Shown here one piece after another: positions 1-64,000 of a stretch of DNA of 64,000 bases. The translations under genes were made by a program, and so were the position numbers. Under the pieces are notes generated by a model. That model was not told where the DNA came from and searched no databases. It saw only the letters and a list, made by a program, of their open reading frames with translations. The stretch comes from a virus: positions 47,141-111,140 of the IMG/VR virus record IMGVR_UViG_3300043499_000238. One strand, 5' to 3'. Positions within the stretch are counted from its first letter, which is position 1. Every line of letters starts with the position of its first letter.

Positions 1-2
1 TG

Positions 3-545
3 GTCGGCCGGGTTGGCCACCACCATGTTCCACGTCATGTGCTGTGGGCCGCAGTCCGAGCCGACCTGAACGACACCGACGAACACCGGATCGTCGTACT
101 CCTTGAAGGCGATCGACGTGCACCCCGACGTCAGCCCGTACTGGTCCATGATCGTGAGCGGATCAGCGGTGTACGGCACGGCGAAGTAGCTCAGTCCCGG
201 CACGTCGAAGCTCGTGTAGAACTTCTGGATGTCGGGCGAGGCCACGATCGAGGGCTGCCCCTCGGCAGCGGTCCCCTCCTCGGGGATGAACGCCGTCGTG
301 TTGACGTCCTGCCATGACGGAGGCACCGCCACCGCGATGGTGTGGCTGTCGTCCACCAGGGGCACGTAGCCCTCGGGGATCGGGATCGTCGTGGTCGGGC
401 CGCTGGGCACGGTCGTGGTCACTCCTGTGGTCGTTGGTGCTGCCGCCACGGTGGTCGGGGCCGTGGCGGCAGGGGTGGGTGGCGGCGCTGGCGAAGATGC
501 GTGCACCAGCGCCGCCAGAACGAGAGCTGCTCCTGAGATGATCAT
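3..545 (-). CDS. Secreted Pro/Thr-rich protein (runs off the left edge; partial)
   Basis: Read manually: ATG at 545 after AGGA, MIISGAALVLAALVHASSPAPPPTPAATAPTT..., signal-like N-terminus, P/T linker, then globular domain; open to window edge. Confidence 0.8.
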   Translation of the reverse strand, partial: MIISGAALVLAALVHASSPAPPPTPAATAPTTVAAAPTTTGVTTTVPSGPTTTIPIPEGYVPLVDDSHTIAVAVPPSWQDVNTTAFIPEEGTAAEGQPSIVASPDIQKFYTSFDVPGLSYFAVPYTADPLTIMDQYGLTSGCTSIAFKEYDDPVFVGVVQVGSDCGPQHMTWNMVVANPAD

Positions 546-553
546 CGTTGTTC

Positions 554-2584
554 CTAGCAGGTGAGTGGGAGGAGCATCCCAGGCGTGAACCCGGGCGGCA
601 GAGAGACGGACACCACCGGGTCGACCGGAGCCGTGGTGGGTGGTGCTGGGCAAGTCGTGGTGGGCGCAACGACGGTCGAAGTCGTCGTCGTACCCACCAC
701 GACACTCGTGGTCGACGTGATGACCGTGGTCGGTGTGACCACCGTGGTCGTCGTCGGCTCGGGATCGCCGCCAGGTGGCTGCGTGGTCGTGGTCGGTGGT
801 GCCAGGCAGTCGATGTCGTCGGCGTTGATCCGCTGACACATGACCACCTGAGCGGTGTTGCCCGCATCAGCGTCGCCGGTACCAATGATGTTGCCCGCAT
901 CGTCCAGAGCGAGCACCTGCACGGCGTCGCCTGACTGCACCCCGTTCACGTTGTTCCCCTGGCTCACGCTCTGCGTGGTGTTGTTGCCCGTGTTGGCGTT
1001 GGCCAGGCCCAGCGAGATGATCACCGTCACCTGACGCATGTTCGCCTGCGCTCCGGTGGCCGACGTGGTCGTCGTGTCGAGACCCTCGAACGAGGCGTCG
1101 AGGCGCAGCAGCACGCCCTGGAACGGCACGTCGATCCCCCGGCTGACGGCGTCCATCGTGGCGCCGTTGGCAGAGTCGTGCACGAGGGCGAGCATCTCGG
1201 CCATGAAGGCCGCCATCATCACGATCGATGAGGCGTCGTCGGCTGAGAGGGTCTGGATGCCGCCACCCAAGACGTTCCCTCCGGTGTTAGCTGCAGCGGC
1301 TCCCATGTTGGCCACGAGGACGTTCTGCACGATGTCCACCACACCGTCGCCCGATGAAGCCGCAAGAGCAACCTGGCGAACGAACGTGTCGCTGTCGTTA
1401 CCCACTGCGGTGGCGTCTCCACTGGAGATGGCGCCTGCCGCCGGGCCGTACCCGTACGACTGGAGCAGCGCCGGGAGGAGCATGGCGAAGAGGTCTTGTG
1501 CGTAGGCGTTGTCGTCGGTCGGGTCGGCGGAGAGAAGTCCACCAGCTACTCCTGAGATGTCGTTGATACCTGAGTTGGCGAGGGCGAAGCCCACGTTGAG
1601 CACCGTGGCGCGTTGCGTCACGTTGAGGGTCGCAGTGTCCTCACCGAGTAGCTGTGCGTACTGGTCGATGTTGGTGGTCGACAGGTTGCCGGTAGCGGCC
1701 GCATCACCGGCAGTGATCGCACCGCCCGAGCCGCCGGTAGCCCCGGCGCCCGTGACACCGTTCAGTCCGGTGTTCGCCGTACCGAGGCCCATCCACAGTG
1801 AGATGGCGAGCTGCCCGGCGTGGGCGTCGGTGTCCTCGTCGCCCGTCTCGCGCGCCGCCTGGGTGATGTATTGGCCGATATCGAGGCCGGTGGCGTCGGC
1901 GTCGCCCGTGGTGACGCCTGCGGTCAGTCCTGCTCCGCCTGGCGTGCTCGCAACGCCGTTGTAGCCGGAGTTGGCCAGTGCCACCCCAACATTGATGATG
2001 AGGGCCACCTGGACGACGTTGGCGATGGCTTGGTCCTGCAGCGTGATGTCAGCGCCCTGAGTGACGACATTGGCGTCCTGAGAGCCGACAGCGTCTGCAG
2101 CGCCAGTAGCGATGTCAGCAGGAAGCTGCCCACCGCCCGGCTGGCCAGAGTTGTCGACCGCATTGTTGCCTCCCGTGTTGGCGTTGGCCACCACGGTGGC
2201 GGTGACCACGGACTGCTGGTCCTGGTTGACCTGGTTGGGGTTGGAGGTAGGAGCGATCGCCACCGTCGTCTCGGCGTCGACCACCTGCTGCGGCGTGGTC
2301 ACAGAATCATTCGATGATTCGGTACCGACGGGCGCTGGCGCTGTGGTGGCTGCCTCGGTAGGCGCCGGGGTCGTCTCCGGGTCCGTCACCACGATCTGGA
2401 TCGTCGTGGGAGGATCGGTGTCGGGCGCCTGGGTGGTGGGAGCCTCAGTGACCGGCGCCGTGGTGGGCGCCTCGGTCGGCGGAGGTGTCTCCGGTGGAGT
2501 ACTGGCGTCCACCATCGCCGCACCGATCATGGTCAGTGCCGCCGTTGTGACGAAGGCCGTCACGAGCCTGATGCCGCGCATCAA
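554..2584 (-). CDS. Secreted protein with P/T linkers and N/T/G/A-rich repeats (ANTGxN, TGxAxAxG); ends LPLTC
   Basis: 676-aa ORF, signal peptide, repeated 'ANTGxN...TGDAxAxG' units. Confidence 0.8.
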   Translation of the reverse strand: MMRGIRLVTAFVTTAALTMIGAAMVDASTPPETPPPTEAPTTAPVTEAPTTQAPDTDPPTTIQIVVTDPETTPAPTEAATTAPAPVGTESSNDSVTTPQQVVDAETTVAIAPTSNPNQVNQDQQSVVTATVVANANTGGNNAVDNSGQPGGGQLPADIATGAADAVGSQDANVVTQGADITLQDQAIANVVQVALIINVGVALANSGYNGVASTPGGAGLTAGVTTGDADATGLDIGQYITQAARETGDEDTDAHAGQLAISLWMGLGTANTGLNGVTGAGATGGSGGAITAGDAAATGNLSTTNIDQYAQLLGEDTATLNVTQRATVLNVGFALANSGINDISGVAGGLLSADPTDDNAYAQDLFAMLLPALLQSYGYGPAAGAISSGDATAVGNDSDTFVRQVALAASSGDGVVDIVQNVLVANMGAAAANTGGNVLGGGIQTLSADDASSIVMMAAFMAEMLALVHDSANGATMDAVSRGIDVPFQGVLLRLDASFEGLDTTTTSATGAQANMRQVTVIISLGLANANTGNNTTQSVSQGNNVNGVQSGDAVQVLALDDAGNIIGTGDADAGNTAQVVMCQRINADDIDCLAPPTTTTQPPGGDPEPTTTTVVTPTTVITSTTSVVVGTTTTSTVVAPTTTCPAPPTTAPVDPVVSVSLPPGFTPGMLLPLTC

Positions 2585-2602
2585 ATCCGCCTTTCATGCA
2601 AA

Positions 2603-2631
2603 GGGGCGGGGCCACCGAAGCAGCCCCGCCC
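2603..2631 (-). terminator. GC hairpin between the 344-aa and 676-aa genes (terminator or mRNA stabiliser)
   Basis: GGGGCGGGGC...GCCCCGCCCC inverted repeat. Confidence 0.55.
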
Positions 2632-2666
2632 CAGGTTCTCCTCAGACTCCTCAGAGGAGAGGTTGG

Positions 2667-3701
2667 TCAGCCTGCGTCGCCGGTCGCCGCGGCCGAGTCG
2701 GCCGTGGTGTTGTCCTGCGTCTGCGTGACCGTCAACGTCGCGGTGTTGGTGGCCGTGGCCGCCCCCGTCGTGATGTTGTTGCTCGCCGTCGAGGCGTTGG
2801 TCCCGGTGTTGGTGTTGCCACCGCTGCTGGTCCCACCCGCACCACCGGTCGCCTCGGCGGCATCGCTGCCGCTGGCGGCCGACGCACCCGAGCCGCCGGA
2901 GGCGGACGAGGTCGAGTCGCTGGACGAGTCGCTGGTGTGGGCGCTGCCGCCGTCGGCGTCGCTGTCGGCGTCCTGCGACGCCGAGTTGCTCTGGTTCACC
3001 GTGTTGGTCGCCGTGTTGCCGCCCGAGTTGGACGAGGCGTCCTGGCTCACCGAAGCGTGCACGGTGGCGTCCTGGTAGACGCTCGCCGAAGCGCTGGCCT
3101 CCGCACCGGTCGGCGTCGAGGACGCCGCGGTGGCGCCGCCAGCCGAGGAGGCCGACGTGGCCGCCCCACCGGTCGCCGTCGCCGTGTTGGTGTTGTCGTT
3201 GGTCTGCTCCTGCGAGATGCCGCCGTTGACGGTGTTGCCCGCCGTGGCCGCACCGGCTGCGATGCCGTTGGTGGCGCCGCTCGTGTTGCCGCCCGTGTTG
3301 CCGTTGGTGGCATCGCTGCCGCCGCCGACTCCGCCGGTCGCCTTCACGCCGCCGCCGCCCTCGGCCGCCGAGGCGCCCGAGCCGGAAGCCGCCGAGACCT
3401 CGTCCTCGGAGCGGTCGCTCGAAGAAGCGTCCCCACCGTTGGCGTCGGAGTTGGACTCCTGGTCGGCGCTGTTGGACTGGTCGACGTAGTTGTACTCGAC
3501 GTTGTCCCCGGTGTTGGTGTACGCCTTCTGGCACAGCTCGACGTCGGCGACGGCCGACTGAGTCACGCTGGAGCTGGCGTCCGAGACGGCCGGATCGGGA
3601 GCCGGTGCCTCTTCGGCGGACGCCGCAGCGCCGACACCGATGGTCAACCCCGCCGAAGCGAGGGTGGCGAGAACGACTCGCCGGGTCTTGGAACGAAGCA
3701 T
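2667..3701 (-). CDS. Secreted low-complexity A/S/G/T/N/Q repeat protein
   Basis: 344-aa ORF, GGAGG RBS, signal peptide ending AASA, NTGxN repeats, almost no aromatic residues. Confidence 0.85.
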   Translation of the reverse strand: MLRSKTRRVVLATLASAGLTIGVGAAASAEEAPAPDPAVSDASSSVTQSAVADVELCQKAYTNTGDNVEYNYVDQSNSADQESNSDANGGDASSSDRSEDEVSAASGSGASAAEGGGGVKATGGVGGGSDATNGNTGGNTSGATNGIAAGAATAGNTVNGGISQEQTNDNTNTATATGGAATSASSAGGATAASSTPTGAEASASASVYQDATVHASVSQDASSNSGGNTATNTVNQSNSASQDADSDADGGSAHTSDSSSDSTSSASGGSGASAASGSDAAEATGGAGGTSSGGNTNTGTNASTASNNITTGAATATNTATLTVTQTQDNTTADSAAATGDAG

Positions 3702-3823
3702 TGTGCCTCCTGGTTCAGGGCGTTACCGCCGTTTGCTGCGCCGAGGGGTGCCTGAGTGGAAGCTGACCCGGTTACCCGCCGTCCCCGCCACACCGTGTTC
3801 CTCTCGACTCGGAGCGCAACCTA
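3702..3823 (-). promoter_or_regulatory. Putative -10 (TAGGTT) and ~110-nt structured 5' leader of the secreted-protein operon
   Basis: TAGGTT at 3823-3818; nested stems with two GUAA tetraloops (3769-3778, 3719-3730). Confidence 0.45.
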
Positions 3824-3899
3824 ACACAGATGTGGTGCGTGATGGAAGCGTTCACACACGCTTCTTTCAAGGATGTGGAGTGTTACGACTAGGTGACAA

Positions 3900-4157
3900 T
3901 CAACGACGTTGGCACCTGCGTGAGCGCCTACGCGACAAGACCCCGAGGTCACCTCCATCCTCGGGGTCTTGGGGTTCGGTCTTCGGCCTGCGGAACATGC
4001 GCAGACTGCGCTCGGGTGTCCACAGCGCCGACAGGTTGGCGCAGCGCGTTCGACGGCCCACCGACGACACGCCGATCGCCGCCTGGGTCAACGGTCGGGT
4101 GGCCGTCTTCGCCCATTCGTCGTACTGCGGTTTCGTGGGAGCTGGGTCGAGCTTCAC
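3900..4157 (-). CDS. Hypothetical protein (leaderless GTG start)
   Basis: GTG 6 nt after TACGGT (4169-4164); 3' part of the 3900-4244 ORF. Confidence 0.5.
   Translation of the reverse strand: MKLDPAPTKPQYDEWAKTATRPLTQAAIGVSSVGRRTRCANLSALWTPERSLRMFRRPKTEPQDPEDGGDLGVLSRRRSRRCQRR
3936..3971. terminator. Perfect 13-bp hairpin
   Basis: CAAGACCCCGAGG-N10-CCTCGGGGTCTTG. Confidence 0.6.
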
Positions 4158-4242
4158 GCTCCGACCGTAGATCCCCAGTGGCGAGGTGATGTTGTGGGTT
4201 ATGTCGTTGCAGTCATTCAACGACGTGTCTAGACTGCCACCC

Positions 4243-4353
4243 ATGAGCTATCGCCGTGGCACCCGCCGCAAGCGCATCGACTGGGGTGGCTACTTCGAGT
4301 GCGCCCTTCTCACTGTCGGGATCACGCTGATCGTCCTCGCGATCGCCATCTGA
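4243..4353 (+). CDS. 36-aa single-TM peptide
   Basis: MSYRRGTRRKRIDWGGYFECALLTVGITLIVLAIAI; preceded by TTGCAG-17-TAGACT-7-ATG. Confidence 0.6.
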   Translation: MSYRRGTRRKRIDWGGYFECALLTVGITLIVLAIAI

Positions 4354-4364
4354 ACGGAACCACC

Positions 4365-5006
4365 ATGAACCTCCGATCACGCCTCACTACTCACTCCGAC
4401 ACCGTGGCCGCCCGCAAGCGCGACAAGCGGTGGGCGCACTTCATCGCCACCTTCCCCGATCTCTACCGCATGACCGTGCTTGACCTCGGTGGCACCGTCA
4501 GCTCGTGGCAGCACGCGCCGGTCCAGCCTCTCCATGTCCACTGCATCAACCCGTGGGAGGACGAGGTGACCGAGGGGCGGATCACCTCCGAGCAGGAGGA
4601 CGCCTGCGTCCCTCTCGCCTGGAAGTCACGCCGCCAGGTGTACGACCTCGTCTACTCCAACTCGGTGATCGAGCACGTCGGCGGCCACCGCATGCGTATG
4701 CGGTTCGCCGAGGTCGTGCGGAACAAGGCGGTACGTCACTGGGTGCAGACGCCGTACCGCTACTTCCCGGTGGAGCCGCATGTGATGGCGCCGATGATCC
4801 AGTTCCTCCCCCTGGCGGCTCGGGCCAAGTTTGCCGAGTACTGGCCGCTGCACACCACGCCGCACGACTTCCGCGACTCGGTCGTCACGCAGATGAACAC
4901 CGAGCTGCTGGACATCACCCTGATGCGCCTCTACTTCCCCGGCAGCCAGATCCACTACGAGCGCATGGCCGGTCTGGTCAAGAGCATCACGGCAGTGCAG
5001 GCGTGA
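4365..5006 (+). CDS. Class I SAM-dependent methyltransferase
   Basis: Motif I VLDLGGT, 'DAC', 'YDLVYSNSVIEHVG', 'VQTPYRYFPVEPH'. Confidence 0.85.
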   Translation: MNLRSRLTTHSDTVAARKRDKRWAHFIATFPDLYRMTVLDLGGTVSSWQHAPVQPLHVHCINPWEDEVTEGRITSEQEDACVPLAWKSRRQVYDLVYSNSVIEHVGGHRMRMRFAEVVRNKAVRHWVQTPYRYFPVEPHVMAPMIQFLPLAARAKFAEYWPLHTTPHDFRDSVVTQMNTELLDITLMRLYFPGSQIHYERMAGLVKSITAVQA

Positions 5007-5131
5007 ACCTCGATGACCTCGCCGAGTGGCTGGAGCGTCACCCCGAGATCGAGTCGGTGACCATCACCGAGGTCACGGAGACCGTCGTCATACCCGAGCT
5101 GCCTCAGTACTTCAACGAACTTGACGGATAG
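5003..5131 (+). CDS. Small acidic hypothetical protein
   Basis: GTGA overlap with the methyltransferase stop; MNLDDLAEWLERHPEIES... Confidence 0.55.
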   Translation: MNLDDLAEWLERHPEIESVTITEVTETVVIPELPQYFNELDG

Positions 5132-5157
5132 ACCGCTCAGTGATGTATCATGAAACG

Positions 5158-5307
5158 ATGTTCGCAGCAGTCACGCATGAGACCGTGAAGCGCTCCAACA
5201 CCATCGGGATGCTGGTGATCATCATCCTCGTGCTCCTGGCCCTCCTGGTGCTCGACGTGGTCATCGAGATCGTGCGCATGCACGATCGTCCCAAAGATCG
5301 CCGCTGA
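5158..5307 (+). CDS. 49-aa single-TM protein
   Basis: TATCAT-6-ATG; hydrophobic stretch MLVIIILVLLALLVLDVVIEIV. Confidence 0.6.
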   Translation: MFAAVTHETVKRSNTIGMLVIIILVLLALLVLDVVIEIVRMHDRPKDRR

Positions 5308-5354
5308 CGTTCAGTTAGTCAGCGTCGAGGTCGCTGTCGGCGGACGGCGACAGC

Positions 5355-5390
5355 AAGAGGCCCACTCCTCCACGAGGGAGTGGGCCTCTT
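5355..5390. terminator. Bidirectional terminator between convergent genes
   Basis: 14-bp stem AAGAGGCCCACTCC...GGAGTGGGCCTCTT. Confidence 0.75.
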
Positions 5391-5394
5391 CGCG

Positions 5395-5556
5395 TCAGCC
5401 CTCGGGATCGTCCTCGTACAGCGCAGCCAGCTCTTCGCTGGCGGCCTCCATCGCCTCAGCGAGGCGCCCCACGATGGGGTAGGCCGCCGAGGGCAGCGCC
5501 TCTTCGAGATCGATGTGGCAGTGGATCATCGGCTGGCTGAGGTCGAGTCGGTTCAT
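5395..5556 (-). CDS. Small acidic hypothetical protein
   Basis: ATG 11 nt after the previous stop, GAGGGG RBS; MNRLDLSQPMIH... Confidence 0.55.
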   Translation of the reverse strand: MNRLDLSQPMIHCHIDLEEALPSAAYPIVGRLAEAMEAASEELAALYEDDPEG

Positions 5557-5567
5557 GGCGTACCCCT

Positions 5568-7598
5568 CTACCGGGTCGGCGGCAGCTCGGGCGGAGCTGT
5601 CGTGGTGGTCGTGGTCGTCGGCGGGAACGGCCCGTTCGGGTTGGCGCACGCCGCCGTCTCGGGGGGGTACTCCACGAACGCCGTGGCCGTGGGGTTCACC
5701 TCGTAGGTGAGGTTGATGCCGTCGCGTAGGTAGTCGTCGCTCGGGTCGAGCACCCAAAAGCCGTCGCTGTTCAGCTCCCAGCCGGGCACGTCGGCGATCG
5801 AGCCATCGGGGTTCACGGCGGTACCGGGGTACAGCACCTGGACCGTGGTGCCCGGCTCGTAGACCAGCGGCTGCGACGACACGAAGTTGCCGTTGACATC
5901 CCGCATCGTCAGCGTGCCAGTGCGGCCCGCCAGCGACGGGAACTGGTTGCGGAAGATGATCTGGATCGTCGGCACCTCACGCTGGCACACCGTCTCAGCG
6001 TCTCCGAAGGAGAAGAGGCTAGGGATTGGTGGCGGAACGCTGCTGCTCGTCGTCGTGCTTGTCGATGACGGCGATGATGTGGTCGAGGACGACGGGCTTG
6101 TGGTCGTCGTCGTGGGCGTACCCTGCGTCGTCGTCGGAGCAACCGTGGTGGACGTGGTCGTCACCGCGGGGAGCGAGGTGGTCGTCGTTGAGGCCGTCGT
6201 GGTTGTCGGGGCAGCCGTCGTCGTAGTGGTGCCCCCTCCGGGCACGCTCGTGCTCGTCGTCGTGCTGGTGCTGCTGGGGACGGTTGTCGTCGTGGATGTC
6301 GTGCTGCTTGTCGTGGTGGTGGCCGCTGCGGTAGTCGTAGGGCCAGGGGGCTGGGTAGTGGTAGTCGAGGTGCTCGTCGTCGGGGCCACCGTGGTGGTGG
6401 ACGTAGACGTGCTGGTAACCGGCACGGTGGAGGTCGTCGTTGAGGGCGCGGTGGTCGAAGACGTCGATGAGGTTGTTGTACCCGCTGTCGTCGTGGTCGT
6501 ACACGTTCCTGGGTAGGTCACCGAGGCCGTCGCCGTCTCCGGGCCGAGCGAGTAGATCAGGTTGACGTTCTGCGTCGTGTTCGGGTAGGGGATCGTCACC
6601 GTCTGGTTCGACTGGAAGACCAGGAACACCGACCCGCCCGTGCTGAACGACAGGACTCCGGTCTGACCGTCGAGATCCGGCCGGTTGCCGAAGGTGATCG
6701 TGATCGTCGGCTGGCCATCCACGCACGACGTGAAGACGTTAACGCCGAACAGGCTCACCCTCGGCTGCGTCGTCGTCGTCGTGGACGATGTGGTCGTAGT
6801 GGTCACGACGGTAGATGACGTTGTTGGGGCCGTAGACGTAGTCGAGGACGTGGATGTCGTCGGTGGAGAAGTCGTCGTAGTTGAGGTGGGCGGGGAAGTC
6901 GTCGTGGTCGTTGATGTCGGCACCGCCGTGGTCGAGGTGGTCGTGGTCGTGGTCGTTGGCGTACCGGTGCAGCCGAGCACGCTCGGCTCGTCCTGGCCGA
7001 TGTCGTAGGCGATCACGATGGAGCGGCCCTGGCGGTCAGCGAAGAACGCACCGTCGATCACACCGTTCCAGTTGGGGATCGAGTGGATGTCGACCGAGAT
7101 CGGGTTGTCGCCGGTCTGGAGCCGCTCATCGACTCCCGGCGTCCCGACGAACTTGCAGACGAAGACCTTGTGGCTGACCTCAGTCGTCGTGGTCGCGCCA
7201 CCCGGCAGCGTCGTCGTCGTCAGAGCTGGGGAGGTGGTAGTCGTCGTAGTCGAGGAGGGGGCCGTTGTTGACGACGTAGCCGTCGTCGTAGAGGTGGTAC
7301 TGGATGTGGGTGTCGCCGTGGTTGTAGTACCGCCGTCCACGGTGGTGGTGGTGCGAGGAGGCGATGTTGTCGTCGGCGCCACCGTCGTCGTGTACTTCGG
7401 GATGGTCGACGTCGGCGTGATCGTGTTGTGGGTCGTCGTCGTCGGGTTGTCGTGTGGGGTCGTGACCGGCGCCTGTGTGGTCGACGTCTCGTACCCGCCC
7501 CGGAAAGCGTCGCCAGGCACGTCGAAGAACGCCATCGTGGGCGCCCCCACCGCCACCACTGCTGCCACGGCCACAACTGCTGCTACCCGCACCTTCAT
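5568..7598 (-). CDS. Secreted mucin-like Thr/Ser-rich protein with three small Cys-containing domains; ends ELPPTR
   Basis: GGAGG RBS, signal peptide, long poly-Thr tracts, duplicated domain (SLF...C...PTI.I.F...L.G.TG.L...TV...YP). Confidence 0.85.
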   Translation of the reverse strand: MKVRVAAVVAVAAVVAVGAPTMAFFDVPGDAFRGGYETSTTQAPVTTPHDNPTTTTHNTITPTSTIPKYTTTVAPTTTSPPRTTTTVDGGTTTTATPTSSTTSTTTATSSTTAPSSTTTTTTSPALTTTTLPGGATTTTEVSHKVFVCKFVGTPGVDERLQTGDNPISVDIHSIPNWNGVIDGAFFADRQGRSIVIAYDIGQDEPSVLGCTGTPTTTTTTTSTTAVPTSTTTTTSPPTSTTTTSPPTTSTSSTTSTAPTTSSTVVTTTTTSSTTTTTQPRVSLFGVNVFTSCVDGQPTITITFGNRPDLDGQTGVLSFSTGGSVFLVFQSNQTVTIPYPNTTQNVNLIYSLGPETATASVTYPGTCTTTTTAGTTTSSTSSTTAPSTTTSTVPVTSTSTSTTTVAPTTSTSTTTTQPPGPTTTAAATTTTSSTTSTTTTVPSSTSTTTSTSVPGGGTTTTTAAPTTTTASTTTTSLPAVTTTSTTVAPTTTQGTPTTTTTSPSSSTTSSPSSTSTTTSSSVPPPIPSLFSFGDAETVCQREVPTIQIIFRNQFPSLAGRTGTLTMRDVNGNFVSSQPLVYEPGTTVQVLYPGTAVNPDGSIADVPGWELNSDGFWVLDPSDDYLRDGINLTYEVNPTATAFVEYPPETAACANPNGPFPPTTTTTTTAPPELPPTR

Positions 7599-7718
7599 CA
7601 ACGCCTCCCAGCATCACCAGATCGGACCCAAACTACTCGACCATCCTTGAAGCAGGTGACCCTACTCGCCCTGCCCTTGTTGTGCAATGTGGTTGAATGA
7701 TGGGGTACCATGGCCTGC

Positions 7719-8021
7719 ATGCAGGACTGGAACGTACCAATCGACGTCAGCCACCAGATCGCCAGGGCGATCCTCGGCAAGGTCCGCACCGACCTGATCG
7801 AGATCCACGAGGCCAACGCCTCCTGGGAGCCGTCGCCCGTACCCGACGACTGGCACCCCTCCCCCGACGACCACCTCCAGCCACGGGCCTACGCCATGCC
7901 GCTGCACGTCCTCGGCGATCGGTGGCTGAGACCGAGCCGCAAGGGTGATGTCGTGACGTTCTACGACTACTCGATGACCAACGTTCCACGACGAGGTTGT
8001 ATCCTTGAAGGACCGGGATGA
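7719..8021 (+). CDS. Hypothetical protein
   Basis: TACCAT-7-ATG leaderless start; ORF 7710-8021. Confidence 0.6.
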   Translation: MQDWNVPIDVSHQIARAILGKVRTDLIEIHEANASWEPSPVPDDWHPSPDDHLQPRAYAMPLHVLGDRWLRPSRKGDVVTFYDYSMTNVPRRGCILEGPG

Positions 8022-8037
8022 CCCACAGGAGTATCCG

Positions 8038-8475
8038 ATGACCCAGCCCTCCAAGCCCGAGGCCGACTCTCAGCCCCTCGTTGGCGCGAGCGAGGCCGCA
8101 GAGATCATGGACGTCGAGCTGTCGACGTTCTCGCACCTTCGTCGCCGGGAAGAGGCGGTCGAGGGATCGAAGTTCCCCAAGCCCGTGGCGATCCTTCGCT
8201 GCGGCCCGATCTGGAAGACGACCGACATCAAGCGGTTCGCCAACAAGTACGTGGCGCCGCGGCCCGGTCCCAAGCCTGCGGCCGAGGTGGCGAAGCCGAT
8301 CAAGAAGGTCGCTGCCCCGGCCAAGAAGGTGCCCGCCAAGGCGGTCGCCACCAACGGCCACACCGAGCCGGAGAAGGCGCCCGCCAAGAAGGTCGCCGCC
8401 AAGAAGACCGCTCCGCTGCCCACCAAGCGGCCGTTGAAGCGTGCCCCTCGCACCCCGGAGACCGTCGGGGTCTAA
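8038..8475 (+). CDS. AlpA/excisionase-like HTH DNA-binding protein with Lys/Ala/Pro-rich (histone H1-like) tail
   Basis: LVGASEAAEIMDV...FPKPVAILRCGPIWKTTDIKRF followed by PAKK repeats; AGGAG RBS. Confidence 0.8.
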   Translation: MTQPSKPEADSQPLVGASEAAEIMDVELSTFSHLRRREEAVEGSKFPKPVAILRCGPIWKTTDIKRFANKYVAPRPGPKPAAEVAKPIKKVAAPAKKVPAKAVATNGHTEPEKAPAKKVAAKKTAPLPTKRPLKRAPRTPETVGV

Positions 8476-8487
8476 CGTTGGTCAGCC

Positions 8488-8898
8488 ATGGCCTCGAACA
8501 GCGATCGCAGACATCTCTCTACACCGGGAGATGGATCGCGTCCGGGGCCATGGTTGCCGTTCCAGTCGACCCGGCTCAACGTCGCTAGGTACGACTCGGG
8601 CCTGCAGCAGATCCAGGTCATCTTCCGCGACGGCACACCGTGGGTCTACGACCAGGTGCCCCGCAACGTGTGGCGCAACTTCCGTCGAGCACCGTCGCCC
8701 GGTAGGTACATCGAGCGGGTGCTCAACGGCTTCCCCTACTTCCAGGGATCGTTCAGCTACTCAGGCCACCTCGACACGCGCGACGACGAGGAGTTCGGCG
8801 GCGACGTCGAGCCGGAGCGTCAGGTCGTCGGTCAGCAGTTCGGCGGGCCGAGGACAAGCGGCACGCCGCTCCAGTCGGTCGGCAATCCCTGGGTGTGA
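8488..8898 (+). CDS. KTSC domain protein
   Basis: STRLNVARYDSGLQQIQVIFRDGTPWVYDQVP...WRNFRRAPSPGRYI matches the KTSC pattern. Confidence 0.8.
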   Translation: MASNSDRRHLSTPGDGSRPGPWLPFQSTRLNVARYDSGLQQIQVIFRDGTPWVYDQVPRNVWRNFRRAPSPGRYIERVLNGFPYFQGSFSYSGHLDTRDDEEFGGDVEPERQVVGQQFGGPRTSGTPLQSVGNPWV

Positions 8899-9200
8899 AC
8901 AAGGTCTGGCTCCACACCTACTGGTTGGCGTGGGGGCCGATCGCTCCGTCAGTGACGTCGCTCAGCGATCGCCAGCCACGCATCCAGCGTGCGTGGATGC
9001 GCTCGGTCGCACCTCCCTACTACGAGGGCATCGGCATCGCCATCCGCTTCGGCGTCAACACCCTCCGCTTCGGTACCTGCACACCGCTCGGCAGTGTCAC
9101 CCGGCCGGACCTCGATGACGGGATCATCGAGTCGATCTTCGGCCGCCCCGTCGACAAGGAGCAGGAGGGCACATGGGGTGGCGTAGAGAGAAGCGCCTGA
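8895..9200 (+). CDS. Hypothetical protein
   Basis: GTGA overlap with the KTSC gene. Confidence 0.6.
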   Translation: MNKVWLHTYWLAWGPIAPSVTSLSDRQPRIQRAWMRSVAPPYYEGIGIAIRFGVNTLRFGTCTPLGSVTRPDLDDGIIESIFGRPVDKEQEGTWGGVERSA

Positions 9201-9421
9201 CCGAGTACCCGGTGCACGAGGCGGTGGAGGTCTCGTACCAACGCTCGCTGACGATGGACCGCACGACGTTGCTGACGTGGTCCGAGGCGACGGCCGTCAA
9301 CATCGATCGGCTGCTCGCCGAGTACCGCAAGGGCCAGCCCAGTGCTGCCATCGAAGCGCACCACCAAGCGCTCCAGCTCGTCGGGATGACGCGCGCCATC
9401 TACGAGCAGGCCATCGTCTGA
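9173..9421 (+). CDS. Hypothetical helical protein
   Basis: GGAGG RBS, in operon. Confidence 0.65.
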   Translation: MGWRREKRLTEYPVHEAVEVSYQRSLTMDRTTLLTWSEATAVNIDRLLAEYRKGQPSAAIEAHHQALQLVGMTRAIYEQAIV

Positions 9422-9452
9422 GGTCATGAAACGGTGTCGTACGGTTACCTCT

Positions 9453-9668
9453 ATGAATGTTCCCGTGATCGCTCGCCAGGTGGCCGACGCCCTCCAGCGG
9501 GTGGTCCCTGGTACCGACCTGACCTCCGAGACGTTCGAGGAGGACCGGGTTCGGGTGACGATGAACTGGCGCGACGCACTCGTGCTGATCGACTTCATCG
9601 AGGAGCACAAGAAGGCGATGAGACCTAGCCAGCGTCAGGTGTCGCTCTTCGGCCCTACCGATCAGTGA
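9453..9668 (+). CDS. Hypothetical protein with C-terminal QVSLF
   Basis: TACGGT-7-ATG. Confidence 0.6.
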   Translation: MNVPVIARQVADALQRVVPGTDLTSETFEEDRVRVTMNWRDALVLIDFIEEHKKAMRPSQRQVSLFGPTDQ

Positions 9669-10087
9669 CGCCGATTGCTGACGAGCTTCATCGGCGGGAC
9701 GGCGACATACAGCCGGTAGTCCCACGGCCCCAGTGTCTCGCCCGGTCGCTCCCTGAGCGGCCAGCCAAGCTTGCGTAGGTCGCGCACCCGGCGGAGCGCC
9801 TCCGAGCCGTGGACGAGCAGGTCTCTGCCAGGCACCCATTGACGGTTGCGGATCCACAGGTGCCGCCAGCACTTCCACATCACCGTGCCTCGTACCGCCT
9901 CGTACTCCAGCGCCGCCAGGATTGAGTTCCAGGTGCCGTCGTAGTTGGGGCCGACGACCGCATGCCCATTGCGTTTCGTCTGCAGCTCGAACGTCCCCTC
10001 GACATGTCCTATCGGTGCACTCTCCCCGTGCAGTGCATACTCCCGTCCCTGCAGGTCACGGAAGATGTACGGCTTGCGTTCAGGCAC
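9662..10087 (-). CDS. Hypothetical protein, possible C-terminal winged HTH
   Basis: GSEALRRVRDLRKLGWPL...YRL; GATAAT-7-GTG; divergent from terL. Confidence 0.55.
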   Translation of the reverse strand: MPERKPYIFRDLQGREYALHGESAPIGHVEGTFELQTKRNGHAVVGPNYDGTWNSILAALEYEAVRGTVMWKCWRHLWIRNRQWVPGRDLLVHGSEALRRVRDLRKLGWPLRERPGETLGPWDYRLYVAVPPMKLVSNRRH

Positions 10088-10134
10088 ATCGTTGATTATC
10101 ACACACTCGGAGAGGCCCGTTCTAAGCTGCCCGT

Positions 10135-11721
10135 GTGACGGCAGCCGTACGCGAGATCGCCGAAGAGCGATACGAGGAGTACGTCGAGGAGCAAGAGGAG
10201 GCCGAGGACTTCGTTGAGGTCGACCCCGACTCCGAGGAGTTCATCCACGAGCTGACGATGCGCTGCATGGTCTTCATGGAGGCGCTGGCCGAGATACAGC
10301 TCCACCCCTATCAGAAGGATCTGGCGTACCGCACGATCCAGTCGGTGTTGCTCAACGACGGCGCCGAGATCACCGCCCTGTGGGCACGCCAGTCCGGCAA
10401 ATCGACAGCGCTGGCGTCGATCATCGCGACGATGATGGTGCTGCTGCCCAAGTTGGCGGCCGCCTATCCCGAGCACTTCCCCCAGTTCGCTCGTGGGTTC
10501 CTCGTCGGAGTGTTTGCTCCGACTGAGGAGCAGGCGTACACGGTGTGGTCGAAGATCCACGACATCCTCACCTGCAAGCGCGGCCGCGAGATCCTCAGCG
10601 ACGAGGACATCGAGGACGTGCCGCAGAAGGAAGGCTCCAAGGTCAAGGTCGTCCGCCTCGTCAACAGCGGCTCGCTGTGCCGCATGCAGACCGCCAACCC
10701 GAAGGCGCAGATCGAGTCGAAGACGTACCACTTCGTGCTCCTCGATGAGAGCCAGGACTGCGACTCGGAGAAGGCACGCAAGTCGATCTTCCCGATGCTC
10801 GCCTCGACCAACGGCACCAAGGTGTTCACCGGCACCTGCTCGCGCAAGCGCAACTTCTTCTATGACGCCATCCAGGCCAACAAGCGCAAGGCGCTCCGTC
10901 GAGGCTCCCGGCAGGACCACTTCCAGTACAACTGGAAGGTCGTCGTCAAGTTCAACAGCTTCTACAAGAAGTACATCGCTGGGGAGAAGGAGCGGCTCGG
11001 CGAGGACAGTGACGAGTTCCGCCTGAGCTACGCATGCGAGTGGTTGCTGGAGTCGGGGATGTTCGTGACCGAGGAGTCGTTGGACTTCCTTGGCGATCCC
11101 GGCATGGAGATCCAGCCGTGGTTCGTGGTCGACAAGTGCGTTGCGGGAATCGACGTGGCGCGCACCAAGGACTCGACCGTCGTCACCGTGATGTGGGTCG
11201 ACTGGAACAACCCCGACCCGTACGGCTACTGCCAGCACCGCATCCTCAACTGGCTGGAGATCCACAACAAGCTGTGGGAGCAGCAGTACGCACAGATCAT
11301 CGAGTTCCTGTCGCACTACAACGTCGCGATCGTCGGTGTCGACGGTCAGGGCATGGGCCAGCCCGTCGGCGAGCGCATCGCCCACGAGATGCCGTGGGTC
11401 GACGTGCGCATCCTCAGCTCGGACCAGTCCACCCAGGAGAAGCGCTGGAAGCGGCTCAAGGCGTTGATCGAGCGGCGCATGTTCATCTACCCGGCCGGTC
11501 GCAAGACCAAGAGGCTGCGCTGCTACAAGCGCTTCCGGCTGCAGTTCGAGGAGCTGGAGACGGCGTACAGCGGCAAGTACATGCTCGCCGCAGCGCCCGA
11601 GGCGGTCAACGCCTTCGATGACTACTGCGACTCGGCGGCCCTCGGCGTGGCCGTCACCGAGGACGAGGACTTCGGCGTGGTGCAGGTGGTCGACTCACCG
11701 TTCCATGGTCGCCACCGGTAA
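10135..11721 (+). CDS. terL: Terminase large subunit
   Basis: Walker A ARQSGKST, Walker B FVLLDESQ, coupling FTGT, RNase H-like AGIDVA..DST and DDYCDS. Confidence 0.95.
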   Translation: MTAAVREIAEERYEEYVEEQEEAEDFVEVDPDSEEFIHELTMRCMVFMEALAEIQLHPYQKDLAYRTIQSVLLNDGAEITALWARQSGKSTALASIIATMMVLLPKLAAAYPEHFPQFARGFLVGVFAPTEEQAYTVWSKIHDILTCKRGREILSDEDIEDVPQKEGSKVKVVRLVNSGSLCRMQTANPKAQIESKTYHFVLLDESQDCDSEKARKSIFPMLASTNGTKVFTGTCSRKRNFFYDAIQANKRKALRRGSRQDHFQYNWKVVVKFNSFYKKYIAGEKERLGEDSDEFRLSYACEWLLESGMFVTEESLDFLGDPGMEIQPWFVVDKCVAGIDVARTKDSTVVTVMWVDWNNPDPYGYCQHRILNWLEIHNKLWEQQYAQIIEFLSHYNVAIVGVDGQGMGQPVGERIAHEMPWVDVRILSSDQSTQEKRWKRLKALIERRMFIYPAGRKTKRLRCYKRFRLQFEELETAYSGKYMLAAAPEAVNAFDDYCDSAALGVAVTEDEDFGVVQVVDSPFHGRHR

Positions 11722-11745
11722 CGGGGCGGGAACTACGCTGGGACC

Positions 11746-12147
11746 ATGACGATTGCACCGAACCCGCTCTTCCCCGAGCGGACGTCCCAGGCGTACGAGC
11801 TGGCCTTCGCTGCGAACCCTGCGGGCAACCGCGGGGACATGCGGTTCGAGGAGGGCATCGGCACCGACACTGACGTCCCCAACGACTTCGTGCGTGGAGC
11901 GTTCATGGACCCGACCTCGGTTCCCGGGCGGCTCAGCCACAACAACCCCGACATGGTCTACAAGAGCGCCGAGGAGACGATGCGCGAGCGCGCACACGTC
12001 GGCAGCGCTTCGTGGATCGAGGCGCCAGCGATGCTGAGCGACTTCGTCGCCGGAGCGGGCGTCGGCCAGACGCCGCCCTCCTTCGAGATGATCCGCGTGC
12101 CCGGCACCTACATGTACCGCCGGGCGCCAACGGTCATTGACGACTGA
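11746..12147 (+). CDS. Hypothetical head-module protein
   Basis: TACGCT-6-ATG; well-formed 133-aa ORF. Confidence 0.75.
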   Translation: MTIAPNPLFPERTSQAYELAFAANPAGNRGDMRFEEGIGTDTDVPNDFVRGAFMDPTSVPGRLSHNNPDMVYKSAEETMRERAHVGSASWIEAPAMLSDFVAGAGVGQTPPSFEMIRVPGTYMYRRAPTVIDD

Positions 12148-12153
12148 GCTGCC

Positions 12154-12714
12154 GTGGCGCGCTCGTACAAGTCAGCGCTGCCGACGTGGTCGACGTACAC
12201 GCCGCACGTCTCCCCGCTCGGGATCCAGGCGCCTGTGAACCAGGAGACCATCTGGCGTAATCGAGCGCGCCAGTTCTCGCCTGCTGGCATCCACGGCGAG
12301 ATGAACCGCGCCATGCTCGGGATCCAGGCACAGGTGAAGGGCACGGGCGCCGGGTACGCCGCTGTGCAGACGGTTGGCCACACGCCACTCATCGACGCCG
12401 CACAGGGCTTCGCCAACCAGCGCCGCGACGCCCAGCGCACCTGGGCGGCGCACATGCAGGACTCGCTCCAGCGTCAGGCGCCCGAGGACATGGTCGCCCC
12501 CGGCGAGGCGCCTCCGCAGGAGGAGACGCAGGTGCGTGCCGCACGTACCGCACCCGACACCGTCAACCCCGCCGACGTGCAGACCCAGGACGCCGCTCGC
12601 GGCTCCGCCGAGCAGATGGTCGGAGGCGTGCTGCGCTCGAAGCGCTCCGGCCCGTCCACCATCCCCGTGTCGATGACCCAGTCGGGCATCTTCGTACCCA
12701 CGAGAGGCAGATAG
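12154..12714 (+). CDS. Hypothetical protein
   Basis: ORF in operon, A/Q-rich. Confidence 0.65.
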   Translation: MARSYKSALPTWSTYTPHVSPLGIQAPVNQETIWRNRARQFSPAGIHGEMNRAMLGIQAQVKGTGAGYAAVQTVGHTPLIDAAQGFANQRRDAQRTWAAHMQDSLQRQAPEDMVAPGEAPPQEETQVRAARTAPDTVNPADVQTQDAARGSAEQMVGGVLRSKRSGPSTIPVSMTQSGIFVPTRGR

Positions 12715-12716
12715 CC

Positions 12717-12872
12717 ATGGCAGATCAGGACTACGTCGGGCAGCTCGCCCCCGGTGAAGAGGCGGCCGGTGGGCCGATCGATGAGCCGTACCAGGGCTTC
12801 GCTCCGTACATGCACCAGGGCCAGTCGATGAACGAGGCGTTCGCCGAGGGCGCTCAGGCCGGTCGCTACTGA
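12717..12872 (+). CDS. 51-aa hypothetical protein
   Basis: GAGG RBS; MADQDYVGQLAPGEEAAGG...GRY. Confidence 0.55.
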   Translation: MADQDYVGQLAPGEEAAGGPIDEPYQGFAPYMHQGQSMNEAFAEGAQAGRY

Positions 12873-12911
12873 TCGACCCGGCCCGATAGGGCCGTCGCTT
12901 ACGCTGGGCGT

Positions 12912-13394
12912 GTGGACACCAACTGGGGTATCAGTCTCGTCCGCACCATCGTTGTTCCGCTCTCGATCGGCTTGCTCGTCTCGTTGCTGATCCCCTTCGG
13001 TGGCGGCTCTTCCTCCTTCGTCGGGATCGCAAGAGTCGCCACCATCTTCTCGATCGCCGTGGCGTGGTATGTCTGCGCCCGTCTGGCCCAGCGCGCACGC
13101 CCGCAGCTCGGCTTCCTCCTCGGAGTCTCTGTCCGACCTCGGTACGGAGAGGACGGTGAACACGAGCTAGCGCCGTCCCTCCGACGCACGCTCGTGCCGC
13201 TCGCCGTCGCCACGGCGGTCGGGTGCTTGGTTGCGGCGTTCATCGGGGGCGCCACGCCTGCACTGGCCGTCGTGGCGGCCGCACTTACGTACTACGGAAG
13301 CCTCCGCTACATCGAGGTCTACGCCCGTCCCTACTCGACAGCTCGGGACGTCGCTGGGTGGTTCCTCGGCGCCCGAGCTGTCCCCTACTACTGA
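12912..13394 (+). CDS. Membrane protein with internal tandem duplication (holin-like unit x2)
   Basis: Two halves SLxRT(I/L)V..P...Y...R...G(F/W)xLG...PxY; four hydrophobic segments. Confidence 0.7.
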   Translation: MDTNWGISLVRTIVVPLSIGLLVSLLIPFGGGSSSFVGIARVATIFSIAVAWYVCARLAQRARPQLGFLLGVSVRPRYGEDGEHELAPSLRRTLVPLAVATAVGCLVAAFIGGATPALAVVAAALTYYGSLRYIEVYARPYSTARDVAGWFLGARAVPYY

Positions 13395-13403
13395 GGAGTC
13401 GAC

Positions 13404-14858
13404 GTGCCGAGGAAGAAGGCCGCAGCAGCGCCAGGACCGATGTCACCGGACGAGCTGCGCGCCGCATACATCCCCGGCGTGGGGCCGCAGGGATCGATCA
13501 ACGGCGTCAAGCCGCACCGCACCGCCGCCGGTCGTGAGAAGCAGCGGGCCGCCCGTGAGGAGATGCACCGCACGATCCCGCAGCAGGAGCTGCCCGAGTC
13601 GGGCGAGGCCGTGCGCATGCCCAACCCGAAGTCAGCCAAGTTCCACAAGCCAGCCGTGATGAGCGAGGCCGAGTCGGTGCAGGCGGCCAACGCTCGTGCG
13701 TCTCGCGCTGCGTGGGAGCAGACGCCCGAGGGCAAGGCGCGCACCGCCAACATGAGCGACCTGATGGGCGCCGATGCCAAGGGGATGTCGATCCGCCAGG
13801 TGTACGGAGCCAAGAAGGCACCGACGCGCGACCCCGGCCCGGTGACCGGTCAGCTACAGCTCCCCGGCATGGCCGACCCCCACGCAGCTCCGCGCCCGGC
13901 GCGCTGGGAGGAGCTGTCGGAGGCCAACCGCAGCCACGCCCTCAAGGGGCTGGCGCTTCACGGCACGAGCATCGAGCAGATGATCGGCGACTATGGAGCG
14001 CAGATCGACCAGGCCCACCACCGCGCCTGGCAGGCCGGTGCCGAGCGGCCCTTCTCGCAGGAGTTCTACAGCGTCGGTGAACCACGCCAGGTGATCAGCC
14101 AGTCGGCGCACGAGCTGGGCATCCCCGAGCAGATCCACTCGCACATGAACGCCCTCACGTCGCCGAACACCAAGTTCAGCCAGCGCACCAAGGAAGGCGA
14201 GACGGTCTACCCCAACAACCGCGCCGCCGAGCACGCAGTGCGTCACGTCCAGCAGGGTGGTGATCCGGCCGACCTGACCAACGCCTTCTCGACCACCGGC
14301 ATGGAGCGCTGGAAGGGCGAGCACGCCCAGGGCTACGAGAAGAACATGATCAAGGCGGCGTCGTCGTACCAGCAGCACGAGGCTGGCGTTCCTCCGGCGG
14401 AGTGGGTGACCGGCAAGAAGGGCGAGGGTCCGTTCGAGTCATCGCCCAAGACCGGCCCGTACTCCAACTCGTGGAACGACTCGCACCCGCAGTTCTTCGT
14501 CAGCGACGTGCACTCCGGTGGCGGCGGCTTCCTCCCCCACCTCTCATCGGACAAGCCGGTGCCGATGGAGGGCGGTCAGATCAAGCGCACCGCCTCGGGC
14601 AAGAAGGCGTCGGTGAAGAGCGAGCGCGAGGTCGGCATCGAGCGCACGCCGTTCTTCCATGCCGCTGCCGACTACGCAGCGCGCCAGGCGCACGAGGCCC
14701 GCGGCATCGCTCACGTACGGGAAGGCCAGGCGGTGCAGTGGGGCGAGGAGCAACTGCAGCGCGGTGAGGCCGGGATGCGCGGCGCCCCCAAGCAGCGCGA
14801 CGTCTACCCGGCGGCGGTCAACACCAAGCAGTTCAACCACCCGTCGCTGTTCGACTGA
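13404..14858 (+). CDS. 484-aa protein with possible HhH/glycosylase-like C-terminal domain
   Basis: Motif series ALTSP..N..A / PKT.PY / VSDVH / QAVQW resembles phage HhH-like families; GAGGAG RBS. Confidence 0.5.
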   Translation: MPRKKAAAAPGPMSPDELRAAYIPGVGPQGSINGVKPHRTAAGREKQRAAREEMHRTIPQQELPESGEAVRMPNPKSAKFHKPAVMSEAESVQAANARASRAAWEQTPEGKARTANMSDLMGADAKGMSIRQVYGAKKAPTRDPGPVTGQLQLPGMADPHAAPRPARWEELSEANRSHALKGLALHGTSIEQMIGDYGAQIDQAHHRAWQAGAERPFSQEFYSVGEPRQVISQSAHELGIPEQIHSHMNALTSPNTKFSQRTKEGETVYPNNRAAEHAVRHVQQGGDPADLTNAFSTTGMERWKGEHAQGYEKNMIKAASSYQQHEAGVPPAEWVTGKKGEGPFESSPKTGPYSNSWNDSHPQFFVSDVHSGGGGFLPHLSSDKPVPMEGGQIKRTASGKKASVKSEREVGIERTPFFHAAADYAARQAHEARGIAHVREGQAVQWGEEQLQRGEAGMRGAPKQRDVYPAAVNTKQFNHPSLFD

Positions 14859-14868
14859 GGAGACCACG

Positions 14869-15060
14869 ATGAGCAACTACGAGAACGAGCGGGAGATGTG
14901 GGACGACATCGCCCGCAACGATCGCCCGAGCGGCCGCATGATCCGTCGGGTCGGTGTGCACCCCAGCAACTTCGGCAAGGGACCGGCGCTGCAGAAGAAC
15001 GCGAGCGGAAGTGGGTACCACGTCAAGGGCGCCCCCGGCTTCGAGGACGATCCCGACTGA
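14869..15060 (+). CDS. Hypothetical protein
   Basis: GAGGAG RBS, MSNYENEREMW... Confidence 0.65.
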   Translation: MSNYENEREMWDDIARNDRPSGRMIRRVGVHPSNFGKGPALQKNASGSGYHVKGAPGFEDDPD

Positions 15061-15091
15061 TGGCCAGTTACCACTACCCAAGGGGAAGACA

Positions 15092-15310
15092 ATGAAGCAG
15101 CTCGCAACCGTCATGCTCGCCGAGATCATGGACTCGCCGGACTTCGCCGAGATCATGTTCCTCGTGGCGTTCATCCTGTTCGTCATCGAGGTCGTGCGTC
15201 TCGCCGTCGGCCGCGGCTCGGCGTGGGACTTCCACTGGATCCTCGTCGTCGCCGGTCTCGCCTGCATCTCTCTCGGGCTGCTCGCCCTACCGACCGGCGC
15301 AGCACCGTGA
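15092..15310 (+). CDS. Small 2-TM membrane protein
   Basis: Two hydrophobic segments, AGGGGA RBS. Confidence 0.65.
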   Translation: MKQLATVMLAEIMDSPDFAEIMFLVAFILFVIEVVRLAVGRGSAWDFHWILVVAGLACISLGLLALPTGAAP

Positions 15311-15417
15311 CGCCAGCCGTGCTGTCGGCGATCCTCGCTGATGGCATCTATGTCGGCGGCGGCTTCCTGCTGCTGGTGCTCGTCATCATCCTGATCGTCA
15401 TCCTGCTGCGGAGATAG
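15307..15417 (+). CDS. 36-aa single-TM peptide
   Basis: GTGA overlap; YVGGGFLLLVLVIILIVILLRR. Confidence 0.6.
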   Translation: MTPAVLSAILADGIYVGGGFLLLVLVIILIVILLRR

Positions 15418-15419
15418 CG

Positions 15420-15635
15420 ATGGCCGCCCACGATCATCTCGGCGCCCAGTTCGGTGTCGGCGACACCGTGCACGTACCAGGCCACGGGCCGGTCACCGTC
15501 GAGTCGATGAACAAGCGCTACTTCTCCGGCACCACGGCGTCCGGTGAGCGTCTCGGTCAGACCGGCATCGGTCTGGCCGCCGGGCAGGGGATGCGTGGCG
15601 GCACCCCGTGGCGGGTCGAGAGAGGCGCCGAGTAG
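15420..15635 (+). CDS. Small SH3/KOW-like protein with N-terminal DHLGAQF tag
   Basis: MAAHDHLGAQFGVGDTVHVPGHGPVTVESM. Confidence 0.6.
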   Translation: MAAHDHLGAQFGVGDTVHVPGHGPVTVESMNKRYFSGTTASGERLGQTGIGLAAGQGMRGGTPWRVERGAE

Positions 15636-15638
15636 CTC

Positions 15639-16433
15639 GTGACGATCCGAGGCCGTATCTACCGAGGGGAGGTGCGCCACGCCGTTCCGACGTACCAGCA
15701 CCCCGACCCAGCGGCGCATGCGGCCGAGGATCCCGAGGGCTTCCTCCACCAGTGGATGCAGCCGCACTACCCGTACCCGAAGGGCTGGACCGGCGACGCT
15801 CCCACCGTCGGCCAGCACTGGACGCGCTCGCCGCAGAGCATCCCCGAGCGCTTCATCGAGCCGGTGCTGCTGCGCCCGCAGCCGGGTGTGCCGATGGGCA
15901 AGCGTGAGCAGACCGCCGTGATGCGCCGGGAGGCGACCGAGCAGGACACGGGTGGCCCGGGCTACGGCATGCCCGGCCACGAAGAGCACCAGGAGATGAT
16001 GCGCAAGTACGCGGCGCATGCCGACCGAGCTGACCGTCAGGGCATCAACACGTACCACGATCTCTCCGGCGGCGACCCGGACCGCCCGGGAGCGGCCAAG
16101 CCGTACAAGATGGCCGTGGTGTGGGAGGGCCAGCACCATGAAGCTGCCGAGCAAGGCACCAACTACGAGGACGAGCTGAACATCCCCATGGGTGAGCACG
16201 TCACCGTCACTGGTGCGCGCATCTACGTACCGAAGCCAGGCGTGGAGCACGACTTCCGGGCGCGCCACCCGTCGGTGTTCACGCCCGAGGAGCACGCCCA
16301 CGCACGGGCCGACGTGATCACTCGATCGGCGTACAGCCACATCGACCCCCACTCGTCTATCCCTTGGAGCCGGATCCAGTTCGAGAACGCTCAGCAGCTC
16401 AAAGTCGATCGCTACCGGGGAGGGTCGCGCTGA
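15639..16433 (+). CDS. Putative ADP-ribosyltransferase (R...ExE type)
   Basis: IYRG strand, GQHWTRS, YEDELNIPMGEHVTVTG (ExE). Confidence 0.6.
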   Translation: MTIRGRIYRGEVRHAVPTYQHPDPAAHAAEDPEGFLHQWMQPHYPYPKGWTGDAPTVGQHWTRSPQSIPERFIEPVLLRPQPGVPMGKREQTAVMRREATEQDTGGPGYGMPGHEEHQEMMRKYAAHADRADRQGINTYHDLSGGDPDRPGAAKPYKMAVVWEGQHHEAAEQGTNYEDELNIPMGEHVTVTGARIYVPKPGVEHDFRARHPSVFTPEEHAHARADVITRSAYSHIDPHSSIPWSRIQFENAQQLKVDRYRGGSR

Positions 16434-16447
16434 GCTACAGTGATCTT

Positions 16448-16816
16448 GAACGTTGGCGTGAAGAAGGGGACGAGTTATGCGACAACCGGCTCGCCCTGGA
16501 GTAGTCGCTGACGACGGGGTCGGGCCGCAGGCACGCAGGTCCGGTTGGTCCGACCCCGACCATTCGATGGAGGGCACGTACTGGTGATCTCGATCGGTGC
16601 TGGTGAAGCACGGGCACTTGCCCCTGACGCTTTCCTTGGATGCGACGTACAGCCTTCTGGTTCGCCGGACTGGCCGAGGCGGGACACCATGGTCTGTCGT
16701 TCAGGGAGAGAGACCCGGATGGATCCAGAGACCGACGAGGGCATCGGGTAGGCGTTCACGGACGTTGAGAAGTGCGGGGGGACCGTGATCCTCCCAATGC
16801 GGCGACGTGCCCTCCC
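16448..16816 (+). ncRNA. Candidate ~370-nt structured non-coding RNA
   Basis: Own TACAGT box (16436-16441) not followed by a start codon; perfect 11-bp long-range stem 16569-16579/16805-16815; 12-bp stem 16515-16526/16547-16558; several small hairpins incl. a UUCG loop; no credible ORF. Confidence 0.6.
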
Positions 16817-16844
16817 TCAATCCAGCGAGCAGTACGGTTGGTCC

Positions 16845-17057
16845 ATGGCCAAGCACGAGCACATGACGCCGGTCGACGCCGTCACCCACGCCGCGCTCAT
16901 CGGGCACTTGATCCGCGGCACGGTGGTCGAGGGCAAGAGCTTCGTGGAGGCACACGCCGATGCCCGCAAGGCTGTTGGCGCCGGAGCGGAGAGCCACGTC
17001 CGTCACGCCGGTCCTGCGATCGATGAGGCGCTCTACCCGTCGTGGGCGCAGCCATAG
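16845..17057 (+). CDS. Hypothetical His-rich protein
   Basis: TACGGT-6-ATG; MAKHEHMTPVD... Confidence 0.65.
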   Translation: MAKHEHMTPVDAVTHAALIGHLIRGTVVEGKSFVEAHADARKAVGAGAESHVRHAGPAIDEALYPSWAQP

Positions 17058-17093
17058 CTCCCCCGTGATCGGGGCCAGATCTACGCTGGGGCC

Positions 17094-17561
17094 ATGACGA
17101 CCCCTGCTCCCGTCCTCACGATCACGCCCGCCTCCGTGAACCGGACGGCCGCCGATCTCACCCCCACCGTGAACCTCGCCGACACGGCGACGCACACGCC
17201 CGTCGCCACCGGCCGCTCGTTCCGGTTCGACGCCGTTGCCGTGAAGGCGACCGTCGGCGCTACCGGAGCAGGCATCTCCTCCGCAGTGCCGTACCCCGTC
17301 AACCTTGCCGCCGGTACTCGCCAGGGCAGCGTCGCCACGACGAATACCGACGGCACCGGCACGAGCGCCAACGTTGCGCTCACCGTGACCGACGCAGTCG
17401 CCACGCAGTACGCCACGCCGGTCTACGTCGAGAACAACAAGAACGTCAGCCGCTGGTTGCCCGAGCAGCTCCCCAACGAGTACCGCGACCCCACGCTGTC
17501 GACGCCGGGGCTGCCCACGGCGACGGGCGTGTACAACGCCCGTACCCGCGGCGTCATCTGA
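17094..17561 (+). CDS. Hypothetical Thr/Ala-rich beta protein (possible virion decoration)
   Basis: TACGCT-6-ATG; Ig-like composition. Confidence 0.65.
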   Translation: MTTPAPVLTITPASVNRTAADLTPTVNLADTATHTPVATGRSFRFDAVAVKATVGATGAGISSAVPYPVNLAAGTRQGSVATTNTDGTGTSANVALTVTDAVATQYATPVYVENNKNVSRWLPEQLPNEYRDPTLSTPGLPTATGVYNARTRGVI

Positions 17562-17562
17562 C

Positions 17563-18660
17563 GTGCCTCGGGTGGCCGAGCCACCTGGGCAGGCTGGGTC
17601 CACCCGTCTAGCCCGCGAGCACGTCGACCGTACGCGCGACCTGACAGCAGCGGCCGCTGCGCCGGGCGACACCAACGCTGCTGTCGACGCTCACCAGCAC
17701 GCCGTCAGTCGTGTGCAGGACCACGCCGGGCGCATGGGCGTCAACCTCGTTGACCTCCCGCCGATGAACCCCAAGCCGTTGCGGCCGGGACAGGTGAGCC
17801 AAGGCACGCTGTGGGACTCCCGCTCGATGAAGCCGTCGCCGGAGCACCAGTGGGCGGCGCACGGCTACTCCCCCGAGCGCCGCGACGCCATCGCCGCCGC
17901 GATCCCCAAGGTGGGTGTCTCGTCTTCCTTCTCGTACCCCGGCGGTAGCACGGGCGTGCCGTACACGGGCGAGGTCACTGGCGGTGTGTATCCGGCGATC
18001 GGTCAAGTCGGCGGCAAGCGCAAGAACCAGGTGGCTGCGACACGCAACTCGGTGGTCGACATCCTCGCTCGATCGACGGCGCCGTTGGGCGACATCGTCA
18101 ACGCCACGCCGGACATCAAGGTGCAGCCGATGGCGAGAGCGGCCGGTCAGCACCGCACGAAGATGCGCGGGTGGGAGGACGAGCCGTTCGTCCGTGAGAT
18201 CAAGCTCCACCCCGGTGGCGGCCCGGCGCGCACCCGTGCCCAGGTCGAGCACACCGTGCTCCACGAGTTCGGGCACAACGTCGACTTCGAGCGTGACCGT
18301 AAAGCCTTCACCACCAACGCACGATTCAACCTCCCGGCGGTGGAGGGGTTCGCCGAGGGCTACGCCGCCAAGCACCGGGTGGGGCGGCGCAACGAGCCAC
18401 CCGTTCCGTACTCCGGCGTTGCCGCCTACAAGAGCATGCACGGTCGCTCCTCGTTCGGTGAGAACTTCGAGCGTGCAAGCGGGCGATCGCTCCCTCAGGC
18501 GATGGGTGCGCAGAAGCATCTCGGTGAGCAGTGGTCGCAGGGCAAGCTCTTCACCGGATCGAGCGAGACCGGTTTCGTCAAGGATGAGAACGAGCCACTC
18601 CCCACGATCTCGAATGCCGAGTGGGACCACCTCACCGGGCGCAACCGTGCCCGCCGTTGA
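17563..18660 (+). CDS. Zincin-type metallopeptidase-like protein
   Basis: TVLHEFGHNVD (HExxH) and downstream VEGFAEGYA. Confidence 0.7.
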   Translation: MPRVAEPPGQAGSTRLAREHVDRTRDLTAAAAAPGDTNAAVDAHQHAVSRVQDHAGRMGVNLVDLPPMNPKPLRPGQVSQGTLWDSRSMKPSPEHQWAAHGYSPERRDAIAAAIPKVGVSSSFSYPGGSTGVPYTGEVTGGVYPAIGQVGGKRKNQVAATRNSVVDILARSTAPLGDIVNATPDIKVQPMARAAGQHRTKMRGWEDEPFVREIKLHPGGGPARTRAQVEHTVLHEFGHNVDFERDRKAFTTNARFNLPAVEGFAEGYAAKHRVGRRNEPPVPYSGVAAYKSMHGRSSFGENFERASGRSLPQAMGAQKHLGEQWSQGKLFTGSSETGFVKDENEPLPTISNAEWDHLTGRNRARR

Positions 18661-18961
18661 CCATCTCAACGGCGAGCTGTTCCACGGCACCGCTCACCCG
18701 TTCGAGCCGGGCGACATCGTCAGCCCCACCGACACCGAGCACACCGAGTTCCCGACGGCGTGGGCGACACCACGGATGGACGAGGCCAACCAGATCGCAC
18801 GGGCCAAGGTGCGTCGGCACAACCGTCGCAACCCCGACGACCCAGCCACCGAGCACGTCTTCGCCGTCGAGCACATGAGCAAGCCGGTCGATGTGTGGGG
18901 ACGAGCCAACGTCGCCGCAGACCCCGTTGGCTTCCGCGTACTACGTAGGGTTGGTCCGTGA
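18647..18961 (+). CDS. Small Arr-like ADP-ribosyltransferase-fold protein
   Basis: LFHGTAHPFEPGDIVSP...AWAT...HVFAVE...GFRVLRRV; 3' part of ORF 17915-18961, GTG start. Confidence 0.6.
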   Translation: MPAVDHLNGELFHGTAHPFEPGDIVSPTDTEHTEFPTAWATPRMDEANQIARAKVRRHNRRNPDDPATEHVFAVEHMSKPVDVWGRANVAADPVGFRVLRRVGP

Positions 18962-20649
18962 GCATCGCCTTCTGGCCTCCGAGCTACCGCGCCGGTACCT
19001 CGGACCTTGCCATCCAGATCTCGCCGCTCGGCCTGGTCGACCTCAGCAACGAGGAGATGGAGGTCCACGGCATCCGCCTCAGCAGGTACTCGCTCTACTG
19101 GGCGCACTACCTCGGCCACCACTGGGCGTACCGCCGTGAGGTCGGCGAGCCGCAGTTCACGTTCAACTACGTGCGGGCACTGAGCGACTACCTCACGAAC
19201 TTCACCTTCGGCCGTGGCGTCACCTTCCAGTCGCCGCCAGCGACCGCCGCCATCGTGCCCACACTCCTCAAGCGAGTGTGGGAGGGCGACAACCGCAAGG
19301 CCGCACTGCTGTGGGAGATGGGACAGATCGCCTCGGTAACCGGCGACCTCTTCGTCAAGGTGGCGTACGAAGACCCGTTCGTTGACCCGGCGGGACGGGT
19401 CCATCCTGGCCGGGTTCGGATACTCCCTCTGAACCCGGCCAACTGCTTCCCGCAATGGCACGAGCACGACCGCACACGGCTGCTCAGCTTCAAGCTCAAG
19501 TATCGCTTCTTCTCCACCGACCAGACCGGCACGCGCATCGTCAATACCTACGTCGAGCGCGTCACCGACAACGGCATCGAGGAGTACGTCAACGACGAGC
19601 TGATCTCGGCCCGCCCCAACCCGCTGGGCGTGATCCCGATCGTCTACATCCCCAACATCATGGTGAGCGGCTCACCGTGGGGACTGAGCGACATCGGCGA
19701 GGTGATCCCGCTCAACCGTGAGTACAACGAGAAGGCGATCGAGATCTCCGACATCGTCAACTACCACTCCGCTCCCGTCACGGTGATCACCGGGGCCAAG
19801 GTGCCGCAGTTGGAGAAGGGTGCGCGCAAGACGTGGTTCCTGCCCAAGGACGCCAAGGTCGAGACTCTGCAGTCCACCTGGCAGCTAGAGCACATGCTCG
19901 GCTACATGGAGGTCGTCAAGCGGGGCATGCACGAGATGACCGGCGTGCCGGAGCAAGCGCTCGGGCAGGTGCAGCCGATCAGCAACACCAGCGGCGTGGC
20001 GTTGGCGATCCAGTACGCGCCAACGATGCAGCGCTTCCGCATGAAGAAGAACAACTTCGAGACGGGCTTCCAACAGATCAACGAGCTGGTGCTCTTGACG
20101 CTGTTCCAGAAGGAACCCATGTCGATGCAGTTCAACCCCATGGAGGATCTCGCCCCCAAGCCGGGACAGCTCACAGCGCTCGATCCCGCTGACCCCAACA
20201 GCTACGAGACGTCGGTCTACTGGCCCGAGCCACTGCCGGTCGACGTGCTCGTCAAGCTCAACGAGATCGCACAGAAGATGCAGCTCGGCATCGAGTCCAA
20301 GCGCGGTGCGCTCGCCGACCTCGGTGAGGAGTTCCCCGACGCCAAGCTCGCCGAGATCTTCGCTGAGATCCTCGAAGACTCCAAGGATCAGGGTGCGTTG
20401 CAGCTCCAGAACAGCGCCATCCAGTCGGCGATCGTTGCGCTCACCGGCATGGTGCCCCAGGGCGGCGAGGTGGCCGACACCGGACAGCAGGGTGCCGACA
20501 GCGGCTCGCCTGACGCTGGTGGTACCGGCATCATGCCTGGTCTCGTGCTCGATCAGAACACGATGAACCTCATGAACGAGCTGACGACTCGGGCGTACCT
20601 GCCTCGCATGGGACAGTTCAGGAATCCCTCCAACGCAGGCATCGAGTAG
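18958..20649 (+). CDS. Portal protein (SPP1 gp6-like)
   Basis: 563 aa; NPLGVIPIVYIPN, WGLSDI, SNTSGVAL; position before scaffold and capsid. Confidence 0.9.
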   Translation: MSIAFWPPSYRAGTSDLAIQISPLGLVDLSNEEMEVHGIRLSRYSLYWAHYLGHHWAYRREVGEPQFTFNYVRALSDYLTNFTFGRGVTFQSPPATAAIVPTLLKRVWEGDNRKAALLWEMGQIASVTGDLFVKVAYEDPFVDPAGRVHPGRVRILPLNPANCFPQWHEHDRTRLLSFKLKYRFFSTDQTGTRIVNTYVERVTDNGIEEYVNDELISARPNPLGVIPIVYIPNIMVSGSPWGLSDIGEVIPLNREYNEKAIEISDIVNYHSAPVTVITGAKVPQLEKGARKTWFLPKDAKVETLQSTWQLEHMLGYMEVVKRGMHEMTGVPEQALGQVQPISNTSGVALAIQYAPTMQRFRMKKNNFETGFQQINELVLLTLFQKEPMSMQFNPMEDLAPKPGQLTALDPADPNSYETSVYWPEPLPVDVLVKLNEIAQKMQLGIESKRGALADLGEEFPDAKLAEIFAEILEDSKDQGALQLQNSAIQSAIVALTGMVPQGGEVADTGQQGADSGSPDAGGTGIMPGLVLDQNTMNLMNELTTRAYLPRMGQFRNPSNAGIE

Positions 20650-20719
20650 CGTTCGACCTCTTCACGCTGGGTAGATAACCTCTACTGGCACAACGTCGAA
20701 CCACCGCCGGAGGCTTTCA

Positions 20720-21577
20720 ATGTCGGACAGCAACACCATCCAGGTCGATCAGACGGGTGGGCAGCCCGCCAACAGCACAGGTGGTGCCAATCCGCTCAGT
20801 ACCGGCAACGGCTTCCTCACTGGTGTGCAGCCCGCTGCACAGCCGGGGAGTGTGACGCAGACCAACCCGCAGGGTCTGTCGGCGGCCGAGCTGGCGTTGG
20901 TTCAGCAGCACGCCGCCCAGGCTGCTCAGGCCGCCGTCGCACCGCAGGGCGAGACGCTCGCCGAGATGCAACAGCGCATGGCCGCCATGCAGACCGAGCT
21001 GGACGCCGCCCGTACCGCTCGTGAAGCGTCCGAGGCCGAGGCCGCTGCTGCCGAGCAGGCCCGCCTCGATGCCGAGCGTGCCGCCGCCGAGAGCACCATG
21101 TCGGCCACCGAGCTGGTCGGTCAGGTGCGTGCCGAGATGCAGGCCGAGTTCGCCGCGATCCAAGAGCGCGCCGCCGCCAGCGAGGCGCTGCTCGAACGTG
21201 AGCGTCGGTACAGCGCACTGCAGGACTACAAGGCGCAGCGTCTCGCCGACCCCGAGATCGCCGCCGCCGTGATGCCGCACCTCCACCCGTACATCGTTGG
21301 TGGCAGCGAGCAGGAGATCGAGGAAGCGATCGCTCGGGCGGCGCAGACGTCCAGCAGCATCGTGGCCGAGTTCCAGCAGTACCAGCAGCAGTACCGCCAG
21401 CAGGCACCCGGCGTGTCGCCGACGGCGCCGACGACCGGCCCGCTGGAGCAGCAGCAGTCGACGCGCCCGATGAGCGCACAGGAGATCGCGGCGCTCCCCG
21501 ACGCCGAGTACGCACGGCTGCGGCCACAGTTGCTGCGCGCTGCGGGACAGCAGTTCCGCGCCCAGCGCGGAGGCTGA
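20720..21577 (+). CDS. Capsid scaffolding protein
   Basis: A/E/Q coiled coil, C-terminal 'IAALPDAEYARLR', directly upstream of MCP. Confidence 0.8.
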   Translation: MSDSNTIQVDQTGGQPANSTGGANPLSTGNGFLTGVQPAAQPGSVTQTNPQGLSAAELALVQQHAAQAAQAAVAPQGETLAEMQQRMAAMQTELDAARTAREASEAEAAAAEQARLDAERAAAESTMSATELVGQVRAEMQAEFAAIQERAAASEALLERERRYSALQDYKAQRLADPEIAAAVMPHLHPYIVGGSEQEIEEAIARAAQTSSSIVAEFQQYQQQYRQQAPGVSPTAPTTGPLEQQQSTRPMSAQEIAALPDAEYARLRPQLLRAAGQQFRAQRGG

Positions 21578-21605
21578 TAGCTCCCGTCGTACGAAAGGGT
21601 CGAAC

Positions 21606-21663
21606 TACTGTCTCTTGTAGGTCAGCAGCTCGTCTGATCGTCGCGACCTTCAAGGAGTAACTC
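21606..21663 (+). promoter_or_regulatory. MCP promoter (TACTGT) and hairpin leader abutting the AAGGAG RBS
   Basis: CTTGTAGGTC...GACCTTCAAG stem overlaps the RBS. Confidence 0.45.
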
Positions 21664-22791
21664 ATGCCCGATATCTCAGGTGGCATCTCGGGTACTGGCA
21701 ACCTGTACTCGGGTGTGTCCGGTGGATCCAACCCGGCTGCCGTCCCGGTTGGTGGTGCCTTCCTCGGGGTGCAAGTGCCACCCGCCCCCAGCGGTCTCGT
21801 GACCCAGGGCTATCCGCAGGGGACGGCGATCACCGGCTCCACGACGATGACCCCCGCGGTCCAGACGATCTGGTCCAAGGAGATCCTCTTCCAGGCGATG
21901 CCCATCCTGAGGTTCGAGCAGTTCGCGGTCAAGAAGACCGAGCTGGGCGTCACCCCCGGCCTGACCGTGAACTTCATGAAGTACAACAACCTTGACGTCG
22001 ACAGCGTCAACGGTGCGACCCTCACCGAAGGCATCCGCATGAGCACTCGTGCGCTGTCGGCCTTCCAGTTCCGCATCACGGTCGCCGAGCAGGGCACCGC
22101 CGTCGCCGTCTCCGAGCTGCTGCTGCACGCCTCGTTCGATGACGTGATGGCCTCGGCCTCTCGCCTGCTCGGGCGCCACATGGCGCAGTCGATGGACTAC
22201 CAGGCCCGCAACACGCTGATGCTGGCGCCGGGGTCCGAGGTCTACGGCTACGACGACGCCGCCCCCTGGCAGGGCGCCTCGACCAACATCTACGAGCCGG
22301 GCACCAAGGCGGCCAACGCCGCCGCAGTGACCGGCGCCGTGGCCGCCACCAACAAGTACTACCTCACCCCGCACACGGTGAAGGACGCAGTGCAGGCGCT
22401 GGCGTCGCTCAACATCCCCCGCCTCGGCGAGACGTACGTCATGTTCGCCCACCCGGCGCAGGCCCGCCGGTTGCGTGACTCCCCCGAGTTCATCGAGGTC
22501 ACGAAGTACGCCGCCCCCGGCAACTTCATGCTCGGCGAGATCGGCCGCCTGTGGGACGTCGTCATCATCGAGACCACGCAGGTCAACTACGCCGCTGCGG
22601 GTGCGGGCAACAACTACTACGACGGGATCATGATCGGCGACAACGCCTTCGGTCACGCCGTGTCGTTGCCGGTCGAGCTTCGCGATGGCGGAGTCCTCGA
22701 CTTCGGGCGTGAGCACGCTCTGGCGTGGTACGCCATTTGGGGTTGGGGTTCGATCACGCCGCAGGCCGTGGTCCGCGTCCTGACGAACTGA
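21664..22791 (+). CDS. Major capsid protein (N4-gp56-like, HK97 fold)
   Basis: 375 aa; LTEG, EQGTAVAVSE, GEIGRLWDVVIIETT, DFGREHALAWYAIWG. Confidence 0.92.
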   Translation: MPDISGGISGTGNLYSGVSGGSNPAAVPVGGAFLGVQVPPAPSGLVTQGYPQGTAITGSTTMTPAVQTIWSKEILFQAMPILRFEQFAVKKTELGVTPGLTVNFMKYNNLDVDSVNGATLTEGIRMSTRALSAFQFRITVAEQGTAVAVSELLLHASFDDVMASASRLLGRHMAQSMDYQARNTLMLAPGSEVYGYDDAAPWQGASTNIYEPGTKAANAAAVTGAVAATNKYYLTPHTVKDAVQALASLNIPRLGETYVMFAHPAQARRLRDSPEFIEVTKYAAPGNFMLGEIGRLWDVVIIETTQVNYAAAGAGNNYYDGIMIGDNAFGHAVSLPVELRDGGVLDFGREHALAWYAIWGWGSITPQAVVRVLTN

Positions 22792-22818
22792 ACCCCTACC
22801 AAGCCCTCAGGGGTTGAG

Positions 22819-22848
22819 GACGGAGCGCCCCTTCGGGGGCGCTCTGTC
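22819..22848 (+). terminator. Terminator hairpin after MCP
   Basis: GACGGAGCGCCCC-TTCG-GGGGCGCTCTGTC. Confidence 0.8.
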
Positions 22849-22863
22849 GCGTACCGTGGAGGT

Positions 22864-23373
22864 GTGGCCGCCAGCGATCACGTCAACCCTGATCAGCTCC
22901 AGCTCTTCATGACGGGCACGGAGTTGAAGGGTGCGATCACCGACTCGATCGACCGCAATCCGCTCGGTGGCTTCGGCGGCACGATGGACAAGATGTGGGC
23001 GACCAAGCTGCGCCAGTCCAAGCGCCCCGCCGACCATCCCGGCCATGGTGCTGGCATCTACCAGTCGATGAAGCAGCACGGGTGGAACCCACCCGAGCAG
23101 GTGTGGGGTGACGAGGCTCCTGGGTGGGACAACGCAGGCTTCGAGATCAACCACGTCCGCAAGTACGGAGGCATCCCCGAGTGGGACCGTACCGAGGTCT
23201 CTGTCACGGGCGCCCACCACCGCATCGCTGCGGCCGCCGACATCGAGGCCAAGACCGCTGGCACGAAGAGGCCGCGCACGATCTACTTCCCGACGGCCAA
23301 CAACCAGTACGAGCACCCGTCGATCATCCCGCCAGATCGCACGCCAGCGAAGAGCGATCGCCTTGCCCGCTGA
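22864..23373 (+). CDS. ParB/Srx-like protein with N-terminal DHVNPDQLQLF tag
   Basis: IYQSMKQHGW...VTGAHHRIAAA resembles the ParB GHHR motif. Confidence 0.6.
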   Translation: MAASDHVNPDQLQLFMTGTELKGAITDSIDRNPLGGFGGTMDKMWATKLRQSKRPADHPGHGAGIYQSMKQHGWNPPEQVWGDEAPGWDNAGFEINHVRKYGGIPEWDRTEVSVTGAHHRIAAAADIEAKTAGTKRPRTIYFPTANNQYEHPSIIPPDRTPAKSDRLAR

Positions 23374-23701
23374 CGAACACCTCGGGCTGCAGTTCGACTA
23401 CGACAACCCCGAGCTGGGCACAGCGAAGGTCGTCCACCGGGTCACAGCGAGAGCAGGCCCACTGTTGAACGAGGTGGGGCGGATGCTCTGGAACAGTCGC
23501 AGCATCCTCAACATCGACGTCGATCCGCAGCACGCACGTCGTGGGGTGGCGACATCGATGTGGAACGAAGGTCACCGGCTCGCCGAGCAGAACGCTCGCG
23601 TCCCCGCACCCAAGCACTCACCCGATCGCACAGCGATGGGCGATGCATGGGCGCGCTCGGTCGGAGGGCAGCTTCCCCGGCGCAAGAGAGACGCTGGTTA
23701 G
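23363..23701 (+). CDS. GNAT acetyltransferase with N-terminal EHLGLQF tag
   Basis: ILNIDVDPQHARRGVATSMW (motif A); TTG start in the frame of ORF 23108-23701. Confidence 0.75.
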   Translation: MPADEHLGLQFDYDNPELGTAKVVHRVTARAGPLLNEVGRMLWNSRSILNIDVDPQHARRGVATSMWNEGHRLAEQNARVPAPKHSPDRTAMGDAWARSVGGQLPRRKRDAG

Positions 23702-23711
23702 AGTTGGCCTG

Positions 23712-24119
23712 ATGCCACCCCGAGCACGTACCCCAGCAACACCCGCAGAAGTCGAAGTCGAGGTGACGCCTCCCGACGACCTTGGTCCCTCGGGTGTGCG
23801 CAGCCTGGAGCCGGAGCCTGACCCCGAGACGGACTACGACGGCGTGGACGAGGTCGAGCAGCCGCGCGATGACATCGCCACCACGCAGAACTTCTACGGA
23901 GGGCACCCCACGCAGGGTGTCAACGAGGTGGTCGAGATCCAGCCGGAGATCCTCGAAGGTGACGAACCGACGTACCGCATCCGCCTGACCCAGGACATCG
24001 ACACGATCTTCATCGGCATCGACAACCCGATCCCACCGATGAAGAAGGACGTCCTCTACGAGGTCAACCAGCGCGTCTACGACTACCTCCTGCCCAAGGG
24101 CTTGATTCAAGGGAAGTGA
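23712..24119 (+). CDS. Hypothetical acidic head-associated protein
   Basis: TAGAGT-7-ATG. Confidence 0.7.
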   Translation: MPPRARTPATPAEVEVEVTPPDDLGPSGVRSLEPEPDPETDYDGVDEVEQPRDDIATTQNFYGGHPTQGVNEVVEIQPEILEGDEPTYRIRLTQDIDTIFIGIDNPIPPMKKDVLYEVNQRVYDYLLPKGLIQGK

Positions 24120-24122
24120 CCA

Positions 24123-24464
24123 ATGGCCAAGACATCCGCCAGCAACGATGAGCCGACCGGCGAAGAGGTCGACGCTCCAGAGCAGACCGACGCTCCGCCC
24201 GAGGAGACTCCGCCGGAGGGCGAGGAAGCAGAGCAGGCCACCGAGAGCGAGCCGCAGGCGGCGACGTTCGAGCTGCCGCCCACGCTCAAGGACGCCGGTC
24301 TCAACGGCGTCGTCGCCACGTCGTCGGGTCAGTACAGCACGCCCGGCGGTTCGAGCTTCTTCCTCACCCCGGGGCAGGGCTATGCCATGTCGCCCGAGGA
24401 CGCACAGGCGTTGATCGACATGGGTGTGGCCAAGGCTCTGGATGACACCAGCGCTCCGACCTGA
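24123..24464 (+). CDS. Hypothetical acidic protein
   Basis: ORF in operon. Confidence 0.7.
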   Translation: MAKTSASNDEPTGEEVDAPEQTDAPPEETPPEGEEAEQATESEPQAATFELPPTLKDAGLNGVVATSSGQYSTPGGSSFFLTPGQGYAMSPEDAQALIDMGVAKALDDTSAPT

Positions 24465-25903
24465 TGCCCTACAACGTCCCCAACGGCCCCGACGTACCCG
24501 TCGTAGATCTCGCCGAGCCTGACTCGGGGGACTTCCTCGCGCTCGGCTACCAGCGCACGGGAGTGGTGTCAGGGGGCACGGTGACCCAGTCGGGGTCGCC
24601 GAACATGACGGTGTTGGTGGCGGCTGCCGAGATCGTCATCGAGGGCGTGCCGATCACCAAGACCGCAGGGTCGGTGGTGCTCGATGCCTCTACGGCCAGC
24701 CCGCGCTTCGACCTCATCGGTTGGAACGTGGCTGGCGCCCCGGTGGCGATCAAGGGCACGCCGTCCAACAACCCGTCGTTCCCGGTGTTCGACCCGTCGG
24801 TGTTCTGCGTGACGGCGGCGATCTACGTGACCGCCGGTACGTCGACCATCACGTCGCCGTACATCGTGCAGAAGCAGGTGGTCCCACCGCTCGCCCTGCG
24901 CCGCCACTACGCCAACGACACCGACATCGTCATCGAGTCGACCACGCCGATGCGTGGTGCCAACGCCTTCCGCCTGCTCGCCAGCGGCGCAATGCAGTGG
25001 CTCTCCAGCACGCTCGCCTCGATCAACGAGACGGTGATGGAGATGGTGGCGACGCTGCAGATCCGCCAGACCGCCAACACCGACAAGGCGTTGATCCTCA
25101 AGGTCACCGGGACGGGCGTCAAGGGCAACAACATCTTCGAGGTGCAGGGCGCCTCGGCGCTCGCGCCGCTCGTCGGCATCGACACCATCGGTCGCTTCTT
25201 CGCCACCAACCTCCGCGTTGGCAACGGCTCGCCCGAGGGAGCGGTCACCGCTGATGCTGGCACGCTGTTCATCAACGAGGCGCCGACCGACGCCAACACG
25301 GCGTTGTACGTCAAGCTCACCAACGGCGTCGCCACCGGGTGGGCTGCGCTCGGTGCGTTCGTACCGTCGTCGCAGGCGGTGCCCGTTGGCACGGTGATCG
25401 CCTGGCCGGGTGTGCTCGTCTCGATGCCCGTCGGCTACCTCTACTGCGACGGCACCGAGTACGCCTCGTCCGCCTACACCGCTCTGTCGGACTGGTGCGC
25501 CGGTCGCTTCGGTGCGGCCGCCGTCGGCAACTTCAAGCTGCCCGACTACCGCGGCCGCACGCTGTTCGGTGTGGAGGGCACGCTGGCCACGGCGCCCGGT
25601 ACCAACGTCGGCGCAGACACGGTCACGCTCACGCTCGACCAGATCCCGTCGCACACGCACCCGACGACCGAGACGCCTCACGGCCACGCTCAGGACGGCG
25701 CCTACCTCTACAAGGTCGACCAGGTGTACAGCCCGCCGTGGAACATCGACCACAACGACAGCACCGGTCTCGGTGTCGGCGTCGAGGCCAACGACTCGGA
25801 CCACACGATCGAGACCGGTCTCACCGTGCAGGCGGTGGGTGGCGGCCAGCCCTTCTCGACCTACCAGCCGTCGCAGTCGACCTACTGGATCATCAAGACG
25901 TAG
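24464..25903 (+). CDS. Fibre protein with tail-collar domain
   Basis: VPVGTVIAWPG...GYLYCDG...FKLPDYRGR...TLTLDQIPSHTH...YWIIKT. Confidence 0.85.
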   Translation: MPYNVPNGPDVPVVDLAEPDSGDFLALGYQRTGVVSGGTVTQSGSPNMTVLVAAAEIVIEGVPITKTAGSVVLDASTASPRFDLIGWNVAGAPVAIKGTPSNNPSFPVFDPSVFCVTAAIYVTAGTSTITSPYIVQKQVVPPLALRRHYANDTDIVIESTTPMRGANAFRLLASGAMQWLSSTLASINETVMEMVATLQIRQTANTDKALILKVTGTGVKGNNIFEVQGASALAPLVGIDTIGRFFATNLRVGNGSPEGAVTADAGTLFINEAPTDANTALYVKLTNGVATGWAALGAFVPSSQAVPVGTVIAWPGVLVSMPVGYLYCDGTEYASSAYTALSDWCAGRFGAAAVGNFKLPDYRGRTLFGVEGTLATAPGTNVGADTVTLTLDQIPSHTHPTTETPHGHAQDGAYLYKVDQVYSPPWNIDHNDSTGLGVGVEANDSDHTIETGLTVQAVGGGQPFSTYQPSQSTYWIIKT

Positions 25904-26067
25904 TGGCTGGCTTCGAGCGCTTCTTCGGTCACCGCGACGCTGTCGACGGGATGCTCTACACCGGCAAGAGCGACGACCCCACCGACCCCGGCACCGACAA
26001 CTTCGAGCCGGGCTTGGCCAAGATGGTCGACGTCGCCCAGTCGGACGACACGCTCGACAGGGACTGA
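25903..26067 (+). CDS. Small hypothetical protein
   Basis: TAGTG overlap; MAGFERFFGHRDAV... Confidence 0.55.
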   Translation: MAGFERFFGHRDAVDGMLYTGKSDDPTDPGTDNFEPGLAKMVDVAQSDDTLDRD

Positions 26068-26081
26068 TCTAGCCTGGCCTC

Positions 26082-26942
26082 ATGGGCCGTACCATCGAGT
26101 CGCTGATGGTCGACGCTCGCTCCTGGCTGCGTGACTTCCCGACCTACTTCACCGCCACCTCGTCGGCGACGGCGGCGTCGCACCGCACGATCGAGCTGCC
26201 TCACAAGAACATCCTGTACGCCGGGCTGGCCGTGTGGGCCACCGACGGCACGACGACCTGGCAGGGCGTGCTCGATGACCACGAGGTGACCGTGGCGGCC
26301 GCCGAGTTCGGCTACCAGCTCGATGAGCGCAACGGGCTGCTGCGCATCACCACCACGCCGACGACGACCCCGTTCACGAACACCACGCACATCAACGTCG
26401 AGGGCTACTACGTCGAGTGGGTCGCTGACCCCGACCTCAAGTTCCACACCGTCAACACGATCGCCGAGTACGGCTACGGCAACCCGAGCTGGACCCTGGA
26501 GACGATCGGAGACGTCGAGGCCGACCTCGTCTCACTGCGCTCCGCAGTCGATGCGATGTACGCCCTGCTGGTCGAGTACTCGCGCGACATCGACGTGTCG
26601 ACGCCGCAGGCGATGCACATCCCGGCGACGCAGCGCTTCCATCAGGTGAACGCTCTGCTGTTCGGGCCGGGCGGCCTCAACGAGAAGCTCAAGGAGAAGG
26701 AGAACATGCTCGGCGTCGGCCTGGGGGCCGCCGAGGTGGGCACCCTGCGCCGTGTGAGCAAGACCACCAACCGGCTCGTGCCGGTGTACGTGGTGCGCGA
26801 GTACGACGACATCTCGCGACCGCGGCGCCTCTTCACCGAGCCGGACACGCCGGGCCAGTTCACGCCGCCCGCTGGCTTCGTACCGGGGCGCGCCGTGATC
26901 GCTGCGCAGGGTGGCACCTTCCCCGACGAGCCGAACCCGTGA
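26082..26942 (+). CDS. Putative head-tail adaptor/neck protein
   Basis: Position; TAGCCT-6-ATG. Confidence 0.6.
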   Translation: MGRTIESLMVDARSWLRDFPTYFTATSSATAASHRTIELPHKNILYAGLAVWATDGTTTWQGVLDDHEVTVAAAEFGYQLDERNGLLRITTTPTTTPFTNTTHINVEGYYVEWVADPDLKFHTVNTIAEYGYGNPSWTLETIGDVEADLVSLRSAVDAMYALLVEYSRDIDVSTPQAMHIPATQRFHQVNALLFGPGGLNEKLKEKENMLGVGLGAAEVGTLRRVSKTTNRLVPVYVVREYDDISRPRRLFTEPDTPGQFTPPAGFVPGRAVIAAQGGTFPDEPNP

Positions 26943-26943
26943 G

Positions 26944-27549
26944 ATGGCCTCCCCTCGCAACGAACTGAGCCACGTCCGCCGACAGCTCAACTGGTACCAG
27001 CGCGAGCACGGCGAGGTCGTGATGTGGTTCGAGCTGGACGGCAAGCAGTCGAGCTACGACGACACCTTCAACGTCCGCAACAAGGTGTACCGGCCGGGCG
27101 TCGCCGTACCGACACTGTGGGTCATCTACACCGAGGACACGCAGGAGTCGAACCCCGAGGGCAGCAGGCACAACCCGTCGTTGCAGTTCGCCGTGTCGAT
27201 GTGGGAGTTCCGTCGTGTCGGCATCTCCGATCCCTACGACTTCGAGCGCCACCTCAACGACCTCGTCGTCTACTACGGCGAGTACTTCTCGGTAGGCGAG
27301 TTCTCCCCGCAGGGTCGGCTGTGGCGCGACGACGTGATCCTCGCCGTCAACACCACGAAGGTGTACCCCGAGGAGGAGTTGGTCGGCAGCGAGATCCCCG
27401 ATGCCGACTACGTCGCTGAGTCGACGCGCCCATCGCTCGGCATCAACGCCAGCGAGCCGCAGACGTACGTGCTTTATCCACCGCCAGCCCCACAGGCTGT
27501 GACTACCGGGACGATCTCCGGTGGCTACTCCTGGGTGAAGGCTCCGTAG
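26944..27549 (+). CDS. Putative head-closure/neck protein
   Basis: Position, beta-rich. Confidence 0.55.
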   Translation: MASPRNELSHVRRQLNWYQREHGEVVMWFELDGKQSSYDDTFNVRNKVYRPGVAVPTLWVIYTEDTQESNPEGSRHNPSLQFAVSMWEFRRVGISDPYDFERHLNDLVVYYGEYFSVGEFSPQGRLWRDDVILAVNTTKVYPEEELVGSEIPDADYVAESTRPSLGINASEPQTYVLYPPPAPQAVTTGTISGGYSWVKAP

Positions 27550-27625
27550 CTCGAACCCCCGCAAGTACTGTTGGCCGTGAGACCGGATTGCGCCCGGCTC
27601 CCCAACAGTTAGCGAGTGCGTAGCA

Positions 27626-27931
27626 GTGGCGACAACGCTGTTTGAGTTCAACATGCCTGCCATCGATCTCCTCAGTGGAGTGCGGTTCGGTGCTGATCTC
27701 AACGACCTCCTCAACGGCATCGAGGAAGAGGTGCGCAGCGCTCTCACCGCTGAGGCGCCAGCCGAGAGCTACGAGGTGGAGTGGGCCGACGGTGGCCTCA
27801 GCATCGGGCTGACCGGCGACCAGGCCGAGCGCGAGTTCGGTACGCCGAGCGTGCCGATGCAGCCGCACGTACGCAACGCCGTGATGATCGCTGCCGAGAA
27901 CGTGCGGCCGCGACTGGTGATCACCTCGTGA
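27626..27931 (+). CDS. Putative neck/tail completion protein
   Basis: REFGTPSVPMQPHVR resembles the HK97 gp10-like EFGT..M...P motif. Confidence 0.6.
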   Translation: MATTLFEFNMPAIDLLSGVRFGADLNDLLNGIEEEVRSALTAEAPAESYEVEWADGGLSIGLTGDQAEREFGTPSVPMQPHVRNAVMIAAENVRPRLVITS

Positions 27932-28674
27932 CCACCACCACGCCCGACCGGCGCGTCGACCAACTGCATCGCGGCCTCATCTTCGCCGAGTCGTCGGCGT
28001 TGAAGGCCAAGCTGTCGGGGATCTCCGTCCCTCGACCTGGCGGGGATCCCCGGCGTGTGCGCACGTACTTCCGCTACCCCGACGAGCAGACCGAGCGCAT
28101 CTACCCGTTCATCACCATCGAGTTCATGTCGATGCAGCTCGCTCGGGACCGCGCCCACTCGGCGCAGATGGTGCCGATCGACTACTGGCCGAGCGAGTAC
28201 GCCACCTTCGCCGAGTACGCCGAGGCGCACAACCTCACCGAGTGGACCGGCCGGGTCGGCAGCTCCGAAGCGGTGATGTGGCACCCGTACAACATGCTCT
28301 TCCAGATCTCGGTGCACAGCCGCGATCCGATCGACGCCATGTACCTCGACGGGCAGCTCATCGGCACGCACTACATCCCCGACCGTTGGGGCTACCTCGA
28401 CATCCCCGAGGACGGCTCGTGCCGCTGGCTCGACCGCCTGGAGATGCGCACCGCCAACTACATCGAGGGCAACCCGCAGGCGATGAACCAGACCGTGTTC
28501 CGCACGATCTACACCGTCTCGGTCAACGCCCACGTACCGCCGATCGACCCCAACGTCTTCTTCCAGGCGCTGCGCATCGTCGGCGTCATCCTCAAGATCT
28601 CGCTCCGCCCTGGATCGGATCCTGTGGTCCTCGGCTCGTGGATCAACGAAGCACCAGAAGCACCCTCCCCGTAG
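27928..28674 (+). CDS. Putative tail terminator
   Basis: YPFITIEF motif; immediately upstream of sheath. Confidence 0.6.
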   Translation: MTTTTPDRRVDQLHRGLIFAESSALKAKLSGISVPRPGGDPRRVRTYFRYPDEQTERIYPFITIEFMSMQLARDRAHSAQMVPIDYWPSEYATFAEYAEAHNLTEWTGRVGSSEAVMWHPYNMLFQISVHSRDPIDAMYLDGQLIGTHYIPDRWGYLDIPEDGSCRWLDRLEMRTANYIEGNPQAMNQTVFRTIYTVSVNAHVPPIDPNVFFQALRIVGVILKISLRPGSDPVVLGSWINEAPEAPSP

Positions 28675-28686
28675 AAGGACGGCACC

Positions 28687-30300
28687 ATGGCCACCATCAC
28701 CGACACCTACTTCCCCGGCGTCCACGTCGTAGAGCGGCCGTTCCAGCCGGGGATCAAGAACACCGCCGATGTCACCGCCTTCGGCGCCTTCATCGGCAGG
28801 TCCGACCAGGGGCCGACCGTCCCCACCGAGTGCCGCTCGTGGGTGCAGTTCGTGGGCCTCTTCGGCTCGCACTACACCGACCTGCACAACGCCGTCTACG
28901 ACTTCTTCTCCAACGGCGGGCGTCGGTGCTACGTCGTGCGCCTCGCTGGTGTCGGCGGAGCTGTGGCCTCGCTGCCGGTGTACGACGTCGCCGTGCCCGA
29001 GACGCCGGGTGCCGCCACGCCGATCTTCACCGTCACGGCGACCAACCCGGGCACCTGGGGCAACTCGCTCTACCTCGGTACGTACCCGCGCGACCCAACG
29101 AACTACCGCTTCGACGTGGCGCTGTACAAGGTGCCAGCGGGCGTCACGTTCGATGAGACCAAGCGCAACAGCGAGTACCTGGTCGACCAGTGGAACGACG
29201 TCACGCTGTTCCCCAACGACGAGCGCTACCTCTACACGGTGACCAACCCGCCGTCGGCGACCGGCTCTGCCCTCGTGACCTTCTCGGGCACGAGCTACGA
29301 CGCATCGCTGCCGAACAACCCGACCAACCGCCCAATGCCTGGGACCGGTGGTCCGTACCCCGGCTTCACGGGTGGGGTCGACGGCAGCTACACGGGCGGC
29401 TACGACCCGGCCATCGCCTACCCCGCCGCCATCGCAGCGATGCAGGTGGTGCCCGGGCCGTACGTGCTCAACATGCCGAACATGACGACGGGGTCGATCG
29501 TCAAGGGCGCCATCCAAGACGCCGCCGCCCGCGGCGACGTGTTCGTGGTGTGCGACTGCCCACTCGGACAGACCCCGACGCAGATGGCCACCTACGTCAA
29601 CACCACGCTCGGACTGAACGCCTTCCAGTCCAACATCCCGAGCTTCGGCGCCATCTACTATCCGCAGGTGTTCATGCCCGCCATCGGTGCCGCCTCGCCG
29701 GGCCGTACTGCTCTGCGCCCCGCAGGTGGGGCGATCATCGGCACGTACATGGCCACCGACGACCAGCGCGGCCCGTGGCGCGTGCCCGCCGGTCGTGACT
29801 TCCGCCTCGGCGGTGCGCTGCAGGTCGAGTACTCGCTGACCGAGGCCGACCTCACGTCGTTGAACAACAACAACATCAACGCACTGCGCGTGATGATGGG
29901 CACGGGTGTGTCGATCATGGGCGGGCGCACGATGAAGAAGACCGCCGCCGACATGTACATCAACGTGCGCCGCACGCTGATGGAGGTCACCCGCAGCCTC
30001 GTCAACGCCACCGAGCCGTACGTGTTCGAGAACAACGACGCACGTCTGTGGGAGCAGCTCGGCGGAGTGTGCGTCGCCTACCTCAACAACATCTTCACCC
30101 AGGGTGGGTTGAAGGGCGGCTCGCCCAGCGACGCCTACTACGTCCGCTGCGACGACACCAACAACACGCCGCAGACCGTCTCGCAGGGCGTGGTCAACAT
30201 CGAGGTCGGTGTTGCTCTGCTCACCCCGGCCGAGTTCATCATCATCACCATCGGCCAGTACGAGGGCGGCGCCACGGCGACCACCTCGGTCAGCATCTGA
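28687..30300 (+). CDS. Contractile tail sheath protein
   Basis: PGVHVVE, AFIG...GP, FFSNGG..CYVVR, YINVRR, VFENND, CDDTNNTP, PAEFIII. Confidence 0.95.
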   Translation: MATITDTYFPGVHVVERPFQPGIKNTADVTAFGAFIGRSDQGPTVPTECRSWVQFVGLFGSHYTDLHNAVYDFFSNGGRRCYVVRLAGVGGAVASLPVYDVAVPETPGAATPIFTVTATNPGTWGNSLYLGTYPRDPTNYRFDVALYKVPAGVTFDETKRNSEYLVDQWNDVTLFPNDERYLYTVTNPPSATGSALVTFSGTSYDASLPNNPTNRPMPGTGGPYPGFTGGVDGSYTGGYDPAIAYPAAIAAMQVVPGPYVLNMPNMTTGSIVKGAIQDAAARGDVFVVCDCPLGQTPTQMATYVNTTLGLNAFQSNIPSFGAIYYPQVFMPAIGAASPGRTALRPAGGAIIGTYMATDDQRGPWRVPAGRDFRLGGALQVEYSLTEADLTSLNNNNINALRVMMGTGVSIMGGRTMKKTAADMYINVRRTLMEVTRSLVNATEPYVFENNDARLWEQLGGVCVAYLNNIFTQGGLKGGSPSDAYYVRCDDTNNTPQTVSQGVVNIEVGVALLTPAEFIIITIGQYEGGATATTSVSI

Positions 30301-30314
30301 GGAGGAGCATCACC

Positions 30315-30941
30315 ATGGCTGGAGTAGCACAACTCACGTCCCCCATCACGTCGAAGCCAGCGATCCGCGATCCGCTGCGCAACTTCGTCTTCCGTGTCGA
30401 CTTCGTCGGCAATGCGAAGATCGGCAAGGGCTTCGCCGCCATGGGCTTCATCTCGGTCTCCGGTCAGGGGATCAACACCGAGATGATCCCGTACCGCGAG
30501 GGCGGCGACAACACGATCACGCGCAAGATGCCCGGGCAGTCCGACGTCGGCCCGCTGCAGCTCATCCGCGGCGTGTTCATGCACCCGACCTCGCCGCAGT
30601 ACGAGTGGTTCAAGAACGTCTTCTCGGTGCAGTGGGGCAAGGGCAACACCGAGTGGGCCGACGACTTCCGCTGCAACGTGATCGTGCGCGTCAACAAGCA
30701 CCCAGTCACCAAGTGGAACCAGAACGGCCAGGGCGATCCCCGCGGCAACCTCTCCGCCGGGATGCTCACCTACTACTACAACTGCTGGCCGTCGGCGATG
30801 CAGTGGAACGACCTCAACGCTGGCGACAACTCGGTGATGGTCGAGACCATGACCCTGCAGCACGAGGGCTTCGACGTGTACTACGGCGAGGGAACGTTCC
30901 CCAACGGTGCACAGGGCGGCGTCAACACGCCCAACACGTAG
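30315..30941 (+). CDS. Tail tube protein (T4 gp19-like)
   Basis: DPLRNFVFRV, YREGGDN..RKMPG, CWPS...DLNA...ETMTLQHEG. Confidence 0.92.
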   Translation: MAGVAQLTSPITSKPAIRDPLRNFVFRVDFVGNAKIGKGFAAMGFISVSGQGINTEMIPYREGGDNTITRKMPGQSDVGPLQLIRGVFMHPTSPQYEWFKNVFSVQWGKGNTEWADDFRCNVIVRVNKHPVTKWNQNGQGDPRGNLSAGMLTYYYNCWPSAMQWNDLNAGDNSVMVETMTLQHEGFDVYYGEGTFPNGAQGGVNTPNT

Positions 30942-30953
30942 TAGTACGTCACC

Positions 30954-31868
30954 ATGACGAGCGAGCAGACAGAGATCCCGGTCAACCCCGAGGACGAGAT
31001 CTTCGACATGTCGAAGTGGTCGACCACGCCCCCGGGCCTGGCCGCCACCGACGACGAGTCGTCACCGGAGACCAAGAACGACGCTCTGCGTCAGATGCTC
31101 GAACCGGCGCGTCCGGGCATCCCGGTGATCGATGATCCGCCACCGGGGACGGCCGAGCTGTTGTGGGGGATCGAGCGTGACGGTCGCCGCTACCGCACGG
31201 CGTTGGTGCGTGAGTTGACCGGCGCCGACGAGGAAGCGATCGCTCGCCTGCCATCGGGCAGCCCCAACTTCAACGTCATGGTGGTCGACCTCCACCTGCG
31301 CTGTGCCGTCACGCAGATCGGCGTGGTCGACGTCGAGCAGGACAAGGACGTGCTCGGTGAGCTGTTGATCTCGGACCGCGACATCCTGTTCAAGGAGGTG
31401 CTCCTCACCACCTACGGCAAGACCCGCGAGTACGAGAACGTCGCCTGCCCGACATGCGGGTTCGAGATGGACCTGCACATCGACATCGAGGGGTTGATCG
31501 AGGTCCGCAACCCGAAGACGTTCGAGAGCGACAAGTTCACCGTCACGCTGCGCGACGGCAAGCAGGTGCTGATGCGCTTCGTCAACGGCAAGGATCAGAT
31601 CTCGGTGTTCCACAGCGGCTCCAAGCGGCTGACCGCCCCCGAGGCCAACACAGCGTTCCTCGCTGCGTGCGTGGAGCGCGTCGACGGCAAGGCGGTGGCC
31701 GACCCCGAGGCGTGGGCGCTCGGGCTGGGGATCGCCGACCGGCGCATACTCGTGGACTCACTGCTGGACATCCCAGCCATCGGCTTCAAGGAGGTTGAAG
31801 TGCCCTGCGACAAGTGTGGAGAGAACCTCCCCACCGTGTTCGGTTGGGCCGACCTTCTACCGAGTTAG
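30954..31868 (+). CDS. Tail assembly chaperone with two CxxC motifs
   Basis: VRELTGADEE, CPTCG, CDKCG; between tube and TMP. Confidence 0.75.
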   Translation: MTSEQTEIPVNPEDEIFDMSKWSTTPPGLAATDDESSPETKNDALRQMLEPARPGIPVIDDPPPGTAELLWGIERDGRRYRTALVRELTGADEEAIARLPSGSPNFNVMVVDLHLRCAVTQIGVVDVEQDKDVLGELLISDRDILFKEVLLTTYGKTREYENVACPTCGFEMDLHIDIEGLIEVRNPKTFESDKFTVTLRDGKQVLMRFVNGKDQISVFHSGSKRLTAPEANTAFLAACVERVDGKAVADPEAWALGLGIADRRILVDSLLDIPAIGFKEVEVPCDKCGENLPTVFGWADLLPS

Positions 31869-32040
31869 CTACCAGGCGGTCTACGCCAACTACACCCGGC
31901 TGGTCGAGACGTTCGGCTGGAACCCGACGATCTGCAAGGCACTGACGATCAGAGAGCGCCGGTACTGGATCCAGTACCTCGACTACAAGCAGCGGCTGGA
32001 GCAGTTCAACAAGATGATGGCCCCGACACAGCAGAGGTAG
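31855..32040 (+). CDS. Second tail chaperone segment (likely +1 frameshift extension)
   Basis: FYRVSYQ...FGWNPTICKALTIRERRYW overlaps the chaperone end in the +1 frame; no well-placed start. Confidence 0.55.
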   Translation, partial: FYRVSYQAVYANYTRLVETFGWNPTICKALTIRERRYWIQYLDYKQRLEQFNKMMAPTQQR

Positions 32041-32046
32041 GTAGGT

Positions 32047-35000
32047 GTGCCCGAGACAATGATCGGCGGTGGACCGCAACTCCCACCTCGATCTGGTTCG
32101 TGGATCGGTGGCAAGTCCACCCCGCTGACCACCATCGGCGCGCAGGTCAAGGTCGACGGGCTGCGTTCACTGGAGCAGGCGCTGGCGTCGATCGCCAAGC
32201 ACTCCAAGACCATCCGCGACAACTTCGACGCCATCAACAAGGCGGGCCGTACCGGCGGTTCGATCTGGAGCAAGCTCGGTAGCGGAGGCGCAGCGCCCAG
32301 CTCGGGCAACACATCGATGCCGTGGGCCACCCCGCTCATCCAGCGAGGCCCACAGCCGACCATCACGGCTGGCGCACCACAGCGAGCAGCAGCGACGACT
32401 GGTGCGGCTCCTGGCGGCGGCCAGGCGCCTCCGGCGGGCGGAGCCACATCCACTCCGTCTGCTGGAGGCAGTGGGGGCAGCACGATGCCGTGGCTGTCCC
32501 GTACCGGCTTCATGCTCTCGGCGGTCACCACCGGGGCCAACATCCTCAGCAACCGCATCGGGCGCAACATCGCCGAGAGCGCACCCATCTCCTCGCAGAT
32601 GGCGCTCTTCTCCTCGATGTACTCGGGGATGCCGTACCAGGGCCAGGAGATGCGGCGCTTCGATGCGTCGGGTCGCTACGGCGGCACCCGCCAGGATCAG
32701 GCCGCCACCCAGGCGCTCGCTCTGCGCTACGGCCAGACCCCGCAGCAGGCGACCAACTTCATGTCGGGCATCGGCAACATGGTGCAGGCGTTCGGCGGCA
32801 CGATCTCCTCGACGCAGGCGGCCTCGCAGGCCGGTGGCTTCCTCGATCCGATGGTGCTGCGTCGTCAGATCTCCTCGGGCATGACCCCGGCGCGCGTTGG
32901 CGGTCAGGTGCGCAACCCGATGACGGTGGCGCAGGAGTACATCAAGAACTACGAGCAGCGCCGCAACGGCGGCACGAAGCTCAACGAGTTCGACTTCATC
33001 AACCTGCAGACACCTGGCTCGGCGTTGCGCATCACGTTCGCCCGTCTGTACGGACTCGATGACGCCTCGCTCGATCTCATCTCCACCGCCGGGATGCAGA
33101 CCGCACGCGCTGGTGGGTCGCTCAACTACAACTCGTCGGCGGCGATCGCCGGGCAGCTAGGGATGGATCGCAGCAAGCTCGGCCTGCAGGCCACCAGCCT
33201 GCTGACGACCAAGGGCCGCCGTGAGGCCAGCTTCTTCAACCAGAACGAGGGTGGCATGAACACCCAACTGGCCATCGAGGAGTCGACGCAGAAGGCGCTC
33301 ACCGGTCTGGAGGATGCAGCCAGCGGACTGACCAACACCTTCGCCGCACTCGACAAGGTGATCAAGGCAGCGACCGCCGGACTGGGGCTGCTCATGGGCG
33401 GCTCGATGCTCGCTGGTGGCATGGGTGGTGGTGGCGGGTTGCTCGGGTTGCTCAAGGGCGGCAGCCGTTCCGCCGCCGGAGCGCCCGGAGCAGTGACTGC
33501 CGCCTTCGGTGGTGGCGGTGGTGGCGGTATCGCTGGAGGGTTGGCCACGGCGGGGATGGCGATCGGTGGCACCGTGATGGCGGGCAGCGCCATCCAGTCC
33601 GCCGTCAACACCAACAGCCTCGGTGGCTTCGCCGGGTCGGTCGGCAAGGGTGCGGCCGCCGGGGCGATGCTTGGCAGCGTCATCCCCGGCGTCGGCACCA
33701 TCACCGGCATGCTCATCGGTGGAGGCATCGCCGCTGGGCTGTCCGGCGCCAGTTGGCTGACGAGTGGCGACGAGAAGGCCAACGCTGCGGCGCGCGAAGC
33801 CTCAGGTGTCCAGGCGTCGAACATGAGCGACAAGGAGATCATCAGCGCCTTCTTCGACTGGAACCACCATGCCCCGCAGGGGTCGTACGTCCAGGTCGAT
33901 GACTGGAAGAACGTCACCTCCAGCGACCCCGACACGGCGGGACTCATCGACGTCTTCCAGAGACGTCGTGCGACGTTGATCGCTCAGTGGATGCAGGACG
34001 TCATGCAGCGCGACCCCAATGCGTTCACCAGCATGATGAGCCAGCTCGCCAAGGCGGACGAGACGACCCCGGGGAAGGAGGCGCAGGACTGGACCGCCAT
34101 CACGAACGGCTTCCTCGCTCTCGCCTCCAACGCCAAGCCCAGCGACGACGACTACAACTCGTGGGGCGACAAGCTCATCAAGATGTCGCGCGCCGCTCGG
34201 TCACCGTCGTGGAAGAACGCCTACCGAGGCTCGCGTGCGATGTTCGACATGTACACCGAGTACTTCGGTGGCATCGAGCACCCCATGCGGTTCCAACCGA
34301 TCTACACAGAGAAGAACTATGCGGTGATGGATCAGTTCGGGACGTCGCTCTCGGACTACTCCATGGCCAACGTGACGCAGCCGACGGGCGACCCCACCGA
34401 CACGTCGAGCAACACATCGAACACCGCCAACTCGGCGAACTACTCGTACGTCGATCGCATGCCGATGGCGAAGCCGCCCGACGACAGCTCGTGGGGCGGT
34501 CTCGACTCCCGCATGAAGAAGCGCTTGCTCGCACTGTTCGCTGCCTCGGGCGGCTCGGTGCGCCTCGGTGGTGGTGGCGGCACGCGCTCCACCGAGCAGC
34601 AGCGCAAGATGTTCCTCGATCGCCACCGGGTCGACCCCAACGGCGACATCACCTGGGATGGCAAGAAGTGGAGCCTGATCCCCGGCAACGCAGCGGCCGC
34701 ACCGCCCGGGCGGTCGATGCACGAGATCGGTCTCGCCGCCGACCTCGATGGCCCAGGCGTCGGTACGTGGCTGCAGAAGAACGCCTCACGCTTCGGACTC
34801 AAGACGTTCGCCAACGTCAACCACGAGCCGTGGCACGTCCAGCTTTCCGAGCTGCCCAACAGCCGTCGCGAGTACGAGGGCGGTGACTACGGCGCCACCA
34901 GTACCGAAGACCCCGTCGCTGCCACCTCCGAGTCGACCCCGGCGAACGCTGGGTTGGCTGGTTCGATAGGAGCGTCCGGCCTCGGCGGCACGAGTGGTGG

Positions 35001-35757
35001 CGCTCTCAGCCTCGGCATGTCCAGCCTCTCCATCCTGCAGGGCGGTGCCCCAGCGGGTGGTGGCGGTGGTGGGATGGAAGGGACCGGCGGGCAGACCACC
35101 GCCAGCCAGACGGCCGACGTCAACTACTCGGGCAGCGGGCCACTCACCGGCAAGCAGATGGCGCAGATGCTGTACAACCAAGGCTTCCGAGGCGACGCCC
35201 TGGTGATGGCGCTGGCGATCTCCAAGCGCGAGTCGGACTGGGATCCCAGTGCCTACAACCCCAACCGCAGTACCGGTGACGACAGCTACGGCCTGTTCCA
35301 GATCAACATGCTCGGCGATCTCGGTGTGTCGCGGCGCAACGCTTACGGGCTGCACGACAACAAGGATCTGCTCAACCCGAACACCAACATCCGTGTCGCC
35401 TGGGAGATGTCGCAGCACGGCAGCAACTTCAACCCCTGGGGCGGCTACAAGGGGATGGCCGACAACTACAACACCGACATGGACTCGGCCCGCAACATCG
35501 TTGCGAGCATGCACCTCGGTGACGCCTCGTTCGACACCGGCCAGGTCGGTACCGGCGGGCTGGTGCTGCCGAGCGGTGGCGTCGGTCGCAGTGCCACCAG
35601 GCAGGACGTCGCCAGCGGCAATGGTGGTGGTGTTCACGTCCATGTCACGATCCAGTCCACCGGCAACTACACCTACGACGCCCAGCGGTTGGCCAAGGCC
35701 GCCCGCCCGGCACTGGAAGCGGAGTACGCCGAGGTCTCAGCGAAGAGGAACACGTAG
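32047..35757 (+). CDS. Tape measure protein with M15-type peptidase and lysozyme-like domains
   Basis: 1236 aa G/A-rich; SMHEIGLAADL...EPWH; RES...DDSYGLFQINM. Confidence 0.9.
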   Translation: MPETMIGGGPQLPPRSGSWIGGKSTPLTTIGAQVKVDGLRSLEQALASIAKHSKTIRDNFDAINKAGRTGGSIWSKLGSGGAAPSSGNTSMPWATPLIQRGPQPTITAGAPQRAAATTGAAPGGGQAPPAGGATSTPSAGGSGGSTMPWLSRTGFMLSAVTTGANILSNRIGRNIAESAPISSQMALFSSMYSGMPYQGQEMRRFDASGRYGGTRQDQAATQALALRYGQTPQQATNFMSGIGNMVQAFGGTISSTQAASQAGGFLDPMVLRRQISSGMTPARVGGQVRNPMTVAQEYIKNYEQRRNGGTKLNEFDFINLQTPGSALRITFARLYGLDDASLDLISTAGMQTARAGGSLNYNSSAAIAGQLGMDRSKLGLQATSLLTTKGRREASFFNQNEGGMNTQLAIEESTQKALTGLEDAASGLTNTFAALDKVIKAATAGLGLLMGGSMLAGGMGGGGGLLGLLKGGSRSAAGAPGAVTAAFGGGGGGGIAGGLATAGMAIGGTVMAGSAIQSAVNTNSLGGFAGSVGKGAAAGAMLGSVIPGVGTITGMLIGGGIAAGLSGASWLTSGDEKANAAAREASGVQASNMSDKEIISAFFDWNHHAPQGSYVQVDDWKNVTSSDPDTAGLIDVFQRRRATLIAQWMQDVMQRDPNAFTSMMSQLAKADETTPGKEAQDWTAITNGFLALASNAKPSDDDYNSWGDKLIKMSRAARSPSWKNAYRGSRAMFDMYTEYFGGIEHPMRFQPIYTEKNYAVMDQFGTSLSDYSMANVTQPTGDPTDTSSNTSNTANSANYSYVDRMPMAKPPDDSSWGGLDSRMKKRLLALFAASGGSVRLGGGGGTRSTEQQRKMFLDRHRVDPNGDITWDGKKWSLIPGNAAAAPPGRSMHEIGLAADLDGPGVGTWLQKNASRFGLKTFANVNHEPWHVQLSELPNSRREYEGGDYGATSTEDPVAATSESTPANAGLAGSIGASGLGGTSGGALSLGMSSLSILQGGAPAGGGGGGMEGTGGQTTASQTADVNYSGSGPLTGKQMAQMLYNQGFRGDALVMALAISKRESDWDPSAYNPNRSTGDDSYGLFQINMLGDLGVSRRNAYGLHDNKDLLNPNTNIRVAWEMSQHGSNFNPWGGYKGMADNYNTDMDSARNIVASMHLGDASFDTGQVGTGGLVLPSGGVGRSATRQDVASGNGGGVHVHVTIQSTGNYTYDAQRLAKAARPALEAEYAEVSAKRNT

Positions 35758-37028
35758 TGGCGAACAACGCAGCTCATACCCCAGCCACCGATGCGGTGGG
35801 GCGCCAGCAGGCCAACGCCACGTACACGATCAGCAACGACTACCTCTACCCACGGCGCACCGTGCCGCCGATGTTGCGGCAGTCGTACCTCGATCGCGGC
35901 GCCGAGACCAATCCCTACAAGAACATCGGACTGCTGCGTGGCTTCATCTACCCGATCGACATCAACAGCTCCGAGGCGACGGCGGCGATCACGTCGGGTA
36001 ATGGTGACGACCCGCTGTCGGCATCGGACAAGGCGCGCCAGGAGGTCGTGGACGCCTACAACCTGGCCAACTCAACGGCAGCAGCAGGTGCGACGGTGTT
36101 GGCGGCGGCGCTCGCTGCCACACCGCTGGCAGCGGTTGGTCCGTCGCGCGGCTCGGGCACACTCGCCGCCACCGCCAACGACCCGGTGAAGCAGCCCAAG
36201 CGGATCCGTTACGCCGAGGGCAAGCAGTTCCAGTTCAACCCGATGGCGTTGTCGGTGACGATCGGCATGACCGGCGTGGCTCCCACCGAGACCGTGCAGA
36301 CCGAGGGCACCGCCGGGAGCATGATGGTCGGCCAGGGCGAGACCGGCATCCAGCTCTACTTCGATCGCTCACTGGAGACGGCGGCCGCATCACGAGGTGC
36401 GTTGACGGTCAACGGTCACTCGGTCGATCCGATCTTCGCCGACATCGGTGTGCAGAAGGATCTGTGGGACGTCTACCGGATCATCCTCGGCGGTGACGAG
36501 AACTACTTCTCCAAGATCGGCAACAAGATCATCAACATCGACAACGCATCTGGCGTACAGATGCAGGTGCGCCCCGGTAGCGCCACCGACATGTTCGGCC
36601 GCCTCTTCGACCTCGGTGCCTCCGGTACCAAGGCGTGGGGTCGGCGTGTCGCTCTGTTCTTCAATCCCAACCTCGTGATCATCGGCGACGTCACGAGCAT
36701 CGGCTTCGTGTACGCCGAGTTCAACGCCAACTACGTACCGACCAAGGCCAAGCTCGACCTCGGCATCCAGATCCTGAGCACCACCTCGGAGTCGGGCGCC
36801 GACGCCTTCAACGGCACCGACACCACCACCGACACCACCGACGACAGCACCAGCAGTTCCAGCAGCAGCTCCAGCTCCAGCAGCAACGACGACACTCCCA
36901 ACGCCTCGACCGTCAACGGTGCGGTGCGTACGGTCAACGGCCGTGTCGTCGTCACGCGCTCCACGCCCAACGGTGGTGGCTCGAACACCTACACCGTCAA
37001 CCCAGTCGATCTCCACCTCCAGGTCTGA
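35757..37028 (+). CDS. Baseplate/tube initiator-like protein
   Basis: FQFNP and LYFDRS motifs, after TMP. Confidence 0.6.
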   Translation: MANNAAHTPATDAVGRQQANATYTISNDYLYPRRTVPPMLRQSYLDRGAETNPYKNIGLLRGFIYPIDINSSEATAAITSGNGDDPLSASDKARQEVVDAYNLANSTAAAGATVLAAALAATPLAAVGPSRGSGTLAATANDPVKQPKRIRYAEGKQFQFNPMALSVTIGMTGVAPTETVQTEGTAGSMMVGQGETGIQLYFDRSLETAAASRGALTVNGHSVDPIFADIGVQKDLWDVYRIILGGDENYFSKIGNKIINIDNASGVQMQVRPGSATDMFGRLFDLGASGTKAWGRRVALFFNPNLVIIGDVTSIGFVYAEFNANYVPTKAKLDLGIQILSTTSESGADAFNGTDTTTDTTDDSTSSSSSSSSSSSNDDTPNASTVNGAVRTVNGRVVVTRSTPNGGGSNTYTVNPVDLHLQV

Positions 37029-37034
37029 GGCACC

Positions 37035-37301
37035 ATGACCGCTCGCTACGCCAACGAACAGCTCGTCTCGATGCCGCACGCCAGTGGCGTGCAGGTGCAG
37101 ACCGTGATCCGGCGGCCGCACTTCTGGATCAACCAGCCGTACATCACGTACACGCTCACCGCCGCCGATGCGATGTGGACCATCGCCGATCGGTACTACC
37201 TCAACTCGCAGGACTGGTGGGTGATCGCCGATCTCAACCCGCACTTCCCCTGCCCCGACGACTTGCTGTACGGGATGACGCTGCTGATCCCTGTGGGCTG
37301 A
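37035..37301 (+). CDS. LysM-like baseplate protein (gpX/gp53-like)
   Basis: YTLTAADAMWTIADRYY...WWVIADLNP...GMTLLIP. Confidence 0.8.
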   Translation: MTARYANEQLVSMPHASGVQVQTVIRRPHFWINQPYITYTLTAADAMWTIADRYYLNSQDWWVIADLNPHFPCPDDLLYGMTLLIPVG

Positions 37302-37302
37302 C

Positions 37303-38325
37303 ATGGGCGACACCTTCATGGTCGGTGACCTTGCTCTGCAGGCCACCACGTTCACCATCGAGGAGCGTTGCGGGCAGCACGACCTGCTGTCGATCTCGGG
37401 CACACAGTCGACGGCGTTGACGAAGTACGCCGGGCAGCCCGCCAAGCTGACCGCCTGGCAGGGGTCGGCCACGCGCGCCATCCACGGGTATCTCGACACC
37501 CACGCCATCTCCACCGGCTTCAACAAGGACATGGTCGTCACCGGCTACGTGCTCGGTGCGTCGAGCGTGATGCGCTCGGGCGCCGAGCGCCAGTGGAAGG
37601 ACAAGCGCCCCTTCGACATCGCCCGCGACATCGTGCGTCCCTACGGCTTCTGCCTGGAGATGGACACGTACCAGTACACGATCCCGCTGTTCGTGCAGTC
37701 GGCCGAGAGCGACTGGCAGTTGCTCGCTCGGCTGGCTCAGGAGATCGGCATGGCGCTGATCGGTACCAACGTGGTGATCCGCATGGTCGATCCCTCGTTG
37801 GAGATCCGCCGACGGCGGATGCGGCCGCTCTACAAGTTCAACGTCAACAAGCTCTTCAACTACTCGATCAGTGCCTCGCCGGTACCGCTCGGCTACGAGG
37901 CGCGCGTGTTCGCTGGCGTCGACAAGTTCGGCGAGTCGTTCAGTGTCACCGCCAACCCCGACGCTGCCGTCACCCTGCCAGCGCCGGAGACCGTGCGCTC
38001 ACTGGAGGATGCGATCAGCGCTGCCGAGCGCATCGGGCGGCGACGTCACCGGCTGCGCCGTGCGACGTGCTCGTTGAAGTTCACGCCAGGGCTGCGCTCG
38101 GGCACCACGGTGGCGCTGACCAACGGTGCCGACACCAACGTCTGGTTCGTCCACGAGGCGACGCACGTCAAGTCGTTCGAGGAGAGCTACACCTCGCTCG
38201 TGCTCAACCGCGACGAGGACGACCAGACGGCGACGTCGCCGGTCTGGCAGAGCGTGCAGTGGCCGCAGCCGACGCTCCAGTCGGCGCGCTGGATCGCACC
38301 GTCGCGCTGGGAGCGTGAGCTGTGA
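37303..38325 (+). CDS. Baseplate hub (gpD/gp27-like)
   Basis: QSAESDWQLLARLAQEIG; WFVHEATH. Confidence 0.8.
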   Translation: MGDTFMVGDLALQATTFTIEERCGQHDLLSISGTQSTALTKYAGQPAKLTAWQGSATRAIHGYLDTHAISTGFNKDMVVTGYVLGASSVMRSGAERQWKDKRPFDIARDIVRPYGFCLEMDTYQYTIPLFVQSAESDWQLLARLAQEIGMALIGTNVVIRMVDPSLEIRRRRMRPLYKFNVNKLFNYSISASPVPLGYEARVFAGVDKFGESFSVTANPDAAVTLPAPETVRSLEDAISAAERIGRRRHRLRRATCSLKFTPGLRSGTTVALTNGADTNVWFVHEATHVKSFEESYTSLVLNRDEDDQTATSPVWQSVQWPQPTLQSARWIAPSRWEREL

Positions 38326-40064
38326 GCCGCGACATCCTCACCCTCTACGAAGCGCGGGTGCGCAAGTTCGATCAGTCGACCGGCGTCGCCACCGTGGTGA
38401 TGCCAGGGCCGTACGGCATGGAGCCGATCGAGGCACCGCCGTTCGCCCGTGGTGTCTTCGACCCGTACACCATCGAGCCGCTCGTGGTCGGCGACCGCGT
38501 GTTGGTGACGATGAGCGAGAACCAGCCGCCCGAGTGGATCTCCTCCAACAGCGACTGGATGGCCAAGGGCGACGATCGCTGGGTCGACATCTACGGCGAC
38601 CGGATGACGGGGACGTTGGAGATCGTTGCTGGCATCGAGTCGCTGCGGCTCGCCCGGTACGGGTTCACCACCCCGCACATGGGCTTCTACAGCGACGACT
38701 TCCTCACTCGCTACGGCTACATCATGGGTACGCCGACGGACCTGCGCGCGGTGAGCACCAGCGGCACGGTGTCGCTGTGGGGAGCGGCCAGCGTTTCGCT
38801 GTCGGCCACCGGTCTCGGGGTCACGATCCCCAACCCGAACATCCTCGACTTCGGTGCTACCACCCGGCAGATGCTCAACCTCTACGGGTCGACGTACGCC
38901 GCTGGTGTCCAGGGGAGCACGCTGTTCCTCCGCACGGGCGGTGGCTTCAACATCTACCGAGGCGGCGTCTTTGCACCTGGCGTTGCCGATCCCGGTGGCG
39001 GTGTCAACGTCTTCACGATCCGCAGCGACGGTGTGATCGAGGGCTTCACACGCATCCAGGGTGTGATGCGGCCGCAGACGGGCGCTGGTGTGTGGGGCAG
39101 CGGTTCGTCCTACATCGCCTTCTACAACGCCACGACTGACCCTGACGCTCTCGGCACACGCACTGGCTACGTCGGCTTCTCAGGTACCGACATGTACCTC
39201 AACAACGAGAACGGAGTGAACACTCGCATCGCCTCCGGCTCGGGCGTGCTGCTCTTCATCCAGAACGTCACCGAGGTCAGTCGCATCGAGCCAAGCGGCC
39301 AGGCGTGGGGTCGCACCATCGGCACCTACAACACCACGAGCGGATTCGACATCCGCACCGATGGTCGGTTCATCTCCTCGATGGACGGCGGCTCTGCCTA
39401 CAACTGGATGATCAACATGGGTGCGGCCGACACCAACGGCGGCGTCTTCCTGACACTGCGCCGCGGCACTCCCACCGCTGCGCAGATCGGCTCGATCACT
39501 CAGGTCTCCACGACAGGTGTCAACTTCAACCAGACATCGCACGGCCCATGGAAGGGCAACGTTCGAGATCTCGATGACGACGAGGCACTGGAAAGGTTGG
39601 CGCGCTGGCGCCCCGTCGCTTACCAGTGGAAGTTCGACGCCGACGGCATGCAGGACGAGGAGGGCACTCCGAGCGGAGACATCCAGCACGGCTTCATCGC
39701 CCAGGAGCTGTACGAGGTACAACCCACCGCCGTCACCAAGGGCTTCGGTGTGCAGACCGAGGAGAAGGTGTGGGCCGAGCGCAAGGCCAACCACGAGGCG
39801 GCGCAAGCGGTACGTGAGATCGAGATCGAGGAGTGGGAGCAGCTCGACCCCGAGACTCGTAGCGCCCCGCCCGAGCGCATCGCTGACTTCGATGAGCCGG
39901 ATCCGTTCATGCCGTGGGGGCAGGACAACTCCAAGCTCGTGCCCGACATGGTGGCTGCGATGCAGGCGATACTGCGAAAGGTCGAAGCGCAGGAGGACGA
40001 GATCGCTGCGCTGCGAGATGAGGTAGCGCTGTTGCGGTCAGCCCCGGGCGGAGAGACCAGCTAA
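38322..40064 (+). CDS. Spike-like protein: N-terminal OB-fold, fibre body, C-terminal S74 intramolecular chaperone
   Basis: PLVVGDRVLV...PEW; TS..WKGNVRDL..LARWRPVAYQW..GFIAQE..SKLVP + coiled coil. Confidence 0.75.
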   Translation: MSRDILTLYEARVRKFDQSTGVATVVMPGPYGMEPIEAPPFARGVFDPYTIEPLVVGDRVLVTMSENQPPEWISSNSDWMAKGDDRWVDIYGDRMTGTLEIVAGIESLRLARYGFTTPHMGFYSDDFLTRYGYIMGTPTDLRAVSTSGTVSLWGAASVSLSATGLGVTIPNPNILDFGATTRQMLNLYGSTYAAGVQGSTLFLRTGGGFNIYRGGVFAPGVADPGGGVNVFTIRSDGVIEGFTRIQGVMRPQTGAGVWGSGSSYIAFYNATTDPDALGTRTGYVGFSGTDMYLNNENGVNTRIASGSGVLLFIQNVTEVSRIEPSGQAWGRTIGTYNTTSGFDIRTDGRFISSMDGGSAYNWMINMGAADTNGGVFLTLRRGTPTAAQIGSITQVSTTGVNFNQTSHGPWKGNVRDLDDDEALERLARWRPVAYQWKFDADGMQDEEGTPSGDIQHGFIAQELYEVQPTAVTKGFGVQTEEKVWAERKANHEAAQAVREIEIEEWEQLDPETRSAPPERIADFDEPDPFMPWGQDNSKLVPDMVAAMQAILRKVEAQEDEIAALRDEVALLRSAPGGETS

Positions 40065-40078
40065 CTAGTGTTGGCTGC

Positions 40079-40426
40079 ATGACCGGCTCCATCACACCGC
40101 CGCCCGCGGGCACCACCTTCACCAAGGATCCGGTGCTGATCACGACCGTCGTGTTCTTCATCATCTTCGGTGTGGCCTCGTTGCTCACGGCGACCGGTGT
40201 CTTCTCCGACACGGTCGGCGGCATCATCATGGGCATCATCACCGTGCTGTGGGGCGGCGTGCAGTTGATGATGGTCAAGCCCGCCACCGTGCCGCGACAA
40301 CCGCTCGCCGAGCTGGCCTACGAGAACCAGCAACCTGCTGGCTCCGTCATGCCTCCGTCCACTCAGGTGGTCGAGGTAGCCGATCTCCCCATCGATCAAC
40401 AACCACCAACAGGAGCAACACAATGA
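40079..40426 (+). CDS. Holin-like 2-TM protein
   Basis: Two TM segments upstream of the endolysin. Confidence 0.6.
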   Translation: MTGSITPPPAGTTFTKDPVLITTVVFFIIFGVASLLTATGVFSDTVGGIIMGIITVLWGGVQLMMVKPATVPRQPLAELAYENQQPAGSVMPPSTQVVEVADLPIDQQPPTGATQ

Positions 40427-40554
40427 GCGACGACGACACCGCCACTGACGTCGAGGCGATCCCCGCCGGGGAAGAGACCGACGACGACTTCGTGAGCGAT
40501 CCCGTCGACCCCGATGCGGATGACGACGACAACGACGTCGATGACGATGGCTGA
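40423..40554 (+). CDS. 43-aa extremely acidic peptide
   Basis: AGGAG RBS, ATGA overlap; 21 of 43 residues D/E. Confidence 0.6.
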   Translation: MSDDDTATDVEAIPAGEETDDDFVSDPVDPDADDDDNDVDDDG

Positions 40555-41590
40555 GGTCAAGTACCCGTACGGGTACGCCAACCCTCCGGCGATGCTCACG
40601 CTCGATGAGATCTTCGCCAAGGCGCCGGTCGCCATGCTCCACTCGGAGTACAAGAAGCGCTTCAAGGGGCTGATGGTCGCGGGCGGCGGCAGGTTCAGCA
40701 TCGGAGGCGCCGGGCGCACGACCAAGCAGCAGGAGACCGTGTTCCTGCAGCGGCACCACGAGGTGAAGAGCGGAGGGTGCTGCGGCTACAACGGCAAGCG
40801 GTACCAGCTCAACACCGGCATGGCGCACGCTGCGCCGCCTGGTCGCTCGTTCCACGAGCCGCTCGTGCAGGGTGCGGCGTCGGCTGTCGACGCCATCGGC
40901 GACCTCAAGTGGGCCGCCCTCAACTGCGAGGCGTACGGCCTGGAGCAGGCGACGTGGGGCGGGGAGATCTGGCACTTCCAGTTCTCCGAGTTCCCGCACA
41001 GCGTTGCTCAGTGGCAGAAGTCGGGCAGCCCTGCACCGCAGAACTGGAAGCTGCCCACGTCGGGCGGCGGAGGTGGCAGTCCCACGCCGCCGGTCCAGCC
41101 GAACACGTACACCGTCAAGTCGGGCGACTCGTGGTACGGGATCGCCAGCAAGGTCGGCTGCACGCCGGAGGCGCTGGTCGCCGCCAACCCGCCTGCCACG
41201 ATGAGCACCGTCATCCATCCGGGCGACGTGCTCAAGCTCCCGAGCGGAGTGGCGCCGCCTGCGAGTACCGACTGGAAGGCGTACGGCGCCGCCGCCAAGA
41301 CGCCGCCAGGCAACCCGCAGCTCGTGCTCGGGGTGATCCACCCCAACGCACAAGAGGTGCAGGCGATCCTCTGCTCGATGCCCAAGCCCGCCGCCGACGG
41401 CGGAGCACCGTGCTACCCGCCGGAGAAGGTCGACAAGGACACCGTCAAGGGCGGGCCGCCGACCGACAACCTGTGGGGCGACCAGAGCGTCGCTGACCTC
41501 AAGTGGTGGCAGGGCAAGAACGGGCTGACGTCCGACGGTCAGTTCGGCCCGAAGACCTCCTCGAAGATGACGAGCGTGCGCGGCAAGTAA
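40547..41590 (+). CDS. Endolysin: M15-like peptidase + LysM + PG-binding domain
   Basis: PPGRSFHE..AVD..EIWHFQ; YTVKSGDSWYGIA..IHPGDVLKLP; WQGKNGLTSDGQFGPKT. Confidence 0.88.
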   Translation: MAEVKYPYGYANPPAMLTLDEIFAKAPVAMLHSEYKKRFKGLMVAGGGRFSIGGAGRTTKQQETVFLQRHHEVKSGGCCGYNGKRYQLNTGMAHAAPPGRSFHEPLVQGAASAVDAIGDLKWAALNCEAYGLEQATWGGEIWHFQFSEFPHSVAQWQKSGSPAPQNWKLPTSGGGGGSPTPPVQPNTYTVKSGDSWYGIASKVGCTPEALVAANPPATMSTVIHPGDVLKLPSGVAPPASTDWKAYGAAAKTPPGNPQLVLGVIHPNAQEVQAILCSMPKPAADGGAPCYPPEKVDKDTVKGGPPTDNLWGDQSVADLKWWQGKNGLTSDGQFGPKTSSKMTSVRGK

Positions 41591-41616
41591 CCCCCCAGCA
41601 CCCTGATCGGAGGACG

Positions 41617-41976
41617 GTGCCTGAGCAACCACAGCGTCCTCCACGAGTGCCGCTCATGCCTCGTCCTCCGATCAGGAACATGACGGACTTCATCGTCTTC
41701 GCCTTCATCACGATCATCGTCTTCATCCTGATGTCGGCGGCGGTGACGCTCGTGCTGATGTCCATCTTCCGGCCCGAGCAGGACAACGCGCGGCTGGTGA
41801 CCATACTGGCCGACGTGACCACGTCGTTGATCTCGGCGCTGGTCGGCTTCCTCGCTGGCAAGGGCCAGGGGCGTAGCGACGCCGAGGAGGCGCACAAGGA
41901 GCAGGAGCTGCGCATCGAGGAGATCAAGGCGCACGTCCCAGCACCGACGCCAGTGGGCAAGGACGGCGACGTGTGA
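41617..41976 (+). CDS. 2-TM membrane protein (lysis accessory?)
   Basis: Two TM segments; start uncertain (41617 GTG or 41656 ATG). Confidence 0.65.
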   Translation: MPEQPQRPPRVPLMPRPPIRNMTDFIVFAFITIIVFILMSAAVTLVLMSIFRPEQDNARLVTILADVTTSLISALVGFLAGKGQGRSDAEEAHKEQELRIEEIKAHVPAPTPVGKDGDV

Positions 41977-42761
41977 GACCGATGCAGGGCATTGTCGCCA
42001 TCGCCGTTGTCGGTACGGCGGTCACTTGCGGTGCTGTCGCTGCAGGCGTCAACATCCGCAACGGCAACGAGCTACCACCTGCGCCGGTCAACGTGGTCGA
42101 CGTCAACGGTGCTGGTGTCGTGGAGACACCAGGCGGTGGCTCAGTCGTTGTCATCGAGGGCGAGCGCGGCCCGCAGGGCGTTCCCGGTGACCAAGGTGAG
42201 CAAGGAGACCAAGGTGAGCAGGGCATCCAAGGAGAGCAGGGCGACCCGGGTCCGCCGGGCAGTGTCGGCGAGCAAGGACCGCCTGGGAGCACGGGAGAGC
42301 GTGGTCCTGTTGGGCCTGCTGGCCGTGACGGGAGTCCTGGTCTCGCTGGCGCTCAAGGCGAGCAAGGCGCCCAAGGAGTCCCCGGTGACACCGGAGGCGT
42401 CGGACCGCCCGGTGAGGTAGGTCCGCAAGGCCAGCAGGGCGAGCAGGGAGCTACCGGAGCGCAGGGTCCGCCGGGCCAGGACGCTCAGAACGTGCCCGTG
42501 CCCGGGCCTCAGGGCGAGCAGGGCGCTGCTGGTCCAGCAGGACCGCCAGGACCGGCCGGGGAGTCCGTTACCGGCCCGCAGGGTCCACCGGGAGCGCAGG
42601 GCGCTCAAGGCGAGCCAGGAGCGCAAGGAGAGCAAGGTCCGCAGGGCGAGCAGGGACCAGCGGGCCAGGACGGTGGCTCGTGCCCTGGCTCGATCCAGAC
42701 GTTCATCGTGCACGTACTCGACGGCCCCAACAAGACGATCCAAGCGTGCGTAGTTGGGTGA
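41973..42761 (+). CDS. Exported collagen-like protein
   Basis: Hydrophobic N-terminus, long Gly-X-Y tract, C-terminal Cys pair. Confidence 0.85.
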
Positions 42762-42800
42762 GGTCACCGCCGAGTTAGTCCTGCGTGGGAAACTGGCGAG

Positions 42801-43331
42801 GTGACCATGACGTCGAGCGTCTTCGGTCCCGGCACCTGGTCGATGGACTACTTGGTGACGGGCGGCTGGGCCTACGCGCCCATCGGTGACGTCTACCCGC
42901 TGGAGCCGATCTGGTCGGAGAGCCATGGCGTCACGGGCGAGACCATCAACGTCGCCGACGAGCAGAACTACTACTCGCTGGTGTGCCCGTACTACGCCGA
43001 CATCGACCCGTACTTCATCGTGCAGGTGACCGAGGACGACCTCGACACCGAAGACGTCGAGGAGGACGTGCCGATCGGCCCCGTGTCCACCACGGCGTGG
43101 TGCTGGCTGCCGTGGGGCTGGAGCACCGAGCACCAGGTGCTCGTGCAGCAGGTGATGAGCGGCACCGCTCCCGACGAGGTGTGGACCGGCAAGTTCAAGG
43201 TCACGTTCGAGAAGCCACTGCGCCAGGCGATCGGTCCCAACACGTTGGCCAAGTTCGCCTTCGACTTCTGGATCACCGGGGACATGGAGCGCATCCGGTT
43301 GGCCTTCGGCGACGTGGTGTTCCGACGGTGA
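42801..43331 (+). CDS. Hypothetical structural protein
   Basis: ORF at start of the fibre cassette. Confidence 0.65.
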   Translation: MTMTSSVFGPGTWSMDYLVTGGWAYAPIGDVYPLEPIWSESHGVTGETINVADEQNYYSLVCPYYADIDPYFIVQVTEDDLDTEDVEEDVPIGPVSTTAWCWLPWGWSTEHQVLVQQVMSGTAPDEVWTGKFKVTFEKPLRQAIGPNTLAKFAFDFWITGDMERIRLAFGDVVFRR

Positions 43332-43573
43332 CCGACACCATCAACGAGGCTGCGCTCGGGCCGAAGCGCAAGTTCACGGCGACCGTCGCCTTCCCGCAGT
43401 CGCGCGTGACCACGGCGCGCAGTGACGAGGTCGACTTCGTCACCGGCCCTGGCGGAACGCCGGGGACACCCGGGCCTCCCGGGCCGCAGGGCGAGTGGAC
43501 GAAGATGACCCAGGCCGACTACGACGCCCTGCCCAACAAAGACCCCAACGTTCTGTACGTGATCATCGGATAA
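43328..43573 (+). CDS. Short fibre adaptor ending TQADYDALPNKDPNVLYVIIG
   Basis: GTGA overlap; short collagen tract plus a common phage fibre C-terminal motif. Confidence 0.7.
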   Translation: MTDTINEAALGPKRKFTATVAFPQSRVTTARSDEVDFVTGPGGTPGTPGPPGPQGEWTKMTQADYDALPNKDPNVLYVIIG

Positions 43574-43586
43574 GGAGCAACCGGCC

Positions 43587-44168
43587 ATGCGCCACTTCGG
43601 CACCAGCTACCAGTTCGCCCACCATCGCACCGTCGATGGCGAGCGCTGTCTCATTTGGGGCAACGGCATTGGGGAACTGCTGATCCCCGTCAACTCGATC
43701 GAGTACGCCGAGGCTCTCGGCGATCGTGGTTGGCAGAACAACGCTCTCGTCAACGAGGGCGAGGACGAGTTGCTCAACACGTACTTCCGTGGACTGGCCA
43801 AGAAGACCACGCTCTACGGGCGGCTGTACGGCGCCGGGACCATTGTCGAAACGTCGACCCTCGCTGCTCCGGTGGCGACCGAGCTTGCTGCCACGAACGG
43901 CTACGCCCCGGCCACGCAGTGTGCATGGACGGTCGGCAACACCGACTTCGGTGCGCCCGCCGATGTCTCCGGCTCGCAGACGACGACTTCGACCACCAAG
44001 ACGTTCACCGCCACGGGTGGAGCGTGGGCACCAGCGGTGCAGCTCATCCTGTCCGATGCGGCCACCGGTACGTCGGGCAAGCTCATCGCCTGGGTGGCTC
44101 TGTCGGCCACCCGTACGCTCGCCGCCACCGACACTCTCGACGTCTCGGTTGCTGTTGGCCTGAACTAG
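43587..44168 (+). CDS. Virion structural protein (fibre base type)
   Basis: AAGGAG RBS; ELAATNGY..., SGKLIAWVALSATRTLAATDTL. Confidence 0.7.
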   Translation: MRHFGTSYQFAHHRTVDGERCLIWGNGIGELLIPVNSIEYAEALGDRGWQNNALVNEGEDELLNTYFRGLAKKTTLYGRLYGAGTIVETSTLAAPVATELAATNGYAPATQCAWTVGNTDFGAPADVSGSQTTTSTTKTFTATGGAWAPAVQLILSDAATGTSGKLIAWVALSATRTLAATDTLDVSVAVGLN

Positions 44169-44171
44169 CTC

Positions 44172-44885
44172 ATGGCCGCTTCGGCCGTCAGCTTCAACGG
44201 CACGAACACCCGGTACACCCGAACGGCGCTCGGCCTGGGCGGCTCGTTCACGATGGCATGCTGGGTCAAGATCGTGGTCGACCAGAACACCTACACATCG
44301 GTACTGGCCCAGGGCGACGGAGCGAGCAACTACTACCACCTCGGTACCGGTAGCACCGGCACGCTGTTCACCAGAGACTCGACGTCAGGTGCTGGGGCCA
44401 ACAGTGGCTACGACTTCCCGATCGGTACGTGGGTGTACATCGCCACCGTCAACGACACCGGAGCGGGCAACGATCTGATGGGCTACAAGCCCGCTGGCGG
44501 GTCGTGGACGCCTCTCGCACTGGGCGCTGCCACAGTCACGGGACCGAGCGATACCAACACGTTCTACATCGGGGCTGACTCGTTCGGCGGCTGGCTCAAC
44601 GGCTCGGTCGCCGCCGTCAAGATCTGGACCGTTGCACTCACCGACGCTGAGCTACAGGCCGAGGCCGCCACCTACGCACCGGTCAAGACATCCGGGCTGT
44701 GGGCGGCGTACTCGTTCGAGAACGGCCCGCAGACCAACGACGAGAGCGGTAACGGTAGGACGTTGACGGCAGCAGGAACGCCGACCCTCGACGCCTCGGG
44801 GCCACCCATCACCGGTAGCGGTCCACCGCCGACGTTCATCCTCACGCCGATCGTCGCCGTGCCAGCCATGCCCATGGGAGGATAG
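44172..44885 (+). CDS. LamG/concanavalin-like domain protein
   Basis: FTMACWVK, WVYIA, LNGSVAAVKIWTVALT, DESGNGRTLT. Confidence 0.8.
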   Translation: MAASAVSFNGTNTRYTRTALGLGGSFTMACWVKIVVDQNTYTSVLAQGDGASNYYHLGTGSTGTLFTRDSTSGAGANSGYDFPIGTWVYIATVNDTGAGNDLMGYKPAGGSWTPLALGAATVTGPSDTNTFYIGADSFGGWLNGSVAAVKIWTVALTDAELQAEAATYAPVKTSGLWAAYSFENGPQTNDESGNGRTLTAAGTPTLDASGPPITGSGPPPTFILTPIVAVPAMPMGG

Positions 44886-44889
44886 GTAC

Positions 44890-45396
44890 ATGACCGAAAC
44901 GTTCGCAGCACCTGGATCGCCGTGTACCGCACGAGCCAACTCTGGTGCTTCCATGGTCTCGGGTGAGGACGTACTCACCTGCGACAAGGTGCTCGGCGCC
45001 TACGGCGAGCACTCCGGCAGCCACCACGATCCGATGAAGGGCGATTGGAGCCAGATGCTCGCCGACCCAGCCTTTGATCCACTGGCCGGTACGGTCCCCT
45101 ACGACCCAGCCGAGCTGCCTCCGGGGATACCGCTGACGTTGACGAGCAGCAACCCGACCGGACTCACTCAGGGCACCAGCAGCAACACCGTTGTGTTGAC
45201 CGGCAGCGGCTTCGTCGATGGCTTGATGGCCGGACTCAACGGGGTCGCGGTCCCGACGACGTTCACCGACGAGACGACGGCATCGTTCGTCACCGTGGTC
45301 GAGATGACGGAACCGGCTGGCCAGGCGGCGATATACGTCTACATCCCCGGTGGCGATCGGTCCAACGACATTCCATTCACGATTTGGGGGGCGTAA
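44890..45396 (+). CDS. Protein with C-terminal IPT/TIG-like domain
   Basis: LTSSNPT...VVLTGSGFVDG...PTTFTDET...SNDIPFTI. Confidence 0.65.
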   Translation: MTETFAAPGSPCTARANSGASMVSGEDVLTCDKVLGAYGEHSGSHHDPMKGDWSQMLADPAFDPLAGTVPYDPAELPPGIPLTLTSSNPTGLTQGTSSNTVVLTGSGFVDGLMAGLNGVAVPTTFTDETTASFVTVVEMTEPAGQAAIYVYIPGGDRSNDIPFTIWGA

Positions 45397-45863
45397 TGAG
45401 GTGGTCTCTCGCAGGCCGCTCAGCGGCGACAGCAGCGACGGCGAACCACTGTGCCTGTCAGCTCTGGAACGCATCCTCGACTCGCACCATTTGGGTGACG
45501 GCGATCGGCTGGAGCAAGACCGTTGCCACGGCCGATCAGGTGGCGTTGAAGCGCTCGACGGCACGAGGCGCCACCCCGGCGACCACGGTCACGCCGACGA
45601 TCGCCTCCGACTGGGAGCGTGAGATCATCCCGCCGTCGCTGGCGGTGCTGGAGCTGGCGCTGTTCACCACTCAGCCCACGCTCGAAGGTGTGGCGCTGTT
45701 CCAGTACAGCCTCCCGGCTGCGCAGGCGTCTGGCTTCATCCTGCCGTTCGAGACCAAGGATCTGCAGGGGATCAAGCTCATCCCCGGTGCAGGGTTGTGT
45801 CTCTACACACCGGTCGCCACCATCCTGCAACCGGCTGACGTCTTCTTCAACATCTACGAGTAG
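45396..45863 (+). CDS. Hypothetical structural protein
   Basis: TAATG overlap; beta-rich. Confidence 0.65.
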   Translation: MRWSLAGRSAATAATANHCACQLWNASSTRTIWVTAIGWSKTVATADQVALKRSTARGATPATTVTPTIASDWEREIIPPSLAVLELALFTTQPTLEGVALFQYSLPAAQASGFILPFETKDLQGIKLIPGAGLCLYTPVATILQPADVFFNIYE

Positions 45864-45873
45864 GAGCTGAGCC

Positions 45874-48800
45874 GTGCCGATCTATCGGACCGGCGCTGGC
45901 ATCTACACCGTCGTCCAGACGTGGGGTCAACTGACTGGTGGTGCTGTTGACGTAGCGAGCTTCGTCTCGCAGGTCAACGTCGCTGCGCCGCCGGTCGTCC
46001 CGCAGCGTTACGTCTCGCCGCTGAACATCGCCGTCCCATCGCTCTACCTCGTCCCCACCCCGACTGCCTACGTCGAGACCGGGCTGTCGATCTCGATCAC
46101 CGCCACCGTCGCCACCGTGACGGAGTCGGCCAAGTACAGAGAGCCGTGTGTCGTCACCGGCACTCCCTACCTCTACCCCACCACCGGCCGGGCCACCACG
46201 CCAGACCCCGGCATCCCTCCCTATCCCTTCCACTGGCTGGCCAAGCTGCGTGGTCCGCAGAGCACCTCGGCCTCCGACCAGTACGTCGCCAGCCAGGGCG
46301 CCGCATCCGGCTCCTACTCCTACGAGTTGGCCCGCCGTGGTACCTCGACGGCGACATCTGCGACTGGTGCTTACGTCAGTAGTGACGGGACTAACCGCTT
46401 CTTTGCCTCTGCTACGGCGCCGATCGACAAGGTGAATCCTCAGTACATCGCCGCCAGCATTCAGGACGACACCGTCAACACACGAGCCATTGTGTACACG
46501 TCTCCCGATGGCACGACGTGGACCCAGTACGGCTCCAACTCGAACACCAGGGTCACGGCGCTGTTCGACTCCAACGATGTGGTACGTATCGGGGGTCGAG
46601 CTAACGACACCAGCCTTGGTCGGTGGGACGACCGCATCTACTGGGTCGAGATGCGTAGCGGCCTCACCATCGGTGGTGGGACGTTGCTGTGGCGCTTCGA
46701 TGCGTCGGAGTGGGGTACCAGCACGACGTTGGTCGACCCTCGTGGTCTGACATGGACGTTGTCGGCAGCCGGTGCCATCGTCCAGCCGCCGGGTGTCGAG
46801 GCGACGGTCACCAGCACTGACATCTACCGCCAACATGAGCCTGGCCTCTCCATCCCGATCACAGCAACGGTCACCTGCACCGATGCGCTGAGGCACGCCT
46901 ATCAGGATCTCGGCCTCTCGATCACCATCGCCGCTGCCGTTACCGCAACCGACGTGGCCCACCGCAAGGAGATCGGCCTGTCACTGCCGATCGTCGGAAC
47001 GACAACGACATCCGACATCATCCACCGCAAGGAGCTTGCGCTCTCCGTTGCGATCGCGGCGACCGTCGCCTGCACCGACACCTACCACGCAGGGTCCACC
47101 AGCCAGAACTACAACGAGACCGGGCGCGTCCTGGCCATCGCCGCCACGACCACGCTGCCCACCACCTCGGCGCACTACCACGAGATCGGCACCCCGACCG
47201 CAGCTCCCTACCGCTTCGCCGAGGACTGGAACACCGCCGACGCCAGCAACTGGGACTTCCTCAAGTGGCCGCACCAGCGTCCGTTCGACTCGATCTCGGG
47301 CGGCGTGGGGATGATGGCGACGGGTGGCAGCCCGACGCAGGTCTACGGCGATACGTACGTCGAAGACTTCGAGATGACGGTCAAGATGACGTGGCCGTCG
47401 TCCATTGGCGGGCAGTATCCCGAGATCGCCTGGCGAGTCGCCGACGGCATGGGGAACATCGGCAGCATCACCGCCTACGCCATCCAGATCAACGGCTCGG
47501 GCAACGGCATCGACATCTTCAAGATCGGTGCGTACTCCTCGATCGGCAGCGCCTCCGACGCTTCGCTGTTTGCTGCTGGCACACGGTGGTTCAAGATCCG
47601 TGTGGTCGGCAACAACCACAAGGTCAAGTGGTGGCTCGACGGCTCGGCCGAACCAGGCACCTGGAACATCGACGCCACCGACGCCACGCCCCTCACCGAC
47701 TCCGCCGGTCTGCCAGTCGTGGGAGGTGGCATCGGCTTCCGCTACTGGGGCGCTACGCAGATCTGGTACGACGACCTCACCGTCACCGACCTGAACAGCA
47801 CGCCACTGCCGATCGACGGCTCGCTCCGCATGCTGAGCCACGGCAAGGTCAACATGGCGGGCAACGCCAACGTCTTCAACGTCGACACCGACCTGACGTG
47901 GTGCTGCTGGTTCAAGACGACCTCCCTCGTCGTCGGCTGCCCGGTGATGTCGTTGTTCAACGGCGGCTCCAACTACTGCATCACGACCCTGCAGTCCGAC
48001 GGTGTGCTGCGCCAGTACATGAGCACGGGCGACTTCAACATCGGCACCACCCTCTCGCTCAACACTTGGTACTTCATCGCCCTGTCTCGCTCGATCACCG
48101 GAGGCTCCGACCTCTACTGGGCGCCGCAGGGCACAACGACGTTGAGCAGTGTGCACAGTGCCAGCGTCGGTGTCGTCACCGGTCAGCCGCTGCGCCTGCT
48201 GTCGGACGAGTACGGCAGCAGCCCCTACGAGATGGGTGCCGCCTTCAAGGTGTGGAAGGCAGCGCTCACCCAGGCCCAGCTCGAAGCGGAGATGGCGACC
48301 TACAGCGCCGTGCGCACCGCCAACCTGTTCGCCTCGTGGCCCATGCGCAACGGGCTGAGTCCGTACTCGGAGAACCCCGTCGACAACAACCTGCTGCTCT
48401 ACTACGAGGCGGGCGGCATGGTCTCGGGGCCGGTGGCTTCCTTCCTCACCGATGCACCGGTACCGAGTGGTGGTGCGGGCAGTGGGTTGGCGATCGCGGT
48501 GGCAGCGGTCACCACTGCGACGGACAAGAAGGCGTACGCCGAGCTGGCGCTCTCCATCCCGATCGCAGCGACCGTCACCGAGACAGACCTGATCCACCGC
48601 AAGGAGCTGTCCCTCCCGCTCCCGGTGGCGGCAACGGTCACCGAGACCGGCGGGGCGCACTTCAAGGAGCTTGCGCTATCGCTCCCCATCGCCGCCGTCG
48701 TAGCGGTCAACGACGCCTTCGGCCACCTCGGCAACTTCTCGGACCTCAACCTGTCGATCCCGATCTCTGGCGCTGTGGTGACGACCAGCAAGGCGACGTT

Positions 48801-51291
48801 GAAGGAGCTTGTGCGCTCCATCCCGGTCGCCGCCACCATCACCCGCACCGACGTGTACACCGTCGGCTCTTCCCCCCTCATCCAAGAGGGCTTCCGCTGG
48901 CGCAACGACGACGGGTCCGAGACGACGGCGACGTGGCTGGCGGCGCAGGACACCAACGCCTCGCTCGCCCTCGCCTCAGCGGCACGGCTGCGCATGGTGG
49001 TCGACTCCGCTGCCGACCAGTCCTTCACGCCGACGCTGTACTACAAGAAGTCCACCGACTCGACGTGGCTGCCGGTGCCGGTCGGGGCGGGCGGTGGTGG
49101 TCCGGTGTACATCGCTACGTCGCCCAACGTCACTGCCGGTGGCCAGGCGACGACGGCGTTGCTCACCTCGCCCTCGGGCAAGACGACGACCGACTTCTCA
49201 GTGGGCCGGATGTGGGACGACGAGAACGGCAGTGACGTCCTCACGCTCAGCAGCGGTGGCGGCGGCACGACGCCAGTGACGATGACGATGCAGAGGATGA
49301 AGCCGTCGGCGGCGCTCAACGAGAACCTCACCGTCCGAGCGAAGGTGCTCGTCACTGCCGACGGGAACGTGCCCGGGCAGGGCGCCCCGCCGGGGTACGG
49401 CAACACCAACCAGCCGGTCGGCACCGTCACGTTCTACGACGGCGGGGTGCCGATGCTCACCACGCTGATCAACATCTTCGGTGAGGCCGACGTCGTTCGT
49501 GACGACCTGAGCGTGGGCACCCACAACATCACCGCCACCTACAACGGCACCGCCACCTACGCCACGGCGTCCGCCGGTCCGGTCGTCCAGACGATCACGG
49601 CGGCGAAGGTAGCCCCGACGCTGAGCACCTGGCAGGCCAACTACGACAGCTACGACCTCGCCAAGATCACCGAGTGGTACCAGTACAACACCGGCCACCT
49701 GGCGCAGGGCTTCGATCACTCGACGTTGTGGAACCCGGCCGGTGGCTCCAGCCTCGCCGACGTCGAGATCGACGCCGCCTGGCTGGCCGCCAACGCTGCG
49801 GCGGGCAAGGTCGTCAACACGGGCGGCAGCAACTGGACGATCACCGGACTCCGCTCGTCACGGTTCGAGATCAGGGTGAGCAACCTGATCTTCAACCACT
49901 GCCTCGCCAAGCGGGTGAACTTCGCCACGGTGTGGGGTGGAGGCTTCGGCTTCTACCAAGTGGGCGTCGGCACCGACAACATCACCATCACCAACGTCAC
50001 CTTCAACTACTGCACCGGCTTCACCGACGGGACCGGCGTCGAGTCCGGTGGCTGGGGCACCAACATCGGTACGTACGGCGATGCGATGGGCTACGACCCG
50101 GCCACTCCGGCGCCCAACCAGGTCGTCTTCAACTACTGCGAGTTCTCGCAGTGGCGGGCCGGGTTCCTCACCCAGGGTGGCGTCACCGCCAACTACTGCT
50201 GGGTCCACACCCTCGACCTGTACGGCCTCGACCCGCACAACACGTCGGGGTCGATCAGGGACCAGTACACGACGTTCTACCGCAACCTGTTCTGTGACGG
50301 CACGTCGTCTGACATCTCGCTCTACGCCGACAACAACCCGTACACCAACTTCTGGCTCACTGAGAACATCCTCTGGTTGGACGGCGACCACGCCTCTCAG
50401 GAGATCAACTTCCCAGTGCGCGGCACCGGTTGGTCGCCGCTGCTGCCGGGCTACGTGCGCGAGTGCGTCGGCAACCTGGCGCAGGATGGCTCCGGCGGTG
50501 ACTTCGCCTACTTCTCGAAGGTCGCCGGTAACCGCATGCTCGGTGCTGGCAAGAAGATATGGGGTTGCGCCGATGCGGTGCAGACCACCAACGACCCGTC
50601 AGTGCTGACGCTGATGCCGCCCAGCGAGTACTTCGGGCACGCCTCCGTCTACGACACCTACACCTTCACGCCGTCGCCCAACTCGACGCTGTTCCTGTTC
50701 CAGGGGACCGGCCAGTTCGCTCACGCCACGACGCCGAGCCTGGCCGTCACCGACTCGGCAGGAGGTGGTAGCTGGGCGGCGGTGACCGGAGCGTCGACAC
50801 CGATCGAGGGCTACTGGGGCAACACCAACTACGGCATGTCGGCCTCCCTGGTGACCCAGCAGCCGGGTGCCACTCCGGTGTTCCGTCACCTCACCATCGA
50901 TCCGTACTCCGGTAGCAGTGCCGAGGGTGTGGCGGCGACGATGGTCGTGGAGGTCACCGGGCGCACCGGGATGACGTTGGCCAAGCCGGTGGTGCTCAGC
51001 GCCAAGGGCAATGCCACGTCGTTCGGCGCCCACCTCGGCACGTTCAGCTCGGGCACGTTGGCGTCGCCTGCCACGAGCGGTCACCTGGTGATGTGGTTCA
51101 TCGCCTTCCGCCACGATCTCGAAGGTGGCATCCCCGCTCCGCCCGCTGGCTGGTTCATGACCGGCAACAACTGGGACCGTGAGGTGGGGACCGCCCTGCT
51201 GTGGCGCAGGGACTTCACCGGCAGCAGTGTCACCATCTCCGACATGGGCGTGCTCGACGTCGCCGTGTCGATCCTCTGTGAGTTCAACTGA
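45874..51291 (+). CDS. 1805-aa mosaic fibre/adhesin (~24-aa stalk repeats, LamG-like, Ig-like and beta-helix domains)
   Basis: Repeats ExxLSIPIAATVTxTD; GTVTFYDG...LSVGTHNITATYNG (Ig-like); beta-helix-like segment. Confidence 0.8.
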   Translation: MPIYRTGAGIYTVVQTWGQLTGGAVDVASFVSQVNVAAPPVVPQRYVSPLNIAVPSLYLVPTPTAYVETGLSISITATVATVTESAKYREPCVVTGTPYLYPTTGRATTPDPGIPPYPFHWLAKLRGPQSTSASDQYVASQGAASGSYSYELARRGTSTATSATGAYVSSDGTNRFFASATAPIDKVNPQYIAASIQDDTVNTRAIVYTSPDGTTWTQYGSNSNTRVTALFDSNDVVRIGGRANDTSLGRWDDRIYWVEMRSGLTIGGGTLLWRFDASEWGTSTTLVDPRGLTWTLSAAGAIVQPPGVEATVTSTDIYRQHEPGLSIPITATVTCTDALRHAYQDLGLSITIAAAVTATDVAHRKEIGLSLPIVGTTTTSDIIHRKELALSVAIAATVACTDTYHAGSTSQNYNETGRVLAIAATTTLPTTSAHYHEIGTPTAAPYRFAEDWNTADASNWDFLKWPHQRPFDSISGGVGMMATGGSPTQVYGDTYVEDFEMTVKMTWPSSIGGQYPEIAWRVADGMGNIGSITAYAIQINGSGNGIDIFKIGAYSSIGSASDASLFAAGTRWFKIRVVGNNHKVKWWLDGSAEPGTWNIDATDATPLTDSAGLPVVGGGIGFRYWGATQIWYDDLTVTDLNSTPLPIDGSLRMLSHGKVNMAGNANVFNVDTDLTWCCWFKTTSLVVGCPVMSLFNGGSNYCITTLQSDGVLRQYMSTGDFNIGTTLSLNTWYFIALSRSITGGSDLYWAPQGTTTLSSVHSASVGVVTGQPLRLLSDEYGSSPYEMGAAFKVWKAALTQAQLEAEMATYSAVRTANLFASWPMRNGLSPYSENPVDNNLLLYYEAGGMVSGPVASFLTDAPVPSGGAGSGLAIAVAAVTTATDKKAYAELALSIPIAATVTETDLIHRKELSLPLPVAATVTETGGAHFKELALSLPIAAVVAVNDAFGHLGNFSDLNLSIPISGAVVTTSKATLKELVRSIPVAATITRTDVYTVGSSPLIQEGFRWRNDDGSETTATWLAAQDTNASLALASAARLRMVVDSAADQSFTPTLYYKKSTDSTWLPVPVGAGGGGPVYIATSPNVTAGGQATTALLTSPSGKTTTDFSVGRMWDDENGSDVLTLSSGGGGTTPVTMTMQRMKPSAALNENLTVRAKVLVTADGNVPGQGAPPGYGNTNQPVGTVTFYDGGVPMLTTLINIFGEADVVRDDLSVGTHNITATYNGTATYATASAGPVVQTITAAKVAPTLSTWQANYDSYDLAKITEWYQYNTGHLAQGFDHSTLWNPAGGSSLADVEIDAAWLAANAAAGKVVNTGGSNWTITGLRSSRFEIRVSNLIFNHCLAKRVNFATVWGGGFGFYQVGVGTDNITITNVTFNYCTGFTDGTGVESGGWGTNIGTYGDAMGYDPATPAPNQVVFNYCEFSQWRAGFLTQGGVTANYCWVHTLDLYGLDPHNTSGSIRDQYTTFYRNLFCDGTSSDISLYADNNPYTNFWLTENILWLDGDHASQEINFPVRGTGWSPLLPGYVRECVGNLAQDGSGGDFAYFSKVAGNRMLGAGKKIWGCADAVQTTNDPSVLTLMPPSEYFGHASVYDTYTFTPSPNSTLFLFQGTGQFAHATTPSLAVTDSAGGGSWAAVTGASTPIEGYWGNTNYGMSASLVTQQPGATPVFRHLTIDPYSGSSAEGVAATMVVEVTGRTGMTLAKPVVLSAKGNATSFGAHLGTFSSGTLASPATSGHLVMWFIAFRHDLEGGIPAPPAGWFMTGNNWDREVGTALLWRRDFTGSSVTISDMGVLDVAVSILCEFN

Positions 51292-52571
51292 TGGCCAAGT
51301 ACACCGAAGTTGAATGGAGCCTGCGGCTACAGGCTCCGGCGACCAGCACCGAGGTCTACCAGTTCCGCCTCTACGACGGGAGCACGCCACTCACCGTCGC
51401 TGTGACGCCACAGCTCACGGTGGCTGCGGTCGTCAACTACAACGAGACCGGTCGCTCGATCACCGCCGTCGGAACGTTGGCGGCGACCGACAGGCAGGGG
51501 AACAAGGAGCTGGCGCGCTCGATCCTGGTGACGGGGACGGCGGCGACCACCGAGCTGATCCATCGCAAAGAGATCGGCGTGGCCCTGCCGATCGCCGCCA
51601 CGGTCACGGAGACAGACCAGGCGGACTTCCACGATCCTGGCCTCTCGATCCCCATCGCCGCCACGGTCACCTGCACCGACGTCTTCGGTCACTTCGGCAA
51701 CTTCACCGAGCTGAACCGCTCCATCCCCATCGCCGCCACCACCACGATGGTGGAGCAGGCCGACTACCACGAGACGGCGCTCTCGGTCACCGCCACTGCC
51801 ACGACCACCGCCACCGACACCTGCAAGCGCCGGGAGCCGAGCCTCTCCATCCCCGTCGTCGCAGCAACGACGTTGGCCGTCGACCAGGCCGACTACGAGG
51901 ACCACCCGGTCAGCTTCTCGATCGACAGCACCGTCACGGTGTTCGACAACCATTCGTCGCCCGGGCACTACGACGAGACGGATCGCCCGATCTTCATCTC
52001 GGCGACTGTCACGCTGCCGGTCGACCAGGCGGACTTCGACCAGCTCGGTCTCAGCGTGGCGGTGGCGGCGACGACCACGGTCACCGATCTCCTCCACCGT
52101 TACGAGCCGCAGCTCTCCATCCCGGTGTCGGCCACGACGGCACTTACCGACCGCCTTCACCTCTACGAGCCGACCAGTGTGCTCATCGACGCCACGGTCG
52201 ACGCCACCAGCCAGGCTGACTATGAGGACCACCCGGTCAGCATCACGGCTGCTGCCACCGTCACGATGCCGATCGAGTCGGTCGGGCGGCACGAGCTGGC
52301 GATGCCGGTCGCCATCACCGCGACCATCGACGCCACCTACCGTTCGAGCTACCGACAGCTCGCTCTGCCGATCGACGTGATGGCGACGACGTCGATGGGC
52401 GACTCGCTGCACGGGGTGATGCTGTTGGTCGTGCTAGCTGTCGCCAGGATCACCTGCACCGACTTCCGGTCGAGGGTGGGGATCGTCATGATCAACGACG
52501 CTGATGCGATGTACCTCGGCGACGAGGAAGTGTTCGCTGTGTTCGCAGGCGCCGACCGGGCCTGGCCCTAA
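51291..52571 (+). CDS. Fibre stalk protein with the same repeats; C-terminal NDADAMYLG...AWP docking-type motif
   Basis: TGATG overlap; many ~24-aa repeats. Confidence 0.8.
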   Translation: MAKYTEVEWSLRLQAPATSTEVYQFRLYDGSTPLTVAVTPQLTVAAVVNYNETGRSITAVGTLAATDRQGNKELARSILVTGTAATTELIHRKEIGVALPIAATVTETDQADFHDPGLSIPIAATVTCTDVFGHFGNFTELNRSIPIAATTTMVEQADYHETALSVTATATTTATDTCKRREPSLSIPVVAATTLAVDQADYEDHPVSFSIDSTVTVFDNHSSPGHYDETDRPIFISATVTLPVDQADFDQLGLSVAVAATTTVTDLLHRYEPQLSIPVSATTALTDRLHLYEPTSVLIDATVDATSQADYEDHPVSITAAATVTMPIESVGRHELAMPVAITATIDATYRSSYRQLALPIDVMATTSMGDSLHGVMLLVVLAVARITCTDFRSRVGIVMINDADAMYLGDEEVFAVFAGADRAWP

Positions 52572-52581
52572 GGAGTAACTC

Positions 52582-52926
52582 ATGCCGCTCAACGACACCT
52601 GTCTCAACATCGGTGCCAGCGCCATGCGCTCGGCGCTGGCGTGGGTCTCACTGCACAAGGCGATCCCCAACGGTGCGGGCAACAACGAGACGACGGCACC
52701 GCGCGTGGCGTCAGCGTGGGCACCACCGATGGTGGGCGATCTCGTCTCGGCCTCGCTGGCCTTCACGGGTGGCATCCCCAACGGGCCGATCGCCGCCGTG
52801 GGCTTCTGGAACCTCTTCGCAGGTGGCACGTTCTACGGCTACTACGTGGTGGAGGGCGACAAGGTCTTCAACGCATCGGGCCAGTTCACGCTGGGTGCCT
52901 TCACCCTCGTCGGCTCCAGCTCCTGA
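52582..52926 (+). CDS. Virion structural protein
   Basis: AAGGAG RBS; WVSLH..P..G.NE...GGTFYG...FNASGQFTL. Confidence 0.7.
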   Translation: MPLNDTCLNIGASAMRSALAWVSLHKAIPNGAGNNETTAPRVASAWAPPMVGDLVSASLAFTGGIPNGPIAAVGFWNLFAGGTFYGYYVVEGDKVFNASGQFTLGAFTLVGSSS

Positions 52927-52941
52927 TCTAGGCTGGCCACA

Positions 52942-53289
52942 ATGGGCTACCTACCGTCACCCCGCGCCCAGGTCAAGGACAACGCCGCAGGCGTGGTGAT
53001 CCCTGACTCGGCGCAGCTCCCGGCGGCCCACACCGACTTCATGAAGATCGTCGGAGCGATCGAGTCGAACCTCGTGCTGCGGCTGCCGAGCATCGCCCAG
53101 GCGACGACTGCTCCCTACGATCTCTCGCCGCTGCAGAACGGCATGGTCGTGGTCACCACGTCCGCCCCCTACGAGGTGTACTTCCGTGCCAATGGTGCAT
53201 GGGTGAAGATCTACCCGAGGATCTACAACGGCACGACCGTCCCATCGGCTGCGCTCGGCGTGGACGACGACCTCTACATCCAGTACTAG
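52942..53289 (+). CDS. Short fibre adaptor ending GTTVPSAALGVDDDLYIQY
   Basis: TAGGCT-7-ATG; typical fibre terminal motif. Confidence 0.7.
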   Translation: MGYLPSPRAQVKDNAAGVVIPDSAQLPAAHTDFMKIVGAIESNLVLRLPSIAQATTAPYDLSPLQNGMVVVTTSAPYEVYFRANGAWVKIYPRIYNGTTVPSAALGVDDDLYIQY

Positions 53290-53295
53290 GCCGCC

Positions 53296-54972
53296 GTGCC
53301 CGCCAGCGTCAAGAAGGCCGGGGTACACAAGCCGACGGTGCAGCCGTACGTCAAGGTCGGCGGCACGCAACGCCCGGGCAAGAAGCTGTACCTCAAGAAG
53401 GCTGGAGCTTGGGGCGAGGTGTGGCCTCGCATCCCCAACCCGCCGACCAACGTCAAGATGACGACGACGGTGGTGGGCGACAACGTCGTCATCAACGGCT
53501 CGTGGTCGGCGCCGGTCGCTGGCGGCTGGCCGTGGAACGTCTACCGAGTGCGCATCCACTTCCCCAACCGCACGGGCCGCGCACAGATGACGCCGTGGGT
53601 GGAGAAGACGCCCGGCCAGCTCACCTTCTCCGACGACAACGAGGGCGTCGGCTGGCAGCACGCAGCGGGCGAGAAGGTACAGGTCGAGGTGTGGACGGTG
53701 CGCAAGGCCACCAGCAACGAGCTGGAGCAGACCAGCGCCATCATCGCCTCGACGGGTCTCTCGATCCCCGGCGCCACCGCACCGCCAGTGATCCCCACGC
53801 TGCCCGGCCCGCCAGCACCGACGAGCTTCGACGTCAACATCTCCGAGTGCGAGATGACGCAGACGTGGGTGCACCCAGGTGGCAACTCGCTCAGCCGCTT
53901 CGAGATCCAGACGTGGCTGACCGGCGGCGCCGTCACGACGTACACGGTCACCGCTGCCTCTCGTAAGTGGACGACCTTCCCGTGGAACGCCGACACCATC
54001 GGGCGCGCCACGGTCAACACACAGATCCGCGCTGTCGGCCCGGGCGGTGCGAGCGTGTGGACCAAGATCTCCGGTGTCATGCCGGGGCCGGTGTCGCTGT
54101 CGAACTACGGGTACTCGGGCGGCGTGTCGGGCGCCTCGCTGTTCTGCACGGTCGACAACATGGACGACGGCGTGGTCGTGTACACGCAGAAGTACGGCGC
54201 CAATCCGGTGCTGCAGAGCACCAACGCTGGCAACGCAGGCAAGGTCACGTACGGCTACACCAACTCGTTCAGCCACGCCCGCGACAACGTCACGCGCTAC
54301 CGCCTCGGCTTCCTCCCACGCAACGCCACGGCTGGCCCTGCGCTCGGCTGGACGGGGCGCCCGCAGTGGGGTGGGTGGTGCATCAAGATCCCCAACCCCG
54401 TGTTCATCAAGCCGGTCGACTGCAACACCTGGTGGTCGATCCCCATCCCCGGCAAGTGGCGCACCAACCCGCAGGCTGACAACTGGTTCTACCAAGGCAA
54501 GTCGATCAGCGGGAACAGCTACGGCACGCTCTTCTACCAGACGCAGGTGCCCGACTACTTCGCTGTTGCGCGCATCGGCTACTCGGTGACGATCACCTCG
54601 TGGGACGTGTACACCAAGCGCACCAACACGGGCGGCCTGGTCGCAGCGGTGGCGCTCAACACCTGGACCCACGCACGCGACAACGACGTGTACGACTCGG
54701 CACCCGGGCTGGTCGACGGGCCGTTGGTCGGGCCGTCGCTCGCCCGTGACCAGAAGATCTGGCTCGCCCTGCCGATGGGATGGTTCGCCAACATGATGTC
54801 GTTGGCAGCTCGCGGCATCACCTACTACGTGCCGCCAGGCCAGGCTGACAATCAGCTCCGCCCCGAGATCGGCAACGTCTCGAACCGCTACATGATCCTC
54901 GACAAGCCGACGTACGGCTCCACCCTCGACGGGCAGATACCCGGGACGCTGAGGATCTACCACGATGCCTAG
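53296..54972 (+). CDS. Fibre/receptor-binding protein with FN3-like repeats
   Basis: N-terminal PYVKVGG..LYLKKAGAWGEVWP; PNPPTNV..WSAP, PPAPTSF..IRAVGPGG. Confidence 0.7.
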   Translation: MPASVKKAGVHKPTVQPYVKVGGTQRPGKKLYLKKAGAWGEVWPRIPNPPTNVKMTTTVVGDNVVINGSWSAPVAGGWPWNVYRVRIHFPNRTGRAQMTPWVEKTPGQLTFSDDNEGVGWQHAAGEKVQVEVWTVRKATSNELEQTSAIIASTGLSIPGATAPPVIPTLPGPPAPTSFDVNISECEMTQTWVHPGGNSLSRFEIQTWLTGGAVTTYTVTAASRKWTTFPWNADTIGRATVNTQIRAVGPGGASVWTKISGVMPGPVSLSNYGYSGGVSGASLFCTVDNMDDGVVVYTQKYGANPVLQSTNAGNAGKVTYGYTNSFSHARDNVTRYRLGFLPRNATAGPALGWTGRPQWGGWCIKIPNPVFIKPVDCNTWWSIPIPGKWRTNPQADNWFYQGKSISGNSYGTLFYQTQVPDYFAVARIGYSVTITSWDVYTKRTNTGGLVAAVALNTWTHARDNDVYDSAPGLVDGPLVGPSLARDQKIWLALPMGWFANMMSLAARGITYYVPPGQADNQLRPEIGNVSNRYMILDKPTYGSTLDGQIPGTLRIYHDA

Positions 54973-55360
54973 GACGTTGATGATCCCGCTGACGCTCAAC
55001 AGCGACGGCACGTTCGCCACCACCGACGACCCCGTGCAGGTGGTGCGCCTGCGCATCCTCGACCTGTTGGTCACCAGCAACTGGGAGCGCGTGCACCGCC
55101 CGACGCACGGGTGCGATCTCGAAGGCTTCCTCTACACCAACGTGGTCGACCACATCCTGGCGTTGAAGGCCGACGAGATCATGACCACGATCAACAACAC
55201 GCTGACGTACGGAGAGGTGGTGCAGGTACGCCTGACGCCAGTGCCTGCTCCCGAGTCGGCCGTGGCGGTCGAGGTACTGTACCGGGTGTACGCAGGCGGG
55301 GAGATCGAGTCGTTGGTGCAGACCTTCACCGGGGTCGCTGAGGAAGGGAACCCGTCATGA
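54965..55360 (+). CDS. Baseplate wedge protein (gp25/GpW-like)
   Basis: LLVTSNWERVHRPTHGCDL. Confidence 0.85.
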   Translation: MPRTLMIPLTLNSDGTFATTDDPVQVVRLRILDLLVTSNWERVHRPTHGCDLEGFLYTNVVDHILALKADEIMTTINNTLTYGEVVQVRLTPVPAPESAVAVEVLYRVYAGGEIESLVQTFTGVAEEGNPS

Positions 55361-56853
55361 CCGACATCAGCGTCACCAGCACCATCACCGATCAGTCGGT
55401 GCTCCCGTTCGACTACACGTCGCGTGACTTCGCTGCGTTGATCAACGACATCACCCGGCGCATGTCGCAGGAGATCCCCGGGTGGGAGGCGACACCGGCC
55501 AGTCTCGACATGGCGTTGCTCGATCAGGTCGCCTACGTCGGTGACATCCTCAACTTCTACATCGACCGCATGGCCGCCGAGGCGTACATCCAGTCGGCAG
55601 TGATGCGTGAGTCGGTGCTCAACCTCGCCTACGCCTTCGGCTATGTGCCGACTCCGCAGACCGCCGCCCTCGCTGCGGTCACGTTCACCAAGTCGCTCAT
55701 CGTCACCAGCGACATGACGATCCCGGCGGGCACCCAGGTGTACGCCAACTCGGGTGGTGATCAGGTGATCTTCGAGACCACCGCCGACCTCGTGATCCTC
55801 ACCGCCAACCAGACCGGCACCGTCAACGTGAGGGAGGGGCTGTCGGTCACGATGGAGTCGATCGGCGTCAGCTCGGGCGCCGAGCGCATGCAGTTCCCTC
55901 TGCTCAACCGCAACGTGATCAAGGACTCGGTCGTGCTCTACGTGCGCGACGGTGGCTTCGACGCAGCGACCGGCCAGCCCACACTGGTGCCGTGGACGCA
56001 GGTGCAGCGGATGATCGACACCGATGCCGTCGACCGTGCGTTCACGATCTTCGTGGACGAGAGCGGGCTGTCGATCATCCGCACTGGTGACGGCGTCACC
56101 GGCCGCATCCCCACGACCGGTGCCGCCATGTACGCAAGCTACCGCTACGGCAAGGGGGCAACCGGCAACGTCGCTGCCAACACCATCCGCTCGATGGTCA
56201 CGGGTGGTGACATCGCCACCAAGATCGACTCGCTGACCAACGCCGCACCGGCTGCTGGCGGTGCCGACGCCGAGTCGATGGCGTCGATGCGCACCAACAT
56301 CCCGCGCTCGCTGCGCGCCCTCGATCGAGCGGTGACTCTGCAGGACTACGCCGACCTCGCCGTGCAGGTGCCCGGTGTGGCCAAGGCGGCTGCAGGTGCG
56401 GTGCTCAACACCAACGTGTCGCTGGCGATCCTCGGCTTCAACTACTCGATCGCCGACGCTGCGCTCATCGCTGCCACGCAAGCGTTCATCACCGCTCGCA
56501 AGATGATCGGCACCACGGTCACCATCATCGGCCCCACCTACAAGCTGTTCAACGTCACCGGCACGTTGGTGGTCAGCCCGCTGTATGTGCGGGCGAGTGT
56601 GCTCGCTCAGGTCAACGCAGCGATCACCAAGTACTACGACTTCTCGACCGTGGACTTTGGCTTCACCTCGCGCCTGTCCGACCTCTTCGCCGCCGTGATG
56701 TCGGTGCAGGGCGTCGCCAACATGGCGATCAGCCAGCACTACGTGCAGGGCGACACCGCACTGCTCAACCAGAACATCACCATCCTCTACAACGAGTTCC
56801 CCAAGGTCGGCACCCTGTCGATCTCTGCATCGGGAGGCATCGTCCCGACATGA
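55357..56853 (+). CDS. Baseplate J/gp6-like protein
   Basis: DYTSRDFA, GDGVTGRIP, GGADAES, RAVTLQDY. Confidence 0.9.
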   Translation: MTDISVTSTITDQSVLPFDYTSRDFAALINDITRRMSQEIPGWEATPASLDMALLDQVAYVGDILNFYIDRMAAEAYIQSAVMRESVLNLAYAFGYVPTPQTAALAAVTFTKSLIVTSDMTIPAGTQVYANSGGDQVIFETTADLVILTANQTGTVNVREGLSVTMESIGVSSGAERMQFPLLNRNVIKDSVVLYVRDGGFDAATGQPTLVPWTQVQRMIDTDAVDRAFTIFVDESGLSIIRTGDGVTGRIPTTGAAMYASYRYGKGATGNVAANTIRSMVTGGDIATKIDSLTNAAPAAGGADAESMASMRTNIPRSLRALDRAVTLQDYADLAVQVPGVAKAAAGAVLNTNVSLAILGFNYSIADAALIAATQAFITARKMIGTTVTIIGPTYKLFNVTGTLVVSPLYVRASVLAQVNAAITKYYDFSTVDFGFTSRLSDLFAAVMSVQGVANMAISQHYVQGDTALLNQNITILYNEFPKVGTLSISASGGIVPT

Positions 56854-59800
56854 CCGACACGAGTATCCGCCGGTCGCTCGCACTGCGCAGCGGCACTGGT
56901 AGCTCGGCGCTCCGTCCGAGCACCGTCGGGTACGCCGACTTCTCCGGTGTCGTCGCCGAGTACCTGTCGTTCGATCGTGCTCCGGCGGCCTCGATCCTCA
57001 CCATCGAGTACGCCGTCAAGGTCAAGGTCGACGCACTCGGTGTGGTCAGCCGACTGTCCGGCTGGGCGGGTGGCTCGCTCTTCCAGATCAACGCCGGGAA
57101 CACGCTGTCGATCTCGCTGACGAGCGCTGCAGCCACCCAGGTCGGTAACGCTGCGTCGAACGCCACGGTCCCGGCTGGCGTCGCCACAGGGCCGGTGTGG
57201 CTGCGCGCCAAGCTCACCTGGACCACCGCCGTGTGCGAGTACTGGTACAGCACCGACCCCACCGACGTGTACGAGCAGGTCGCTACGTGGACCTCGATCG
57301 GCACGCCGCAGACCGGCACCAACGCCGCCGCCGCACTGCTCACCAACGTCTCGATCAAGCCCATCGTCGGCAACCTCGCCGTCTCCGGCACCGCCTCGTT
57401 GGCGGGCAACATCTACGCATACGCCGAGCTGATCAACGGCGTGAAGACGGCGTGGTTCGTCAGCTCCGACATCCCACGCTCTCCGGCCACCTCCTTCGTT
57501 GCATCGGGAGGTGGGCCGACGTGGACGGGGACCGGCGCCGCCCTGGTGTTCGTGCCCACGCAGAACTACCAAGGCGCACTGCGCTCCGACTACATCTACA
57601 ACCCCTCGCTCCTCGGGCTGCAGCAGGACACGATCCTCGCCGTCTACGGCGTCAACCACCACACGGCGCGCGTGAGCTACCAGTCGGGCAACATCCCGGC
57701 GCACCCGACGCTGGGTGGCTTCCAAGAAGCGATGGTGGTGCGCTCGACGGCTGGCTTCCCGGCGACCAACCTCGACGGTGCGATGGTGCTGCGCTACCTC
57801 GCCAACGATCCCTCGCTGGCCGGTGGGTTGGCCTCGGTGGTCGACTCCGAGCTGCTCGGGCAGCAGTGGTACTACTACGCCCTCTTCGTGCGCTACGACG
57901 CCTCCAGCGGGTGGTTCAAGGTGGCGGAGCAGTCATGGCTCAGCCCAGCGCGCTACGGCTATCCCGAGCGCCTCTGGCGTGGCTTCCCCAACTACTACCG
58001 GCGCATCGACCAGGGTGTGTGGCTCGACCCCGGCTACCTCCGGCGCATCTGTAACGTCATCGGCTTCGAGTTCGACGTGCTGCGCTCGTACGCCGCCACC
58101 GTCGGCGACGTGTGGGACTTCGAGCGCATCTCGGCCAAGCTCCTGCCCGAGGCCGGGGCGGCGCTCGGACTGGTCAAGCAGTCGGCCAACGGCGACCGCC
58201 GACTGCGCACCCTCGCTGGCAACATCATGGCCCTGCGCAAGCAGAAGGGCACGACGGACGGCGTCGAGGGGTATGTGGCGGCGCAGACCGGCTGGCCCAC
58301 GCGTGTGTACGAGGGCATCAACCTGCTCCACCGCACGCAGCACACCGAGTGGCCCTACAGCTTCACCGCACAGGACGGCTCGGCCACGCCTGCCACCGAC
58401 AACCACCCCGGCTGGACGTCGAGCTATGGCCTGCCGCCGACGTACACGCTGTGCGGTCAGCTCTCGCGCCAGATCGCTGCGGGTGGTGAGGGCAACGCCG
58501 CACCGATCGCCATGCCCGACGGTTCGTTCTACCTCCGCCTCACCAACAACACGGGCGGCAACAGCCAGCTCGTGTTCCAGTACGGGCACGGCAGCTACGC
58601 ACCGCACTCCGCCATCCCGGTGATCGAGGGGCACAGCTACATCTTCTCGACGGCGATGAAGGCGTACGCCGCAGCGACTGCGGTGACAGTCTCGCTGCAC
58701 TGGATCAACGAGCTGGGTGTGCAGATCGGTGCGGCGAGCACGACGGTGCTCACCGCGATCGGCACGACGTGGGTGCGCCAGAAGACGGCGGCGGGCACCT
58801 GCCCGGTCGGTGCGAAGTACTGCTCGATCCGCTTCTACTCGGCGGCCACCCTGCCCAACACGACGGGTCACATCAACATCTTCAAGCCGATGCTGGTGGA
58901 CCTGGCCTGGCGGCCCGAGGGCATCCCGACACTGGCCAACAACGTGCCGCTGTCCTCGAACCTCGCTGCCGACCTCGGCACGTTCGTGCACCAGGACTAC
59001 TACGAGGCGCCGAGAGAGGTGAAGATCAACGTCTACCCGATGCGCACCAACCTCGCCCTCAACTCCGACTTCCTGCTCAACAACCTCCCCGCTGGTGCGT
59101 GGGCCACCTACGACTCGCCGAGCTACGCACAGTTGCCGGTGGCGTACTCCTCGTACGCCGACATCGTGGACGCCGAGCCTGGTGACTCCGAGACCACCTA
59201 CCTCGACATGGCGCAGGGGCTGGCGCCGTTGGTCGGCTCGGTGCCGACGCTCACGTTCGACACCACCAACGGCGGCCGCCTCACCGCCAACAAGGCGAGC
59301 GTGCCGTTCGGCTTCACGCTGATGCACACCTTCTTCCCAGCCACCGACCTCGGTGGGATGAGTGCAGCGGTGGTGGCCTCGACCAACGTCGTGCCGAACA
59401 CCGACGCTCCCTACCTCACGCCTACGGTGAGCACGGTGACCACGCCCGACCCCGGTGTGCTGCCTCCCGACGATGGCGTGCTGCTGTTCAAGATCCGCGG
59501 GCCGCTCACCGCCTCCGAGGGATCGGTCGCCGGTCAGATGGCGGGCACGCCCAACGACGGCTGGGAGATCCGCCGTGGCTACACGTTCGGCACCCTCTAC
59601 CCCGACCGCATCGCCTGGATCGACGCCGAGGTCGGTGGCCCTGCGGGCACCGTGTACGTCAGCCACGTCGCTGGTGCTCCGCCCACCGGCAAGGACGAGA
59701 TCATCGCCATGGCGTGGCACTGGGACGCCGTCGCCAAGCAGCGGCGCCTCACGGTGTCGATGTCGCCCGACGGCATGACGTGGTCACCTCTGCCGTCTCG

Positions 59801-60578
59801 TCTGTGGAACGCCATAGGCGCCACGCTCGACTCGCCTGCCGTGTTGCGCATCGGCGGCACCACCACGAGCACCGGCATCTTCAACGGGCGCATCTACTGG
59901 GTGGAGATGCGCACCGGTACCAACCCGGCGGCAGGCGACCTGCTGTGGCGCTTCGACGCTGCTGACTACCCGGGCACCGGTACCTCGTGGACCGACCCTC
60001 GTGGCCGTACGTGGACGATGAGCAGTGCGTCGGCGATCACCAGGCCCAACCCCGGCACCACGATGTCGATGGCGTTCGAGTGGTACACGGCGGCCAGTGG
60101 CCTCAACCGCATCAACGTGCCGCCGGACCCACCCGGGTCGAGTGGCGTGCCACTGCGCACCCAGTCGCCGACCTATCTCCTGACGACCACGCCGACGCGC
60201 TACGAGGTGGTCAACGCACAGCCACCGGCCAACGCTCTGTACGGACGGCTCATGCTCATCTTCTCCAACACGGTGACGTTCAACGCCGTGTTGGAGAACG
60301 CACTGATCGAGGACGCTCCCTACCCCGAGAGCTACTTCAACGGGGACTGGAACGACGGCGACGACGGTGACTTCTTCTACGCCATCGGCAAGGGCTACAC
60401 CGGGGCTGCCCACCTCAGCCCGTCGGTGTACTACCAGCAGTTCAGGCACTTCGCCTCGGGTGTGAGCGGCAGCGACTCGCTGTCGCAGTTGATGCCCTAC
60501 CTGCTGCCGTTCCGCAAGCCGTTCAAGGTGATCACGGCAGGTACGACCCCAACAGGGTTGTACAACGCCATTCCCTAG
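56850..60578 (+). CDS. Baseplate wedge (GpI/gp7-like) protein with inserted carbohydrate-binding-like domains
   Basis: PNYYRRID..LRR..FD..LLP..LG..KGTTDGV core; CBM-like and jelly-roll inserts. Confidence 0.75.
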   Translation: MTDTSIRRSLALRSGTGSSALRPSTVGYADFSGVVAEYLSFDRAPAASILTIEYAVKVKVDALGVVSRLSGWAGGSLFQINAGNTLSISLTSAAATQVGNAASNATVPAGVATGPVWLRAKLTWTTAVCEYWYSTDPTDVYEQVATWTSIGTPQTGTNAAAALLTNVSIKPIVGNLAVSGTASLAGNIYAYAELINGVKTAWFVSSDIPRSPATSFVASGGGPTWTGTGAALVFVPTQNYQGALRSDYIYNPSLLGLQQDTILAVYGVNHHTARVSYQSGNIPAHPTLGGFQEAMVVRSTAGFPATNLDGAMVLRYLANDPSLAGGLASVVDSELLGQQWYYYALFVRYDASSGWFKVAEQSWLSPARYGYPERLWRGFPNYYRRIDQGVWLDPGYLRRICNVIGFEFDVLRSYAATVGDVWDFERISAKLLPEAGAALGLVKQSANGDRRLRTLAGNIMALRKQKGTTDGVEGYVAAQTGWPTRVYEGINLLHRTQHTEWPYSFTAQDGSATPATDNHPGWTSSYGLPPTYTLCGQLSRQIAAGGEGNAAPIAMPDGSFYLRLTNNTGGNSQLVFQYGHGSYAPHSAIPVIEGHSYIFSTAMKAYAAATAVTVSLHWINELGVQIGAASTTVLTAIGTTWVRQKTAAGTCPVGAKYCSIRFYSAATLPNTTGHINIFKPMLVDLAWRPEGIPTLANNVPLSSNLAADLGTFVHQDYYEAPREVKINVYPMRTNLALNSDFLLNNLPAGAWATYDSPSYAQLPVAYSSYADIVDAEPGDSETTYLDMAQGLAPLVGSVPTLTFDTTNGGRLTANKASVPFGFTLMHTFFPATDLGGMSAAVVASTNVVPNTDAPYLTPTVSTVTTPDPGVLPPDDGVLLFKIRGPLTASEGSVAGQMAGTPNDGWEIRRGYTFGTLYPDRIAWIDAEVGGPAGTVYVSHVAGAPPTGKDEIIAMAWHWDAVAKQRRLTVSMSPDGMTWSPLPSRLWNAIGATLDSPAVLRIGGTTTSTGIFNGRIYWVEMRTGTNPAAGDLLWRFDAADYPGTGTSWTDPRGRTWTMSSASAITRPNPGTTMSMAFEWYTAASGLNRINVPPDPPGSSGVPLRTQSPTYLLTTTPTRYEVVNAQPPANALYGRLMLIFSNTVTFNAVLENALIEDAPYPESYFNGDWNDGDDGDFFYAIGKGYTGAAHLSPSVYYQQFRHFASGVSGSDSLSQLMPYLLPFRKPFKVITAGTTPTGLYNAIP

Positions 60579-60597
60579 CTGGTACTGTCGACCCCTC

Positions 60598-60852
60598 ATG
60601 GTTGCGGCAGCGGTCTCGTGTGGCGTGCTGGCGATCTTCGCACTCATCACACTGCGCAGCATGCGCCTGCTCGGCGATCGCGTCTTCGACTTCCAGGTGT
60701 ACATCTCGATGGGTGCGGCCGCCGCCTACCTCGCCCTCAACGACGCCAGCTTCGAGGCGTACGTGATCTCGCTGGCGACGCTACGGTTCGTGATCTTGTT
60801 GTGGGACGTGATCGATCTGTTGAAGATCCGCATGGGTGAGAGGCGCTTCTAA
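60598..60852 (+). CDS. Small membrane protein
   Basis: Hydrophobic segments. Confidence 0.6.
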   Translation: MVAAAVSCGVLAIFALITLRSMRLLGDRVFDFQVYISMGAAAAYLALNDASFEAYVISLATLRFVILLWDVIDLLKIRMGERRF

Positions 60853-61112
60853 TGGGTGAGCCACTTGACGACCTGATCCGCCTCGCCGAGGAGATGTCGC
60901 GACGCAGGCTGCTGACCCAGTTCGGTGTGCACGACAGAGAGCAGTTGGCTGCGTTGAAGGAGCACCTGGAGTCGGCACCGAAGCCGCCCGGCGGGCTTCC
61001 CGACGCCTCCCTCTTCTGCGGTGCCCCGATCTACTACGACGAGGACGTCCCGGTAGGGATCTTGCGTTGCTACTTCAACGACAACACGACGCAGGACGTG
61101 AGGCTGACGTGA
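60852..61112 (+). CDS. Hypothetical protein
   Basis: TAATG overlap. Confidence 0.6.
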   Translation: MGEPLDDLIRLAEEMSRRRLLTQFGVHDREQLAALKEHLESAPKPPGGLPDASLFCGAPIYYDEDVPVGILRCYFNDNTTQDVRLT

Positions 61113-62086
61113 CGGTGCTCGGCATCTTCGGCGACAAGGACGCACCAGCACTACTGGTGACCGCCGCCCTCAACGACATGCTCGAAGCTCACCTCGTTGA
61201 TCACGAGGGTGAGGACTTCTGGCTGTGCGTCGGCGTGCGCAAGCCGCTCGCCATCTACCAGACCATCATCGGCTGGGCGCTGCACAACGGTCTGTACGTC
61301 GCCGTGTACACCAAGTTCAACACGCCCTCGTGGGAGGCGGTGTTCGGTAACGGTGAGTTCGAGGTAGCGGAGTGGCACCACTCCGACCGATGGATGCTCG
61401 ACGTTGTAGAGCGGCTCTCCGCCGAGCACAACGCAACGATCTACGCCCTGATGGGCGATGAAGATCCACCAGTAGATGTCCGCCGTGCGCTAGTACGTGC
61501 GCTGGACAGCGGGCTGGAGGTACGAGACCTCGCAGAAGCAGGTCTCACGTACGTCGGCGTCGCCGACAACCCCATTAGACAAGGGAGCAACACCATGGCC
61601 AAGGAAGAGATGACACTGGAGCAGGCCGGAGAGCTTGCCGACGAAGGAGATGCCGAGTCGATCCAGGCACTGGTCGACCTCGCCGAGCGCTTCGAGCTGG
61701 ACCCCGACGACTACCCGACGTGGGTCGAGCTGGGCACCGTGCTCGACCCGCTGCTCGCCGAGGCTGAGGCCGAAGCGGAGGGTGGCGAGGGCGAAGGCGG
61801 AGAGGCCGAGCCGGATGACGAGGCGCCCCGGCGCAACCGCGGCGGCAACATCTCCGCCGAGGATCTCGAAGAGAAGAGCGTGCCCGAGCTGCGTCAGCTC
61901 GCCAAGCAGCTCGGTGTCGACGGGTGGGAGAAGAACCGCTCGGCCAAGCTGATCGAGGGCATCCTCGAAGCACAGGGCAACGGTGACGGCCCCCCTCGTC
62001 GGGCGGCCGCAGCCGCGGACGACGACACCCTGCTGGCAATCCTGGCGCGGGGTCTGCGGGCCTTCGCCGACGCACTATCGAGCTGA
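61109..62086 (+). CDS. Two-part protein; acidic C-terminal half with Rho-N/HeH-like motif and possible internal start at 61595
   Basis: LEEKSVPELRQLAKQLGV..SAKLIEGILEAQ; AAGGGAG before in-frame ATG 61595. Confidence 0.65.
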   Translation: MTVLGIFGDKDAPALLVTAALNDMLEAHLVDHEGEDFWLCVGVRKPLAIYQTIIGWALHNGLYVAVYTKFNTPSWEAVFGNGEFEVAEWHHSDRWMLDVVERLSAEHNATIYALMGDEDPPVDVRRALVRALDSGLEVRDLAEAGLTYVGVADNPIRQGSNTMAKEEMTLEQAGELADEGDAESIQALVDLAERFELDPDDYPTWVELGTVLDPLLAEAEAEAEGGEGEGGEAEPDDEAPRRNRGGNISAEDLEEKSVPELRQLAKQLGVDGWEKNRSAKLIEGILEAQGNGDGPPRRAAAAADDDTLLAILARGLRAFADALSS

Positions 62087-62178
62087 ACCCTGGCGCCAAG
62101 CTTCCGCTTGACTTTGATGACGTCTTCCTGATCACCCGAGAGCGCCCGATCCCTCGCAAGACGGGTCGGGGTGTTCGG

Positions 62179-62526
62179 ATGACGATGTACGACCACTGGC
62201 GCGAGATCGTCTACGACGCTGTCGACGCCAAGGGCGGCATCGTCCGCATGGGACCGAGCATCTTCAACAAGCACATGTCGATCCTGCGCGAGCGCTACGA
62301 GGTCACGGCGATCCGCGATGGCTTCCGTCGGTTCGCCGCACTTGTTGAATCGGGTAAGGTCGACGTCCGGGGCAAGTCCGCCTGGTTCGTCTTCTTCGGA
62401 CGGTACGAGCGGTTCATCCCGCAGTTCAAGCCTGCCGAATCCATCGCCGACGTCGAGAGGAAGCCCGTGAAGACGCTCGCCGACTTCAAGCCACAGACCG
62501 GGCGCAACGTGCTCGCACCTCCATAG
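62179..62526 (+). CDS. Hypothetical protein
   Basis: 115-aa ORF followed by a terminator. Confidence 0.65.
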   Translation: MTMYDHWREIVYDAVDAKGGIVRMGPSIFNKHMSILRERYEVTAIRDGFRRFAALVESGKVDVRGKSAWFVFFGRYERFIPQFKPAESIADVERKPVKTLADFKPQTGRNVLAPP

Positions 62527-62533
62527 AACGAGA

Positions 62534-62557
62534 GCGGCCCCCCTTCCGGGGGGCCGT
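62534..62557 (+). terminator. Terminator hairpin
   Basis: GCGGCCCCCC-TTCC-GGGGGGCCGT. Confidence 0.7.
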
Positions 62558-62689
62558 CCTCATTGTGACTGACCAACACCATCACCACCGCACCGGGCTA
62601 CCAACCCCAACACAGAGTGCCTCTGGCAACTTCCATCAACAGAGGAGTGACGATGCAACTGTCGCTCCTCACTCTACACGAAAGGGTGA

Positions 62690-63343
62690 GTGATGCAACA
62701 TCATTCAACAGCAGACAGGCCACCTCTCACGGTGGCGCCCGACCCGGTCCGAGACCTCTTCTTCGCCTCCCACATCGGGGCCGAGATCGCCGTCGGGCGG
62801 TCGGAGCACACCAACGTGGTGACCATGAAGCACTTCGACCTGTGCCACGCCTGGCGCTCGCCGCAGTGGATGCTCGTCCACGGGATGCCCAAGTTCTCCA
62901 ACCACGAGTGGCGGGTGCTCGACCACGTCATCTTCAACGGGCGGATGGCCGAGGGGTACCAGACGTGGACGGCGATCAGGGGTGGCCAGCAGACGATCAA
63001 CAAGTCGCTCGCCTACGAGACGGCGATCGATACGCACAACGTCAGCAGGGTCATCGCTCGCCTGCACAAGGTCGGGCTGCTCGACTACGGCGAGTCGCAT
63101 TCGAGGGAGTCGGTCTACCTCACCGAGCACTTCCACCGCATGATGTTCGAGGTCCGATGGCGAGCCGAGCTACGTAACTCAGCCCCCCAGGCGGTGAAGC
63201 AGATCCTCATTGTTGAGGACTGGAAGTGGATGATGGAGCGGGTCGACAAGGTCTTCCGGTGCGACCCGGACCTCAGCTACACACGTCGGGACGACCGCCG
63301 TCGTGCTCTCGGGGAGGCGCTGTATCCGCTCTTGCGTCGCTAA
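62690..63343 (+). CDS. Winged-HTH protein, probable replication initiator
   Basis: EWRVLDHVI...INKSLAYETAIDTHNVSRVIARLHKVGLL; followed by iteron-like repeats. Confidence 0.6.
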   Translation: MMQHHSTADRPPLTVAPDPVRDLFFASHIGAEIAVGRSEHTNVVTMKHFDLCHAWRSPQWMLVHGMPKFSNHEWRVLDHVIFNGRMAEGYQTWTAIRGGQQTINKSLAYETAIDTHNVSRVIARLHKVGLLDYGESHSRESVYLTEHFHRMMFEVRWRAELRNSAPQAVKQILIVEDWKWMMERVDKVFRCDPDLSYTRRDDRRRALGEALYPLLRR

Positions 63344-63348
63344 CTCGT

Positions 63349-63431
63349 GGTGCACGAGGTACACCGGGGCTGGTGTATGAGGTACACCAGGCCGGTGTGC
63401 GAGGTACACCGCTCGGTGTATGAGGTACACC
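63349..63431. repeat. Four 17-bp iteron-like direct repeats GGTGYRYGAGGTACACC (putative origin)
   Basis: Copies at 63349, 63372, 63394, 63415; periods 23/22/21 bp. Confidence 0.85.
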
Positions 63432-63596
63432 ACGATATGGCTATCTACCAGGGCAAACGGGGGGTCCAAGAAGCCAATGCTTAGTAGAGCTACTTCCGAG
63501 TAGAGCTTCGCTCTACTCTCCAGTGCTCTCATTTGAGGATGAACCTCTCCGGCGGGCGACGCCGGAGGTGCTCTGATTGCATTGAGAGGTACAGCG

Positions 63597-64000
63597 GTGT
63601 TGAATGACACGATGACCACCGAACCACTACCGGGTGCTACCCCGCAGGTACTGAGACGCCGTGGTGAGTTGGTGGGCAACGCCTTTCGCACCATCGGTAC
63701 CCGCCCCTCTTCCACCAGCGGTAAGCCAGTGCTCATCCGTGACAACATCGCTCCGTATCTCCAGAGCATTGGCTGCCCGCTCCTCTTCCCCGGCCCGCTC
63801 TCCCTCCTCACCATCGACAACGCAGCACTGCGCAACTCGATCGATGACTCCGCCAAGGCGGGTGGCTGGGTCAAGCGCGCCGGGTGGGCGATCTCCCCGA
63901 GCATCGAGATGCTCTCCACTGCCACCGAGTACGCCGCCGTCGCATGCTCTGAGTTCCTCCGACGTGGTCGCGCCGTCGCATGGCGCACCGTCGAGCAAGT
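63597..64000 (+). CDS. Hypothetical protein (partial, runs off the right edge)
   Basis: GAGAGG RBS then GTG; open frame ...MTTEPLPGATPQVLRRRG...RGRAVAWRTVEQ. Confidence 0.55.
   Translation, partial: MLNDTMTTEPLPGATPQVLRRRGELVGNAFRTIGTRPSSTSGKPVLIRDNIAPYLQSIGCPLLFPGPLSLLTIDNAALRNSIDDSAKAGGWVKRAGWAISPSIEMLSTATEYAAVACSEFLRRGRAVAWRTVEQ

Follow-up and report, generated by a model that had tools for sequence, protein, structure and literature searches.

A short N-terminal peptide tag shared by unrelated small proteins of an uncultured ~111-kb phage and its relatives

Fast-changing tandem arrays of T-even internal protein (IP) genes, with recombination at the leader-coding sequence, were reportedly described by Repoila et al. 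1994. The capsid-targeting sequence (CTS) of phage T4 (IPI-III and Alt; hypervariable T-even IP loci) occupies ~10 residues at the extreme N-terminus and is common to otherwise unrelated small proteins, one of them an ADP-ribosyltransferase (PMC3012670). The peptide tag described here resembles the CTS in both respects, and here too the genes form tandem, polymorphic arrays that exchange material where the leader is encoded. There are also differences: the consensus of the tag has no similarity to MKTYQEFIAE or to its L/I-x-E cleavage site, a T4-type prohead protease went unrecognised here, as it did in the control genomes, the phage family comprises BRock-like actinophage relatives with two orthogonal tags, and a place in the virion is, for the tagged proteins, a prediction.

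In phage P1, an N-terminal signal of ≤30 residues sends DarB into the head, the first 30 residues being enough for packaging (PMC9024508). ParB-like and zincin domains are found in Dar cargo, and DdrB, which has both, is incorporated in P1 heads (PMC5512222). Loading in P1 concerns a few giant proteins and proceeds step by step via the dedicated helpers Hdf and DarA, whereas here many single-domain proteins share one short consensus, and a DarA/Hdf-like helper was not identified. The cargo also recalls the polyvalent proteins, with their repertoire of ART, ParB/Srx, zincin-like peptidase and DarB-like helicase domains, which are proposed to be early-delivered counter-defence or takeover enzymes (Iyer et al. 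2017). Polyvalent proteins, however, have 2–15 domains per polypeptide and are often borne by a MuF or portal protein, whereas here every domain is a separate small tagged gene. The original prediction envisaged neither a MuF carrier nor a recognisable prohead protease. In agreement with it, PF04233 (Phage_Mu_F) and the S78 and ClpP domains are absent from the genome, with the controls working in each case. For Peptidase_S77 (PF03420), the type of the T4 gp21 prohead protease that removes the leader, neither this genome nor the control genomes gave a match.

Encapsulin cargo-loading peptides are short terminal peptides on unrelated enzymes that bind an HK97-fold shell on its inside. Their likeness to the tag is conceptual and lies in the "label plus cargo" logic; the encapsulin peptides are usually C-terminal, have another consensus and serve a bacterial nanocompartment rather than a virion. 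Shared N-terminal markers on polymorphic toxin or enzyme domains also define the cargo of contractile injection systems (MIX, FIX and RIX of the T6SS; DUF4157 and the eCIS/PVC N-terminal signals). These differ from the tag in being larger domains or disordered regions of ~50 residues and in being bacterially encoded, and no homology was found. We found no description of a conserved 8–11-residue N-terminal code across about 19 protein families in the literature searched, and this novelty holds even if the function is hub docking or processing.

Tagged genes in the window

The genome analysed has 111,140 bp and comes from an uncultured ~111-kb phage; the window is a 64,000-nt stretch of it. Four ORFs in the window had been predicted to open with M-[AP]-A-x-[DE]-H-[LV]-[GN]..[QE][FL], and all four do, with the motif immediately 3' of the start codon (Table 1). 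A six-frame search of the window with the strict pattern gave exactly four matches, all on the + strand and each adjoining a start codon. The replication module, beyond the structural module, has two further tagged genes, ParB-like paralogues at genome positions 16695 (MSAADHLGEQMRLF) and 17045 (MAASDHLSDRQLRMF), which bring the genome total to 6. The tagged genes had been placed between terL and the neck genes, which holds within the window but not for the whole genome or the relatives. A start codon followed by [APST]-A-x-[DE]-H-[LV] is found at 7 places in the genome, 6 of them in real + strand genes; in 60 second-order Markov simulations the count averaged 0.23 and never exceeded 2, confirming the enrichment over background.

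The tag is kept in orthologues that are 54–97% identical, with A3, H6 and L7 invariant, and its consensus is M-[APST]-A-x-[DE]-H-[LV]-[GNS]-x-x-[QE]-[FLM]. Independent gene calls in orthologues begin at the tag, and many relatives have a stop codon 1–10 codons before it, so that no start further upstream is possible there. Given the small second residue, removal of the initiator Met from the tagged proteins is predicted.

Table 1. Features of the window (all coordinates refer to the 64,000-nt stretch)
Feature	Coordinates	Strand	Details
Large terminase (terL)	10135..11721	+	Start of structural module; context
Tagged gene 1, 71 aa	15420..15635	+	ATG; tag MAAHDHLGAQF = 15420-15452; cargo a small domain
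Zincin-like protein, HEFGH, untagged	17563..18660	+	Immediately 5' of tagged gene 2 and portal; context
Tagged gene 2, 104 aa	18647..18961	+	GTG; tag (M)PAVDHLNGELF; cargo Arr-like ADP-ribosyltransferase
Portal protein	18958..20649	+	PHROG 64, E 6e-40; context
Scaffolding-like protein	20720..21577	+	Position and homology to GiJojo scaffold; context
Major capsid protein (MCP)	21664..22791	+	PHROG 1357, E 6e-61; context
Tagged gene 3, 169 aa	22864..23373	+	GTG; tag (M)AASDHVNPDQLQLF; cargo ParB/sulfiredoxin-like, G-A-H-H-R motif
Recombination junction inside tag	23290..23420	+	Alignment of window with relatives
Tagged gene 4, 112 aa	23363..23701	+	TTG; tag (M)PADEHLGLQF; cargo short GNAT-like acetyltransferase fold

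The fold labels first given to the four cargo proteins fared unequally. The SH3-like label of tagged gene 1 was returned by no tool, Pfam, PHROG and Atlas assignments all being absent; the orthologue in one relative (L012) has the same cargo and lacks the tag (MAIRGRVPRFGVGDTVHVP). Tagged gene 2 itself has no direct Pfam match. Its family profile aligns by hhalign (probability 98.4%, E 8e-15) with a tagged relative, L219:5393, that passes Pfam Arr-ms from residue 11 (31.4 bits vs a cut-off of 25), the Atlas lead is to Arr-ms, PARP and ART-PolyVal clusters, and an H-G-T motif immediately behind the tag is conserved in the family, with H invariant; these comparisons support the cargo as a probable Arr-type ADP-ribosyltransferase. 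The GNAT label of tagged gene 4, whose start overlaps tagged gene 3 by 11 nt, is supported by 43% identity to L219:7430-7786(-), which passes Pfam GNAT, and by Foldseek matches to AAC(6'), SpeG and RimI, whose probabilities reach 0.99 (AF2 model pLDDT 77.9; residues 1–5 under 50). The ParB/Srx label of tagged gene 3 is weakly supported: the protein is 27% identical to L219:5770, which itself matches a ParB-like PHROG, and its AF2 model (pLDDT 60.7; residues 1–10 about 51) has weak structural matches to sulfiredoxin, Osa, SbnI, KorB and PadC (Z 2.0–3.4).

The weaker variants of the tag that had been noted nearby look like chance or ordinary conservation. The proposed variant KHLGEQW in the zincin is internal, an equally loose pattern also matches non-coding frames, and the surrounding region is conserved throughout. 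MAKHEHM (16845) is conserved in orthologues but has no Ala3. The zincin itself (sub-threshold Pfam match to Zincin_1, E 0.039) is conserved in relatives L006 and L011 and absent from the tag-bearing L012 and G001, and is thus not an obligate partner of the tag.

Distribution, a second tag and exchange

The tag was found on 47 distinct proteins, which fall into about 19 cargo clusters, and is always at residues 2–12. The carriers are uncultured myophages of ~90–115 kb with MCPs about 60–79% identical, and the tag is nearly identical among them although they span 41–67% GC. The MCP of the window, which shares 60–79% identity with those of the tag-bearing uncultured relatives and 59–63% with those of BRock and GiJojo, is a marker of the phage family that has both tags. 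Neither of the cultured relatives, BRock and GiJojo, has the tag, and no cultured phage carrying it was found. Tagged proteins have mostly 53–220 aa (one has 422 aa) and a single recognisable domain each; Arr-ms and GNAT occur above the Pfam cut-off and ParB_N at the cut-off, and most tagged cargo has no annotation. When IMG/VR was scanned with a pattern lacking a start codon, 17 of 38 matches lay exactly two codons behind a start. The same pattern was likewise placed in 4 of 120 cases in bacterial genomes, all deep within long open frames, and the bacterial occurrences of the peptide are not N-terminal.

Arrays of 3–10 tagged genes are present in the relatives L038, L219/G009, L232, L238 and L304. 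Tagged genes are interspersed among the terL, portal, MCP, neck and sheath genes in at least 7 gene orders, and about half are placed outside the head module. All three tagged genes of G004 lie in the replication module, and all those of G010 are outside the structural module, 40 kb from the MCP gene.

Relatives also have a second tag, MGRNNxDF, at the head of proteins homologous to the Arr-like, GNAT and ParB cargo. In phages with MCPs 60–69% identical, the same cargo families thus occur under either tag, and the two can coexist within a single genome; these comparisons show them to be interchangeable. Synonymous codons vary at A3, D/E5, H6 and L/V7 of the first tag and also in the MGRNNxDF-coding sequence, and the codon comparisons show selection on the tag at the protein level.

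The modular "tag + effector" arrangement foreseen in the original prediction is evident from the presence of the same tag on about 19 unrelated cargo clusters, from tagless orthologues, from variable linkers and from recombination junctions. Pfam domains in tagged relatives begin behind the tag (Arr-ms at residue 11, GNAT at residue 19), AF2 confidence is low across the tag in the models of tagged genes 3 and 4, and one relative (L013) has a 33-residue linker inserted behind it. The tag is located outside the cargo domains and obligatorily at the extreme N-terminus. Its exchange is best seen at the start of tagged gene 4: on the 5' side, through TTGCCCGC, the window matches the junction of the ParB1 end and the ParB2 start of relatives, and from GACGAACACCTCGGG on, on the 3' side, it matches the relatives' GNAT-like start. 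Relatives L006 and L011 have two extra tagged genes between the two junction points. By this alignment, the GNAT-like start in the window is a chimera that arose by tag-to-tag recombination, and the alignments show a tag that has been gained, lost and exchanged via recombination within its own coding sequence.

Possible functions of the tag

We consider it probable (roughly 0.8) that this modular N-terminal motif is an address tag and that one common partner reads it. The tag is grafted onto many unrelated small accessory enzymes within one ~90–115-kb myophage family. Capsid loading is the best single reading of its function, one that we propose tentatively and at well under even odds; that the virion is the common partner is an analogy to which we give the same modest credence. 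The tag would then dock the enzymes into the assembling virion, from which they would be delivered with the DNA, on the model of the T4 CTS for internal proteins and Alt and of the P1 DarB N-terminal signal. Pointers to the virion are the scattering of tagged genes among structural genes in many gene orders, the resemblance of the Arr-like ART, ParB/Srx and GNAT cargo, with the adjoining zincin, to polyvalent-protein domains (PMC5512222), and the P1 precedents of DdrB and DarB described above. If virion loading is true, leader-directed packaging of the T4 style extends to an unrelated family that has no recognisable prohead protease.

Since two tags coexist in single genomes, one receptor cannot explain everything. 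A more far-reaching possibility, which we regard as rather doubtful, is that two or more mutually orthogonal octapeptides at the N-terminus (MAASDHL.. and MGRNNxDF) form a sequence-readable address code loading dozens of single-domain enzymes into the virion for co-injection; no less doubtfully, these enzymes would constitute a fast-evolving library of ARTs, GNATs, ParB/Srx proteins and unknown folds in widespread uncultured ~100-kb myophages. If such a code is real, injected effectors are predictable from sequence alone and the tags are usable to package foreign proteins; short portable tags are useful for packaging reporter or enzyme cargo in phage particles. Should the tag direct virion loading or some other kind of sorting, the accessory "arsenal" of a large uncultured phage family can be recognised from sequence alone. 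A natural experiment for finding the receptor is provided by identical cargo families under two tags, by the tagless orthologues and by the tagless cultured relatives; we identified neither a receptor nor a cleavage motif for the tag.

With respect to the virion, the location of 2 of the 6 tagged genes here and of all those of G004 in the replication module, and the 40-kb distance from the MCP in G010, are observations on the opposing side. So is the charge of the tagged proteins, which are mostly neutral to acidic, compared with the basic T4 internal proteins.

The tag could instead be a docking peptide for a non-virion hub (replisome, RNA polymerase, chaperone or phage replication compartment) that gathers different enzymes. 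We consider this unlikely, although many tagged genes have replication or nucleotide-metabolism neighbourhoods and the near-identity of the tag across 41–67% GC is expected with a very conserved partner. ParB-like members moreover show Q-[LM]-x-[LM]-F directly behind the tag, resembling the beta-clamp-binding pentapeptide QLxLF. However, this part is limited to ParB-like cargo, where it forms the first strand of the ParB-like fold in the model, while the shared core of the tag is A-x-[DE]-H-[LV], and the phage genome encodes no clamp. A universal host hub also leaves unexplained the different tag on the same cargo families in close relatives and the tagless BRock and GiJojo. Tagged proteins as beta-clamp clients were considered and rejected, other cargo having G-x-Q-F or x-L-F that merges into the first strand.

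Still less likely is that the tag serves a processing or modifying enzyme (a protease, or N-terminal modification) as leader or recognition sequence, one maturase acting on many substrates. The strictly N-terminal position, the invariant D/E-H pair and the zincin adjoining tagged gene 2 would agree with it, and it is compatible with virion loading, the T4 CTS being cleaved too. No enzyme gene co-occurs with the tag, however: the zincin is missing from two tag-bearing relatives, as noted above, and the array neighbours in L219 and L304 (helicase, HSP20, M23 peptidase, RNR, PASTA and KTSC proteins) include no maturase. In a presence/absence comparison of genomes no gene co-varied cleanly with the tag, and the two candidates it yielded failed when more genomes were added.

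A slightly lower standing is given to a regulatory N-terminus, either a degron or stability signal or a peptide or codon context tuning translation initiation, imposing a common timing or lifetime on potentially toxic enzymes. It would account for the obligatory N-terminal position, the predicted Met removal and the over-representation of A/T-ending codons in the tag of a genome with about 88% GC3, and the cargo enzymes could harm the producing cell. Yet the conservation of 8–11 specific residues across 41–67% GC with free synonymous variation exceeds the needs of an initiation context, and several tagged genes start at a GTG or TTG that overlaps the gene before them. We know of no actinobacterial degron resembling the tag. 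That the repeat matters at the DNA level only, as a recombination junction moving cassettes with a peptide of no function of its own, would fit the crossover that made the GNAT-like start and the slot behind the MCP gene that holds different cargo after the same upstream sequence, but is very improbable, because tags within one genome are only about 60–65% identical as DNA while conserved in amino acids, variation at synonymous sites is free, and the reading frame and distance from the start codon are invariant.

As regards the neighbourhood of genes carrying the putative address tag, a DarB-like helicase gene adjoins one of the tagged arrays.

A peptide tag anchored at the N-terminus

In one phage family, many small enzymes that are otherwise unrelated share a protein-level, portable and exchangeable tag that is anchored at the N-terminus. 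In the window, this tag, here called the DHL tag (M-[APST]-A-x-[DE]-H-[LV]-[GNS]), begins genes 15420, 18647, 22864 and 23363 (start codons ATG, GTG, GTG and TTG, respectively). The four N-termini match the original description, whose pattern occurs four times in the six frames of the 64 kb, always at these starts. Two more tagged genes, at genome positions 16695 and 17045, are found in the whole genome (the complete 111,140-bp record, with a GC content of 65.7%). The window corresponds to positions 47,141–111,140 of this record. The combination of a start codon and an immediately adjoining [APST]-A-x-[DE]-H-[LV] is present seven times in the genome, whereas 60 second-order Markov simulations averaged 0.23 occurrences and never exceeded 2. 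The six-residue core occurs ten times in any frame or strand of the genome, seven of them directly after a start codon.

The starts are supported by orthologues of the Arr-like protein (18647) from independent metagenomes, which are 54–97% identical, were called at the same start, and share invariant A3, H6 and L7. A stop codon lies 1–10 codons 5' of the tag in many relatives, leaving no room for a longer reading frame. Amino-acid conservation starts at codon 2–3, and the upstream DNA is unrelated among cargo families. Other proposed variants, KHLGEQW in the zincin (an untagged HEFGH protein at 17563–18660) and C-terminal "QF" endings, are indistinguishable from chance, and MPAIDLL within gene 27626 was rejected as a tag because it is internal and not conserved.

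Two further N-termini resemble the tag in part. The MAKHEHM start of window gene 16845–17057 is kept in orthologues (L006, L012) and is tag-like at E5, H6 and M7, but Lys replaces Ala3. It may be a tag that has decayed, or it may have no relation to the tag. On the minus strand at genome position 42755, about 4.4 kb before the window, a possible TTG followed by PADEKLTPER occurs in a 236-aa ORF whose start is uncertain. It resembles an H-to-K variant of the tag on the GNAT-like gene of L008 (MPAHEKLNGVQF).

The conserved tag residues of 32 distinct tagged genes are encoded by several synonymous codons (GCC, GCA or GCT for Ala3; GAC, GAT, GAG or GAA for Asp/Glu5; CAC or CAT for His6; CTC, CTG, GTC or GTG for Leu/Val7), which indicates selection on the peptide. 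Only small residues (A, P, S or T) occur at position 2. A small second residue leads to removal of the initiator Met by methionine aminopeptidase, so this removal is predicted here and would leave a free [A/P/S/T]-A-x-[D/E]-H-[L/V] end.

The tag is added to the cargo folds and forms no part of them. The L012 orthologue of gene 15420 has the same cargo with a different, untagged start, while the GNAT-like orthologue in L013 keeps the N-terminal tag with 33 extra residues between tag and domain. In L219 (52% GC), a tagged ART passes the Pfam family Arr-ms from residue 11 (31.4 bits; cut-off 25) and a tagged GNAT passes Acetyltransf_10 from residue 19 (32.4 bits; cut-off 23.6). AlphaFold2 gives low confidence at residues 1–5 of the GNAT-like and 1–10 of the ParB-like protein and puts the aromatic or hydrophobic residue that ends the motif into the first beta-strand of the cargo. 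The tagless orthologue, the linker, the domain starts and this strand placement together delimit the portable part to about eight residues, M-x-A-x-[DE]-H-[LV]-[GNS].

Exchange and spread of the tag

The window carries a chimeric junction between 22864 and 23363. Up to TTGCCCGC this junction corresponds to the one preceding a second ParB-like gene in two relatives (L006 and L011), and from GACGAACACCTCGGG onward to the start of their GNAT-like gene. In these relatives two extra tagged genes lie between the two halves, so the genomes differ by in-frame gain or loss of genes with a crossover inside the tag. The slot directly after the MCP gene gives the same picture: one upstream sequence plus tag precedes ParB-like cargo in the window and GNAT-like cargo in L012 and L019.

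A scan of IMG/VR DNA for A-x-[DE]-H-L-G-x-Q-F, a pattern without a start codon, yielded 38 hits, 17 of them exactly two codons after a start and on new cargo families. In bacterial genomes this pattern had 120 hits. Only four of these follow a start-type codon, each 135–478 codons inside an open frame, which is the chance rate. A search of 1.84 billion representatives with the Arr-like profile recovered 136 relatives; the strict tag begins 46 of the 134 inspected, and many more begin with a variant reading D-N-L or D-A-L. The tag-bearing contigs of a further scan range from 41 to 67% GC; among them is G009, which has ten tagged genes within 8 kb, adjoining a fragment of a DarB-like helicase. 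Taken together, the loci yield 47 different tagged proteins, which group into 19 cargo clusters; one cluster is probably due to chance. Where structural genes are visible on tag-bearing contigs, their MCP, portal and terL proteins are 61–79%, 53–69% and 45–55% identical to those of the window phage, and these contigs therefore belong to the same phage family. All tag-bearing relatives are uncultured contigs. Neither of the cultured Streptomyces myophages BRock and GiJojo has a tagged gene anywhere in its genome, megablast and tblastn searches of 50,697 deposited phages returned no tagged homologue, and the motif strings were not found in open-access papers and preprints.

In some Arr-like relatives the DHL tag is replaced by a second leader, MGRNNxDF; the genome under study has no MGRNN motif. 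An IMG/VR scan for it gave 71 distinct ORFs, about 65 of them true N-termini, with dozens of unrelated bodies, frequent tandem arrays of three or four, and freely varying synonymous codons (loci L234–L307, e.g., L238:12529–13455, L304:5307–6938 and L261:919–1855). The phages concerned are 92–96 kb long with direct terminal repeats, and their MCPs are 60–69% identical to that of the window. In them, MGRNNxDF is carried by homologues of the window GNAT-like and Arr-like proteins and by a ParB_N protein; four single genomes (L238, L243, L289 and L304) have both tags. The presence of the same cargo families under different tags in one phage family is an argument for a tag whose role is tied to the phage itself and not to cargo chemistry.

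Other leaders were also observed. Some Arr-like relatives (P0049, P0057, P0076 and P0122) begin with MAIPFHDRRTGE, and an ART-like gene (..DLFHGT..) after the tail-collar fibre gene of L006 (12621–13064) has the leader MAARQKISVDQFGD, unlike the DHL tag.

Cargo identities and genomic placement

The fold labels originally given to the window genes fared unequally. The Arr-like label (18647) is supported by alignment of the window family to the Pfam-positive L219 protein at 98.4% probability, and the GNAT label (23363) by 43% identity to the Pfam-positive GNAT of L219; the GNAT-like model matches aminoglycoside, spermidine and RimI acetyltransferases. The ParB label (22864) is weakly supported by a G-x-H-H-R motif, VIA-align Z values of 2.0–3.4 (weak matches to sulfiredoxin, Osa, SbnI, KorB and PadC) and a PHROG match in a relative; Foldseek found nothing significant for this model. 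"SH3-like" for gene 15420 found no support in Pfam or PHROGs, and an Atlas search was uninformative. Pfam and PHROGs gave nothing usable for the window tagged proteins, and the Arr-like family profile had no match among PDB sequences.

The window MCP is 59–63% identical to those of the Streptomyces myophages BRock, GiJojo, LuckySocke, Alone3 and pSt2308, and these phages have the same gene order from terL to the tail sheath as the genome. The stretch under study runs from terL through portal, scaffold and MCP to the tail-collar fibre and sheath genes.

Structural genes of the stretch under study (window coordinates)
Feature	Position	Remark
Large terminase (terL)	10135–11721	start of the stretch
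Portal	18958–20649	
Scaffold	20720–21577	
MCP	21664–22791	

The MCP match in G014–G021 and G024 (e.g., G014:C1:10668–11756) is in two pieces, covering query residues 53 to about 320 and about 304 to 375, separated by about 50–120 bases, and one case has in-frame TAA codons; a frameshift, an intron or inserted DNA could account for this split of the capsid gene. A KTSC-domain protein lies 5' of terL in the genome (55628–56038, window 8488–8898) and in distant relatives (L304:10444–11160), and is preceded in L304 by a PASTA-domain protein.

The four window genes lie between terL and the neck genes, as originally described, and 16695 and 17045, ParB-like paralogues of 22864, lie in the replication module, in the company of genes for DnaB, an SNF2 helicase, a family-A DNA polymerase and RecA. 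Relatives vary as well. Tagged genes lie in the head module (both genes of G001), in the neck/tail region (the single gene of G005), after a homologue of gene 26082 (L016, L018 and L025), after portal and MCP (L031), before terL (L008 and L038), at a spot syntenic with the ParB-like pair of the genome (all three of G004) or 40 kb from the MCP gene (G010), and MGRNN genes are typically 2–6 kb 5' of terL. Association with structural genes is therefore frequent and not exclusive.

About 30 kb 5' of the window start, three ParB/Srx-like paralogues with G-G-Q-H-R or G-H-H-R motifs occupy genome positions 15155–17434. The first is longer, with only a degenerate, internal tag region (YHHTEERQLRMLM); the other two have the full tag.

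The candidate reader of the tag

We infer that one common reader would recognize the tag, and the best single candidate for it is the assembling virion. The original proposal of a virion-loading signal is kept as a tentative one, with a probability of roughly one in three. Three precedents stand in its favor: phage T4, whose internal proteins and Alt have a short N-terminal capsid-targeting sequence; phage P1, where 30 N-terminal residues of DarB are enough for packaging (PMC9024508); and the ART, ParB and zincin domains that are hubs of phage-delivered polyvalent proteins (PMC5512222). Against virion loading stand the many tagged genes outside the structural module, the mostly neutral or acidic cargo, searches of the genome that recognized no cleavage motif and no S78 or ClpP protease, and the lack of a MuF carrier in the genome, as originally stated.

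A comparison of gene presence and absence between tag-bearing and tagless genomes revealed no gene tracking the tag, and no maturase was found near the tagged-gene arrays. A beta-clamp-binding motif was rejected, as the QLxLF-like part is confined to ParB-like cargo and the phage encodes no clamp. The zincin was dropped as an obligate partner or protease, being absent from tag-bearing L012 and G001. Two candidate tag-linked genes were likewise dismissed: genome 24418–25248 is missing from most tag-bearing genomes, and genome 6742–7710 belongs to the core genes, with a homologue in BRock. The latter encodes a protein of about 240–320 aa without a Pfam family, directly 5' of DNA polymerase I. 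It was detected in all ten other tag-bearing genomes tested, weakly in BRock and not in GiJojo, and probably represents a diverged replication gene of the core set.

Follow-up and report, generated by a model that had tools for sequence, protein, structure and literature searches.

We found that a ~400-bp interval in the structural region of an actinophage genome is an insertion/deletion polymorphism, the genes on its two sides lying next to each other in the closest relatives of this phage, and that its 3' part, a core of 253 nt which we term domain B, is a conserved + strand structure. Judging from the comparison with its one homologue, the element may well be an 'RNA moron' of a soil actinophage of ~111 kb, an accessory gene for a non-coding RNA with transcription of its own; it is present in two lineages.

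The DNA analysed here (the window, 64,000 nucleotides) comprises bases 47141-111140 of an IMG/VR virus record, which is 111,140 bp long and has 66% G+C. The gene for the terminase large subunit, terL, lies at 10135-11721 and the portal gene at 18958-20649, followed by the scaffold and major head genes. Relatives of the portal protein with 54-58% identity sit in prophages of Streptomyces, Actinomadura, Saccharothrix and Kitasatospora, and we therefore regard the phage as an actinophage. The stretch from terL to the portal gene (11722-18957) is a mosaic cargo island with breakpoints at gene boundaries, and the small genes in this 7-kb gap gave no family matches. On its left, the interval adjoins a putative ADP-ribosyltransferase-like (ART-like) gene of 264 aa (15639-16433), and on its right g70, a gene of 70 aa with its ATG at 16845. 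An earlier note, made from the letters alone, had placed a structured RNA between terL and portal gene; both do flank the interval, but at distances of 4.7 kb and 2.1 kb. The ART-like protein itself has no match in Pfam or PHROGs, and has 16 relatives in the protein database, a metagenomic family of at least 16. Many residues are invariant in this family, e.g., R9 G10 E11, H60 W61 S64 and E177 D178 E179.

The loci of related phages, gathered by pattern scans, delimit the element. In the closest relatives, L002 and L006, whose ART-like protein is ~75% identical, the ATG of g70 follows ~45 nt after the ART-like stop codon, with the TACGGT box of the window in front of it; both phages lack the ~400-bp interval. 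The window thus holds an insertion between genes that adjoin in related phages, as is characteristic of morons. In more distant relatives (L003, L004 and L005), the portal gene comes directly after the ART-like gene. Since the interval is missing from close relatives, it appears to be dispensable cargo in a mosaic island. L002 and L006 possess g70 and g155, and g365 is absent from them. The g70 gene (16845-17057) encodes 70 aa in the window, compared with 132 aa for the homologous ORF of L002 (4841-5239).

The sole other lineage with the element is represented by L015 and L016, two contigs from different metagenomes that are identical here. L015 aligns to 16434-16846 at 67-69% identity and remains collinear through g70, g155, g365 and the portal gene. 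Directly upstream of its element lies an unrelated 209-aa ORF, which together with an unrelated 422-aa ORF takes the place of the ART-like gene. In L015, g70 has a 21-nt insertion, and the C-terminal half of the g70 protein is variable. The idea that the RNA might be a partner of the ART-like gene did not survive this comparison: L002-L011 have the gene without the RNA, and L015 has the RNA behind a different gene.

Searches for further copies returned only the window and L015/L016, whether by blastn against 50,697 phage records, by exact and gapped patterns (four in viral contigs, one in genome contigs), or by nhmmer and a covariance model of domain B (R1) applied to loci of related phages and prophages totalling ~1 Mb. 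The same model found a single copy and no second one in the rest of the phage genome, and no further copy in 151 Streptomycetaceae genomes. BLAST against 401 Actinomycetes genomes gave only GC-rich matches of 30-50 nt (79-100% identity, in 17 of the 401 genomes), about a dozen of them falling in 16480-16542. We rejected these as homologues, as they are of mixed orientation, contain indels and lack flanking similarity, and look compositional. Matches of 19-21 nt in L094-L096 were likewise set aside as compositional, being of mixed orientation and without similarity in their flanks.

The features of the element, all on the + strand, are as follows.
16431-16453, + strand: block of 23 nt, 23/23 identical between the window and L015, while the upstream genes differ.
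16460-16468, + strand: Shine-Dalgarno-like run GAAGAAGGG, identical in L015, 8 nt before the ATG at 16477.
16477-16587, + strand: ORF1, 36 codons (33 codons and a TTG start in L015).
16515-16558, + strand: GC hairpin with a 12-bp stem, extendable; L015 has a 12-bp hairpin of unrelated sequence just before its domain B.
16566-16818, + strand: domain B, the conserved structured core of 253 nt, defined by consensus fold, substitutions, identity and model R1.
16569-16579, + strand: 5' strand of P1, 11 bp with 16805-16815; the pair C16575-G16809 is U-A in L015.
16581-16603, + strand: 5' strands of P2/P3 (16581-86, 16589-92, 16594-98, 16600-03), pairing with 16725-16747.
16584-16751, + strand: ORF2, GTG start, 55 codons; its TAG stop is kept in L015.
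16656-16669, + strand: apical hairpin TCTGG-TTCG-CCGGA (16656-60/16665-69), kept in L015 in a slightly shifted register.
16725-16747, + strand: 3' strands of P2/P3, pairing with 16581-16603.
16773-16801, + strand: 3' branch, consisting of 16773-75/16799-801 and the hairpin 16776-82/16789-95, with compensatory changes.
16805-16815, + strand: 3' strand of P1, pairing with 16569-16579.
16833-16847, + strand: leaderless-type promoter TACGGT and ATG of g70, the right limit of the element, conserved in relatives without it.

The left end of the element carries a promoter-type box. The TACAGT at 16436-16441 and the G six bases downstream (G16448), both pointed out earlier, are in place, and the likeness to neighbouring leaderless genes holds: TACAGT is of the TAnnnT type of this phage and shows no change in the L015 copy. 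At least eight genes (10135, 11746, 12912, 16845, 17094, 18958, 22864, 26082), terL and the portal gene among them, have a TAnnnT hexamer exactly 12 bases before their ATG or GTG, in most cases TACGCT or TACGGT with GG after it. TAnnnT at -12 is the leaderless arrangement known from actinobacteria, and this layout suggests that many late genes of the phage are individually promoted and leaderless. Genes 13404, 15420, 20720, 21664 and 24123 have ordinary Shine-Dalgarno sequences instead of TAnnnT. TACAGT at 16436-41 fits the pattern, yet it is followed by G16448 and not by a start codon. The 23-nt block around it, which is unique within the window, holds the stop codon of the upstream gene, TACAGT and the predicted start region at G16448. 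As homology with L015 begins exactly at this stop codon and block, the left boundary of the element is sharply defined and includes the promoter-type box. On the other side, a promoter proper to the next gene had also been claimed, and 16833-38 does read TACGGT, separated by six bases from the ATG of g70.

A sigma-70 scan detected nothing, and a terminator scan of 16200-17200 found no U-tract terminator, so that the 3' end of the RNA is a guess and read-through into g70 is possible. The 12-bp stem 16515-26/16547-58 is present as described, with one G-T pair. This hairpin might be a terminator or a variable stem; as an intrinsic terminator it lacks the appropriate tail, since ACCATTCGATGG, which follows it, is not a U-tract. 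In L015, the apical hairpin of the RNA domain (3686-3703) is followed by GTCTTGTTGC and scores as terminator-like; the window copy has no such T-run.

Domain B is closed by P1, for which the complementarity of GGAGGGCACGT (16569-79) and ACGTGCCCTCC (16805-15) proved perfect, with the inverted repeat extending to 14 nt at 93%. Inside P1, P2/P3, which is among the supported helices, joins the internal blocks of highest conservation, GGTGATCTCG and CGAGGGCATCGG. Compensatory changes back three of the helices proposed by eye, namely the closing stem, the UUCG hairpin and GGGGGGA/TCCTCCC (16776-82/16789-95). In the apical hairpin, G-C is replaced by C-G and U-G by C-G in L015, and of the 10 bp of the 3' branch, three carry double changes that compensate each other and two carry changes compatible with wobble pairing. 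Other proposed pairings did not withstand the comparison. The GTGCT/AGCAC helix is broken in L015, and TGACGCTT/AGGCGTTCA would form a pseudoknot whose duplex energy does not exceed that of shuffles (p 0.13, 0.27). GTCG-CTGA-CGAC can be located at 16504-15, but part of it is lost in a 10-nt deletion in L015. Direct repeats resembling the promoter and start of g70 (16539-51, 16601-20) are not kept in L015 and were dismissed as chance. Of the multi-domain fold that had been envisaged, the 3' ~250 nt are thus kept by compensatory changes, whereas the 5' third is not conserved.

Taken singly, the window copy does not fold unusually well, contrary to what had been expected of it: the minimum free energy (MFE) of its 411 nt is -172.6 kcal/mol, against -171.5 +/- 6.5 kcal/mol for dinucleotide shuffles (z -0.16). 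Folding no better than dinucleotide shuffles had been named beforehand as an outcome that would speak against the element, and it is what the window copy, on its own, shows. The single-sequence z-scores of the window are -0.95 for the - strand and -1.14 for domain B alone; those of the L015 copy are -3.24 for the whole and -4.05 for domain B. The RNAalifold consensus of the whole 411 nt reaches z -1.7 (p 0.06) against column-shuffled alignments. Column shuffles of this length already yield ~97 pairs and ~10 'compensatory' pairs, and apparent covariation is therefore cheap at 66% G+C with two sequences.

Domain B, by contrast with its own column shuffles, stands out. Its consensus energy is -85.8 kcal/mol, whereas alignments with shuffled columns have -65 +/- 5; two runs gave z -3.8 and -4.2, and no shuffle was as stable (0/271 and 0/580). 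The structure conservation index (SCI) is 0.71 vs 0.60 +/- 0.05, and double changes number 9 vs 5 +/- 1.9, in a single pairwise comparison in which shuffles also give ~65 pairs. The consensus of the - strand has a z of only -1.1 compared with -4.2 for the + strand; the signal thus depends on G-U pairs and belongs to a + strand RNA, not to a DNA palindrome. The stretch 16434-16565 has no consensus structure support (z +0.6), apart from the hairpin that is kept in place with a different sequence. Domain B is accordingly more stable than shuffled alignments on one strand.

In a less circular test, the MFE structure of the window's domain B was held fixed and the substitutions of L015 were scored on it. 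Among the changed pairs, 23 were kept and 14 broken (null 15.4/23.3, p 0.001), and 10 of the 14 pairs changed on both sides can still pair (null 2.5). The reverse test, in which the MFE structure of L015 was applied to the window, was not significant; L015 has extra stable helices of its own. Double compensatory pairs thus amount to 9-10 against a null of 2.5-5, in a set of only two distinct sequences, a count that suggests covariation but falls short of proof.

Sequence constraint follows the same division. At 4-fold degenerate sites, g70, g155 and g365 are 60% identical between the two phages (n=266) and the portal gene 62%. In the 5' third of the element (16434-16568), identity is 58.5%, the neutral level, with the 23-nt block and GAAGAAGGG as exceptions. 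Domain B (16566-16818) reaches 72% vs the 60% of 4-fold sites (binomial p 3e-5), with 77% in paired and 62% in unpaired columns.

These data have to be weighed against other readings of the element. It is possible, if unlikely, that it acts in cis, as a structured leader or insulator in a longer mRNA, either in the 3' UTR of the upstream gene or in a 5' leader of g70-g155-g365. It would then control read-through or translation; ribosomes on ORF1, on reaching the 5' strand of P1, could for instance determine if domain B is able to fold, with the hairpin at 16515-58 as a possible terminator. Consistent with such a role, the element lies directly upstream of the same cassette in both phages, the Shine-Dalgarno-like run is conserved, ORF1 runs into the P1 strand, the GTGA overlap between the two ORFs is kept, the hairpin holds its place with a different sequence, and the terminator scan finds none after P1. 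However, the whole segment as far as the portal gene is of common descent, which accounts for the linkage to the cassette, and the ORF1 peptide is not conserved. Moreover, g70 keeps its own TAnnnT-N6-ATG promoter, also in relatives without the element, and on a read-through RNA it would be without a Shine-Dalgarno sequence.

We attach a similarly low probability to a non-functional spacer, either DNA left behind by mosaic recombination or the remains of a gene that decayed within a hypervariable island, in which structure and covariation would be a GC-rich chance product of one pairwise comparison. The z-scores of the window copy (-0.16 and -1.14), the absence of the element from the closest relatives, the divergence of domain A at the neutral rate with many indels, the ~65 pairs and ~5 double changes of null alignments and the non-significant reverse substitution test are all what a spacer would give. 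They leave unexplained why domain B exceeds 4-fold sites in conservation (p 3e-5), with the excess concentrated in paired columns, why its consensus fold reaches z -4.2 on the + strand only, why 10/14 double changes are compensatory, and why a perfect 23-nt block with a promoter-type box has been retained.

The interval 16434-16844 had been described as lacking a credible gene, and indels, periodicity and protein searches agree that it is non-coding. Between the window and L015 there are nine indels of 1, 10, 1, 2, 1, 1, 2, 1 and 1 nt, none a multiple of 3, and substitutions by position mod 3 are 45/44/33, without codon periodicity; in the flanking genes, indels are 21, 6, 3 and 33 nt long and changes are in excess at third positions. 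Neither a GC3 plot, which showed no steady coding frame, nor six-frame reading, nor tblastx against all loci gave a coding signal, and the ORFs of the interval had no match in Pfam, PHROGs (six ORFs) or 5.8 billion protein clusters. The check for a protein-coding signal in any frame, by frame, third positions and GC3, was thus negative. An N-terminal extension of g70 from GTG 16785 was also rejected: its frame is open in both phages, yet third positions change least there and the relatives start at the ATG.

That gene callers missed two small, translationally coupled protein genes, ORF1 (36 aa) and ORF2 (55 aa), is against this background highly improbable, although some features speak for it. 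GAAGAAGGG lies 8 nt before ATG 16477 and GGAGGG 9 nt before GTG 16584, the ORF1 stop overlaps this GTG as GTGA, the two phages share the starts and stops (L015 3515-3785), this overlap and the TAG included, and the indels within each ORF add up to a multiple of 3. The middles of the ORFs, however, differ in reading frame between the two phages, and yet nucleotide blocks there are conserved; the ORF1 region has indels of 10, 1 and 2 nt, and its peptide is not preserved. Third positions show no excess and change least in 16701-16844, GC3 follows no steady coding frame, the protein searches found no homologue, and open frames of such lengths are common by chance at 66% GC. ORF1 and ORF2 are probably not protein genes. 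The ORF1 stop lies inside the 5' strand of P1/P2, where translation could compete with folding of the RNA domain.

Mycobacteriophages harbour the mobile elements MPME1 and MPME2, and the inverted repeat 16566-79/16805-18 and the presence/absence polymorphism among relatives recall a small, non-autonomous, MITE-like DNA element bounded by an 11-14-bp repeat; this can practically be discarded, as the element is single-copy in the 111-kb genome with none elsewhere, no target-site duplication flanks the repeat, the repeat is internal to an inserted segment (16434-16832) that exceeds the repeat-bounded part, and the matched C-to-T/G-to-A change in the arms and the G-U tolerance on the + strand only point to selection on RNA pairing.

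The RNA moron, our preferred reading, lies outside described families. The earlier impression that no known RNA family is involved was borne out by Rfam 15, in which none of 4227 models matched the whole window at the gathering threshold; at E up to 10, only chance matches of 8-15 bits appeared, and these differed between the two phages. ARAGORN predicted no tRNA or tmRNA gene in the window. The element nevertheless appears to be of a familiar kind, related in type to phage-borne structured RNAs and to morons, although so far in two lineages. Phage morons, a concept that comes from lambdoid phages, are independent transcription units between two genes of the late operon. The element resembles them in its position between genes that adjoin in close relatives, its own promoter-type box, its dispensability and its location in a cargo-rich island of the structural region. 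It differs in that its cargo is apparently RNA and not protein, in the negative terminator scan, and in being known from sequence alone.

Like GOLLD, ROOL and similar Rfam families, the element is multi-helical, several hundred nt long, phage-borne and found by comparative analysis; unlike them, it has no Rfam match, is smaller (~250-nt core), and occurs in two lineages of high-GC actinophages. It shares with 6S RNA and the actinobacterial Ms1 a long irregular hairpin-like arm, a stable closing stem and an actinobacterial setting, but gives no covariance-model match, has no evident central bubble resembling an open promoter, and possesses an extra 3' branch. In lambdoid phages, the lambda PR' 6S transcript and HK022 put are late-promoter transcripts or cis-acting antitermination RNAs. 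As in these, a putative promoter, immediately followed by a structured leader and a strong hairpin, is located upstream of structural genes; in sequence and structure there is no similarity, and late transcription does not require the element, since close relatives that share the late genes lack it. Phage-encoded regulatory small RNAs have been reviewed (PMC12197685). Like them, the element is phage-borne and non-coding, with its own putative promoter and a presumed effect on host or phage expression. From typical base-pairing small RNAs it differs in being much longer and more structured, and no conserved target complementarity was identified.

As an RNA moron, the element would be transcribed by host RNA polymerase from near G16448 into an RNA of ~370 nt that ends after the closing stem. 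The 5' third would then be a fast-evolving leader with a stable hairpin, and the 253-nt 3' domain, with its 11-bp closing stem, its long irregular UUCG-capped arm and its 3' branch, the working part. This domain might act in trans during infection, most likely by protein binding, e.g., as a decoy or as a modulator that helps in taking over the host or in countering its defences; such a role would match the enzyme-like cargo genes around it. The packaging, virion or decoy functions put forward in the earlier note are guesses. A bolder and rather doubtful extension is that domain B is the first member of a new family of structured RNAs of ~250 nt that actinophages carry as mobile cargo and that bind a host protein, e.g., a defence nuclease, RNA polymerase or a ribosome-associated factor, and thereby neutralise it. 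If this were true, an RNA-based counter-defence or takeover gene would stand among the enzyme-like cargo between terminase and portal gene.

To our knowledge, hardly any non-coding RNAs have been mapped in actinobacterial phages, and what is looked for in cargo islands is mostly proteins alone. As a two-lineage candidate, the element is of value as a well-delimited target, with a putative promoter, a core domain and a covariance model (R1). It may also serve as a test case for the notion that intergenic 'gaps' in high-GC phages can hide genes. An RNA moron beside host-modifying, enzyme-like genes would provide a handle on RNA-based takeover or counter-defence in Streptomyces-type hosts.
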